A DNA stretch of 64,000 bases from Octopus vulgaris. Lineage: Eukaryota. Both the position numbers and the translations under genes were made by a program. Below are positions 1 through 64,000 of this stretch, piece by piece. The first letter of the stretch is position 1. Each line of letters begins with the position of its first letter. The notes below the pieces were generated by a model. The model saw only the letters and a program-made list of their open reading frames with translations, did no database searches and was not told where the DNA came from. The stretch spans positions 19,592,001-19,656,000 of the forward strand of contig OX597836.1 in assembly GCA_951406725.2 (NCBI GenBank). Reading direction: 5' to 3'.

Positions 1-214
1 CTTCAGGTCAGTCATGTTCTGGCAAACTTATGATCAAAGACGTTCCAGCCATGTCCATCCAACTTTTAGGACCACATTATAATCTAATGTCTTTGCTTCT
101 TGTTGTTGCCCCAGGTCAGCCTTAATCTATGATCAAAAGCATTACATTCGACAGAGTAATCTGAATACTTCACACAATGTCAGGATGAGAAGACACAAAA
201 GCATACTCATAAAG

Positions 215-281
<67 letters not shown>
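215..281. repeat. Compound (AC)n(AT)n microsatellite
   Basis: Seen directly in the sequence. Confidence 0.97.
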
Positions 282-285
<4 letters not shown>

Positions 286-302
286 CCTACACATACACAT
301 GT

Positions 303-612
303 GTGGAGGCGCAATGGCCCAGTGGTTAGGGCAGTGGACTCGCGGCTGTAGGATCGCGGTTTCGATTCCCAGACTGGGCGTTGTGAGTGTTTATTGAGCG
401 AAAACACCTAAAAGCTCCACGAGGCTCCTGCAGGGGATGGTGGCGATCCCTTCTGTACTCTTTCGCCACAACTTTCTCACTCTTTCTTCTGTTGGCCTGT
501 TCGCTTAGCCAGCGGGGTGGCATCATTTGAAGGCTAAAACACTGTGAAGCACATTGTGACCAGTGATGTGTAGCAACATCTGATAGCCTGGTCGGTCACG
601 GTGATCACGGTG
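303..612 (+). mobile_element. tRNA(Arg-like)-derived SINE
   Basis: A/B-box head tggcccagtggttagg...gactcgc...tttcgattccc; a tail copy occurs at 45081-45192. Confidence 0.8.
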
Positions 613-849
613 ATATACATACCTACACATAAACATGCATACATAGATACATATATATGCCTACACACACACACAATATGTTTCTTTCAGTCTCTATCTA
701 CCAAGTCCACTCACAAAGCTTTGGTTGGCCCAAGACTATAGTAAAAGATACTTGTCCAAGGTGCCACACACACACACAGTGGGATTGAACCCAAAACCAT
801 GTTGGGAAGCAAACTTCTTAACCACACAACCAAACAGCTGGGAACTCAC

Positions 850-1012
850 CTCGGCTCACTGAATCGAGAGCCACACCAGTTCCTGTAGCTCCTCCACCAA
901 TGACCAAAACATCAAACTCGTCATTTTTTAGCGATGCTAAGATATCTTTCCGAAGAGGCAGAGTGTTGGACAGTGTATGTACTGGTTCGGCAGCAGACAA
1001 CGTGGACACAGC
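850..1012 (-). CDS. GPD2: Mitochondrial glycerol-3-phosphate dehydrogenase, second coding exon (FAD-binding motif)
   Basis: Encodes AVSTLSAAEPVHTLSNTLPLRKDILASLKNDEFDVLVIGGGATGTGVALDSVSR(G), matching the GPD2 motif EFDILVIGGGATGSGCALDAVTRG. Flanked by a ttccAG acceptor and a GTGAGT donor; 163 nt, phase 0 to 1. Gene continues past the window's left edge. Confidence 0.92.
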
Positions 1013-1320
1013 CTGGAAATAAACAAATAAACAAACAAAAAAAAAGTAAACAGAAAATTTATTTTTAACTGTGCACAAGGTACTCCCCACACCCATTTCT
1101 GTGTTGGTATCATGATGGAAAGCCCCACCCCCTCTGGAATGATTGGTGAGCGAGACAACTTCATTAGTGTTTGTACCATGAGGAAATACATCCAATACAC
1201 ACTGAAAAGGGGTTGGCAAATGAGAAGAAAAAGCGTAGTGGTATGAGGTCCCTTTAATTCTGTTTTGTTTAGGCAGGGCTGGATTTAAACCATGGAGAAC
1301 CTGAACTTCATGTTCGGTGG

Positions 1321-1850
1321 GCATCATTATCATCATCGTCATCATTTAACGTTCACTTTCCATGCTAGCATGGGTTGGACGATTTGACTGGAGGCTGGCG
1401 AACCAGATGGCTGCACCAGGCTTCAATCTTGATCTGGCAGAGTTTCTACAGCTGGATGGCCTTCCTAATGCCAACCACTCCGAGAGTGTAGTAGGTGCTT
1501 TTATGTGCCAGTCAGGCGGTACTGGCAACGACCTCGCTCAAATCATTTACACATGCCACTGACACAGGTGCCAGTAAGGCAATGCTAGTAACGGTCACGC
1601 TCAGATGGTGTCTTTTACGTGCCACCAGCATGGAGGCCAGATAGCCACTCTGGCAGCGATCACGCTCGGATGGTGCTCTTAAACACCCTACTAGCATGAG
1701 GCTCGAGTGCCAGTAAGGCAACGCTGGTAACGATCACACTCGAATGGTACCTTTTATGTGCCACTGGTACAGAAGCCGGTTGGCCGCTCTGTCAATGATC
1801 ACACTAGTATGGTGCTCTTTGCACCCTGCTAGCACAGACGCCAGTCATCA
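1321..1850 (-). mobile_element. RTE 3'-tail copy with variant internal repeats
   Basis: Reverse complement resembles 16290-16499 (aacccatgctagcatgga...gttaaa(tga)n). Confidence 0.8.
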
Positions 1851-3030
1851 AATTTAAGAATTAAAGTCTTAGAAAATTACCAAATTTAAATCTCAAAACC
1901 CATCTATTTCAAATAATTGAATTTGGTGAGTTAGCAGAGGGTTTAAATAAATAACTGGAAATGCCATTTTGTAGTTACACTTGTGCAAAATTCAAATTTC
2001 CCTTTTCACACATCCACTTGTGATGTTTGACCTTTCCTTCATTGTGAAAAGTACAATGGAGGGAAGAGTGGGGTAAGGTTTTTTTTTTTCCTTTTAATGT
2101 GAGTTACATAAGTTTCAGAATGTAGAATAAAATAAAATGACAGAAAATTACGAAAAAGAAAAAAAATCATTTTTGTGGTTGTTGCTGTTCCAAAGACATG
2201 ATGAATGTGTGTGTGTGTGTGTGTGTGCAGTTTCCAGTAAGGGTAGGTGGGGCACAATGAGTAATATTTACTTTGAAGAAAATATCTTTTTTTATAAGTA
2301 TCCACTACCTTGCCAAAACTATATCAGCGAAGTAAAGACCTTTCCTAAATGCAGTTAAACCAATAACATATTCAGAACACTATTTCAGAAAATTATCACT
2401 GTACTCTTCGAGCATGTAAAAGACAAATAATTGAGGCGGGGCAAAATGGGTAAAACAAGATAAAATAAATGTCTTCTCATTTCTTTGGGATTAAATTTGT
2501 AAAAAGAGTCATATACATAAACATCCATCCTTAGACATCAGAAAGATCAGAAATGTAGCTAAATTTTAAATATCTTGGTCAAATGAAAGAGGATTATGGA
2601 AAAATAGCACATGATATGAAATTAATCAAACTCTATAAATCCGGCCCTGTATTTAGGACTTCTCAATCTCCCTAGTGTTGGTGCCATGAGATAATGCACC
2701 CACCCGTTCCCTCTATAAAGTGGTTGGCAATATGAAGTTCATTCAGCAGTAGAAACCAAAGCTAAATGACACACACAAGCACTGTCAATGGGTGCAGTTG
2801 TTTCCCGTGAGAAATAACTCGTACCATGATCACCCACCCAACCTGTGTCAGCATAGAAAGTGGAAGTGATGATGATGATCATGATGATTTTTTTTTTTTT
2901 GACAGATTCAATCTGAATGAAGAATCTATGTACATGGCCTTCACAAAACCTCTAAAACTGGAAATATTGATAGGGTTACTTCCTTTTTATTACGTTTTTA
3001 TTAACATTCTACATTATTATTAACATATCT

Positions 3031-3345
3031 ACAAAGTAAGAAAACAGCACAGCTCCCATGACTTCAGGAAACATTTTTTCACGCTGAGAGTTGCTGAAGC
3101 ATGGAACAAACTGCCGGCATCAGTTGTTAAGTTGTCGGAGCACTGCATCCTTCAAAACTTCCATGCTTCCTGAGATTCGCCAACACTACACTTGATTTTC
3201 TCCCCTCCATGCACACACGGGCATGTATCTGACTCATACATTGTTCGCTTTCCAGACATTTCTACATTACTGCATGTACTTTATACGCACTTTCTGACAA
3301 GTTGTGGTGCACCTGAGCACTGTATACAATAATTTCATTGTTATG
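3031..3345 (+). mobile_element. CR1-like LINE 3' fragment
   Basis: KVRKQHSSHDFRKHFFTLRVAEAWNKLP; the same family occurs inverted at 31340-31482. Confidence 0.8.
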
Positions 3346-3689
3346 TAAATTAATAATTACCTGGACGAAAAGAAAAAAGAAAGACAACCAAAAAGGACTG
3401 CTTTTGACAGCAGCCTTTACCAATCCTAATTTAACAAGCTTTTAATTAAAAGCATCACATCACAACTGTGGCTATCCCATGTTTTTTCCAGACATAATGT
3501 ATCTTGGACTACAAGATCCAATGTAACTTTCCATTCTTTTTTAAAATTAAGTTAGGGTGTCGTTTGCTCTAAATTAACACCGAAGTCCCTTTTATGTTAG
3601 TCCTCACAACCTTACATTCTCTTTTCAAATACATATAAGCTTAGGTAGACAGTGTACTCAGATAGGCACTATACTTGGATAGATAGTAT

Positions 3690-4055
3690 ACTCTTTACTC
3701 TTTACTCTTTTACTTGTTTCAGTCATTTGACTGCGGCCATGCTGGAGCACCACCTTTTAGTACTTATTCTATCGGTCTCTTTTTGCCGAACCGCTAAGTG
3801 ACGGGGACATAAACACACCAGCATCGGTTGTCAAGCAATGCTAGGGGAACAAACACAGACGCGCAAACACACACACACATATATATATACGACAGGCTTC
3901 TTTCAGTTTCCGTCTACCAAATCCACTCACAAGGCATTGGTCGGCCCGGGGCTATAGCAGAAGACACTTGCCCAAGATGCCACGCAGTGGGACTGAACCC
4001 GCAACCATGTGGTTGGTTAGCAAGCTACTTGCCACACAGCCACTCCTGCGCCTAT
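3690..4055 (-). mobile_element. Abundant tRNA-derived SINE with internal TA/TG microsatellite
   Basis: Reverse complement of 49553-49960; many partial copies across the window. Confidence 0.85.
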
Positions 4056-4258
4056 GCTCAGGTACATGGTATACTTGGATAGATGGTATGCTCTGGTAGA
4101 TGGTACTCAGGTGGGTGATGCGCCCAGCTAAGGTGACATGTTAGGGCAGGTGAGATGTTTGTGTAAACTGGTATGATTCATTCATTCCAATTTATCTAAA
4201 TGTGTTACCTGCCCAAACTATAGAAATACGAAAAGCTTAGCATGTAAATTATACTTAC

Positions 4259-4366
4259 TGGTCTGGTGAAGTCCTTGTACTTGGGTATTAGGTAGGTACC
4301 CAACAGAGTGGCTCCTCCAACTGCCAGTCCAACCTTGACTGCCCTTTTTGACATCTGAAACCTCAT
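4259..4366 (-). CDS. GPD2: GPD2 first coding exon (mitochondrial targeting / hydrophobic N-terminus)
   Basis: gccaacATG start; 36 codons MRFQMSKRAVKVGLAVGGATLLGTYLIPKYKDFTRP, resembling the GPD2 N-terminus. GTAAGT donor in phase 0 fits the next exon. Upstream AG acceptors at 4386-4387 or 4394-4395 imply a non-coding exon further right. Confidence 0.85.
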
Positions 4367-5809
4367 GTTGGCAGTTGGTCAAACACTAAATACCTTCAAA
4401 GACAAAACAGATAAAAATAACATAAAACAACTGAACAAACTCTGAAGAAATTTTTTAATATGGAACATTAAGTATTGGCCAAGCCAAACATGACCCTTAT
4501 ATTGGGTTGGTGGGAGGGTCTACACATAAGGCACAGATAAAATCTAATGTAAATTTCAAAGGGAACTTTTGTTGCTATTTCTAATAGCTCAAACAACAAC
4601 ATAGGGAGACTCTTGTTGATGATGATGATGATGATGAAGGTAATTATGACATGTGAAAATATGTCACAAGATTAACAAGATCAGCAAACATAAAAAATAT
4701 GCACTAAACGGCTATAAAATAAAACAAAAAAATTATGAAAGGACGTGACAAATGTGTGAAGGAATGGAATAAAGAGAGTTTTTTTGGGGGGAATAAAGAG
4801 GATATTTATGGCACAGTAAATGTTCTGTAAGGTACTCATATAAGTGTGTCGGTATTTCTCTGTGACACACACACATATAAATTACTCTGCTGTGTGTGTG
4901 CATGTATGTACACTCACACACACACACACACACACATTGAGCAGGACTTGGTACTTGAGAAAAGTTGAATGTCAAGTATGCATGTGTACACATGTGCTCA
5001 CACACCCACACTACTTAATCAAGTGTGATTTCAACAAGATATAAGCTTATCTAAAGCTACTGTAAATTAGGATTCTTATATGGTCCAATCCATGCCTAAA
5101 CAGAACACATATATTAAATGATAATGATGATGATGATGATGTCAGTTAGCCCAGTGTTTCCCATAAGGACATAAGTGGGGAAAACCTTGTCACTCTTCAC
5201 CAGGAGTTTAAAATTTTTTTGTGAATCAAGGATGAAAGCAGTGCTCCTTGTGATCAGACAAGTTTGCTATTGTTTCTAGCATACCAAAAGCTCCCCCATT
5301 CTGCCATAGCACTTAATTCACTAACAGCTTGGCTGTATCCATTCAAGTCTACTGCTGTCATTTAGCTCAAGGTCAAAGCTACATTATCAAAGATATTCCA
5401 GACATGACCATCCTATCTTTTGTGAATAGTATCTTCTCAACTATATTATCCAATTTGATGAAAGCATCAATTTGGATAATATAGCTTAGAAGTTACTAGT
5501 GTGTGATCTGAGGGAGATTTGGATGTTATTTCTAGCAGGTTCTGCAAACACATTGATTCAATATAGGTTAATGTAGTAACAGCTGATCGTATTCAGAGAT
5601 GAACCACAAAAACATCCCCAAAACATCCAATGTATTGAGAGAGACAACTGAAGTAAAGTTTACTCACTGTTTGGTTGTGAGGTGTGTGGAGGATAAAGAC
5701 ACCCACCTCTTGAACAATCACACACACATTCATTAAGTTCAATCTTCCATGCAAGGTTGGATTTGATAAACAAACACATGTATGTATGTACATCATCATC
5801 ATCATTTAA

Positions 5810-5985
5810 CCCCTTACCCAACAATTATTTTGAAAATAAATGTATTTTTTCAGACATATTTTTTAATTGTTTTATTTTTTAATTGTCGATTTTGGCGAGT
5901 CTATCTTTTGACGAGTTAACTCGCCAGAGATAGAAAAAAACGATTTAGGTCAAAACGCATATATTCGTTTCTGCCGGGTAAGGGG
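5810..5985. mobile_element. piggyBac-type MITE inserted in an RTE tail
   Basis: TIR CCCCTTACCC/GGGTAAGGGG; TTAA at 5806-5809 and 5986-5989. Confidence 0.85.
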
Positions 5986-6829
5986 TTAATGTCTGGTGTC
6001 CATGCTGGCATGGGTTGGATGGTTTGACCAGGAATAGCAAGCTGAGGGACTGCACCAGACTCTAGTCTAATTTGGCATGATTTCTATGGCTGGATACCCT
6101 TCCTAATGCCAACCACTCCAAGAGTGTAATGGGTACTTTTACCAAACACATACACACAAAAAGCAATGCTCCCTCACTCTCCACAGGTTCCCTCCTTCTA
6201 AGTTCCCTCTTAAATTTCTCATACTTTACTCTCTCCCTCTCAAATCTCAAACAACCACTATATACTGTCATTCTCCATCCATCCCAATCTTGTACCTCCC
6301 TCTCCCACAAAAACAACCACTATATACTGTCATTCTCCATCCATCCCAATCTTGTAGTTCCCTTTCCCAATCACCAGCTGCAATTCTTGTCTGTATTAGA
6401 GCTTTTTTAAAGCAATCCTTAAACCTTGGAATGTGCCAACAGGTCACAGTCATCTGCATACAGGAACTAAATGAGTTGAAAATGCAGAACTTTCGTTTTG
6501 GCATAGTCTTTTAAAACTGAACAGTTTTTCCGTTGTCCTATATCTTATATGGACCCTTTCAGTGCATCTTCAAAAGGTATTTGAAAGACTATTGTAAAAT
6601 ATATAGCATGTCGAGGAGACAGTGGTAGTTGATAGCATCAGCCCAAGTACTTCACTGGTTCTTTACTTTATCTACCCCAAGGGGATGAAAAGTGAAGTTG
6701 ACCTCAGCAGGATTTGAACTTAGAATGAAAAGAGCCAGACCAAATACTATAGGCATATTGTCCAATTTTCAAACAATCAACTAATTAATTGTTCAGTCTG
6801 TTAATAACAGTAATCCATTTTAGTATAGG

Positions 6830-7310
6830 CATCACCATCATTTAGCACTGGTTTTACATCAGCATCACCATCATTTAGCACTGGTTTTACATGTTCTTTC
6901 TATGCTGGTATGAGCTGAACAGTTTGACTGGAGCTGGTAAGGCCAGGGGCTACACCAGGCTCCATTGTCTGTTCTAATGCCAACCACGCCACAGACTGTA
7001 CCGAGTGCTTTTCATGTGGTACCAACATTGATATAAATTCTACTGTGGTGGACAGGTTTTCTTAAGTACAGCAATGCACCAAATATCTTGGTCCTTTGTC
7101 ATCTCCTTCATAAAGCTCAGTGTCTTGAGATTGGCCTTTGATACTTCGTCCCATATCTTCCTGGGTTTCCCTCTTCTACAAGTTCCATCCACTTTAAGTG
7201 ATCAGCACTTCTGTATGTAACTGTCAACATCCATACCCATCTCATGACCAAACTAGTAAGTCTCTTGCACACTGCATCTAATTCCTCTTACGCCCAACTT
7301 TACTCTCAAA
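6830..7310 (-). mobile_element. Degraded RTE 3' fragment (ORF end plus tail)
   Basis: Minus strand encodes RRGKPRKIWDEV, followed by tail motifs. Confidence 0.7.
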
Positions 7311-7418
7311 AGGCAAAGCCAACTTCGGCAGCATTTGAACTCAGAACAAATCCAAAAATGCTGCTAAGCATATTACTCTGTGTGCTAACAATTCTGCCAG
7401 CTCACTGCCTTAAAAAAT

Positions 7419-7830
7419 AATGGCTTCAAATTTTGGCACAAGGCCAGCAATTTCAGGAATGGGGATAAGTTGATTACATCAACCCCATTGCTCAACTGGT
7501 ACTTAATTTTATCTACGATGAAGGGAGGAAAGGCAAAGTCAACCGTGGCAGAATTTGAACTCAAAATGTTAAGATGGACAAAATGCTACTAATCATTTTG
7601 ACCAGTGTGTAAATGGTTCAATGGCTTCAAATTTTGGCACAAGGCCAGCAATTTTAGGAAAGGGGATAAGTTGATTACATCAACCCCATTGCTTAACTGG
7701 TACTTAATTTTATCTACGATGAAGGGAGGAAAGGCAAAGTAAACCTTGGCAGAATCTGAACTTAAAATGTTAAGATGGACAAAATGCTACTAATTATTTT
7801 GACCAGTGTGTAAATGGTTCTTCCACCTTA
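7419..7830 (-). repeat. Tandem duplication (about 200 bp x2) of a Meta-like SINE
   Basis: atggcttcaaattttggcacaaggccagc at 7420 and 7621 with nearly identical units. Confidence 0.85.
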
Positions 7831-8794
7831 AAAATAATAATGATAATAATAACTAGTTTCAATTGTTACATATTCTCTCCTCCCACTATAAACCATGTGA
7901 ACAGCTGCCTCGACCCCAATTTTTCTCTATTCTCTAAACAGCAAACGTAATTACAAAAGAGGTTTGTCTAATGCATTCTTTGTTACCATAAGAACTACTA
8001 ACTAATTTGCAGCTAATTACTAACAGCCAGACAATTAATCTTTTGGAAAGATTTTTGCAAATTGTATTTATATTCTAACCTTCAAAGCAATGTGACATTG
8101 ACGAGCTATCAGAGACAGTTGTAAAGTGATACAGCTGACCAATACTAACAGGAAGAGTTAATATTAATAATAAAGCCAATGATTCACATCTCACCGCTAT
8201 CACCACTCCCAACACTATAACACCGCTTCCTTTAATAACAACACTTGACTTTCCTCAATGACTTAGTGAGGAAAAATTGTGTGTGTGTGTGTGTGTGTGT
8301 GTGTACACAGGCACAGGAGTGTGTAGTTAAGTTTGCTTTACAACTAAATCCTTTCAGGTAGGTGTGGCACCTTGAGCAAGTGCCTTCTACTATAACTTCA
8401 GGTTGACCAATATCTTGTAACTAAAAACTAGGCAAAAGCACTTCTAAGTGTATGTGTGTGTGTATATATCATCATCATCATCATCGTTTAACGTCCGTTT
8501 TCCGCGCTAGCATATATATATATATGTATTCTTTTATTTGTTTCAGTCATTTGACTATCTTTAGTCGAACAAATTGACCCCAGGACTTATTCTTTGTAAG
8601 CCTAGTACTTATTCTATCGGTCTCTTTTGCCAAACCGCTAAGTTACAGGGACATAAACACACCAACATCAGCTGTGAAGCAATAGTGGGGGAACAAACGC
8701 TGACACACACACATAGATATATATATATATATAAATACGTATAGTATAAGTAAAAAAATGGAGTTGAATGCAGATGTTATTCAAATTCTTTTAG

Positions 8795-8878
8795 TTTCGA
8801 CATATGTTTCGAAGACAACATCGGTTTTATTCCAAAGGAATAAACGGTGTAAAATAATGTAATCTTCTCATCAGGAAA
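8795..8878 (-). ncRNA. Type I hammerhead ribozyme motif in a Penelope-like repeat
   Basis: UUUC-CUGAUGA-GAAGA...UCUUC-GAAA-CAUAUG-UC-GAAA: stems I, II and minimal III, with a GUC cleavage triplet. Confidence 0.7.
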
Positions 8879-9558
8879 GAAAGAGAACCCATCTCAACAA
8901 CAAGAAATTATAACAATTTTGATGACTGCATAAATGATAAACAGAACGCTATTAGGTATTTTTAAAATAACCGTTAGTAGATCTGACGTCAAAGGCAGAC
9001 CATAGGAAGAGAAGGGGTAAAGAAATAATAAGTAGAGAACAAATAAAGGAGAAATATAGAGGGATATGTTGGTTGAAAAAATGTTCAAAGGCTTGGAAGT
9101 AGATTTCTCTATTGAAGTAAAGTGCAAGGTGAACTAAATTGGTTTGGTATCTGAAAAGACAACAATAAGGATTTTAATTTAGATTGGTTCATCCTGTCCA
9201 TCTCTTTTTGTAACAGGATTTTGTAACATTTGCAACTCTGAACTCTTCCATATTCTCTTCTCTAAGAATCACCTTGTTAACAAACTTATAGAACGATCTT
9301 ACAAATGTAAGCACTGGTAGAAACATACCTTTAGCTCATATAAGTGATTTATACCAATCTGTACAGTTTGAACATTTAGTTCACCTTGCACTTTACCTTG
9401 ATTTCAATGTGTACACATTCGTTGAAAGCATGCGAAATAACCTGGAAAAGAAAAGAACCCACGAAACAAAATTCCATTGCTGGGAAACAGGTCACAGGTA
9501 GTCTAGTATATATTATACTAAAACTCAAAGTTTGTCTGTTTTCCTGCCCTTGGATTAA

Positions 9559-9779
9559 CCCTCTGGTTCCTGTATTTCTATTGAGATGCTCTGTGTTTCT
9601 TTCAATTATTTTAAATATAACAAAGAATTTAGTAAAATAACATCATTATCATTCAGCTAGTGTTAGGAACATAAATTGTGACTAAGGTTTGGTGGAAGAT
9701 TTGAATTCAAAACTTATGAAAACAAGACATTTGTACTAAAGAGCCAGAGCCGGTTTCAGCCAGGTTGATAACGAAAGGG
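9559..9779 (-). mobile_element. piggyBac-type MITE family A (inverted relative to neighbouring copies)
   Basis: TTAA|CCCT...AGGG|TTAA; reverse complement of the next three copies. Confidence 0.88.
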
Positions 9780-10029
9780 TTAAGATGATAAAGATTACAA
9801 ATAAAATAGTCATTTCCTCCTGTAAGAAAAAAAAAAATCAGTTGAAAATGTTGACACTGCTGAGTTGTTGCAGCTACCACTGTCCATCCTTCTTCACTTA
9901 CTTCCTTTTTTCTTCCCTTAATCATTTATACAACTTTTGGAGTGCCGTGAACTGAAAGATAGAAATTCTCCCTATATTTTTATGTGATATTTTTTGAATC
10001 ACAGGTACTTGACTTTTTTTTCTTCTTAA

Positions 10030-10249
10030 CCCTTTCATTACCAACTCGGCTGAAACCGGCTCTGGCTCTGAGAACAAATGTCTAATTTTCATAAGTTCTG
10101 AATTAAAATCTTCCACCAAACCTTAGTCACAACTTATGTTCCTAACACTAGCTGAATGGTAACCAAGTTATTTTACTAAATTCTTTATTATATTTAAAGT
10201 AATTGAAAGAAACACAGAGCATCTCAAAATAAATACAGTAACGAAAGGG
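10030..10249 (+). mobile_element. piggyBac-type MITE family A
   Basis: TTAA TSD; CCCTTTC/GAAAGGG TIR. Confidence 0.9.
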
Positions 10250-10438
10250 TTAAAGGGGAAAATTACTATTTCATTTAAAATAAATTAATCGTTATCATTT
10301 TAATAAAAAGACAGAAAAACAGATAGGCTATCTTTTTATGGATATGAATATCAGTTGCAACGGGAGGAGTTGAATCTCATAAGAATGGAAAAACAATCAA
10401 CAACAAATGGATTGTACCTTGTAAGGACACTCGTTTAA

Positions 10439-10660
10439 CCCTTTCGTTACCAACCCAGCTGAAACCGGCTCTGGCTCTGTAGTACAAATGTCTTGTTTTC
10501 TTAAGTTTTGAATTAAAATCTTCCACCAAACTTTAGTCACAATTTCTGTTCCCAACACTAGCTTAATGATAACTAAGTTATTTTACTAAATTCTTTGTTA
10601 TATTTAAAATCAATTGAAAGAAACACAGAGCATCTCAACAGAAATAAGGTAACAAAAGGG
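10439..10660 (+). mobile_element. piggyBac-type MITE family A
   Basis: TTAA TSD; TIRs. Confidence 0.9.
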
Positions 10661-10684
10661 TTAAAGTCATCATGATATTTTTAA

Positions 10685-10911
10685 CCCTTTTGATACCAAC
10701 CTGGCTGAAACCGGCTCTGGCTCTAAATACAAATGTCTTGTTTTCAAAAGTCCTGAATTAAAATCTAAATCTTCCACTAAACCTTAGTCACAATTTCTGT
10801 TCCTAACACTAGCTTAATGATAACTAAGTTATTTTACTAAATTCTTTGTTATATTTAAAATTAATTGAAAGAAACACAGAGGGTCTTAAAATAAATACAG
10901 TAAGGAAAGGG
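10685..10911 (+). mobile_element. piggyBac-type MITE family A
   Basis: TTAA TSD; TIRs. Confidence 0.9.
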
Positions 10912-11489
10912 TTAAGAACATTTGAACATAATGACACTCTTTTTTGCAACATTTGTATAAGTGATTTACTATTAAAAGTCAACCTCTTTCATCAGTAGCT
11001 GACTATGAGCTCTGTTCTTGTTGCCTTCCTATTTGACAGCTTCACTACAGCATTGGTGAAAGTATCAACATTGATTGACATACAAGTTTTACTGCTTTGT
11101 TGGTGCAGTAACCTTAAGCTACTGCATCTCGTGATGTTGCATTTGGAATAAAATCTTGACCTTTCTTCCAGTTCTTCAGCCAGAACGATTTTTAGATCTT
11201 CCTGGTGAAGGGTTCCTTTTTGCAACAATATTTTCTTCGTTATTCCCTGTCTACAGCTTACAGATTAAAAGCAAAATTGTGGTTTATACTTGTTTGTTGT
11301 CATAATTTTTTTAGCAGTACCAGAGTTTTCCACACTGATTCTTGAATTCAGATTCCAAGATCATTAATGTGTGTATATATGTGTGTGCATATGTATGTAT
11401 ATATATATCCGATTTTTATTTTCTGTAAATTACTTTTGAATGCACATTCTGACGAAATTTTAACCTGTACTCATGCGAGTTAACTTCTC

Positions 11490-11678
11490 GCATGGAGAAG
11501 AAATGACAGAAATATTTAAGGTGGAGTACTTGAGCAGACTGAGACTGATCCTAAAGTCGAAATTAAACGGCCAGAATAAGATCGAAGCTATCAACACCTG
11601 GGTGCTTCACTCCTTAGATACGGAGTAGGGGAACTCGCATGGACAGTAGACAAACTAAACAGCTTAGACAGAAAGACT
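11490..11678 (+). mobile_element. R4/Dong-like non-LTR fragment
   Basis: EYLSRLRLILKSKLNGQNKIEAINTW...LRYGVGELAWTVDKLNSLDRKT. Confidence 0.7.
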
Positions 11679-11789
11679 ATCATCATCATCATCATCGTTT
11701 AACGTCCGTTCTCCATGCTAGCATGGGTTGGACGGTTTGACCGGGGATCTGGGAAGCCAGAAGGCTGCACCAGGCTAGAATAGAATCTG

Positions 11790-12466
11790 TCCATTTCCAT
11801 TAGTTTCTTCTAGAAGTGTTGTTGGTGTTACGAACTTAATGGCTATCTTTACACCTTATAATGCCATTTAACTACCCTATTCTGCTGTGTAAATTTGTCA
11901 TTTTCTTCCAGATTCTGTATCCACCTGGGATGCTTGCGATGGGTTATTTCATTACCATGTGCTTAGTAAATATCTCCCAGGTGTTTCTTCAGGCTAAAAG
12001 CAGCGGTATACAGGTAGACATCGATATTCCAATATCAGTTTTCACATTTTTTTAACACAATCTCTAGCAATAGCTTCAATAAGTTTTACCATGAATAGGG
12101 TTCGTCTTCTTCCCATTCTCATAAAAAAATGTCAGGTACTTAAAGATAACTTACAGAAGCGGGTGAAATTATTTTCAAACTGTGGTTGTAAAATGTTTTT
12201 CCAGGTGTGTATTGTCCACAGTTGCATAAATACGTGTGTGTTTGTGTGTGTGTAAATAAAATAGGCTTTGTAGTTTCTGTCTACCAAATCTACAAAGCAT
12301 AAATCTGTATGTTCTTTTGCTGTCTTTATTGTGCTGTGAATGTTACAGGGGTGTTGTTGTAACTCCTAGTTTTTCATCCTCATATATACCTCTGTACCTC
12401 TGTGTATGAGTGATGTGCAAGTATGAGCATGTGAGTGGGATGAGAAAAAGAAAGAGAGAGAGGGAG

Positions 12467-12551
<85 letters not shown>

Positions 12552-12790
12552 TGTTTACACTGTTGAAATGTTCATGGTATTTCATGTTCTCCAGTGTTGC
12601 TAGGGAGAAGGAAGATTCGGTAAAGGTGCTACTTCAGAAGCCTGTTTGTTTTGGGAATCAGGTTTCTAGGTGTTTGGTGTGTCGCAGTTAGAGTAGTTGT
12701 ACTTTTGTATCTAGGGAACGGTGGGAAGGCTGCAAGAATGATGTCATCTGTACATGAGACTCTGTTTATACATACTGTTATATTTTGCGG
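11790..12790 (-). mobile_element. Heavily degraded older LINE RT relic (Jockey/I-like?) interrupted by the RTE; continues at about 16500-16560
   Basis: Minus-strand remnants TDDIILAA (YADD-like) and KLGVT, with a VPQ-like motif right of the RTE. Confidence 0.35.
12469..12550. repeat. (GT)n microsatellite
   Basis: About 40 dinucleotide units. Confidence 0.97.
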
Positions 12791-15675
12791 AAGCGTACAA
12801 GATTTTCTGGGCAGGGAACACTGACGGGGTTGGTGGCGTGGGTATACTTATCGCTGAGAAATGGATAGATAGAGTAGTTGAGGTAATCAGAGTAAGTGAC
12901 AGAATACTTAAGATTAGAATAGTGCTTCATAATAGATTAGCAACCATTATATCGGCCTATGCCCCTCAGCCAGGGCTACCCGATGGACAGAAAGACAGTT
13001 TCTATGACACCCTACTGCAGACCACCTCATCGACGAACGACAGGGACCTTCTCTTTGTGGCTGGTGATTTCAATGGGCATGTTGGACGACATGCTGGGGG
13101 CTTCCATGGCGTACATGGAGGCTACGGTTATGGTTCCCGCAACGAGGAGGGAACCAGGCTGCTGGAGTTCTGCGATGCGAATAGTCTTATGGTCTGCAAC
13201 ACTAACTTCAGGAAACCAACAAGCCACCTGGTCACCTACCGATCGGGCCGGCATACTAGCCAAATCGACTACATCCTTGCCAGAAAAAGGGAAAGATGGC
13301 TGCTTAAAAATGCCAAAACCTTCCCAGGCGAAGAATGTACCCCACAACATAGACTGGTAGTTAGTGACTTTAGGATCAGGACTAAGAGGGCGACTAGAAG
13401 ACGACCAACATGGAGAAGAAGGGTCTGGAAGCTTAAAGCCCCTGCGAATGGACAGAGATTTAGAGATATGTTACTTGAAGCCTTCGACGAAGTGGAAGGG
13501 GGTATAGCTACACATGGGGTAGAAGACAACTGGACGTTTCTGAGGGACAACCTGCTGAAAGCCGCTGACCAGATCTGTGGCTGGTGCAAAGTCCCCTTAA
13601 GACCCAAAATAACGTGGTGGTGGAACAATATTGTTGACAGGGCTATTAGACAAAAGAAACAGGCTTGGAAGGCCTGGAAGAACGGTGGTAGCAGGGAAGG
13701 GTATCAGACTGCCAGAAGGGAAGCTAGGAGACAGGTCTATCTAGCCAGAGGGGAAGCAGATAAGAGAAAATTTGCCAATGTCCTGCGCCGTGAGGATGAA
13801 AGACTTGAGGTATTTCGTGTTGCAAGACAGTGTGTGAGAGAGAATCGTGATGTGGTAGGAGAGAAATGTGTTCGCATGGAGGATGGTTCACTTGCGCTAA
13901 ATGAGGATGCAAAGAGAGAAGCTTGGAGACGCCACTATGAAAGGTTACTGAATGAGGAAAATGAATGGGATAAAGAGAGTCTGCCGAATGTTGACCCTAC
14001 AGAGGGACCAGCTATCCGAGTTGATAGTTCCGTGGTAGCTAAGGCAATTAGAAGCATGAAGACAGGGAAAGCCCCAGGCCCATCAGGAATTACTGCAGAG
14101 ATGCTCAAAATATCTGGCAGTGTCGGCTATAACCTAGTCACCCGTATAGTCAACCAGGTGATACACGAAGGAGTCATACCCAATGACTGGTGCAGCAGCA
14201 TACTAGTCAACTGCTACAAAGGTAAAGGTGATGCCCTAGATACAAATAATTACAGAGGTATCAAGCTGTTGGATCAAGTAATGAAGGTTACGGAGAGGGT
14301 CATAGCCCAACTAATTAGAGAGAGAGTTAGTTTAGATGAGATGCAGTTTGGGTTCGTGCCAGGGAAAAGTACCACTGATGCTATATTCCTGGTAAGGCAG
14401 CTGCAGGAGAAATACCTAGCCAAAGATAAGCCCCTGTACCTGGCTTTCGTTGACATGGAGAAAGCTTTTGATAGGGTCCCCCGATCCCTTATCTGGTGGT
14501 CAATGAGGAAACTAGGGATAGATGAATGGCTGGTGAGGACTGTGCAAGCCATGTACAGAGATGCCGTAAGTAAGGTTAGGGTTGGCAACATGTACACAGA
14601 AGAATTCAAAGTAGAGGTTGGGGTCCACCAGGGTTCAGTACTCAGCCCCCTCCTATTTGTCATAGTACTCCAGGCAATTACGGAGGAATTCAAGACAGGC
14701 TGTCCCTGGGAGCTCCTCTACGCTGACGACCTTGCTCTTATTGCTGAGTCACTATCAGAACTGGAGGAGAAGTTCCAGGTGTGGAAGGAGGGTTTAGAAT
14801 CAAGGGGCCTTAGAGTCAACCTAGCTAAAACCAAAGTACTAATAAGTAGAAAGGTAGACAATCCACAAATATCTTCAGGAAGATGGCCCTGCTCGATCTG
14901 TAGAAAAGGTGTAGGTAGAAACTCTATAAGATGTACCCAGTGTAAGCTATGGACACATAAGAGGTGCAGCAATGTCAAAGGTAGGCTAACTGGGAAGATA
15001 GTTTTTGTATGTGGCAGATGCTCGGGAGCATTAACCTCCGAAAATCTGCAGAAAACAACTTCCGTCACTTTCCAGGGGGAAAAACTAGAAGTAGTTGATA
15101 GCTTCCGTTATCTAGGTGACCAAGTCAGTAGTGGGGGTGGGTGCGCTGAAAGTGTAACTGCTAGAATAAGAATAGCCTGGGCAAAGTTTAGGGAGCTCTT
15201 ACCTCTGCTGGTGACTAAAGGCCTCTCGCTCAGAGTAAAAGGCAGACTGTATGATGCGTGTGTACGAACAGCCATGCTACATGGCAGCGAAACATGGGCC
15301 GTGACTGCTGAGGACATGCGTAAGCTCGTGAGGAATGAAGCCAGTATGCTCCGATGGATGTGTAATGTCAGTGTACATACTCGACAGAGCGTTAGCACCT
15401 TGAGAGAAATGTTGTACCTAAGAAGCATCAGTTGTGGTGTGCAAGAGAGACGATTGCGCTGGTATGGTCATGTGGCGAGAATGGATGAAGATAGGTGTGT
15501 GAGAAAGTGCCAATCCCTAGCAGTTGAGGGAACCCGTGGAAGAGGTAGGCCCAGGAAAACCTGGGACGAGGTGGTGAAGCACGACCTTCGAACTTTAGGC
15601 CTCACTGAGGAAATGACCAGAGACCGAGACCTTTGGAAATATTCTGTACGTGAGAAGACCAGGCAGGACGAGTGA
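12754..15675 (+). CDS. RTE ORF: truncated APE endonuclease, reverse transcriptase and PHD-type zinc finger
   Basis: GDFNGH, QIDYIL and QHRLVV endonuclease motifs; KAPGPSG, KAFDRV, GVHQGSVLSP, YADD and FRYLG RT motifs; C-x2-C...C-x2-C-x4-H-x2-C...C-x2-C finger; RGRGRPRKTW C-terminus. Confidence 0.93.
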   Translation: MRLCLYILLYFAEAYKIFWAGNTDGVGGVGILIAEKWIDRVVEVIRVSDRILKIRIVLHNRLATIISAYAPQPGLPDGQKDSFYDTLLQTTSSTNDRDLLFVAGDFNGHVGRHAGGFHGVHGGYGYGSRNEEGTRLLEFCDANSLMVCNTNFRKPTSHLVTYRSGRHTSQIDYILARKRERWLLKNAKTFPGEECTPQHRLVVSDFRIRTKRATRRRPTWRRRVWKLKAPANGQRFRDMLLEAFDEVEGGIATHGVEDNWTFLRDNLLKAADQICGWCKVPLRPKITWWWNNIVDRAIRQKKQAWKAWKNGGSREGYQTARREARRQVYLARGEADKRKFANVLRREDERLEVFRVARQCVRENRDVVGEKCVRMEDGSLALNEDAKREAWRRHYERLLNEENEWDKESLPNVDPTEGPAIRVDSSVVAKAIRSMKTGKAPGPSGITAEMLKISGSVGYNLVTRIVNQVIHEGVIPNDWCSSILVNCYKGKGDALDTNNYRGIKLLDQVMKVTERVIAQLIRERVSLDEMQFGFVPGKSTTDAIFLVRQLQEKYLAKDKPLYLAFVDMEKAFDRVPRSLIWWSMRKLGIDEWLVRTVQAMYRDAVSKVRVGNMYTEEFKVEVGVHQGSVLSPLLFVIVLQAITEEFKTGCPWELLYADDLALIAESLSELEEKFQVWKEGLESRGLRVNLAKTKVLISRKVDNPQISSGRWPCSICRKGVGRNSIRCTQCKLWTHKRCSNVKGRLTGKIVFVCGRCSGALTSENLQKTTSVTFQGEKLEVVDSFRYLGDQVSSGGGCAESVTARIRIAWAKFRELLPLLVTKGLSLRVKGRLYDACVRTAMLHGSETWAVTAEDMRKLVRNEASMLRWMCNVSVHTRQSVSTLREMLYLRSISCGVQERRLRWYGHVARMDEDRCVRKCQSLAVEGTRGRGRPRKTWDEVVKHDLRTLGLTEEMTRDRDLWKYSVREKTRQDE

Positions 15676-16499
15676 GCCCAGCCCACTTATGAATGCCTTT
15701 CCTCCCTTGGACACAAAGACCGGTTGAGGCAAGCGAAGTCGATATAGAACCTCATCCAACGACAGGCACCCATGCCAACCCCCCATGCTTGCGAAGACAT
15801 GTTGGGGCAAGCGAAATCGAAATCGAAACCGAATTGAACCAGCCAGGATCCCTGGCCTGGTGGTACGTAAAAAGCACTATCCGACTCGTGGCCATGGCAC
15901 GTAAAATACTCCAATGCGACCGTACGACAGGCACCCATGCCAACCCCCTTTGCTTGTGAAGACATGTTGGGGCAAGCGAAATCGAAATTGAATTGAACCA
16001 GCCAGGATCCCTGGTCTGATGGTACGTAAAAAGCACTATCCGACTCGTGGCCGTGGCACGTAAAATACTCCAATGCGACCGTACGACAGGCACCCTTGCC
16101 AACCCCTTTGCTTGTGAAGACATGTTGGGGCAAGCGAAATCGAAATCGAATTGAACCAGCCAGGATCCCTGGTCTGGTGGTACGTAAAAAGCACTATCCG
16201 ACTCGTGGCCGATGCCAGCACCGCCTCGACTGGCTTCCGTGCCGGTGGCACATAAAATACACCAATCTGACCGTGGCCGTTGCCAGCCCCGCCTGGCACC
16301 TGTGCAGGTGGCACGTAAAAAGCACCCACTACACTCACGGAGTGGTTGGCGTTAGGAAGGGCATCCAGCTGTAGAAACATTGCCAAATTTAGACTGGAGC
16401 CTGGTGCAGCCTTCTGGCTTCCCAGAACCCCGGTCGAACCGTCCAACCCATGCTAGCATGGAGAACGGACGTTAAACGACGATGATGACGATGATGATG
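12796..16499 (+). mobile_element. Young, 5'-truncated RTE-clade LINE
   Basis: Uninterrupted APE-RT ORF, a 3' UTR with tandem repeats, and a (GAT/GAC)n tail at about 16477-16499. Confidence 0.93.
15761..16210 (+). repeat. About 160-bp tandem repeat (about 2.8 units) in the RTE 3' UTR
   Basis: Units starting gacaggcaccc at about 15761, 15926 and 16086. Confidence 0.85.
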
Positions 16500-17467
16500 T
16501 GGGCTGGCTGTACAGTTATAGTTTTAAAACAGTGCTTGAGGGGACAGATGCTACAATATCTCATTTTCTTCACTGAAAGTGCTTGGAAACCCAAGAAAAA
16601 AAAAACCCTGCAAAGCCAGTAGTTTAGCATTATTTCTTTAGAATAAGACAGTGAACTGATAGAATTGTTAGAATGCAGGGCTTAGCAGCATTTCATTTGT
16701 CTTTATGTTCTGAGTTCAAATTCCACCAAGGATGACTTTGCTTTTCATCTTTACAGGGTCAATAAAATATGTACCAGTTGAATACTGGGGGGTCAATGTA
16801 ATCAATTTACCACTTTCCCCTGAAACTGCTAGCCTTATGCCAAAATTTGAAACCAATATTTCTGTAGAGGATCTCAAATATTTTGTGTATAACAAGATAG
16901 CAAGGAATGGAATTACTAACTCTGTTTGAGAGTTACAAAACTAAAGGTACATATGGCTGTGGAATACTCAGCTATAAATAGATAAATAGATAAATGGGTA
17001 ATTCAAATGACTGAACAAGTGGAACACATGATTATTGTGGAAGCGTCCCGACCACCCCCACATGACTGAAAGTGGACTCACACATTTCAATAAAGTGAAG
17101 AAACTGTGTGAACTGTCGGTAGTTGATAGTATTGATCATTGCTATTGGTTACTGTGTTAGTTTAATATTGTAGCTATGTTTGGAGAAGTACGGAGTGCTT
17201 CTGTACAAATATGTTAATTCTGTGAAAGCTTATTCTAGATAACCATATTCAAATGTTTATTTGGGTAATACTATTCTTAACCCCCTTCTGCACAACTCCC
17301 AACATAATTATTTCAAGCAACAGAAGAGGGATTCATTCATGTGAAGCTTGAAAAGAATGTATGTGCTTGCTCCATTTCCTTAAACTCAGTGTTGTTACCA
17401 TGGTAACTTCATTACCACTCCTTCACAGGATATTTACTCCATACATACACACACACACACACACATA

Positions 17468-17935
17468 TCAGGTCATCAAGAATGAAATGTCCGATTTGGA
17501 AATGAAAGTTTATTTTACTTCATCTCAACAAAAAAGCAACACAGTTAATCAAAGGATGCACCTAAATTATCAACACAGTTTTGCCATTTTATCAGAAGCT
17601 TATTTATGCTGGCAGCAAAGGATTCTGGAGAGCAAAAGGTGGTGAAATCATGAAAGGCTGCTTTTGCATCTTCTTCAGATTTGAAGTTTTTTCCTTGCAA
17701 AAAGTTGTCTAATGCATGGAAAACATGATAGTCAGTTGGTCCAAGGTCTGGTGAATATGGTGGATGACAGAGTACTTCCAAGTTCAGTTCCTGTAACTTG
17801 AGCAGTGTTCTTTGTGCAGCATGTGGCTGAGCTTTGTCTTGCAAGAGAATTGGCCTTTCTCTATTGACCAATCTCGGTTGTTTAATTGCAAGTTCCACTC
17901 ATCATTTCATCCAATTCATTCACTACCAGCATAAA
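17468..17935 (-). mobile_element. Mariner transposon 3' fragment
   Basis: ILLQDKAQPH...LCHPPYSPDLGPTDYHVF...LDNFL...KWQNCVD transposase C-terminus; TIR-like end next to TA at about 17468. Confidence 0.88.
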
Positions 17936-18423
17936 TAAGCTACCGATAAAATGGCAAAATCGGGATGCAAACTTCTTAACACACAGCCATGCCTGGTGAA
18001 TGTATATGTGCATGTGTGTGTGTGTGTGTGTGTGTATGTGTGTGTGCGTGTGTTTATGCACGCGTGTGTGTGTGGGTGAATGCGTGTATGTATACACCAC
18101 TCTCTCTCAACTATAACCCTGTATCTCTCATCGTAATTTAACTTCTTTTGTCTTGTCACCAAGAATCATCCCATTCTGTCTATTGTTGTCAGTCAAATGA
18201 GCTCTTCAAGCTCTTTAGTCCCACAAGATGCAAGACCATCTCACTAGTGTTTGTACCATGAAAAAAGCAGCCAGTCCACTCAACAAAGTGGCTGGCACAG
18301 GAAGGGCATCCAGCCATGGAAACCATTGCAAAATAGAGTGGAGCACCTACTCATCAGACCCTTGCCAAGCCATCTAACCCATACTAGCCTAGAAAGCAGA
18401 TGTAAAACACTGATGATGATGGT

Positions 18424-18456
<33 letters not shown>

Positions 18457-18462
18457 TATATA

Positions 18463-18651
18463 GTCGCCATGATAGATCGTTAGCCACTACACACATTTTT
18501 TTCTCTCCTTGCTTTTTCTGTGTCCCTTTCTGTAGAAGAGCGTAGGCTCGAAACGTAAAAGACTTTTTCTATTCCTGAGCGTTATACTAATACATCTGTT
18601 TGTTTTGTACACCACCAGTCTTCGTCTTTTGTTTTTTTTCGTAAACTTTCC

Positions 18652-18652
<1 letters not shown>
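18463..18652 (+). mobile_element. Short Penelope-like element in (TA)n with a variant hammerhead motif
   Basis: CTTT-CTGTAGA-A-GAGC gtag GCTC-GAAA-CG-TA-AAAG at 18526-18561. Confidence 0.5.
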
Positions 18653-18701
<49 letters not shown>

Positions 18702-20533
18702 GCTAAAGGGGCTTTTGAATCACCCAATGTATATGTTTGTATATCCTTTGAACTGCAGCCGTGTTGGGGCACTACATTGAAGTGTTTAGTCACACAAATC
18801 AACCCCAGGACTTAATTTTCTTCAAATCTGGTACTTATTCTATTGTTCTTTTTTGCGAAAATTACCAAGTTACAAGGACTTAAACAAACTCAAATGGTGG
18901 GACAAATACAAAGACACACACACACACACACACAAATGACAGGCCTTCACATAGTTTCACTTGCCTAAGGTACTGCACAATGGCACAAAACCCAAAACGC
19001 ATGTGGTTCAAAACAAAATGCCAGCAATGAATTTGAACTAGTAACTCTTGACCTTACAGTCCTATCCATTCAGGCAACTTCCTACTGTAACAATATATAC
19101 TGTAAGGCGTCTATCTATATCTACCTACCTACCTATCTGGCAAATTAAATAGGTATCTACCTACATACCTGCCTATCTATCTGTCTATCTCTCTCTCTAC
19201 TATCTACCCACTTATCTACATCTGCTTACATACCTATCTAGCTATCCAGCACATCTCTGTATATGTTCAAATGGAATTTCACAGGACTGAAACCCAACAG
19301 TACATAAGACTCCTTCTTACTTCCACTAAGACCACTACATCTGTTGATCTCTTGAAGAGCAGCAGAAAGAAAATCTTCAGAGTCAGACTGTCCCTCTAAC
19401 AAAGACCATTAATCCAGACAACCAAATAAAGAATACGAAAATCCTCTACCTGTTTTGTACCCTGTCATTTATTGACAGATTTTTACTGCTAATGTTTGAC
19501 CTACATTCATGGCACTCAAAATAATTAATATCCTATTCATAAGCTATGCAAAGAAATACTAAATATAAACCTAGCAAAGTTCTCTGGCCTCATACGCACT
19601 GCTCAAACATAGTTAGGTTATAATGTGGAACACCAGGTAGTTGGAATTTCAACAATCTAAGAACTTTAGGTTGCATCAGCTTTTTAATATCATTCAGCTT
19701 TGATACGATTTCTTGTTCTATGACATATATCTTCTTCACTGCTGTTAATGTTATTATAATTAGTTAGGCAATATTAAATGTGTACAGTGACTTCTTTGTC
19801 CATTACACTCTCACAGTGCCTTCTAAAATTACAGATTCTACCAGGCATACTTCATTTGTTCTAAACCTGCCCACCAGCCAACACCTAGTATATTCAGTTT
19901 CCCCGTGTTTTATTATTACTACATGTATACAGGAAATCTCATGGTGTCATATTACACAGCCAGCTCTCTATAGTTTCTATTACAAGGACATAAAATACTT
20001 AGAAGGTGTACCATACATAACTTAAGGAGAAATGTAATGGTTTAGTTGCTGTAGTATGGTGGTGATGGCGGCTATAGTAGTTTTAGTGGTGGCTGCAGTG
20101 ATGTGGTGGTCACAGGGGAGGTATTTGATATAGAGCTTGGACTTATAGCCAAAATCATCAGCATAGAACTGTGTCCTGGGGTTATTGCTCTAAATATACC
20201 AAGTACCTCATTTACCTGACAAAAGTGCAGATAAGAACAGTGAGAGTGTAAACAGGTGGAGGTGAAGAATTGAATAACCAACTAACTTGTTTGCTATCAT
20301 TTACTTTTTTTTTTTTTTTTTTCATATCTCTAGCAGATCTTTCCACTTATTTAAGCAAAGAATCTTGAGCATCCTTTGTGTTGATTCTTAAATCAGCCAA
20401 ACAACAAACAGAATACCAACAAAAAAGAGTAAACAAGTTGGTGAATCAAGATTTGGACTATACCACATCACAGAACGGGAGAAAGTCTACATCATGCCCC
20501 CATTGTAATTTAGGGGTGACAGGTTAGATCTAA

Positions 20534-20763
20534 GGCGGCGAGCTGGCACAAACGTTAGCACGCCGGACGAAATGCTTAGCAGTATTTCGTCCGCCGCTAC
20601 GTTCTGAGTTCAAATTCCGCCAAGGTCAACTTTGACTTTCATCCTTTCGGGATCGATTAAAGAAGTACCAGTTACACACTGGGGTCGATGTAATCGACTT
20701 AATACCTATGTCTGTCCTTGTTTGTCCCCTCTATGTTTAGCCCCTTGTGGGTAATAAAGAAAT
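20534..20763 (+). mobile_element. Meta-domain-like tRNA SINE (other good copies at 20988-21220 -, 32908-33138 +, 58057-58277 +; many degenerate)
   Basis: Core ctttcatcctttcggggtcgattaaataagtacc; TSD aggttagatctaa at 20521-20533 and 20764-20776. Confidence 0.85.
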
Positions 20764-23700
20764 AGGTTAGATCTAATCCAGTGTAGCATTGATTAAGACA
20801 TTTTGAGTCATTCCATGTTGACTCCACAAAATGTGGATGGGCAGTTTAGCGTTTGGAATCTCAACGCTTTCTGGTATGAGAATGGAGTTACCAAAATTAA
20901 TGAGTAAAAGGTGTGTCACTGCACTGTCTTGAGAGCTTTAGCAGTAATAGATGTGTTGTGTGATACTATGCTTTTATAACAGTATACCTATTTCTTTACT
21001 ACCCACAAGGGGCTAAACACAGAGAGGACAAACAAGGACAGACAAACGGATTAAGTCGATTATATCGACCCCAGTGCATAGCTGGTACTTAATTTATCGA
21101 CCCCGAAAGGATGAAAGGCAAAGTCAACCTCAGCGGAATTTGAACTCAGAATGTAGTGACAGACGAAATACCGCAAAGCATTTCGCCCGACATCCTAATG
21201 TTTCTGCCAGCTCGCCGCCTTGTGCTTTTATAACAGTATACCACTGTGACAATGTCTCAGTAGTAACAATATATTTCTGTGACAGTGCTTTAATAGTATT
21301 GGTGGTGACATTATTGCTGTGACAATGCTTTATTAGTGATATTGATGACACAAGGCCAGCAATTTTGCGGGAGGGGTAAGTTGATTACATCAACCCCAGG
21401 ATTCAACTTGAACTTATTTTATCCACCTTGGAAGGATAAAAAGCAAAGTTGATATCTTAGCAGGATTTGAACTCAGAATGTAAAAATGAACAAAATATTA
21501 TGCATTTCGCTTGACATGATTTTACCAGCTTGCTGCCTTACACTTTATTAGTAATATCATGACTGTGTACTGCTGTGATGACGCTTCATCAATCAATAGT
21601 AATTGTCTGACACTGCTACTGGTATGACATCACTTCTGTGTCGGTAACAGTGTAACACTGTACTGCTGTTATAGTGTCTTGGTTGTACAGAATTGGATTG
21701 GTTTTTCAAAAATGGCAGGCTAATTTCATGTCTCATAGCTTCTTTCCTCTTGGAGTGGCATGGCTGAGTGCTTAAGAAATTTGTTTCACAACAACATAGT
21801 TTTAAGAACTATCTCACTGCATAGCATCTTGGACAAACATAATCTGCTTGGGTCCACCAAATCTTTTAGTATCAAATTTCCTAAGGGTGACTTGGCTGAA
21901 TAAAATGCTTTGTGCTGTTTGTTCTGGCTTTCAGCATTCTGAGTTCAAATCCTGCCATGATCAACTTTGCCTTTCATCCTTTCTCAGGGTCAATAAAAAT
22001 GTACCAATTCAGGGTGGTGGGTTGGCAGAAGTGCAAGAAAGTCAGACCAGAAGGTCTTGCAGTAGCTGATCAGGTTCTTTCTTTTCTGACAGCAACACCT
22101 GCAATAACACTAGTGTCAAACTGTATCACCCTTAAGTCAGAGGCCTTTCCCTTGGATTAAAAACTGCCAGTGTTTCTCAAAAAAAATCTAGCTCACACAT
22201 GTAAAAAGGCAGGGTCAGCTATCACCAATGAAGGCCTTTACAGATGAAACTGCTTGGAAGTCTGTTGATGAACAATTCCTGTTTCAAGAGATGGGGTCTT
22301 TATCCATTCCCCAGTTTAACACCACCGCTTGTGCCAGGGGTGACTATGTTTGCAGATATTTGGCCCAGCTCTCTGGTTTGAAAAACAACTTCCTATCTTG
22401 TTCTCACCAGTCTTGGAGGTGCTAAATCAGGTGAAGGGCACTGTCCCTCCACCTCTGATTAAGCTGTAAGCCTCTCTCCCCCAACATCGGCATCAGTAAA
22501 ATACTGTTGAAAACAGACCACTACATGATATACACCAAATATCAAGTCAGGACCAATTCCACATCATCTAGGAAACCACATAATCCAGCACTGCCTGCTT
22601 ACAATTGAGTGGCATATTCCCCATTTTTTTTAGGTGGGGGTAGCCACAGCAAGACATACACACACCAGGTATTCTATTTATTTCCCAGCTTCAAGAGGCA
22701 AGACCCATTTTATTATTAATTTCAAGAAAATTGTCTCATTAAATTTCTAAGATTTCAGAATTTTATCTAACAAGTACCTAACCATTTAAAGCAAGGCTTT
22801 AGAGTGGGAGGTTGGGATGTGGCTTCATCTGCTAAGCTTATCAGGAGTGGCCCCTTAGGCGATGGGGATGTCAACAGTTTGTTTGATGATTCTAAGTGTT
22901 GGCAGTGGCATTGCCACCATTGACCGTAGATGAAAAGTAGTTACAATTAAAGTAGACATTTATTGAAATAATAAAAATGCTTATTTTGGTTATCAGCATT
23001 TTGTTTTCTCCTTCAAGCTCAAATTGTCTTACTTAGTAAGCGATCGTGGTGGGGACGCTGGCAACGGGTAGTTTCAGAGCTATGCTGTCGGGAACTTCGG
23101 TTCCTGGTAGGGCCACCCAAGGCGGATTGATCTGACACCGAGTGGTATTAGGGCCACAAACCGGCAGTTTTGTGAAAATCCTTGGAGTGTCTGCTTCGGC
23201 AACCGGCAGCTCCTTGGTTGTTCTGTCCCTGCATCTGCGGACAATCTGCAGCAAACATGATGTCTCCACATGAGGGATTGTTGGGGACCGCTTATGAAAT
23301 TCACATTTTCCCACGAAACTTCTTCCAAGGAAGAAGCCGACTCAACCTGCCCAGGGTGAATGTCGCCACAAGTTGATAATTTGTCATTACTTTTCACTAT
23401 AATTATATTTATTAAAAATACTTCCTATTGAGATCCATATACAAATTTTCTTATGTGAGTTGTGACTAAGTAGGGCAATAGTTGGAGAAAGTTTCAAAAA
23501 AATTTATGAGATCTTTTGACCAATGAAATGTCAAAAATTAGGTCAACCTTTTTATTGTTATTGTAAGGAAAAAAATACTCTAAACAAAAGCTGTAGATCT
23601 ATTTAAATGCTTTAAAATGAAAAAAAAAAAAAATTGAGCTTTCTAGCTCAAATAGTGGCTGAGATATGACTTCTCAAGGCTATTGAGAAACTGAAAAAAT

Positions 23701-23939
23701 GTCACTTTTTTTTTAAAATTTCAAATGGTCATAACTCAGCAAATATTAGAGTTAGGTAAAAAAAATATTTCATGTTTATAGGTTTTATATGAAAGGCCAT
23801 TTAGCTTGCAAAGTTAGAAAGAAATTGGTTTTCGGTCACCTTCAATTTTTTTTAAAATTGCATTAATTTTGTACGGAAAAGTCAAAATTAGTTGGCAACC
23901 ATACTAATAGAAAACAAGGCAGTAACAGCAGCAAAAATG

Positions 23940-24530
23940 TTATCTTGCAATTTGGTGCCTGGAGAAGTATCCATGCTGCCAACAGGCTTCAGGTGCACTG
24001 GACTGATGAGCTAGTTAAGTCATTAGGAGTTTGGTTTGGTTTGAACCTTCAAGTGGATAGGAATTCAGATGAGGTTACCAACAGGGTTAACAGTCCCACC
24101 AAGAAATGAACTAAGAGAAAGCTAAATCCTTAAAAGGTCTGTCAAAGGAGGCAACCACATATACTGGCTTCAAATTTTGGGAAAGGAGCCAATCAATTAC
24201 ATTGATCCCAGTGCTCAACTGGTACTTATTTTATCCATCCCAAAAGGACGAAAGGCAAAGTTGACCTCAGCAGAATTTGAACTCAGAATGTAAAGCCAGA
24301 TGAAATGCTACTAAGCATTTTTGCCCAGCATGCTTAATGATTCTGCCAGCTCGCCACCTTCAGGCAACCACATACATTGTCTACATTATATATTACTGCC
24401 TAACTGTCATGCCATATTATTTCTGTCTCGCCAGATTAAACTGTCCGATATTTCTTCCCTGTGGAAGAGATGCTTTCCACTAGTCAAGCAGTTCATCTGT
24501 CCTCTGCACTGTGGCCAATCCAGTGTAAAC
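23940..24530 (+). mobile_element. L1/Tx1-like RT relic interrupted by a SINE (about 24165-24360) with an aggcaaccacata target duplication
   Basis: WTDELVKSLGVWFG...KRKL, then YYCLTVMP...LWKRCFPLVK. Confidence 0.6.
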
Positions 24531-24699
24531 CTACATTAAAGATCTTCAACAACGATCAGGTATAGTTGACCATTGTCAAATATGTTTTTCTTTTGCTGCT
24601 CTCTTTGTCAGGATCAACCGAAGCTCAAAACAGAATACTTAGCATATAGAATGTTGTCTGGCCCTAACAGCCCTCTGCTAGTTAGGCAATGCAGTCGGT

Positions 24700-25004
24700 T
24701 GTTGTTTGTTCCTTCTCGAGCCATGCCTGGCTCATAAGGGCCAGTTTCCTGGTTTCTTGGTGTATAAGTTCCCCACCTGGACGGGACTCCGGTCCGTCGC
24801 AGGTGAGCTGCAAGATGCAGGAGGAAAGAGTGAGAGAAAGTTGTGGCGAAAGAGTCAGCAGCAGTTCACCATTACCTTCTGCCGGAGCCGCGTGGAGCTT
24901 AGGTGTTTTCGCTCATAAACACACACATCGCTCGGTCTGCGATTTGAACCTGCGAACCCTCGACTGCGAGTCCACTGCTCTAACCACTAGGCCATGTGCC
25001 TCCA
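24700..25004 (-). mobile_element. tRNA-derived SINE with about 74-bp flanking direct repeat
   Basis: Head and core shared with 303-612; direct repeats at 24626-24699 and 25005-25078. Confidence 0.85.
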
Positions 25005-25166
25005 CAAAACAGAATACTTAGCATATAGAATGTTGTCTGGCCCTAATGGCCCTCTGCTAGTTAGGCAAAGCAGTCGGTGAAACATTAACATTAGGTTTCC
25101 ATAGAGGAGTAATGGTAAAGTAGAGTAGTGACATTCTTGCAGAAACTCTGCAAGTCAATAAGATTT

Positions 25167-25474
25167 GGTACTACTAGCGAACAGTGGTCCCAGTGTGTGC
25201 ACTCGCGCATCTGCGCACTAGCTAGTCATAAGTAGTCGATCCTACAATGACTTGTGCGTATGTTTGTATTTCAAGGCTGAATACACATCAAAGACAATTA
25301 AATAATATTTTTCAAACAAAGTAAATAAAACGCAAAGTAAACAATTATTTAAACTAAGTAAATAAATTATTTTTATAAACAAACTAAGGTTAGGGTTAAA
25401 AAGTCGTAGGATCGACTACTTACAACTAGCTAGCGCGGATGTGTGCACGAAGACCACTGTTCACTAGTAGTACC
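25167..25474. mobile_element. MITE with GG-starting TIRs and 8-bp TSD (Merlin-like)
   Basis: TIR GGTACTACTAGCGAACAGTGGTC; TSD TAAGATTT at 25159-25166 and 25475-25482. Confidence 0.85.
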
Positions 25475-25944
25475 TAAGATTTAACTGGCTTTTATTTCTA
25501 GAACATGTGTGTCACACATGAATGAAACAATGAAGGAGTTTCAATGTGATTGCTGGACATGCTAGAAATAACAGTTATATCTCCCTCAAACCACATCCTA
25601 ATGTGATAAAAAAAAAGGGGGGGGGGAGAAGATAATGGATGATGCAGTCCAAGAGAAACTGAATCCCAATAAAACAGACTGAATGATCATAGCTAAAGAG
25701 CATTTGATCATAAAGAACAAACCCGGAACTAAACCACATTTTAACATTCACTTTTCCATGTCTGTATGGATCAGACAGAGTTTATTGAGGCAGATTTTCT
25801 AGGGCCTGATGCCCTTCCAGTAGCTAACCCTCACCTGTTTCCAAACAAAGTAATATTGTCTATAGTCAGGCATATTTTTGTAAAATATCCAAAATGAATA
25901 ACACTTCTTGTATGACTGTGACACTCATTTAGAACTATCATGTG

Positions 25945-26492
25945 ATATCAAGGCAAAGATACCCACATACACACCTACATGTGTGTGTGCATCTATGTCT
26001 GTATGGATATAAAGGCAAAGACACCCACATACACACCTACATGTGTGAGTGCATCTATGTCTGTATGGATATCAAGGCAAAGATACTCACATACACACCT
26101 ACATGTGTGAGTGCATCTATGTCTGTATGGATATCAAGGCAAAGATACCCACATACACACCTACATGTGTGAGTGCATCTATGTCTGTATGGATATCAAG
26201 GCAAAGATACACACATACATGTGGGAGTGCATCTATGTCTGTATGGATATCAAAGCAAAGATACCCACATACACACCTACATGTGTGAGTGCATCTATGT
26301 CTGTATAGCTATCAAGGCAAAGATACCCACATACACACCTACATGTGTGAGTGCATCTATGTCTGTATGGATATCAAGGCAAAGATACCCATATACACAC
26401 CTACATGTGTGAGTGCATCTATGTCTGTATGGATATCAAGGCAAAGATACCCACATACACACCTACATGTGTGAGTGCACATATGTCTGTAT
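25945..26492 (+). repeat. Minisatellite, 62-bp unit, about 9 copies
   Basis: Unit gatatcaaggcaaagatacccacatacacacctacatgtgtgagtgcatctatgtctgtatg. Confidence 0.95.
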
Positions 26493-28159
26493 GTGCAATT
26501 TTTCCATCTGATTGATCCGCAATTTCCATAAAGGATTTTTTATTTATTTAGTTCTGAAGCCGACATTTGCTTTGAAGTCAGTTAGAAAGGTGCAAAGTGA
26601 AAGACACATTCACACACGCATGCACATACCCATTGACTTTCATGCCAATCAGTTGAATAGTGAAACACACGCTCACACAATGTATGTATGTATGTATAAA
26701 CATGCATATGAAAGGCAGTGGGTGTTAAACTTTATGTATTTGTATTCACTTACACAGGGACATACACCTATTCTCTCATATACACATATCTTTTTTTGCA
26801 TGTATGTACGTGTGTGCATAGGTACATGTATTTTTGTATATGTGTGTGCATATATATATATATATGTTTGTGTATACGTAAGTATATGCATGTATGTGTA
26901 TGTACCCTCTGTACCAGTCAGCAGCTGAGTACATTTCTCATTCACGTCACCATTTTCTTTTTTTTTTGTTTCTCGATATACTAAAAATCTTTTTTACAAT
27001 TATATATGTGTGTGTGAGAATACAACTGCACACACACACACACACATGTACATCCATTATCTTTCGTATACACGTACGTACATAAATGATGGGTACACTG
27101 GGCTTCGTATATTTGTACCCAAGTGTCACTTTGATGGTATGTGCTGCATTCTCACTCAATAATAATAATAATCCTTTCTACTGTAGGCACAAAGCCTGTA
27201 AATTTGGGGAAAGGGATAGTCGATTACATCGACCCCAGTACATAACTGGTACTTATTTCATCGACCCCGAAAGGATGAAAGGCAAAGTAGACCTCGGTGG
27301 TATTTGAACTCAGAATGTAGCAACAGGTGAAATACTGCTAAGCATTTTGTCCAGCATGCTAGCAATTCTGCCAGCTTGCCACCTTATAATAAAAATAATA
27401 ATAATAATAATAATAATCCTTTCTACTAGGGAGGCAACTAGTAGATTACATCAATCCCAGTTTTTCTCTGGTACTTAATTTATCGACTCCGAAAGGATGA
27501 AATGCAAAGTCACCCTTGGCAGAATTTGAATTCAGAACGTAGCAACAGGTGAAATACTGCTAGGCATTTTGCCCAGTGTGCTAACGATTCTCCTAGCTTG
27601 CTGCTTTAATAATAAATGCCTTGATGCAGTACCAGGCAGTGGCTCGCATAGCTTTTGATCTTAACTGATTGGAAGTGTCATCATGTACATTGTTTTGTCT
27701 TGGTATAAAAGATGGGCTACAGCAAATATTCTGCTCAATACCACAGATTTGCTTGTCAGTTGCTTGATCGTAACCAGTTGACCATGTCCCTTAGTGGCTG
27801 ACGATATGTGCATCTCTGACCATGAGCAGAAGTAGTGGGGGAGCATCATAGCCATGTGTTGAAAGGAATTCTTTGGGGTTTGAATAATTCCCCTGTGGAA
27901 ACATGGGTGTTTCGTTCATCATCTTTAAACAAACCTTATTCAGGGACCTTTTGAGCAGTATGGGCTACTCGACCAGAAGAAAATTCTAACTGGGCCCCAC
28001 CTGCAAGGTCATGTGCTATTTATCTTGATAGGAGATCACCATGTCCTGCACATATGGTTGTGATGCATGTGCCTGGTGTACCTTTATCAGATGAGTAGTC
28101 ATGATGGGTATACTGGGCTTCGAATATTTGTACCCCAGTGTCTCTTAGATGGCACGTGC

Positions 28160-29212
28160 TCAAACCTAGCATTGATGCAAAAAACATCAAACAAAAAGCA
28201 AAGAAGGCTTGCATGAATAATATCGAAGACAACTAGAAAGGCAAACTACTGCACGGAAAATACCCTAGTCACCTGTCCAAACCAGATATTGATCAAAATC
28301 TAACACACCAATGGTTATAAAAGACAGGGGAAACAGAAAGTTTTGTTATTGCAGTGCAAGATCAGAGCTTACCTACCAGAAACTACCATGCAAACGTCTG
28401 ACCCCTCATGCGGAATTTGCAGGAAAATTCAAAGAGACATGCTGTTTCTGGCTGCCTTGCTGAAAAGGAGCACCTCATAAGATATGACAGACTAGGGCAG
28501 TACATACACTGGAATGCTTGTAAATACTACAAAATCAAATCCCATGATAAGTGGTACAGGCACCATCCAGAGGATGTAGTAAATAGCAAGGGCGTCACCA
28601 TTCTTTGGAACTTTCCAATTCAAACAGACAGAAAATTGACTCCAATCTCCCAGACATTGTGGTCAAGGACTACAATGGAGGAACTTGTCTGTTAATAGAT
28701 ATGTCTGTCTGTCCCACAAGATCAAAATGTCTCAAGGAAGAAATACGAAAAGCTTTCTCACTATAAAGATCTGCAAATCGAAATCACAAAAATGTGGAAG
28801 CTTAGTACTACGATAACACCAGTAGTAATTAGTGCATCGGGAATGATAAATAAGGGAGCTGAGAAGTATATTAAGCAACTCCCTGGTAACTCTAAATCTC
28901 TGTGAATTACAAACGATAACCTTGATGGGTACAACTCATATAGTACGGAAAGCACTCTCCGTCTAAAATGGAATAAATGTGGTGATAATTTTTGGCATGC
29001 ATAGCAAAACAAAAGTGTCCCTGCTACTATTGATCTCCGGAGGATGCCCGGTACTAAGTTTCGCACTGGGGTCGATGTAATCGACTTCATACCTATGTCT
29101 GTCCTTGTTTGTACCCTCTATGTTTAGCCCCTTGTGGGTAATAAAGAAATAGGTACTAAGGCAGCTGGAATAAAGTTATAACGAAAGGAAACCATAAATA
29201 ATAATAATAATG
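28160..29212 (+). mobile_element. R4/Dong-like LINE 3' fragment (zinc knuckle and restriction-like endonuclease), degraded, with (AAT)n tail
   Basis: LHGKY...QDQSLPTRNY, C-x2-C...H-x4-C, TILWNFPIQTDR, PDIVV and KDLQIEITKMW motifs with frameshifts; a SINE piece is inserted near 29050-29155. Confidence 0.8.
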
Positions 29213-29750
29213 ATACCTATCTCTTTATGTATGTAACTATTTATATATACCAGGTAAATGACAGAAAGTAAAATATTGATATAGCTTTTGTTTTATCGTT
29301 ACAGTGTAAGAAGATACAACTTCTTGTACAAGTTGTACATAGAAATACATCGAAATACAATGAATTCTGCAGAATGAATGAGGATGATGGTAACCATGAT
29401 GACTGTTATTACTCGTGAGTGCACCAAACTACAGCTGAAGAAACTTCCGCTGTGCAAGTTGTGTGTGCACTTGTGCATTATTATGTACCAGATAAACATC
29501 AGGAAAAATGGTTTACGGACCTGATAGATAGATAGATAGATAGATCAAGGAGTGTGAGCGTCGTGTGTCTGGTGTTATATAATGTGTTTGTCATTTGACT
29601 GCGGCCATGAGGGTACACACATGTGGGTGAGTGTATGCATAATTCTTAGAAGTTGGTTGTTATGGCCGGTCTGAGAGTGACCGTTGGTTTCACATCTATA
29701 AAGCGCTTAGCCGTATAGGCGACTCGAAAGTCTCAAATGCCCGAATGCGC

Positions 29751-29876
<126 letters not shown>

Positions 29877-29952
29877 CAAAAAAATTCTAGAAAAAATTCT
29901 CCGCTACCAGCGGTCTAGTGAGAAAGGCCTATCAGGGCCATTCCTTATATTG

Positions 29953-29999
<47 letters not shown>

Positions 30000-30076
30000 T
30001 ATGTATATATATTTCGTTTTTGGATTTGGTTTGCAAGATTCTTTATATGAGAAAATGTCTCTCCCCAGACACAACA

Positions 30077-30141
<65 letters not shown>

Positions 30142-30299
30142 CACACGCACGCACACACATACAGAGAGATTTATATAAGCCTATATATACATCATCGAAA
30201 GTTTGTGTGTGTGTGTATATATATATACATGTAGATGTCGGTACGTACATATATGTTTGTATGTATGCATATATTTTATTTATTACACTATATATATAT

Positions 30300-30960
30300 A
30301 TATATATATCCTATCTGGTTCTCTAGCGACGATGCCAACTCGCCGTAAGTGTGTGTGTGAATGTAGTGTCTGTGCGTGTCCTACGACAGGGACACAACGC
30401 CTTTAGGCCTTTAGTAATAGGAATTCATTATATATATACATTAACCTGCATCTATAATATATAGACACATTTTATATACATACATATATACACGAATATA
30501 AACACGATGTAAAGAGCGAGAAGTGTATATACATTACCATGAAAACTGTCAATGTTTGAATGTAGAATGTAGTAAATATATATTCTCTCCTGTGGTGTAT
30601 AGTTTGGTTGTTTATGATTAAATATTTGAATAAAGGAGGAACTCAATTAATGCAGAGTCGTCTTCGTCTTCGTCGTCCTGGATGGAGATGAACGCCGGAG
30701 CATTTTTTCCCAGTCCACCGTAGAGGTCAGCGAGTGTCGTCGTCGTTGAGAGGAGCAACAGTTTTTAAAATATGCTCGTAAATCACACAAGGAAGAGAGA
30801 AGGAAACTGAGAGGACGAAACTAAAAGGGGGGGAAAAAATGGAAAATTTTGTTGTTGTTTTTTGGTTTTCACTCAGAGTTATCTCCCCTGACCTCCTATT
30901 GATTAATTATCTGTTAATTAACAATTCTTGTCTTATATACCCCCTCTTCCTCCCACGCTA
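30300..30960 (-). promoter_or_regulatory. Candidate promoter / first non-coding exon region for GPD2
   Basis: Non-repetitive stretch locally enriched in CpG, lying between the GPD2 ATG exon and the lamin 3' end. Positional inference only. Confidence 0.3.
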
Positions 30961-31025
30961 AACTAAAACTATTTCATTATACGTCCTTGACATTGTGTTT
31001 GACAAGCTGTTTTAATTGTGGAGAC

Positions 31026-31285
31026 GGGGTTTTTTTCCTTTTTTGAACGGCACATGTCAACGCAATTTCTAGTTAACTTAAACACTTTTAAACTTCGTAT
31101 ACTGGTAGAATGTGTCAAAATAAAACATTTTTTTCTCTTGGCTTTCTTGAGAAAATTGTAATTTGTTTGTTTAACGTAGTTTAATTTTTCGAATTTTAAC
31201 CAATGAATCGCCTCTAAATTGAGCTAAAATCATTTGCTGCGTCTAAAACTGAGACAACTAACCCTAACCCTAACCCTAAATTTTT
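31026..31285. mobile_element. Truncated relative of the 34460-34875 MITE
   Basis: ttgaacggca...atttctag...gtagaatgtgt...ttctcttggctt matches its reverse complement; (CCCTAA)3. Confidence 0.7.
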
Positions 31286-31339
31286 TTTCTTAATTGTTAT
31301 CCTTAAATTAATTTAACAATTAAGAAAAAAAAAAAATTA

Positions 31340-31885
31340 GGAAGCATGGAAGTTTTGAAGGATGCAATGCTCCGACAACTAACAACTGATGCCGGCAGTT
31401 TGTTCCATGCTTCAGCAACTCTTAGCGTGAAAAAATGTTTCCGAAAGTCATGGGAGCTGTGCTGTTTTCTGACTTTGTAAACATGCCAAACTTTGGCATC
31501 GAGAGTTACACAAATGCTAGAACTGGGTGCCACTGCATAGTGCCAAGGACTCCAAATTTGCCATCAAGATGTAGGACAAGATACTGTGATAACCTGGGCT
31601 TCAGAGGCCCACAGCTCTTCAATATCCTCCCGAAGAACCTGAGAGACCTGCATGGGGTGGATGCAGATGTCTTTAAAATAAAACTGGATCTCTTCCTGTC
31701 AGGTGTCCCAGACGAACCAACTTCATGGCAGGAGGTGCAGATGAGGGCAGCTGCATCGAACTCTCTCATGCACCAAATGGCAATTGCTAAAAAGCATTCG
31801 AAAAGTAAAATCCTGTAGCAACATCAAATGGTGGTGCCCCAGCATGGCCACAGCTCATGAGCTGAAACTAGATAAAATAAAATAA
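31340..31885. mobile_element. Two abutting CR1-like 3' fragments in opposite orientation
   Basis: Minus strand FFTLRVAEAWNKLP (31340-31482); plus strand GPQLFNILPKNLRD...FKIKLDLFLSGVPDEP (31483-31885). Confidence 0.8.
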
Positions 31886-32910
31886 ATGTCCACGGGTGTT
31901 AGACAGGTGGTGTTTGAAAAGGTGATCAGAGTTATTGTTAGTAAGATGGTTAATAATTTTATGGGTGTCTGCCAAGTCAGCTGCCAGACGTCGGACAACA
32001 GGCCTGAATTTGTTGCATTAAAGGATATGTTGTCATCAAAGGGTTGCAGAGGAACTGAGACACCTACTTATAGTCCAGCATCCAATGGCACTGCTGAAAG
32101 GGTTGTACAAGATGTGAAAGCTGCACTGAAGCATTTTGATTCAAAGACAGGGAATTTCGGCAAATACTTCAACAAAATTTTCTTCAACCATTGGAGTGCC
32201 TCAGGTGGTTGTTAAGTTAAGTTAATTTTTTGGCTCAAAAAGCAAAAAGCAAGGCCATGTAGGGGGACATGGAGTTATGTACAGGGTGGTGTTCATGTAA
32301 AGAGTTCAGGCCATTTGTGGTCAAGGGAGACTTTGAACCGAGCGGTCGTCGGCATCTTCACTATCTCGTCCGGCAGCTTATTCCACGGATCCGCAACCCG
32401 GACGGAGAAATCTCCTCTCCTTCGATTGAGATGAAATCGTCGTAGATAGAGCTTTTCGGAGTGACCCCGCAGCCGACGCTCTGGAGCAGGAGTGAAGAAC
32501 AGCTCTTTCGAGAGGTTACACTTTCCACTTATGATGTTGTGAGCAAGAATGAGATCACCACGGCGTTGTCGTTTTTCTAGAGAATAAAGGTCGAGCGTCT
32601 TCAGCCTTTCTTCATAAGACAAATGCTTGAGACCAAATTGTAAATTATCACTTGCCAAAAAGTTAATGAAAAGACCATTGAGGGTTACTGTAAACCCATT
32701 CTTTGAAATAGGTGAAGATGTAATGCACAAAACCATGTTCGACAAGGTTGCATCCAAGGTAAAATATGTGAAACATGCTGGAAAGAATTCTGCATTGATT
32801 AAGAAGGAGGGTTTCCCACTGCAAATAGTAGAAGTTGAGCAACTGGCCCTGCTAAATACCCAGGAACCAGAACTAGAATTGAGCACAACACCTGGCACAA
32901 TGGTTCACAC
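31886..32910 (+). mobile_element. Gypsy-like integrase relic split by a CR1 insertion
   Basis: SDNRPEF...PTYSPASNGTAERVVQDVK integrase core; probable continuation at 32627-32910. Confidence 0.65.
32213..32628 (-). mobile_element. CR1-like LINE 3' fragment
   Basis: HLSYEERLKTLDLYSLEKRQRRGDLI...LRGHSEKL...FSVRVADPWNKLP. Confidence 0.88.
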
Positions 32911-33495
32911 TGAGCTAGCAGAATGGTTAGCACGCTGGGCGAAATGTGTAGCTGTATTTCGTCTGCCGTTACGTTCTGAGTTCAAATTCCGCCGAGGTTG
33001 ACTTTGCCTTTCATCCTTTTGGGGTCAATTAAATAAGTACCAGTTACGCACTGGGGTAGATATAATCGACTTAATCCGTTTGTCTGTCCTTGTTTGTCCT
33101 CTCTGTGTTTAGCCCCTTGTGGGTAGTAAAGAAATAGGTATCCTAATATACATATAGAAATCTCAAAGGAAATCTTGTGCAAGCATGCAGAAATCATGAG
33201 ATGAAAGATGAATGAACTGGCAGCCATAAAAGGGGTGATACCGCTACACATGTGAAAGATGATGTTAGGAACTGCACAGCGTGGCCCTTGGAAGTGAGCT
33301 GTGTAACTTGTAGTTATGAACTTCAATATATTTTCTGAGTGAAACACAATAATATCTATTTCAAGATCCCCTTAAAATGATTTATTTTACGTTGCTATTT
33401 TATTCCATGGAAACCCTTCAGTCAAGTGGCTAATTGTATTAGAGAAATTCATTTATTGACATATTTGACTTCCACTAAAGATCTTAGGCATTTGA

Positions 33496-33715
33496 CCCTT
33501 TAGCGTTCAAATTAATATGTCAAAAGTAATCTTTATTCATTTACATTTTAAAAAATTAATCTGGTATTATCTTGTAGCTTCAACATTTGAAAGATGTAGT
33601 TGTTTATTTTTAGAATGACATTGCAGGGTAGGTGTGAGATACTGGTTCTGGCCAGTTTGAGCATAAAATGAGTAGAATATTTGGGCCGGATATAGCCAGT
33701 TTAAACACTAAAGGG
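33496..33715 (+). mobile_element. piggyBac-type MITE family B (further copies at about 59041-59261 and 60187-60403)
   Basis: CCCTTTAG...CTAAAGGG|TTAA; internal sequence shared among the three copies. Confidence 0.75.
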
Positions 33716-34459
33716 TTAAGCTAGAATGTCTTTTGCAGTCATTGACTTGTTAAAAATGCCAGTCAACAACCCTCCATGAAACCACACCCTTTCCATTTCA
33801 AAAAAAAAAAGAAAGAAAGAAAAAAGAATTTATTGGATAATGTAGTTGACTGTGTCTAGAAGTAAAGAAGGGATCGCCACAGTTAGAGCCCCTATCAAAG
33901 CTGACTTGCTGCTAAATAACAAAATCAATATTTAAGTTGCTATTGTAAGGTGAATATATCCTTTACTATTGAATTAAGTCAGGCGTGAAGCGTCGGTTTA
34001 TTTCACTCAAGCAGCTAATTCTCGTTCAGTGTCATGCCCAGAGTTTATAATTATTTACATTCCCCCCTGTTGACAAGATTATTTACTGCCTGTCATGGTT
34101 AAATTTATCTTTCACTTTATCTGAGGGCGATAAAATAAAGTACCAGTTGAGTACTAAGAGCAATGTCATCGTCAATGCCCCACAATTCACTAGTTTGTGA
34201 CCTTGTGCCTGTGTTAGAAATCAATAAACCAGAGCATGACTTACTAGTTGATAATTTTGCTTCACAATTAGGATATCAAATCGACTTCTACCATTGTGAA
34301 GGAAAAATTGGGTTGACGATAGATTACTGCTGTTGTATAGTAATCAAAAACATTTCTAGGTTAACTTGCTATACAAATAATGACTGTCTTTTGTTTTTTG
34401 TTATAATAGTTGCTTCTTTCACAATACAATTCAAAACATATATGTAGGCTTTGTACCGC

Positions 34460-34875
34460 GGATCATTTCGGTTTGAACGGCAGTTTTTTCTAGCAGTGTC
34501 ATATGAAATTGTCACCCATGATTATGACCCTAGTATCGATCTATTGCATTTCAATCTGTTTTAGGGTTAGGGTTAGGGTGGGGGAAGGGTATCTTCTTTT
34601 CTTCACAAATGTAAATAAACCCAATCTGTTTCTTAAACGAGGGACATATTCATACGGCACAGAATGTTTTTTTACCTCAATAGACGTCAGTGATTGGTTG
34701 AAATTGCAGAAATTGAAGAAAAGAAACAACAAATATCTTACAAACTATAGAATTTTCCCAATAAAGCCAAGAGAAAAAGATGTTTTATAAACACATTCTA
34801 CCTGTATACAAAGTTTAAAATTTTTTAGTTACCTAGAAATTATGCTAAAAACTGCCGTTCAAACCGAAAAGATCC
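34460..34875. mobile_element. MITE with GG-starting TIRs and 8-bp TSD (Merlin-like)
   Basis: TIR GGATC(A/T)TTTCGGTTTGAACGGCAGTTTT; TSD TGTACCGC at 34452-34459 and 34876-34883; internal (TTAGGG)3. Confidence 0.88.
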
Positions 34876-35059
34876 TGTACCGCATATTTATAGATGACTA
34901 TGATGAACAAGAGGGAGCTGAACACCAATCCTTGGTGAACCCTTACTTATACCCTGAATTCTTTGCTGTACTCATTGCCCACCCTCACCTTACTGGTAGT
35001 GTCCCTGTTGGCTCTCACCAGCCACTCGTCTATCCCTAGTTTCTGCATGGGCCACCAGA

Positions 35060-36130
35060 TAAGGGATCAGGTTACTCTGTCAAAAGCTTTCTTCAAGTCA
35101 ACAAAATCCAAGTTTATCTTTGGCTAGGTATTTCTCCTGCAGTTGCCTTACCAGAGATATAGCATCAGTGGTGCTTTTCTCTGGCACAAAACCAAACTGC
35201 ATCTCATCTAGACTGACTCTCCCTAATTAGTTGGGCTATGACTCTCTCTCTCTGTAACTTTCTTCATCTGATCCAGCAATTTGATACCTCTAATTATTTC
35301 TAAGGCATCATCTTTAACTTTGTAGCAGTTGACTATGATGCTGCTACACCAGTCATTGGGTATGACTCCTTCACGAACCACCTGATTTACAAAACAGGTA
35401 ACTAGACCGTAATCCACACTGCCAGATATTTTAAGCATCTCAGCGGTGATTCCTGATGGCCTGGGGGCTTTCCTTGTCTTCAAATCCTTAATTGCTTTAT
35501 CTGCCAGGGTACTGTTGATTCAGAAAGCTGGTCCCTCAATTAGGTCAACATTTGGCAGATTCTCCTCCTCCCATTCATCCTCCATGTTCAGCAGTCTTTC
35601 ATAATGGCATCTCCAAGCCACTCTCCTCATAAGCAAGTGCACCATCATCCATGCAGACACATTTCTCCCCTATAACATCACAATTTTCTTTCACACACTG
35701 TCTTGCAATCCAAAATACTTCAGTTCTTTGGTCCTCATGACACTGAACATAGGCAAACTTCTTTTCTGCTTCTCCCTTGGCTAGATATACCTGTCTCCTA
35801 GCTTCTCTTCTGATACAGTTACCTGCAGCCTCCACTCTTCCAGGCCTGTTTCTTTACTCTAATGGCCCTGTCTACTGTATTGTTTCATCACTACATTACT
35901 GTAGGTCTGGAAGGAAATTTGCACCATCCACAGATTTGGTCTGTGGCACTCAGCAAGCTGTCTACACAAAAATTTCCAGTTACCCTCTATATCACAAGTT
36001 TGTAGCTCCCCCTGCCCCTCACTGAATTTCTCTATTAGGATGTTCCTAAATTTCTGACCATATGAAGGTCCTTAAGCTTCCAAATCCTTCTTTTCCAGAT
36101 TGGTCTGCTTCTTGGCATCCTTCTAGCCTA
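35060..36130 (-). mobile_element. Degraded RTE internal fragment
   Basis: KAPRPSGITAEMLKISGSV...IPNDWCSS and REARRQVYLAKGEAE match the 12.7-15.7 kb ORF, with frameshifts. Confidence 0.88.
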
Positions 36131-36239
36131 TAAAGTTGACACCTTGGGCCATTACTGTTCATAATAGCCCTCTTAGACATGCCTACAGTATAGTCACCAC
36201 TAAAACCTTCCCAGATATCATACCATGGGGTTTCCTGTG

Positions 36240-37470
36240 AGGAAGCCATCTTTTTTGGAAGAGGGATCTTATCTTGTGGCATACACAAGCTGTTTCTTTG
36301 GCAAACTTAAAGAAATCTTTAGGGTTTGACTTTATATTTTCTATAACCCAAGCATCTTTATCTGCTCTCTCTCCTGTTCATGAGACTGATGCAGTCTTTG
36401 TCCGTCGTCTCATAATAATCTTCCTTACCCTAGGGATCCTATTTTTGTGTATGTTGACCTTGCACAATAGGACAGATTTGTCGCATATGGCTTGCATTAT
36501 GAACAAGAAACGTTTGTGTTTCATGTCAATGCCTGGTGTGGAGAGACATTTAGGCCAATCCTGTTTCAGGATCTCTTTCTCAATCAAATTCCAATTTGCT
36601 TTATGAAAATTCAATTTGGAGAGAGGCTGTGCATCTGCAGGGGCTTTTGGCCCATACATAGACAACTCTATTATGTTGTGGTGTGAAACCAGCATCAGTG
36701 TAACTTTAACATTGTGGATAATGTCCATATTATTTGTGAAGCAGAGATCCAGTATATTATTTATCCTGGTTGGTTGTAGCAGTTTGCTCCATGAAAGAAG
36801 CATTGGTAAGGTGGGGCAGGGACTCCACCTATGCTTGCTGGTGGTTTCATTCCTGGGAGCATTTAGCCCCCAGGCCATCCCACATTGGGGAAGTTAAAGT
36901 CACCCAAAAGGAATACTCTGATGTGTTGTTCCAGTTTGGTGAGAACTATCTTTGCTAGGCAGCCTTCAAACTTACCTGTATGACTTGGAGCATCCGGTGA
37001 GCGATATGTGATACGTATAACAATATTAAGTTGTTTTATGTGTACAGTTTGAGTGTCACACACCGAATTTGAATATGACAATAGGACCTGGGGCATGAGG
37101 TCCTCTTGGGTGTACACAGCAACTCCACCATGGCTCGCCTCCTTTCTGCCTGAATGTATGACAACATAGTGTGGTATGTGTATTTCTGCATCCCCTATGT
37201 CAGGTCTAAGATGCGTTTCTACAAGTGCCATGCATAAAGCTTGATTGCATGCCGCAAGGTCACTCAGAAATGAGATTTTTGTTTTACAGTTGTCATGCAA
37301 CAGCCCTCTTATATTCAGAAGAAATATTTTTGTGATGTGTGTGTTGATGTTAGTAGTCCCAGGTTTGTGTTTAAAACCAGGTCAGTTGCTGGACAATCCT
37401 TTGTGCCATGCACAAAAAAAGATTGCTGTTCAGCTGGAGATACATTCATTAAACTGTGGCCCTGCCTTGA
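36240..37470 (-). mobile_element. Degraded CR1/L2-group LINE endonuclease region
   Basis: ETHL, GGVAVY, YRSP, LGDFNFPNVGW, PTRINNILDLCFTN and NFHKANW motifs across frameshifts. Confidence 0.82.
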
Positions 37471-38166
37471 AGAAGTTTTAGTGAAATGAATCAACCACAC
37501 TACTTATTTTTTTTCTCTTTTAAGCCAGATTCTTGTATTGGTCTCTTGCCAACTAAGCCACAAGGACACAAACACATTAACACCAGTTGTCAAATGATGT
37601 TGAGGTGTCAATCACACACACACACACACACATATGACAGGCTTCTTTCAGCTTTCATCTACCAAATCCACTCACAAGGCTTTGGTCAGCCTGAGGTTAT
37701 AGAAGACACTTGCCCAAGATGCCATGCAGTCAGACTGAACCAGGAACTATGTGGTTGAGAAGCAAACTTCTTACCACACAGCCATGCCTGCATATATATA
37801 TATATATATATATCAAGCAGTTTCTTTGAGTTTTTATCTACTAAATACATTGACAAGGCTTTTGGTCAGTTTAGTGCTATATAGTTGAAGACATTTGCCC
37901 AAGGTGCTATGCAGAGGAACTGAACCCGAAACCATGTGGTTAGGAGGCAAACATCTTCACCACACTGCCATACTGGTGCCTATGAATATAGGTGCAGGTA
38001 TGCTGTGGCAAAAAGTTTGCTTCCCAACTATGTGGTTTCTTGTTCAGTACTTTTTGCATGGCAGCTCGGTCAAAGTGTTTTCTACTATAGGTTCAGGTCA
38101 ACCAAAGCCTTGTGGAACTGGTAATGGAAACTGAAAGAAGCCCATTAAGTGTGAGTATTTGCAAAG

Positions 38167-38550
38167 AACTGTTGAGGCAAGTGAAATCAAAATCGATCAA
38201 AATCTATGGAAATTGCAGTTGTGATACCAGTGCCGGTGGCACATAAAAAGATCCACCCAAACGTGGCCGTTGCCAGCCCCGCCTCGACTGGCCTCCGTGC
38301 TGGTGGCACATAAAAAGCACCAACCGATCATGGCCATTGCCAGCCTCGCCTGGCACCTGTGCCAGTGGCACGTAAAAAGCACCCACTACACTCATGGAGT
38401 GGTTGGCGTTAGGAAGGGCATCAAGCTGTAGAAACACTGCCAGATCAAGACTGGAGCCTGGTGCAGCCTCCTGGCTTCTCAGACCCCATTTGAACCGTCC
38501 AACCCATGCTAGCATGGAAAGCAGACGTTAAACGATGATGATGATGATGA
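38167..38550 (+). mobile_element. RTE 3'-tail copy
   Basis: Highly similar to 16220-16499; ends in (GAT)n. Confidence 0.88.
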
Positions 38551-38799
38551 TTGTCCTCCTACCCACCACTTGAGAACCGGTGCTGATTTGCTTTATGTTT
38601 CTGTGACTTAACAGTCAGGCAAAAGAAACTGAAACAAAATATATACTAAAGTTGATTTGTTTGACTAAAACCCTTCGAAGTAGTGCCCCAGTATGGCCGC
38701 AGTCAAATGACTGAAACAAGTAAAAGACAGAAGAAAAAAAAAGGTATTTATACTCATATACACTGTACAGAAATATATGAATATAAATAAATAAATGAA

Positions 38800-41700
38800 A
38801 TAATGAAACTTAATATAAAGCAGTTTATTGATGAAAAATATGCATTCAAGAAGTTACAATGTCACATGGTAATTAAATGGATAATGAAACTAAAAGGTAA
38901 AAAAATAATAATAAACAAAAAAAAAAACCCAAATAGAGCACTGGGAGAGAAAGAGAGAGAGAGAGAGAATGTGATAAAAACAAAAGATATATTGCAAGAA
39001 TGAGCGAAATGATGTGATCAGTTTAAGGAAAATCTGTATGACGAAAAAAGATGTCATGTTTTTAATGTTTTAAGCAAGCAAAGAGAAATTAGCTTTAATA
39101 TTAGTTGATTATTATTATTATTATTATTATTATCTTCTATAGGCACAAAACCTGGAATTCTGGGGGGACGGGGTTAGTTGGGGACATCAGACCCCACTGT
39201 TCCAACTGCTACTTGAGCACTTGGGTTGATGTAACAACATAACCCCTCATCCTCAAATAGTTTTAAAACATTATTTACAATTGACGGATATTTGTCCTCA
39301 TCTTGTTTGTTGTTATCATGTTATCAAGTGTCTTGGGGTAATTTTGAACCTGGGTTCTCATCCGTAAGGTATTTTTCGATATTATCATTATTCAGGTCAT
39401 TACCTGGAATTGAACTTGGAATCTTGGGGTTAGTAGCTAGCGTTCTTAACCACTACGCCATATGGCATAGTGGTTAAGAGTGTGGGCTACTAACCCCAAG
39501 ATTCCGAGTTTAATTCCACAGGTAGTGACCTGAATAACAACAACATCAAAAAATACCTTAGGAATGAGAACCCAGGTTCAAAATTTCCCCAAGACACCTG
39601 ATGAAGGCTGGAGGGTAAATCAGTCGAAACATTAACAACAAACAAGATGAGGAGAAATATCCATCAATTGTAAATAATGTACATAATTCCTCATCTCTTA
39701 AATATAGAACTGTATAGTTTAAAGATTTAATAAAATTGAAAAATACCTAAGATTAAAAATTCATCTCAAAAGCAAAAAAGTATTTTCATATATTAAAAGA
39801 AATATTTAAATTTTATAATAAAATCTATTTCTAATTTAGGCACAAGGCCATTAATTTTGAAGTGAAGGAAGTTGGTCAGTTGCACTATCCTCCAGTACTT
39901 TTAATCAACCTGAAAGGATGAAGGTAAGGTACAGGTGACCTGACCACGACAAGATTTGAACTCAGGACATAAGCAATCGAAAGAAAGGCCACAAAGCATT
40001 TTGCCCAACTCTCAACAATCCTGACAATTCATCACTCTTAAATTTTGGCACAAGTACTTGAATGCTAGTGTGGTTTATCGACCTTGAAAGGACGAAAAGC
40101 AGAGTTGACCCCAGTGGCATTTGAAGTCAATCTAGAACTGGAAGAAATGTTACTAATCATTTTATCCAATGCACTAACAATTCTGCCATATTTATAATAA
40201 TAATAATAATAATTATTATTTCTACTATAGGCACTAGGCTTGAAATTGTTGGGGAAAGGACAGACGATTACATTGGTCCCCAGCAGCCAACTGGTACTTA
40301 TTTTGTTGACCCCAAAATGATGAAAGGCAAAGTTAACCTTGGTGGTATTGGGGGTTCAGAAAGCAGAGCTGAAAGATATGATGCTAAGCATTTTTCTCTG
40401 ATGTGCTCATGATTCTGCCAGTTTGCCGCCTTATATATCAATAATAATAATAATAATAATAATAGTGACCAAGGCAAACAAAAATGGAAATTAATTAAAA
40501 ATGAAAAAAAAAAGAGCTGTAGAGATTCTATGCAGAGAGAAATGTTACCAAAAAACTATTATATGAAAGTGCACAGGTTAGTTATATAATAAAGAAAATA
40601 TCAAAGAAGATATATATGCACAATGGGAGGAGGGAAAGAGGGAAAGAATATTATGTGTTAAGAGCAGTTATTTTTTTATATTTCAATAGAGTGAAGATTG
40701 TTAGTGGATAAAATTCAAAAAAAGTGCCAACTATTGCAACTAGGAAAAAAAATAAAACCAAAAAATATTTTTTTAAACTTTGCTTCAATTTCTGATGGAA
40801 TAAATGAAAAAATAAATATATACATACATAGGTATGTATATAGATGTATGTCTTTATATATGTGCATATATGTGTGTGTATAGATTTATGTATATATATA
40901 TATGAAAACTTAGTAACTGTGGCTTATTTTAGCCAGCCTTTCATTATATATATATATACACACAAATACATGTCTATATGCGTGCATGGATGTATGTGCA
41001 TATATATATACATATATATATATATATACATACATATATATATATATACATATATATATACATATATACATACATATATATATATTTAAAATATATATGT
41101 ATATATATATAATATGTATGTTCATTTGTGAACCTAATAACTACTTTTGATTATATACATGTCTATACATACACATGTATACACACATATATATATACAC
41201 ACATACGTTATTTATATATATGCATATATCACAGTCCTATTGAGGAAGGAACAGCAATAAGATGTATAGCTATGGTGTTTCTCAGATCAAGTGACCGGGA
41301 GCTAAAAAAAAAAATGATGATAAAAATAATGGCAGAGAGCCAGTTCATTAAACAGCTGGGACTAATCTAATCAAATCTAATCTATCTAGAAAGCAGCAAT
41401 AGTAGTAATAGTAGTAGCAGTAATTAACTAAGTCTTTAGCACCACAGTAAACTACCCTCCCTCCCAAAAAACCAACCAACCAATCAATGACTTGTCAAAC
41501 CATCTCTTGAATACTTGTTACCAATCCCAGCGGAAAAGTCAGTAGTGTTTAGCCGAAGAATAATCTGAAGCAGGTGTATGGTCTAATTTGATGTATAACA
41601 GGTTTGTTTAATTGACTGAATATTCTTAGAATAGTGACAGTGAGCAGAAGAAATAGGGAATCCATTTCATGGGGTAACAGAAAACTCTAAATGGTGTTCT

Positions 41701-42808
41701 TAATATACGGCAAACTTTTTTTTCCAATTTATTTAAACGATATGGTGCCTCTGACATGATTTATAACAATAGCTTTCAAGTGGAGCTGTTTACTTCAAAA
41801 CTTAAAATAAAATTGAAAATGCAGCAGTAACTTTTATATTGACAAAAAAAAAAAAAAAATAATAATAATAATATTCAATTAATCTTCAAATGGATTTCAC
41901 CAGTATATTAATTAACAGCCATAATTGTATTTAAGAAAAAATGTATATATTTTAAATAGACATGATTTAGAAGATATCAAAATTGTATGACGATAATGGC
42001 TTGAATGACAAAGTGAGAATTTTAAAAATGGTTTCAGTAGAAAGATGTATATTTTAATTACTTGTACCCCTAATAGATGGTTCCACATCTATTTGCTTTT
42101 TTTAATGACTTACAAATTAAAATAAAGGAATATATACAACATGCATGTACATATGTATACATGCACACACACACATACATACACATCTGTGTATACATAT
42201 TATATACACATTTATGCATATATGTTTGTATATGTATGTATATATGCTTACACATATATGACCCTATTTTAAATACCCTGCTTTAAGGGAGTAAAAATAA
42301 ACTGAAATACTCCAGAATGTACTTCACATTGTTAAACCTAACATGCAAGTTATTTTTTTTCATACACTAATTAAAAAGAGGAGGGAGGGGGGGTCAGTAA
42401 GGCAGCCAAGTGAAAGAGAAAAACATTTAACAAGATATGTCATCAAATGGTATTAGAGATAATTATTTAATCAAGGATCAAATCTCAAAATACTTCCTAG
42501 TTTTGTTCTTTTCATTAAAAAAAAAAAACCCAAAGTTTTACTTTCTTTTTTTGTTTTTTTTTTCTTCTTTAATACCAAATTCTTTAACAGAACAGACTTC
42601 TCCCACCCACCCCTCATTAACAATGTTACACACAGAAATATCTGTGCGGTTGTGTTTATCAACGATTCCTCAGAGTCTGTTTCACACACCTCACTCTTGT
42701 GCCACTATCAGCAATAACTGTCGATGATCTAATAGGTAGGTAGATGCTGCCAAAATATCAGGTCTACTCGTTTCCCTGGCCCACTAATGGCACCACAGCC
42801 ATTCCAGC
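38800..42808 (-). other. Probable lamin 3' UTR (end uncertain)
   Basis: AT-rich sequence downstream of the predicted stop; minus-strand AATAAA candidates at 41728-41733 and 38824-38829. Confidence 0.4.
39270..39712. mobile_element. Head-to-head inverted pair of a tRNA-headed, hammerhead-bearing short element (another copy at 46165-46400)
   Basis: Palindrome centre gccatatggc at 39457-39466; ACAC-CTGATGA-A-GGCTG..CAGTC-GAAAC at 39594-39630. Confidence 0.75.
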
Positions 42809-42813
42809 TTACC
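42809..42813 (-). CDS. Lamin last exon, coding part (GG TAA completes Trp and stop); 3' UTR follows leftwards
   Basis: Long polypyrimidine acceptor ttttttcttcatttctttctAG|GG TAA; phase complements the 28-nt microexon. Confidence 0.75.
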
Positions 42814-44032
42814 CTAGAAAGAAATGAAGAAAAAAATTAAAAATAGCCAAGTACAAAAATATTCCACATGCATTTTACAAAACAAGTTAAGTTCGTTTAA
42901 TCAGTTAGAAAATAAACCCCCTCACACTTACAGTAAAAAAACTACTAACCATTTAGAAGACAGGGTACAAATAAAGCTGCACAATAAACTAGACTGGCAC
43001 TTTGTTGGTTATGACAAAGAGTTGCTCTGATCAGTGGAACAGCCTGCTCGTGAAATTAAAGTGCAAGTGGCCAAGCACTTCATGTACATGTGTACCATTC
43101 ATGTAGTTCTCAGAGAGACATGGTGGGATACAGATTGTGACAAGGCTGGCCCTTTAAATTACAGCTGAGAGGACTGGAGCAATGTGAAATAAAGGACACG
43201 ACATGCTGCTGGGAACCAAACTCACAAGAGAGAGATAGGGAGAGAGAGAGAGAGAGAGAGAGAGAAGGCCAATCCTTTTTGCAATTGAGCGTCTGCTCTT
43301 ATAGGACTGGTGCCTGCGTGTCTCAATAGAATTGGATTTTAAGGAATTTTTAATCAAAGTGAAAAAAGGCTAATGCAAGAACTTGTACATTCTGTTCAAC
43401 CTGCTAGAAATATCTACGGAAACTCTCTCAAATCATATTCTACTGTCTTAGAAAAGGCCACATTGGATAAGGTGATTCTGTGACAGGAAAAAGAGGAATT
43501 CCACAGCTCAAGACTGCCTACGTATAAACAACATATACACATACACACAATAACCATTTATATATTTTGTATTGTACGACAGTTGTAAATCATCGGTTAG
43601 ACCAGTTCAATCATTAATTCACACTATTTGTAATGATGACGGTGACAATGGACCATCTGTGCAACTTGGGTGGAACAACTATCATTCATGGTATTTTGCA
43701 TTCAAAAGCATTTCTTTTCATGTCTATGCTTATATTTTTTGCCATTGCACATCAAAGAGAGAGATAGACTCATCACCACCACCACCATGCATTTAATGAG
43801 CTACATTTTTTGTCTACCAAATTCCATTTGTATGAAATCAGTGAACTGAAAGCTATGGCAAAAGACTAATGGTGCAGCATACTGGGTTTAACCAGGGGCC
43901 ACATGGTGGTAGCAAAGTAAAATGCTTCAAATCATTTGAAGCCTTACACTGCAGCAACCATTTCTTCACTATATAAACAGAACAAAGACAAGAAAATTAT
44001 AGGTATATATAGATAGATATATATATACTTAC

Positions 44033-44060
44033 AGAATATCCAGCCTTTCTTTTGGGGAGT
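44033..44060 (-). CDS. Lamin 28-nt microexon encoding TPQKKGWIF plus the first base of the final Trp
   Basis: ttttgttttgttttctcacttgtAG|ACT CCC CAA AAG AAA GGC TGG ATA TTC T|GTAAGT; phase 0 in, phase 1 out. Confidence 0.8.
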
Positions 44061-45023
44061 CTACAAGTGAGAAAACAAAACAAAATCAATTTCATTCATG
44101 TAAAAAAAAGAAAAAAAAAAAAAAAAAAAGAAAAGAATTTAATAAAAATCTCAAAAAAAAAAAAAAAAAAAAAAAAAAAGAGAGAGAGAGATAAACACAA
44201 ATCCATATGTTGCTATTAATGGTAAAATGGTAAATGAATAATGTTTAATGAGATCAACAGGATGATGCTGAATTATAAAATATGAGTTAGCCAAAATAAT
44301 GAGAAAAGACAAAGATGGTTTAAATCAAGAGATGAAAAAATGATTGTTAGGCTACCCCAACAAATGATTGCTTCATGTGTTTGTGTATTGTGTACCCGAG
44401 AATGGTATTACATTTATTCCTTCATTATGATAATTTCAACAGTACATATATTGGTTTCAAATTTTGTCACAAGGCCAGAAAATTTGGAAGAGAAGCTAAG
44501 TCGATTAAATCAACCCCAGTGGTCAACTGGTACTTATTTTATCAAACACCGAAAAGATGAAAGGCAAAGTCAACCTCGGCAGAATTTAAACTTAGAATGT
44601 GAAGACAGATGAAATACCGCTAAGCATTTTGGCTGGCGTATTAATCATTCTGCCAGCTCACTACCTTAAAGGATCATGTAATATTATCACATACATGTGT
44701 TCCATGTTCATCTTGTCAAGCAAAGTCAAGACTTTTCCTGCATGTAATCACATGTAATACACTGTAATAGTAGACAATCATTTATATTCATGATGTATCC
44801 AAACCCTGTATTGTTGAAACAATTGTAATGAAGGGAATAAATGTGATACCATCACCACCAGTTTTGAATATGCTATATCAGACTCTACAACCAACAAATT
44901 CTCCCTGGAATTTCAATGTGTAAGGAATGATTTCATTTATGTCCATTTCTATGCACATTAAAGCCAGCATTTCTGAGAGCACAACCTGAGGAAACTACTT
45001 GGATTTCTAAATCCTCTTTAACT

Positions 45024-45060
<37 letters not shown>

Positions 45061-47077
45061 TATATATGTACATATATATATTGGCCTGCTCGCTTAGCCA
45101 GCGGGGTGGCATCATTTGAAGGCTAAAACAATGCGAAGCACATTGTGACCAGCGATGTGTAACAACATCTGATGGTCTGGTCGGTCACGTGATATATATA
45201 TATATATATATATTGCTAAATTTTATTCGATTATTTATTGTTAAAACACAATAAATGAAAATGACTGGTGACTGAACAGATTTAAATGAAGTGGTTTAAC
45301 GAAAAACAAACTTAGATGAGGTTAATGGTTTGAAAGAAATTATTGCAATCACTCATTTCAGAAATGCATAGATAGATCAGAGAATACCCAAAATATTGAT
45401 ATTGATGTATTTGTTCAAACTAAGGTTTGGGGGAAATACAACCAGCTGAAACTGAAGCTTTGAAGAGATAATTAAACACACACACAAACAAACATGAAAT
45501 AAAAGCCTGTCAAATGGAATGAAGATGAAAATTAGTATAATGAGGGGGTGAAAAGACAATAATAGAATATAGAAATGTAATTAGCAAACACATTATAACT
45601 GACCCTACCATACAACAATGCTATAGATCTCATCCTTCATTGAGTAAGTAACCACTGATAACACACAAAAAAACAAAACAAAATAGAGTAATCAGCTGAA
45701 CACTCAAATGGGCAGAGTTCAGCATCTTGACAGGCAAACCAAGACGGAAGACCTAGTAATACAACAGTCATTTGGCTGGTACCTCACCACCATTATATTA
45801 TGTGTGGCTGCTACACACCTCAAATAAGTAAAAATGAGAAAAAAATAATAAAGAACACAAACTAATAAAGGCACAAAAGAACTCACAGATTTGGGGAAAA
45901 AGAACAGTTAATTAGAATACTCTTAGTCCTTAATTTATTGCCCCTGGAAGGAAGAGGAGCATAATTGACTTTGTTGGGATTTGAAATCAGAATGTGCTAG
46001 TCTGTTGCAATGTTGCTGGAACTGATTTACAGTTGATTGGGACCGGAGCAATGTGAAATGAAATGTTTACCTCAAGAACACTATGCACTGCCTGGCCTGG
46101 GAATTGAAACCACAATCTTATGATCATGAGTGCAACACCTTAATCACTACACCATATGGCCATGGGCATAGTGGTTAAGAGCACGGGCTGCTAACCCCAA
46201 GATTCCGAGTTTGATTCCAGGCAGTGACCTGAATAATAACAACATCGAAAAATACCTCAGGAATGAGAACCCAGGTTTGAAATTTCTCCAAGACACCTGA
46301 TAAAGGCCGGAGGGTATATCAGCCGAAACATTGTGTTAACAACAAACAAGATGAGGACAAATATCCATCAAATGTAAATAATTCCTCATCTCTTCTAACT
46401 ATATAAACGAATGCATTTTGCACCAAAAAAGCCAATATGAGAGTTTCTTTCATATTAACTACCATAGTATAGTTTGTTCTAACAGAACATCCACCATTTA
46501 AGTGAGGATAAATATTTGTTATATGTTGTTAAATACTTTGGTCTAATTTTATTGATTTTGTGCCCAAGTGGTTCAAGAAAACATTCATTAAAGCTAAAAT
46601 GGTTTCCAGTGAAAAACTGATGAAAAACCTGTTTTAAATGAATGTCACTGATGGATAGAGAAAAAACAACAAAAAAAAAAAGAATGTGATGGTGAAATGA
46701 ATTGTTGGTTGATGTTGAAAACAAAATAAAATTTAAGACAGCAATATGCAACATTTTTTACTTTTTATAGAATTAGTAAGTAAACAAATAAATAACAACA
46801 AAAAAAATGATTAAAAGGAAATAATACCATACCATGCAACGGTGCACAAGCAAGTGATCAGTGATTAAAGTTAGATAAACACTGCTCTAAACCAACAGGC
46901 GTTTTAAGCCGGACTTTGACAGACACTTCCAGTCAAGTTGTTGGGGATGGGAAGAAATAAGGGACTAAAAATGTTTTACAACTGCAAAGCAAAATGAGAC
47001 CCAATAAGGACAAGCCCACCAAGTTGTGACAAAATCCTGAGAAAGATACTAACTATCCTACACCCTGTTGGCTTTAA

Positions 47078-47288
47078 CCCTTTCGTTACCAACCCGGCTC
47101 TGGTTCTGTAGTATGAATGTCTTGTTTTCATAAGTTTTAAATTAAAATCTTCCACCAAACCTTAGTCACAATTTATGTTCCTAACACTAGCTTCATGATA
47201 ACCAAGTTATTTCACTAAATTCTTTGTCATAATTAAAGTAATTGAAAGAAACCCAGAGCGTCTCAAAATAAATACGGTAACAAAAGGG
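47078..47288 (+). mobile_element. piggyBac-type MITE family A
   Basis: TTAA TSD; TIRs; same internal sequence as the 10-kb cluster. Confidence 0.9.
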
Positions 47289-49552
47289 TTAAGCAAAACC
47301 TGATAACTGCATCATAGTCCGTGACTAAAGATGATATACAATTAAATGGTGCCAGGTTAACTATACAGCAACTCTTAACTAAGCATTCCTGTCTTTCTGT
47401 CTTTGATTCTTTCTGTATCTCATGTCCCTCCATTGCTGTTGGTCAACACCACTTCGGCATCACTGTAAACCATGGGGCCGCGGTGATGCATCAACTGTTC
47501 ACTAGGAATTCATTGCTAACCTTACATAAACCTCTTCACGAGGCTTCAGGAATTCACCAACATCTCATTACAACCAATTCTATAGTTCCTGCTAGTAACT
47601 GAGAACTACTACTTGTCTGTAAGCAATAATCTGCAGCTAGATCCAGCTACAGATTAGCGACATCAACTTTAGTCCAAGAAAGCAGACTATTTTTGTTCCT
47701 TATACTAAATAAGTATTTGTAACATATTGTACAAGGCCACTAATTTAGAATAAGAGGTTAGTCAATTATATTGACTCTAATACTTTATTTTATTACCTTC
47801 TGGAAAGATGAATGGGCAAAGTTAACCTTGGCAGGATTTCAAAACAAAATGAAGAACCAGAACAATAGCATAAGGCATCATTTTGTCTGGTGATCTAAGC
47901 ATTTTTACTAACTTTGAAATAAAAACATACTTCTAATAAAGAGTATTACCCCTCTCCATTCCAGTTTATTACTGGTACATATTTTACAAATTATGAAGAG
48001 ATGAACACCAACATGTGACAACTATAGCGTTTCTGCCCCAGGTGTCACTCAAGAAATAGCAACTAAATCTTCAATACAACTTACTATATCAACAAAAAAA
48101 AAAAGAGTCTTCATACAATGCCTGAATAACTGACAGGAATAGTAATGGTAGGAACATACTTGATTATAGGTTTCCTTGATTATTGCTAACTCGGGGTTAA
48201 ATAAATAACAAGGAAATCTACAAGACTGTAGTCTTAGATAGACAATAGACCTCTCACCCCAAAGGATAGCCAAAATTAAAGTGACACAGGTATTGGTCTG
48301 CAGGATCGAGGATGGCCTAGGGCTAAACAACAACTAAATATCGAGCTGATGAGGGTACATCAATCTGTGAGAAACAGCAGCTGAATCTCCCTCAAGTTAC
48401 ATCCTACCATCTTACAGAGAAGGACACACTGGATAACATTCTAGCTAATCCTATATGAAAACAGGATGGTCATGGCTGGAGTGCCTCCGACGATCAGGTT
48501 GTCTACAGCTGAAAGTGAGATCTGTAAAAAAAAAAGTAACAACTGTGTGTTGAGGTTGAGAGAGGAGGAGGGGACGACACTGCAACCTCTTCGTGTGGAA
48601 CAACATTAATGCTAGCTCTAAAGCATGAACAAGTGTTGTGGAAAGCCATGTGGTAACAAGAGCAACATTTACCCAGCAACAGCAAAAAAAAAAAAAAAAA
48701 AAAAGGCAACAATTTGGAAACAAAACAATTTGCTAAACCTACTGAATTTTATGCTGTTATATAATCCTGTATCTCCCCTACAGCAAGACACCTGAGCTGG
48801 TGTCTCTATCCTACTTTAGCCCTCAACACTGGGCAAAAAGCCACCTTTTCTTCTCTCAAATACACTCTCTCAGTTGAGGGCGTGTCTTTCTTTTTTTGTC
48901 TTGCAAACTACTTGGTGTCCTCAACGAGTGTCACACACACAAACACACACAAAAAAAAAACCATCCAATACACATTGTAAAGTGGTTGGCATTAGGAAAG
49001 GGCATCTAACCATAGAGACCATGCTAAAGCTGACATCAAAACCTCTATAAATGGCTGATGATTGCTCAACATTTTAAAACTGATGTAATACTTACAATGT
49101 TTAATAAAATGATGTAGCGTGAAACGATCGTACCAAATTACTGAAGAGTCTAATTCAGCTCCTTGGGACCCTGACAAACTTTCCAACCCATGCCAGCATG
49201 GAGAATGGATGTTAAATGATGATGATACACAGTAAAGTATATTACCTATTCAAAGTATAGGGAGTCACTTTCCACCATCACTGCCCCGCACCATAATAAT
49301 GGTCACTGTTTTTTAGGTCTATGTCCACCAAAGCAGAACTGGAATGAACTAATTTAATTCTTCACTATATTTCAAATAATAGTCTCTGCTGTGTGTCTGT
49401 GTTTCAGTTAATTTGGATTAACAGAATCAAAGATTTGAAGACACTTTGTAAACTACAAGTAGTTCAGACTGGACAATCCAACTGTCATCTCAAACAGTTG
49501 TGTGTGTACAGGGAATCCTGATTTTGAGCTCTGGATTTTTGAAAATTTAAAG

Positions 49553-49960
49553 AGGCGTAGAAGTGGCAGTGTGGTAAGTAGCTTGCTAACAAACCACATG
49601 GTTCCGGGTTCAGTCCCACTGCGTGGCATCTTGGGCAAGTGTCTTCTGCTCTAGCCCCGGGCCGACCAATGCCTTGTGAGTGGATTTGGTAGACGGAAAC
49701 TGAAAGAAGCCTGTCGTATATATGTATATATATATATATGTATGTGTGTGTGTATACGTTTGTGTGTCTGTTTGTCCCTCCAACATTGCTTGACAAACAA
49801 TGCTGGTGTGTTTACGTCCCCGTCACTTAGCGATTCGGCAAAAGAGACCGATAGAATAAGTACTGGGCTTACAAAGAATAAGTCCCGGGGTCGATTTGCT
49901 CGACTAAAGGCGGTGCTCCAGCATGGCCGCAGTCAAATGACTGAAACAAGTAAAAGAGAG
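49553..49960 (+). mobile_element. Abundant tRNA-derived SINE, full-length copy
   Basis: ggcgtag...gtgtggtaag...ggttcagtccc head; tail cagtcaaatgactgaaacaagtaaaagag. Confidence 0.85.
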
Positions 49961-50616
49961 AGAGAATATGAAAATCAAACAGATCAATGTGGAGCACTGC
50001 TTGCAAGTAACTTTTGCATTATTTGACTGATGTTAAAGGACAAAAAAAAAAAAAAAAAAAAAAAACAACAACAGAAGTGGAGTGGGGGATAGGCATAAAA
50101 TTACGAAACAGAGGTAGTGGAAGGAAGTTCCATCAGATGTTAACATAAAAGGGAAAAGGAGCATAGGTTACAAAAGGAGATTTGTGGTTTGGAATTAATC
50201 AGAGGGAATAATTTTGTATAATAAAACTGAAGGGATCAGTAGGTTTGAGAGACAGGAGGTTGAAGTTTAGATCAAAATAATTTAAAGCATTAAAAAAAAA
50301 AAAAAATCAAACAAAAAAAAAATCCCAACCCAACAGAAACTACGAAATTATTCTAAGTTAGTCAGGTGTGAGATAACAGTAATAGCAAGATTATAACACA
50401 ATGATTAAACAATTATATGCTAAAAGAAACAGTGTCAAAATCACATTTACACGGAGAAGGATGAAAGCAATTGGCTCAGTTTTTAATAGAAATAGTAGAA
50501 AATGAAATGAGGTTGACATCCATTCTTTCAAAATTAGAAACACTAACTTTCTTCTTTTATCAAGCTCATTGAAATATTTTCATTAATGTTCTCGATATTT
50601 TGGAAAAATATTGGAT

Positions 50617-51268
50617 CAGTGGCTCTCAACCATTTTTTTTGCCTATGGAACCCCTTTTATTCTTATTTTAATTCTACTGGACCACCCATAGCCATTCACA
50701 GTATAAATATAATAATTATTTGAGGGAGTATATATCCAAACTTACAGGGTAAAAAAATTCAATTTAGAAATACTAAATCAAATTTCAAACAATATAATAT
50801 ATATATAAAATTAGAAAAAAACCCCACCTTTTATCAATTCAAAATGAACAATTAAATTAAACCATCTAGAAAATTACATATACATATAACAGAAATATTA
50901 AAATAACAATAAAATATCAATAATTAAGTAAATTACAAGAAAAATAATAAAATGTATATTTTATACGATTTTATTATTTTTTTTTACAATTTACTTAATC
51001 ATTGATATTTTATTGTTATTTTAATATTTCTGTTATATGTAATTTTCTAGATGGTGTAATTTAATTGTTCATTTTGAATTGATAAAAGGTGTTTTTTTCT
51101 AATTTATATATATATATATATATGAATCTTGCTGTACTTTTGTAATTAAATATTAGGAATTGTATAAAAAGAAATTAAAATATTTTCTGTATTGCAAAAG
51201 TACAATCAATTTATTGCACATAAGTCTCAACAATAAAATCTTATCTGGATCCTGATCGAGAACCACTG
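50617..51268. mobile_element. hAT (Charlie-like) non-autonomous element containing a nested foldback
   Basis: CAGTGGCTCTCAA...CGAGAACCACTG ends; degenerate 8-bp TSD tattggat/cattagat. Confidence 0.7.
50808..51105. repeat. About 300-bp near-perfect AT-rich palindrome flanked by (TA)n
   Basis: Arms aaattagaaaaaa...accttttatcaattcaaaatgaacaatt... mirrored about 50960. Confidence 0.9.
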
Positions 51269-52382
51269 CATTAGATTAACAGATTATGCCAGATTGTTAA
51301 CAAGAGTTGTCCCAACAACTGAAATAGTTCCAGCATATCTCAAACATTAATGATAATATTTAAATGATCTCAATAATGTGTGTATACTTTGGTAATACAT
51401 GTGGCAATGTAGCAGACCAAACCAATTTGTTCCTGTCAAAAGCTTATATCTTCCAGACACAGTTTTGTGGATATAAATATTCTTTGCTTGGTATCTTCAG
51501 TGAACCCTTCTAGTGAAAAAGGGAACAGTAGGGATGGAGGTTTGTTTCTCAAGTTTAAAATAACATTGGCTCTTAACTCATAGTTCTAGAGCAGTACTGG
51601 TAACATGTAATCCAGGACAACTTGTTGCACAGTCCGGCGGTTAACAACTTAATTGGCAACACCGCCAAGTCTGTTTGGTAAGTAGGGTGGATTTTGGACC
51701 CCCCGTGGGATGAAAAGGGTGGGTAAGTCATCAGCTATACAATTACATGATAGATTGACTGATGGATTGATGAAGTTTCTGGTTTGGTACCCAGGTGTGC
51801 ATTTAGCCTACCAAGGTGTGTTGAACTCAAAGCCATACAGAAGGCAACTCCCCAGAGACAGTAAACTCCAATAGGAAAGAAGTATGTTATTCATAGAGTT
51901 TGTGGAATCCTGCCCATAGCATTTCACAAGTCTTTACTACTGAAATGAATCATCTGTGTGGTTAGCCTTACAGCCAGAGGGTGTTGGGCCCTCATATGCA
52001 GAGATGGATGAGAGAATCTACTACTAAAGATATATAAGTATGTATATCTTCCCCACCACCGAGTCTTACTGTATGGCACCTAGGAAAAAGTGTCTTCCAC
52101 TATAGCCCCAGGCTGACCAAAGCCTTGTGCATGGATTTAGTAGATGGAAACTGAAAGAAGCCCAACATATGTTTATTTGTGTGTACAGATGAATATGATA
52201 GATATGTATAACACTGCAGATAAATACACAAGTCTACATATGTGAAGAAGTCCTACTCTGGTGTGTTGTTGAAAGGGTAGTTCCTGACACTTGTTTCTGT
52301 ACCCCTACCTCTACAGTAGAGATGTCAAGAGGTGATAGCTTTACACATATGAAGTCATAAAAGTTTAATATATATATATATA

Positions 52383-52757
52383 TCTCTATATATATAAACG
52401 GCAAAATGTCTGCGTGTGTGTCCTTTATACAAATCCACAATTTTTCAGTTAGAGGGCTCACACTTTCTATGGTCATTCAAAACCATCCAAGGGTGGCCAT
52501 GCACATCTTTACATTTCCCCAGTCACCCACCAAAGCCTTTGAAAAATCAATGGAAGTGACTTTTTGGTGAATTTTCTATCCAAAACCTAATCTTAAAATG
52601 CCCGAAACTTGATATGCCAATTGAAAGCTTGCTAGCTGTATGTGATTGGTCGGAGATTTGGATTGGACAGTACTCGCGTGTATGTGCGCACGCACGCACG
52701 CAGCTGTATATGCATGCACTAGCACTATGACCTAGCAACGCCGGGTCATAGTGCTAG
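52383..52757 (+). mobile_element. Non-autonomous Helitron
   Basis: A|TC...CTAG|T termini, tctatatatataa start, and subterminal hairpin cctagcaacgccggg; no TSD. Confidence 0.75.
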
Positions 52758-53545
52758 TATATATATATATGATTGACTCCCCCGTCGAAGATGTATGAGC
52801 ATTCAGCTTTTGCCCAACGACCTGCACAAATGATTTGTCTATAGTGATTAAATGCTCATGCTGTACATTAGCTCACTCTCTCCAGAAAAATAATGTTGTT
52901 TGCATGAGTGCACTGTGTACCATTTGTCAGGTGCTGAAGCGATTGCAGAGCAACGTGAGATGACATGTTTTGCTCAAGAACACAACGCACCAACCAGTCT
53001 AGGAACTGAAATCCCAATCAGTAGACTACGAGTGCAACACCCTAACAACTAAGCCATGCGCCCTCACTTTATATATATATATATATATATACATGTATAT
53101 ATATATTACTCTAAGATTAGAAAATATATTGTTTTTATATTTGTTTTGCAAGATCTTTCTTTAATGAATTGTGTGCTGAAACAAATGTAATACATAGGGA
53201 GGATCATTTAGCCAACAAAGCAACATGCACAGGTTCAATTTCAGTTCTTCAGTCACCTAGGTAATGGGATAAATTGTTTGGTCAATTAATGAGTTGCTTC
53301 ATTGGAGTCTGTCACCTTAGTGATGTGACTACATCTACTCAACATCTGTCACAAGACCATCTTGTACTAGAAGTGGAGTAAATGATATGGGCATCACATG
53401 GATAGGATCGCAGTTGCAATGAGACAACTAAATGATTGCTCAAACAATTGGTAAATTAAACTTGATTATTTGATTCATAATGAATATATACACACAATAT
53501 GTGTGTATGTATATATATATGTGTGTGTGTGTGTATATATATATA

Positions 53546-53885
53546 TTGCTTTTGGATTTGGTTTGCAAGATTCTTTATGCAAGCTCGTGTGTTGAAGCAT
53601 ATTCTGTTGTGTCTGGAGAGAGTCATTCTCTTTTAGTGCCTTATTATTTAACATATTCACCAGTGAAATTTCCTTCTTTGGTTTTCTAAAATTTCCATTG
53701 CCTCTTGCAACCTTTTCAATAGTTACTGACTCTGTGAATAATGGACAGGGTCAACAAATATTTAAAAGGTTGCAAGATGCATCGAAAATTTTTTTTAAAT
53801 AATGGAAGAAATGAGTGGAAATTTTACTGGTGAGTGTATTAAATTATAAGGCACTGAAAGAGAATGAATCTCCCCAGACACAACA

Positions 53886-53887
<2 letters not shown>
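53546..53887. mobile_element. Foldback element embedded in (TA)n; relatives at 30013-30077 and about 53130-53200
   Basis: Inverted arms ctgttgtgtctggagaga...gcaaccttttcaata / tatttaaaaggttgc...tctccccagacacaacag. Confidence 0.7.
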
Positions 53888-53929
<42 letters not shown>

Positions 53930-54195
53930 CTATATATATATACATATATACCTATATATACACACACACATATTGTATTTTGGGATGGTCATAACAACAT
54001 TACAATAAATGATTTGTTGTAATTCATTATGGAGAACATCTTCCTGATGAAGGGGACATTATTGACCCAGATAAATTATATTTTCAAACTTTCTTACCTT
54101 ACTAAAATGTACTCGAGAAACAGCCGTGAAATGGCCCCTCCTCTAACCTACACTTTGTTTCTGAATTTACCTCTTTAATTATAAATGTATGTGTG

Positions 54196-54235
<40 letters not shown>

Positions 54236-55380
54236 CATATATACACAAACATACATGTATACATATGTAGATATATATATAAATTTTACATGTATATACA
54301 CATGTTCAATATATTATATATATAACTATACATATTTAATGATTTAAAAAAAAATAATCAATTTATAAATTTACACAATATATTTGATGTATCAAATATT
54401 AACATATAAAGGTCTTTTTAAGGAAAGACAGTCAATAACAAAACATGTAACCTGAATTATTGAAACAAAAATTAGAAATGTTTTTGTTCGTTTTAGAACT
54501 CAGAAAGTGCACTACACATTAATTCCCTCTACATTGATTCAAGCAAGCGCAGCTGAACACAACAGGAAGGAGATTTAAACCAGAAACAGAAGAAGCTGCA
54601 ATAGCTGAATGTGGGATTCAACACCATCAAAGAATGTTAAAAACTGTCGGTTCATCAGATTTTGTGTGGAGATATATTTTACCCAAGAGAGAGGATGTTG
54701 AGAGATAATAGAAAAAAAAAACAGATGCAGAAAGTGAGGGAAGGGGAGACTAAGGAAGAGAGGAAAGCAGAAGGCTGGGATGCGGGGGAGAGATCAGCAC
54801 ATCTTACTATTACACGTGCCTCTAGTTACTGTATCTGACTGCATAATAGATGCATGGGAATATATCGAATGCAGATCAATTTCAGCAGCAAATTGCAAGT
54901 TGGCTGTGTGTAACATATTCTGTATCTATATCTGAAGAAGCATAATGATACAGGAACACAAGTGTCCTATGGTCCAATGGACATCATTTGTGGTCCAATG
55001 ATGTGCTTTCACACATATTGTCTATAAAGAGAATTCTTCTCTTGAAAAAAGTTCTGCAGCAAAGGTCTTTCCACATAAAAGTCAACAAAAATGTGTTAAA
55101 TATAATTGTACACATGCTTTACAATCAGCATTGGTTTGTTGACATCCACGAACAGATTTTGCCAAAAGAGACTGATAGAAAAGAAATGGGTCCAAGGACA
55201 CTTCTGCCACTTGCTCACCCAAGTAAAGAAATCAAGAGAGAAAGAGTGGGGAAGAGTAGAGGAAGACACCCCCCTCCCAGAAATAGAGTGAACGACAAAG
55301 TTTTTAAATTCTTTGAGTGTGTTGCAATCACCAAGTGTAAAGGTTTCAAGACATTCTGAGATCAATACAGTTATACGTAC

Positions 55381-55407
55381 AAGATGGCGGCGAGAGTATT
55401 GGTAAAC
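55381..55407 (-). CDS. Probable lamin cassette microexon (VYQYSRRHL), or start of an alternative terminal exon
   Basis: Strong acceptor cctttttctttccAG; 27 nt frame-preserving; GTACGT donor. Read-through stays open to the stop at 55096. Confidence 0.5.
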
Positions 55408-56393
55408 CTGGAAAGAAAAAGGCTTTCTGCTTAAAATGGGTTAATATAAATCACATCATTAGCATTGCAGGGTGTGGGGTGTGTTTCTTCTTTAGCATTG
55501 GCCATGTTCACTTCAACAAGTTTATATCAATTAATGAACAAATAAAGGAACGCTTGTATTGAAAAATATTGACAGGGCAATATCAGAAGAATTAATTATG
55601 CAACAAAAATTATAATTTTACAAATTATTAAAAAAAGATTTAAATTGATAAAGTAATGTGAAGGTTATAAATTTACTTTTACAGGTTACAAATTAGAATG
55701 AAGGGAGTTAATCAATGTAAAAACAATTATAAATTAATAAGATTTATTAAAATTACATCCATAATTTGCATTAATGAAATTAACAGAAATAGCTTGGCCA
55801 ATACTGGACCAACAACTTCGACAGTTTGGCCAACTGGTGACCAATTCAATTTAGATAATGTCAAATAAAATAAAATTGATAAACAATATTAGAATTACAA
55901 AATATTTGGACAAAGATTTTAATTAATAAATTACAAAAAAAATAAACAAAAAATGTTAAAAATTCAATAATTATTAAGATAAAAAAATTAGACAAAAATA
56001 TTTCAACTAATTTTGATTTTTAACAAGGAAATTCATTAAAATTCTCACATTTAAGTAAAGAGTGTGAAGATATGTTGAAATATATATATATACAGATATA
56101 TATATATATATATCAGATGAATTAGTTATCAAGTTGATATACCCAGCTGGAGTTGAATTATGTTTCATACTGAGTTTAGTTGTTTGACTGTGGCCATGCT
56201 GAGGCACCCACATGCAAGGTATTTCTTTTTTTAATTCAAGATGATTATATCAACTGCTAATTCACCTTTCTTCACAAAAATGTTAACGATTAGACAAAAA
56301 TCGATTGGGGTATAAAAGAATATAATCAGAGCAGAACAAATTACAAGGGATTTTTGGGGGTTGACACACTGCTGTTTCCATTCTAAATTTATA

Positions 56394-56657
56394 GACTGGC
56401 TTCCATGCCGGTGGCACGTAAAATGCACCAATCCGACCGTGGCCGTTGCCAGCCTCGCCTGGCACCTGTGCAGGTGGCACGTAAAAAGCACCCACTACAC
56501 TCACGGAGTGGTTGGCGTTAGGAAGGGCATCCAGCTGTAGAAACATTGCCAGATAAGACTGGAGCCTGGTGCAGCCTTCTGGCTTCCCAGATCCCCGATC
56601 GAACCGTCCAACCCATGCTAGCATGGAGAACGGACATCGTTAAACGATGATGATGAT
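56394..56657 (+). mobile_element. RTE 3'-tail copy
   Basis: Highly similar to 16228-16499. Confidence 0.88.
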
Positions 56658-58461
56658 ACGTGAACATTTAATGATGTTCCACAACAAATGGAAAATTCAC
56701 ATAAAATATGTTAATTCCACACCAGTCATCACCTAAAAAGATCATAACAATTTCGTGATGAACTAGATCATTTGTAGTGGTACCAGTGGCAAGCTACAGG
56801 GAATAGTGAACAAACATACAGAACAATGATACACACACATATCATCGTAATGATCACTTTTCTATGCCTGCATGGGTTAGATGGAATTCGTCGAGACAGA
56901 TTTTCTACAGCATGATGCCCTTCCTGTTACTAACTGTCACCTTTTCCCAAGATATTTCCTCATTTCTAGATGTGTTTCACAGAAACCTGGAAACAAACAT
57001 CACTAGGTTGATGGTGATGCTCATTTACAACCATTATGTCATATCAAACATAGGTGCACACACAAGGTTTTTTTTCAGTTTCTGTGTACCAAATCCACTC
57101 AATGCTTTGGTTGGTTCAAAGCTATAGAAGAAGACCTGCCCAAGGTGCCATGCAATGGGACTGAACCCAAGACCATATGTTTTAGAGGCAAGCTTCTGAA
57201 ATACACAGCGATGCCTATACCTATTCTATATACACACACACACACACACGATAGCATTTAGGCAGGTGATTAGTGCTGAGCTGACAACTTTAAAATTGTG
57301 GCTTTGACAGCTGAACCAAATAGTACCTGGCACCGGCATAGGTGCTCGTGAGTGTTGGTGCCATGTAAAAGCACCCATCAGGCCTGTCTTTCCACAATAC
57401 AAATAAATGTCCACCCAGAATATTCTGAAGCGCCCCCAGGCACCAAAGTCTGGCAATGGTACCTGTGCTGGTGCCAGGTAAAAGTGCCCAGTACACTCTG
57501 TAAAGTGATTGACATTAGTAAGGGTATCCACTTGTAGGAATCATACCAAGACAGTCAAATGGACAGCTCTCAAACTGACCAACTCTTGCCAAACCGTCCA
57601 GCCCATACCTGCATGGAAAACAGATGTTAAATGATGATGACTGATTTGTTCGAGCAAACTCTTCAGATTAGTGCCCCAACACGACTACAGTCCAATGACT
57701 AAAACAAGTAAAAAGGTAAAAATTTATATGGATGTAGACATACACGTATAACAAAGTTTGTACCAAAGTCACTTTGTTTTAATTTGAACCCCCCCTGTAT
57801 GACACCTTAGGCAACTATCTTCTTTCATAGTCTCATTGAACTAAAACATCCAAGTGGAAATTTGGTCAAGAGAAATTGCAGAGGCATGTCATGAGGATAT
57901 GACTAATACTTATAGCCCTTCACTCAAAAGTTGAGGATGATTTGGTAGCATGTAACATGCTTTCACTAATTGTTTCGGGTATCTGTGTAGTCACAGCAGA
58001 TGTAGACACCCTCTTGATCCTCTCATCCTAGATTCAGTGGTACATATGGGATGTGAAGGCGGTGAGCTGGCAGAAACGTTAGCATGCCGGGCGAAATGCT
58101 TGGTGGTATTTCGTCTGCCGCTACATTCTGAGTTCAAAATCCGCCCAGGTCAACTTTGCCTTTCATCCTTTCGGGGTCGATTAAATAAGTACCAGTTACG
58201 CACTGGGGGGTCGATATAATCGACTAAATCCGTTTGTCCCTTCTGTGTTTAGCCCCTTGAGGGTAGTAAAGAAATAGGTACATCTGGGATGTAATAGTTA
58301 GATAGAAAGAGGGGACTACACCAATAATTGATTGGTATGCTTTTCAACTTTGTAGATTGGTGTGAAATGCAATGAGGGGTTTTGCTCATTGTGTCCTTCA
58401 AAAGCATCTTGCGATAATATAAATATAAATTCTAATTTCCAAGATTTGATTAAGTACTTAC

Positions 58462-58548
58462 AGAGCTATCAGACTCATCTCTGGGTGCTGTCCTGAAACT
58501 CGAAGAAGTGTGTAACATAGATTTTGACATCTCACAACTGGCCATTTC
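58462..58548 (-). CDS. Lamin exon: end of Ig-fold and distal tail
   Basis: EMASCEMSKSMLHTSSSFRTAPRDESDSS; polypyrimidine-AG acceptor and GTAAGT donor; 87 nt, phase 0/0. Confidence 0.88.
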
Positions 58549-59492
58549 CTGAAGAAAGAAAAGGAAACAAAATTAAAACTATTTTCATTTGTTTGTGTCA
58601 CAAAACATCCGACTTCACATTCTAATGAATTTCACAAGACATCATAATAGGACAAACTTCAGCCATTTCAATGTTTTACTAGGTCATCTCACTCAAGTTA
58701 AATCTACATTGATTTCAGTTAGCGAACCCCTAATATTGTTCTACATACCTATTTCTTCCTCGTTTTTATGTCCATTTTTCAATGCTTGCAATGGTCAGAC
58801 AGATTATTGAAGCTGATTTTTTTATGGCTAATACCCTGCCTGTCATCAACCTTTAGTTCTTCAAGTAAGGTAATATTTCCCTCGTGGTCAGACATGTTTT
58901 TGCAGAAGATTGGAAATGAATGATACTGCTTACATGACAGTGATGTCAAAACAAGAGGACACAAACACATGACAAGCTTCCACACAGTTTCCAACTACTA
59001 AACCCACTCACCAAGCTCTGGGCAGAAGACACTTGCTTAACTCTTTAGCATTTAAATTTCTCGTCAAATGCAATGCTTATTCATTCACATTGTTTTGAAT
59101 CAATCATTCATTCATTTCATGGCTTCAAGATTTTGAAGATGTGATTATTTATTTTTAGAATGACATTGTAGGCTGGGTGTGAGAGGCTGGATCTGGCCTG
59201 TTTGAATATAAAACGAGTAGAATATTTGGGCCATATATGGCCAGCTTAAATGCTAAAGGGTTCAGGTTCCACAGTGGGACTGAATCTGAAATATGGTTGG
59301 GAAAAAACACATGAGTTAAATTCATCTTTCAGTGGTAAGGCTTTGCTTTATGATGAGCTATATCTTAAAAGGCCCATTGATAGAGAAAGGGTACCTATGA
59401 CATCTGCTTAAGAATTTGTGCAATTATTTTTTATTATAAAAAGCATCTCACAGACTCATCTTGTTCCTAACCCCTGACCAAGTTTTACTTAC

Positions 59493-59609
59493 CTCACCAG
59501 AGTTGCTCAACAAAGTTGTTCTCATGCTGTCTGACACAAACCACCTTTGGGATTTCATAACCAAATCTGATGGAGGGTTATGTGTCTGGCCACTATCTGC
59601 ACTCCAAAC
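59493..59609 (-). CDS. Lamin tail domain exon
   Basis: [39 protein letters not shown] (cf. IWAAGAGATHSPPTDLVWK...RTALINSTGE); AG/GTAAGT boundaries; 117 nt, phase 0/0. Confidence 0.93.
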
Positions 59610-60883
59610 CTGAAGACGAACAGAAAAAGAGAGAAAAAAAATATATAAAAGTGGTTAAACTATTGAAAAAGAACGAGTTATTGTACGATAGTTTCACTTA
59701 ATTCTAGATTATTTTGATAATGCCGTTTTCTGTTTTAAGAACTAAAAATGGTTAAAGCAATAGGTTAGACAAAAATTGAGGAATTGTTTTATAGCCAGAT
59801 GCCCTTCCTGTTACTAACCCATACCTTTTTTCAAGTAAGGAATCTCTTATTTCACATACTTTTGAAGGTGCAAAGGCAGTAGACAATTTAACATGGGAAA
59901 ATGACAACAAAATACACACACTGTGTGTGTATCTATCTTTATATGTATATATACATTTGCATACATACATAGAAAAAGCCAACCATCAAATCCATCCACA
60001 AGATTTTTTGGTCTGTTGGGCTATAATAAAAGACACTTGTTCAAGGTACTGTGCAATAGGACTGAACCCTAAACCAAGTGCTTGGGAAGTAAACTTAACC
60101 TGCACCTATTGAATATATGAATGAAGGATAACACTACTTAGTTACCAGAGAGAGAGTTATGTTCTGTTCTTTGCCATCTGCTTTAACCCTTTAGTATTCA
60201 GATGACTGTCAAGTGTAATGCTCATTTATTCACAATGCTTGGAATTAACTATGCACTATCTTGTAGCTTTGAGATTTTGATGTGGTTGTATATTTTTTTA
60301 GAATAATATTGTAAGGTCAGTGTTAGAGACCAGATCTTGACAGTTGGAACATAAAACAGATTGAATATTTGGGACGGATATGGCCGGTTTAAATGCCAAA
60401 GGATCACAGGACCCCAGAGCAGGGAATAGCAACCTGCAGTGCTCAGGCTGCACGTGGTCCATTACAACTTCTCATGTTTAAAGATTTTGCAAATTATACA
60501 AACAATTTTTTTACTAAAAGTTTGTAAACTTGAGCGCATTTGCTTGCTTGCAGCAAAAGAGGATGACTATCCAGTCAACCGTGCCAAATCATTGGTATTC
60601 ATAGTGGCACTCAACCACGTCATTCTGAACCACCAGATAATAAAACAGCTGACAAACCAGGTTTATTATTACATAAATTGAGAGATATAGAAAAAAACCA
60701 TTTTGACAAAGAGGGAGTATCCCTACAGTCAGTAACCCAGACTACTAGAAAAAGTAGCCAAATCTCTGTCACAACTGGAATGTATTGAAGATAAGTTTGC
60801 TCAATTAGGGGTTGACCTAGGGCTAAGCAACATTTCCAACATAAATAGTGTAACAGAGTGAGAACAAGTGGAAGAATACTTAC

Positions 60884-60988
60884 GGTGATTGTAGCACCAG
60901 GTTTTACAACGGCTTTTGAATGGAACTTGAAAACAGTCTCATCTACTCCGGTATCATGCTTTAGTTGCCAGCCACCAATGCCCATATC
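60884..60988 (-). CDS. Lamin tail domain exon
   Basis: DMGIGGWQLKHDTGVDETVFKFHSKAVVKPGATIT (cf. lamin GNWQIKR...YRFPPKFTLKAGQVVT); AG/GTAAGT boundaries; 105 nt, phase 0/0. Confidence 0.92.
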
Positions 60989-61234
60989 CTAGAACCAATA
61001 GACAAAATGAGATTATCAAATTTATAATAATAATAGCTTCAAATTTCGGTACAAGGTCATAATTTCGTGGGGAGGGGGCTAAGTTGATTAGATCAACCCC
61101 AGTGTTCAACTCGTACATATTTTATTGATCCTGAAAAGATGAAAGTGAAAGTCGACTCTGGAAGCATTTGAACTCAGAAAGTAAAGATGGACAAAATGCT
61201 GCTAAGCATTCTGCCTGCTCACCACCTTAGCAAC

Positions 61235-61537
61235 AGACCGGGCGTTGTGTGTATTTATTGAGCGAAAACACCTAAAGCTCCACGAGGCTCTGGCAGGGGG
61301 TGATGGTGACCCAAGGTGTACTCTTTCGCTCCAACTTTCTCTCACTATTTCTTCCCGTTTCTTGTCCGCGACTTCCTACGCAACCGCTGAGCCTGGATGC
61401 TCTCGGTGTTGGGGGGTTGACCCGCTTTCTCTTCTGCGGGTCTTACGAATAGCAAAGGACCACGTTTCGGACTTCTCCCACTCTGGGACAAAAACTGCTT
61501 CGCTCAACAAACAAACAAACAAGCAACAGCAACAACA
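61235..61537 (+). mobile_element. 5'-truncated SINE with the same core and a third type of tail
   Basis: agaccgggcgttgtg...gagcgaaaacacctaaagctccacgagg core; (AAC/AAAC)n end. Confidence 0.75.
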
Positions 61538-62456
61538 TGTAAAAGCTTAGAAATTGTAAAATAAACATTTTTAACAGCTATGTCTTTAGTGTTGGTAAAT
61601 ATTCATCCCAGTTTTTTGAGACATATAAGCTGCCATCTTCAGCAGGGCAGCAGTCTGTTGTAAGGTAAAGATCCAGTTTCAGATGACCAAACTGGACAAC
61701 ATGAAATCCAGCACCTTGCTCAAGGACAACACAGCACCCAGCCCAACAAAAGAATTGAAACAATTTTATGATCCTGAGCCAAACACTAACCACTAAGCCA
61801 ACATACCCCTGATTTAATCAACTCAAATATTTGACTGGGGCTGACTTCTCAGCAATAAGACATGGCAAAATTAATATCAGAGAATTTACATCCTTTTGGG
61901 CTCAATAAAATATGGAAATATAATAAATTCTAATTTAGGAACACAGCCAAAAATTTTGAAGAGGGTTAGCTGATACCAGTAACCTCAGTACACAACTGGT
62001 ACGTTGTTTTGTTGGCCCTGAACTGATGAAAAACAAAGCTGACTTTAATGGGATTTGAACACACAGGAAAAGTATCAGATGAAATACGACAAAGAAGTTT
62101 TTCTGACACTTTAACAATTCTGCTAAACTATTGCCCTAATGGCTTCTGTAATAAGTGTTCCTAAAATAGAGTGAAGGCCTGACATTCTGGAGAGGAAGGC
62201 ACTGGGTCGAGGCTTTACTGATTTCAACACTCAATTGGTACTTTCTTTTATTAACCTTAGAGGGATGAAAGACCAAACTGACCTTGGTATTGGTCAAAGT
62301 TAAACGCAGAATGTAAAAAGCTGAGACAAATACCACAAAGTATTGTTTCAAATTTTGGTGCAAGGCCGGCAATTTTAGTGGGAGAGTCTCAGTTGAATAC
62401 ATGATTGGAGCCACTACACTATTCTTATTATTTCTTGAATAAATAAATTCACTGAC

Positions 62457-62673
62457 CTTCTCACCAGAGTTGATTAATTTGATAAACTTCCCATCAGAAT
62501 CTACTGTGTCAATACTTAAGGCTGATTTACACTGGTTTTTTGAGGCATAACCTTCATTCTTTGAAGAGACCTCTTCGCTGCTGGTTTCTGTAGTCACTTT
62601 GCGTTTCTTGCCTCGAAGTTGAGTCGAACTTCGAGCCTTGGGAGAAGCGCATTCGGAGGCAGAGAGGTTCAAT
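62457..62673 (-). CDS. Nuclear lamin exon: end of rod, NLS (KKRK), start of Ig-fold tail domain
   Basis: (R)LNLSASECASPKARSSTQLRGKKRKVTTET...LSIDTVDSDGKFIKLINSGEK. catAG acceptor (phase 2) and GTCAGT donor (phase 0), the same boundaries as vertebrate lamin exon 7. Confidence 0.9.
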
Positions 62674-62971
62674 CTATGGAAGAAAGAAAGAAAGGAAAAT
62701 TTTTAAAAAAAAGCAAATTAATACATCAAATGTAACAATTAAAACACTCTCTTATATTTCACCATCTGGAATTTTTTTTTGGTATGAAGAAACCTAAGAA
62801 AGCTTTGGTGATAGAAAGACATTTGGGCATAAAAGCCACCGTCTAAAATAAGTATTCATCTGATCAATGCCAGCACAAGAAAATGGACATAAAACATCTT
62901 AACAGTAATCTCACAAATTGTAGCTGTAACTCAGCCTGTTGTGTATGTGGAGTGTGAGTGAGTGAGAGTGA

Positions 62972-63017
<46 letters not shown>

Positions 63018-63071
63018 CCTTGTCTTGATATGTGATTGTTAAAAACAAGCATCGTCACACAAGTAGTGTCT

Positions 63072-63530
63072 CATCATCATCATCGTTTAACGTCTGCTTT
63101 CCATGCTAGCATGGGTTGGACAGTTCAACTGGGGTCTGGGAAGCCAGAAGGCTGCACCAGGCCCAGTCTGATCTGGCAGTGTTTCTACAGCTGGATGCCC
63201 TTCCTAATGCCAACCACTCCGTGAGTGTAGTGGGTGCTTTTTTACGTGCCACCGACACAGAGACCAGTCGAGGCTGGCGACGGCCACGATCGGATGGTGC
63301 TTTTTACGTGCCACCAGCACGGAGACCAGACGAGGCTGGCGACAGCCACGATCAAATGGTGCTTTTTACGTGCCACCAGCACGGAGACCAGACGAGGCTG
63401 GCAACGGCCACAATCAGATGGTGCTTTTTACGTGCCACCAGCACAGAGGCCAGTCAAGACGGCGCTGGCTACGGCCACGTTTGGATGGTTCTCTTACGTG
63501 TCACCGGCACTGGTATCACAGCTACAAATT
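63072..63530 (-). mobile_element. RTE 3'-tail copy with about four ~63-bp internal repeats
   Basis: Tail motif plus repeated ggtgctttttacgtgccaccagcacggagaccag units. Confidence 0.85.
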
Positions 63531-64000
63531 CCCAGTTATCCATGAAAGCACACAGATACACATACACTCACACACAATGAGTTTCTTTCCATTTCCACAT
63601 CTACCAAATTCACTCATGGGGCATTGGTCCACCAGGGACTTACAGTAAGATACATGCCCAAGGTGCTATGCAGAGGGACTGAACCTAAAGTTGTGTGTTT
63701 CAGAAGAAAGCTTCTTAACTACACAGTCATACCTGTGCTTATTTTTCAACTAAGTGTTTATAGAAAGAAGAAATTTAATTAGTTACTACTTATTAGAGAG
63801 GTTAAGGAAGAGGAAGACATGGGATGAAGTATTAAAGGTTGATCTCAAAACGCCAAGCCTTATGAAGGGGACAACAGAGGACCAAGCTATGTAGTGCATT
63901 GCCGTACTCAAGAAGACCCACCCACCACAACAGAATTGGGATTCTAAAACAAAGGTGCCACATAAAAAGCACCCAGTACACTCTGTAAAGTGGTTGGCAT

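What the first reader, a model, noticed from the sequence alone, without database searches (positions are those of the whole stretch)
42809..44060. CaaX-less lamin ending in a basic-aromatic motif (KKGWIFW*) built from a 28-nt microexon and a 2-nt coding last exon
Seen: after the phase-0 exon ending ...RDESDSS (58462), a 28-nt exon 14 kb away has strong splice sites and encodes TPQKKGWIF+T. The next strong acceptor supplies GG-TAA, so the terminal Trp codon is split by a 1.2-kb intron. I found no exon encoding a CaaX box. Established: lamins normally need CaaX farnesylation to bind the inner nuclear membrane, and CaaX-less lamins with aromatic C-termini have been reported in some lophotrochozoans, so the class is known. 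Inference: KK plus W-I-F-W acts as a prenylation-independent interfacial membrane anchor. The ORF track cannot show these exons.
Basis: partly seen in the sequence, partly recalled or inferred. Interest (0 to 1): 0.8.

Follow-up and report, generated by a model that had tools for sequence, protein, structure and literature searches.

The report
Known octopus lamin without lipid anchor
This is the end of the common-octopus lamin gene, whose protein lacks the usual fat-attachment signal and ends instead in a short aromatic tail that likely grips the nuclear membrane; the tail, its split last codon and that untested idea were all published in 2022.

Summary
On the minus strand, 44060-44033 (28 nt) and 42813-42809 (GG TAA) complete a lamin ending TPQKKGWIFW*, with the last Trp codon split by a 1219-nt phase-1 intron. 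The exons give 185 of 185 residues identical to Octopus vulgaris and O. sinensis lamin-B1 isoform X2. No credible CaaX exon lies in the window. PMC10125929 lists this exact tail for O. vulgaris/sinensis (590/599 aa). It also reports the split codon, the optional exon and CaaX loss in all 23 cephalopods studied, and proposes the aromatic membrane-anchor role as untested. I did not test junction reads. Best mechanism, inferred (about 0.6): W-I-F-W inserts into the inner nuclear membrane in place of farnesyl, and filament assembly multiplies the weak binding. Novelty: already known. The anchor function remains an open, testable question.

The parts
62457..62673 (-). Lamin exon, 217 nt: end of rod, NLS-like basic cluster (RGKKRK at 62615-62598), start of lamin tail domain. 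Upstream exons (head and rod) lie beyond the window end.
   Evidence: homolog hit to Octopus lamin-B1; Pfam LTD at residues 454-557 of P0002
60884..60988 (-). Lamin exon, 105 nt, lamin tail domain
59493..59609 (-). Lamin exon, 117 nt, lamin tail domain
58462..58548 (-). Lamin exon, 87 nt, ends RDESDSS in phase 0 (matches the paper's exon 10, the last before the cephalopod-specific exons)
55381..55407 (-).
   Evidence: present in P0004 and P0001, absent from P0002, P0003, P0005
44033..44060 (-). 28-nt microexon encoding TPQKKGWIF plus the first base of the terminal Trp codon
42814..44032 (-). 1219-nt phase-1 GT-AG intron that splits the terminal Trp codon
42809..42813 (-). Coding part of the last exon: GG (end of Trp codon) plus TAA stop
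41728..42808 (-). Probable 3' UTR up to the first AATAAA (41733). The true transcript end was not determined. No C-x-x-M-stop remnant in any of three frames over the 2.8 kb below 42813.
   Evidence: extent inferred

Best explanation
This is the 3' end of the Octopus vulgaris/sinensis lamin gene, whose annotated 590- and 599-residue forms both end in TPQKKGWIFW instead of a CaaX box, and that aromatic tail likely stands in for the farnesyl group by inserting into the inner nuclear membrane. Shown: exon structure, identity to the annotated proteins, no CaaX box, no Gly at position 2, and a conserved W-x-F-W end with net charge +2. Inferred: the basic cluster RGKKRK brings the protein into the nucleus. 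The flexible tail beyond the lamin tail domain would place W, I, F and W at the lipid-water interface, with a smaller contribution from the two lysines. One tail would bind weakly, but dimers and filaments would present many tails at once and so hold the lamina on the membrane. The optional 27-nt exon adds two Tyr and two Arg just upstream and may tune that binding.
For: Exons give 185/185 (short) and 194/194 (long) identity to P0002/P0003 and P0004. Pfam Filament and LTD families pass their cut-offs. Of 21 sequences in the Octopus, Argonauta, Sepia and closely similar unnamed clusters, 18 end W-x-F-W, 0 have Cys at -4 and 0 have Gly2. The other 3 are two N-terminal fragments and one model that reads into an intron. 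By contrast, 27 of the next 30 hits (non-cephalopod where named) end C-x-x-M. The motif sits exactly where CaaX sits in those relatives. PMC10125929 found only CaaX-less lamins in 23 of 23 cephalopods and aromatic ends in several separate lineages, and cites a prominent lamina in a leech that has only such lamins. Precedents for unlipidated C-terminal aromatic anchors: the Nup53 C-terminal membrane site depends largely on its last Trp, and deleting 8 residues abolishes it (PMC3474928 passages); PIKK FATC domains bind membrane mimetics (PMC4703999 passages). [quoted passage not shown]
Against: No binding or localisation experiment on any such lamin tail appeared in searches, and PMC10125929 says proof is lacking. 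In carrot NMCP1, whose conserved aromatic C-terminus the paper offers as an analogue, deleting the last 111 residues did not affect rim localisation; those constructs carried C-terminal EGFP and the host cells presumably had their own NMCP proteins (PMC3935212 passages). In full-length Nup53, loss of the last Trp only slightly reduced binding. Invariant Trp positions fit a protein-binding motif just as well. The tail is only about 10 residues and ends in a free carboxylate, unlike a methylated farnesyl-cysteine (established knowledge). Bdelloid rotifer lamins lack both CaaX and aromatics, so aromatics are not the only solution.
Confidence: 0.6

Rival explanations
1. The W-x-F-W end is a short protein-binding motif that docks on an inner-nuclear-membrane or pore protein (for example an LBR, SUN or LEM-domain protein). 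It anchors the lamin indirectly rather than entering the lipid.
For: Fixed W-x-F-W spacing in 18 of 18 complete tails and in all 23 species in the paper's Table 3 is stricter than simple lipid insertion needs. The Nup53 C-terminus also binds a protein (NDC1), and FATC domains have been proposed to bind proteins.
Against: Unrelated aromatic tails with different spacing arose in annelids and rotifers. That fits a physical property better than one binding pocket. No partner is known.
Confidence: 0.22
2. The tail is not needed for membrane targeting. The lamin is held at the rim through rod or Ig-fold contacts with membrane proteins and chromatin, and the aromatic end serves filament assembly, stability or membrane shaping.
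For: The conserved C-terminus of NMCP1 is dispensable for rim localisation. The last Trp of Nup53 matters more for membrane deformation than for binding. Bdelloid lamins have neither CaaX nor aromatics.
Against: CaaX-less lamins tested so far cannot reach the membrane alone (PMC10125929 introduction). The motif replaces CaaX at the same position.
Confidence: 0.14
3. A CaaX-bearing lamin does exist in this animal, as an unseen splice form or a second gene, and it carries the aromatic-tailed form to the membrane, as in terebellid annelids.
For: Such dual forms exist in five annelid clades. One acceptor with 16/20 pyrimidines at 43477 would give a short phase-0 end in CGLF. I could not search the rest of the genome.
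Against: C-x-x-M ends arise from only 1 of 3352 AGs in phase 0, 1 of 2650 in phase 1 and 2 of 2585 in phase 2, all with poor acceptors (7-11/20 pyrimidines). No C-x-x-M-stop remnant lies in the 3' UTR. 0 of 21 cephalopod-cluster sequences end in CaaX. The paper found none in 23 species.
Confidence: 0.04

Closest known systems
Cephalopod CaaX-less lamins (PMC10125929, Protoplasma 260:741; O. vulgaris/sinensis row of Table 3 and Table S1)
   Same: Identical C-terminus TPQKKGWIFW*, 590/599-aa isoforms, optional exon 11, terminal Trp codon split over two exons, and the same proposed membrane role.
   Different: Nothing found. The window cannot be assigned to O. vulgaris rather than O. sinensis from these 185 residues, which are identical in both.
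Canonical CaaX (B-type) lamins of other molluscs, brachiopods and ecdysozoans
   Same: Filament rod (in P0002, outside the window), NLS-like basic cluster and lamin tail domain.
   Different: They end C-x-x-M (27 of 30 hits P0012-P0041), mostly after an acidic stretch (net charge 0 or below in 26 of 27). This one ends W-I-F-W with net charge +2.
Annelid alternative-tail lamins (Terebelliformia, Capitella, Urechis, Clitellata)
   Same: Aromatic, non-acidic C-terminus added by a new exon. Two unnamed hits have similar SWGWSLF-type ends (P0034, P0036).
   Different: Terebellids, Capitella and Urechis keep a CaaX splice form, and in terebellids and Arenicola the CaaX sequence stays in the 3' UTR. 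No such remnant was found here.
Nup53 C-terminal membrane site and PIKK FATC domains (working analogues only)
   Same: Unlipidated extreme C-terminus whose aromatic residues are implicated in bilayer binding.
   Different: Unrelated proteins. Their binding has been measured; the lamin tail's has not.

Membership tests
Lamin (type V intermediate filament) | Coiled-coil rod (Pfam Filament PF00038) | tested here: met
   P0002 residues 50-405, E 2e-67. The rod exons lie outside the window; the link is 185/185 identity of the window's tail to P0002.
Lamin (type V intermediate filament) | Lamin tail domain (PF00932) | tested here: met
   P0002 residues 454-557, 62 bits against a cut-off of 34.3; encoded by window exons 62673-58462.
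Lamin (type V intermediate filament) | Basic monopartite NLS between rod and tail domain | tested here: met
   RGKKRK at 62615-62598. Motif match only; import was not tested.
Canonical CaaX lamin | C-terminal C-a-a-X tetrapeptide | tested here: not met
   Ends W-I-F-W. No credible CaaX exon in three phases and no remnant in the 3' UTR; 0 of 21.
Lamin C2-type myristoylated lamin | Gly at position 2 | tested here: not met
   P0002 and P0003 begin MSTK; 0 of 21 have Gly2.
Cephalopod CaaX-less lamin | C-terminal consensus sQqkkgWlFW* | tested here: met
   TPQKKGWIFW*, identical to the paper's O. vulgaris/sinensis entry.
Cephalopod CaaX-less lamin | Last exon carries only the 2nd and 3rd base of the Trp codon plus stop | tested here: met
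   42813-42809 GG TAA after a phase-1 intron; described.
Cephalopod CaaX-less lamin | One optional exon before the two terminal exons in octopods | tested here: met
   55407-55381, VYQYSRRHL.
Cephalopod CaaX-less lamin | Junctions present in transcripts | tested here: inconclusive
   No reads were laid. Indirect support: X1/X2 protein records, and full-length 591-604 aa relatives ending W-L-F-W on Logan contigs of 2.2-3.5 kb, which must be spliced given the size of the gene here (inference).
Cephalopod CaaX-less lamin | Only lamin gene of the genome | not testable with these tools
   No whole genome is held for this window. The paper reports no CaaX lamin in cephalopods.
Unlipidated aromatic membrane anchor (works-like claim) | Tail binds bilayers and is needed for rim localisation | not testable with these tools
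   Needs liposome and cell assays.

The most novel reading that the evidence does not exclude
Octopus lamin swapped a permanent lipid anchor for a switchable one. The T-P-Q-K at the start of the 28-nt exon matches the full cyclin-dependent kinase consensus (S/T-P-x-K/R, recalled), right beside the aromatic end, so mitotic phosphorylation could release the lamina from the membrane directly. The optional Tyr/Arg-rich 27-nt exon could set anchor strength by tissue. For: S/T-P in the last 14 residues of 17 of 21 sequences (17 of the 18 with complete tails). Against: the full consensus is in only 5 of 21, all Octopus; Argonauta lacks it, and so does the Nautilus tail in the paper. The main text of PMC10125929 does not raise this idea.
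Probability: 0.12. Interest if true: 0.55.

Novelty: already known. Interest (0 to 1): 0.12.

Why it matters
As a discovery it adds nothing: gene, motif, split codon and hypothesis were published in 2022. The open question is real, though. If about ten unmodified residues can hold a lamina on the inner nuclear membrane, then farnesylation is replaceable in animals. The octopus tail would then be a genetically encoded anchor for separating lamin assembly from lipid modification, which bears on prelamin A and farnesyltransferase-inhibitor biology. This window gives exact coordinates for both isoforms but no new evidence on function.

Tried and rejected
Whole-genome search: no genome is held, so a second lamin gene could not be excluded directly. 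Sequencing-run search on 41500-44200: 23 runs listed, 20 holding part of the stretch, no RNA holder listed; not used as evidence. Laying contigs gave no result, so junctions in this organism remain unexamined here. Hidden CaaX exon: rejected as chance-level. Phase 0 gave 10 CaaX-like ends from 3352 AGs, 1 of them C-x-x-M. Phase 1 gave 17 from 2650, 1 C-x-x-M. Phase 2 gave 18 from 2585, 2 C-x-x-M. The only CaaX-like hit with a good acceptor inside the gene is 43477 (CGLF), found in none of the proteins. Re-splicing at the donor-like G|GTAAGC at the start of the last exon to make a Cys codon: no plausible downstream C-x-x-M exon. Intron retention after 58462 or 44033 gives no CaaX. Last exon as a decayed CaaX exon: in phase 0 it reads GKLEWLWCH*, with no C-x-x-M remnant; I could not compare other cephalopod genomes. 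Myristoylation: no Gly2. Candidate 45-nt exon at 48129-48085: in none of the Octopus protein records, treated as chance. Earlier scan notes: none found. PMC10658181: 2 passages read, not relevant. No structure or complex prediction was run; a 10-residue tail binding lipid is outside what those tools test.

Full report
Observation. On the minus strand, 44060-44033 is a 28-nt segment between a pyrimidine-rich TAG acceptor and a GTAAGT donor, and 42813 begins GG TAA after a TAG acceptor. With exons 62673-62457, 60988-60884, 59609-59493 and 58548-58462, one open frame of 185 codons ends TPQKKGWIFW*. All introns are GT-AG. The last is 1219 nt and phase 1, so it splits the Trp codon; the others are phase 0. 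A strict scan of 58461-42813 for a strong acceptor plus consensus donor gave 2 candidates, one being the 28-nt exon, and 42813 ranked first of 21 acceptors in 44032-41000.

Identity. A search with exon 62672-62457 returned 1 protein among 44 candidates, Octopus bimaculoides lamin-B1 X1. Its cluster has 6 members, including O. vulgaris and O. sinensis records. The window's 185 residues match P0002 (O. vulgaris X2) and P0003 (O. sinensis X2) at 185 of 185 positions, so the window comes from the common-octopus complex; these residues cannot tell the two species apart. P0002 carries Pfam Filament (50-405) and LTD (454-557). The longer X1 records have nine extra residues, VYQYSRRHL, found 9 of 9 at 55407-55381 with CAG and GTACGT boundaries. 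Including them gives 194 of 194 identity to P0004. Its acceptor is weaker (13/20 pyrimidines, with an upstream AG) than the other six (15-19/20).

Is there a CaaX form? I translated from every minus-strand AG downstream of the donors in three phases. C-x-x-M ends came from 1 of 3352, 1 of 2650 and 2 of 2585 sites, all with 7-11/20 pyrimidines. The only CaaX-like hit with a good acceptor inside the gene is 43477 (ends CGLF), which no protein record shows. No C-x-x-M-stop remnant lies in the 2.8 kb below 42813. A homolog search with P0002 residues 400-590 found 345 proteins and listed 120. Of those 120, 86 have Cys at -4, 6 end W-x-F/W-W and 28 end otherwise, mostly fish lamin A models, plus one snail model and two unnamed annelid-like tails. 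The 6 are the six best hits. Adding cluster members gave 21 sequences: 18 end W-x-F-W and none ends in CaaX or has Gly2. The other three are two N-terminal fragments and P0006, a model that reads into the intron after the optional exon (33 of 34 residues match the window's intron). Two of those clusters (P0009; P0011 and 4 members) are unnamed. I grouped them with cephalopods by similarity and motif, which is partly circular. Eleven unnamed full-length proteins (591-604 aa) lie on Logan contigs of 2.2-3.5 kb. Since the last 185 codons span 20 kb here, these are likely spliced transcripts, which is indirect support for the junctions in relatives. Junction reads for this organism were not examined, and the rest of the genome could not be searched.

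What is known. PMC10125929 (read: parts 1-6 of 8, which hold the whole main text and tables; two rows of the supplementary table by search; figures not seen) reports only CaaX-less lamins in all 23 cephalopods examined, with consensus TPsQqkkgWlFW*. It states that the last exon holds only the second and third base of the terminal Trp codon plus the stop, and it describes an optional exon 11 in O. vulgaris. Table 3 lists TPQKKGWIFW* for O. vulgaris/sinensis, and Table S1 gives 590/599 aa, exactly the two isoforms here. The discussion proposes that Trp and Phe mediate membrane association and says this needs experimental proof. Searches for a later test showed none in the listings (12 of 14 papers listed; 2 of 2; 12 of 12; 12 of 146). 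The library lacks most subscription journals, so this is weak evidence of absence.

Mechanism. Shown: the protein has rod, basic NLS-like cluster and tail domain, has no CaaX or myristoylation signal, and ends in a conserved W-x-F-W with net charge +2. The ten residues before the Cys in CaaX relatives are neutral or acidic in 26 of 27. Inferred: the aromatic side chains partition into the membrane interface in place of farnesyl, and polymerisation supplies avidity. Analogies in favour: the Nup53 C-terminal site depends largely on its last Trp and needs dimerisation (PMC3474928, 7 passages); FATC domains bind membrane mimetics (PMC4703999, 12 passages); peripheral inner-membrane binding depends mainly on packing defects, with minor electrostatics (PMC13530154, abstract), which would make the aromatics more important than the lysines. 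Against: the look-alike C-terminus of carrot NMCP1 is dispensable for rim localisation (PMC3935212, 8 passages); loss of the last Trp only slightly lowers full-length Nup53 binding; bdelloid lamins manage without aromatics. I give the direct lipid anchor 0.6, a protein-docking motif 0.22, a non-targeting role 0.14 and a hidden CaaX lamin 0.04. Confidence in the gene model and identity alone is about 0.97.

Most novel reading. T-P-Q-K matches the full CDK consensus (recalled, not from a call) beside the aromatic end, which suggests a phospho-switchable anchor. S/T-P is present in 17 of 21 sequences, but the full consensus is in only the 5 Octopus ones, and Argonauta and Nautilus lack it. Probability about 0.12.

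Verdict. Real, correctly read, and already known in every structural detail. The function is still untested. Interest 0.12.

Noticed in passing
YSRRHL is also present in Sepia and unnamed decapod-like long isoforms.
   Followed up: yes
window 55380-55280 (-): The intron just after the optional exon is strongly conserved: read in frame, it matches the tail of P0006 (same cluster as O. bimaculoides X1, apparently an older model) at 33 of 34 residues, against 87% for the coding tail. Likely splicing-control sequence; in the window this frame stays open for 100 codons from 55407.
   Followed up: partly
window 42813-42784 (-): If the 28-nt exon were skipped, the last exon would be read in phase 0 as GKLEWLWCH*, again a Lys plus Trp-rich end without CaaX. 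It may be chance; no protein record shows it.
   Followed up: partly
window 42813-42807 (-): The last exon starts G-GTAAGC, so the stop codon overlaps a donor-like sequence. No plausible downstream C-x-x-M exon was found for it.
   Followed up: partly
window 44060-44049 (-): T-P-Q-K matches the full CDK consensus (recalled) next to the aromatic end; full match in 5 of 21 sequences, all Octopus.
   Followed up: partly
window 43477 (-): Acceptor with 16/20 pyrimidines inside the last intron that would give a 9-residue phase-0 end in CGLF; unsupported by any protein record.
   Followed up: partly
window 38226-38383 and about 63480-63230: A tandem repeat of about 67-nt period and similar-looking head-to-tail units on the opposite strand in the lamin intron near 63.3 kb; probably a dispersed octopus repeat family.
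   Followed up: no
window about 37300-36200 (-): By eye, a decayed coding-like stretch that may be a LINE retrotransposon remnant; not translated or searched.
   Followed up: no
proteins P0034, P0036: Two unnamed Logan lamins end in SWGWSLF-type aromatic tails that resemble the Urechis/Capitella alternative ends in the paper's Table 4.
   Followed up: no
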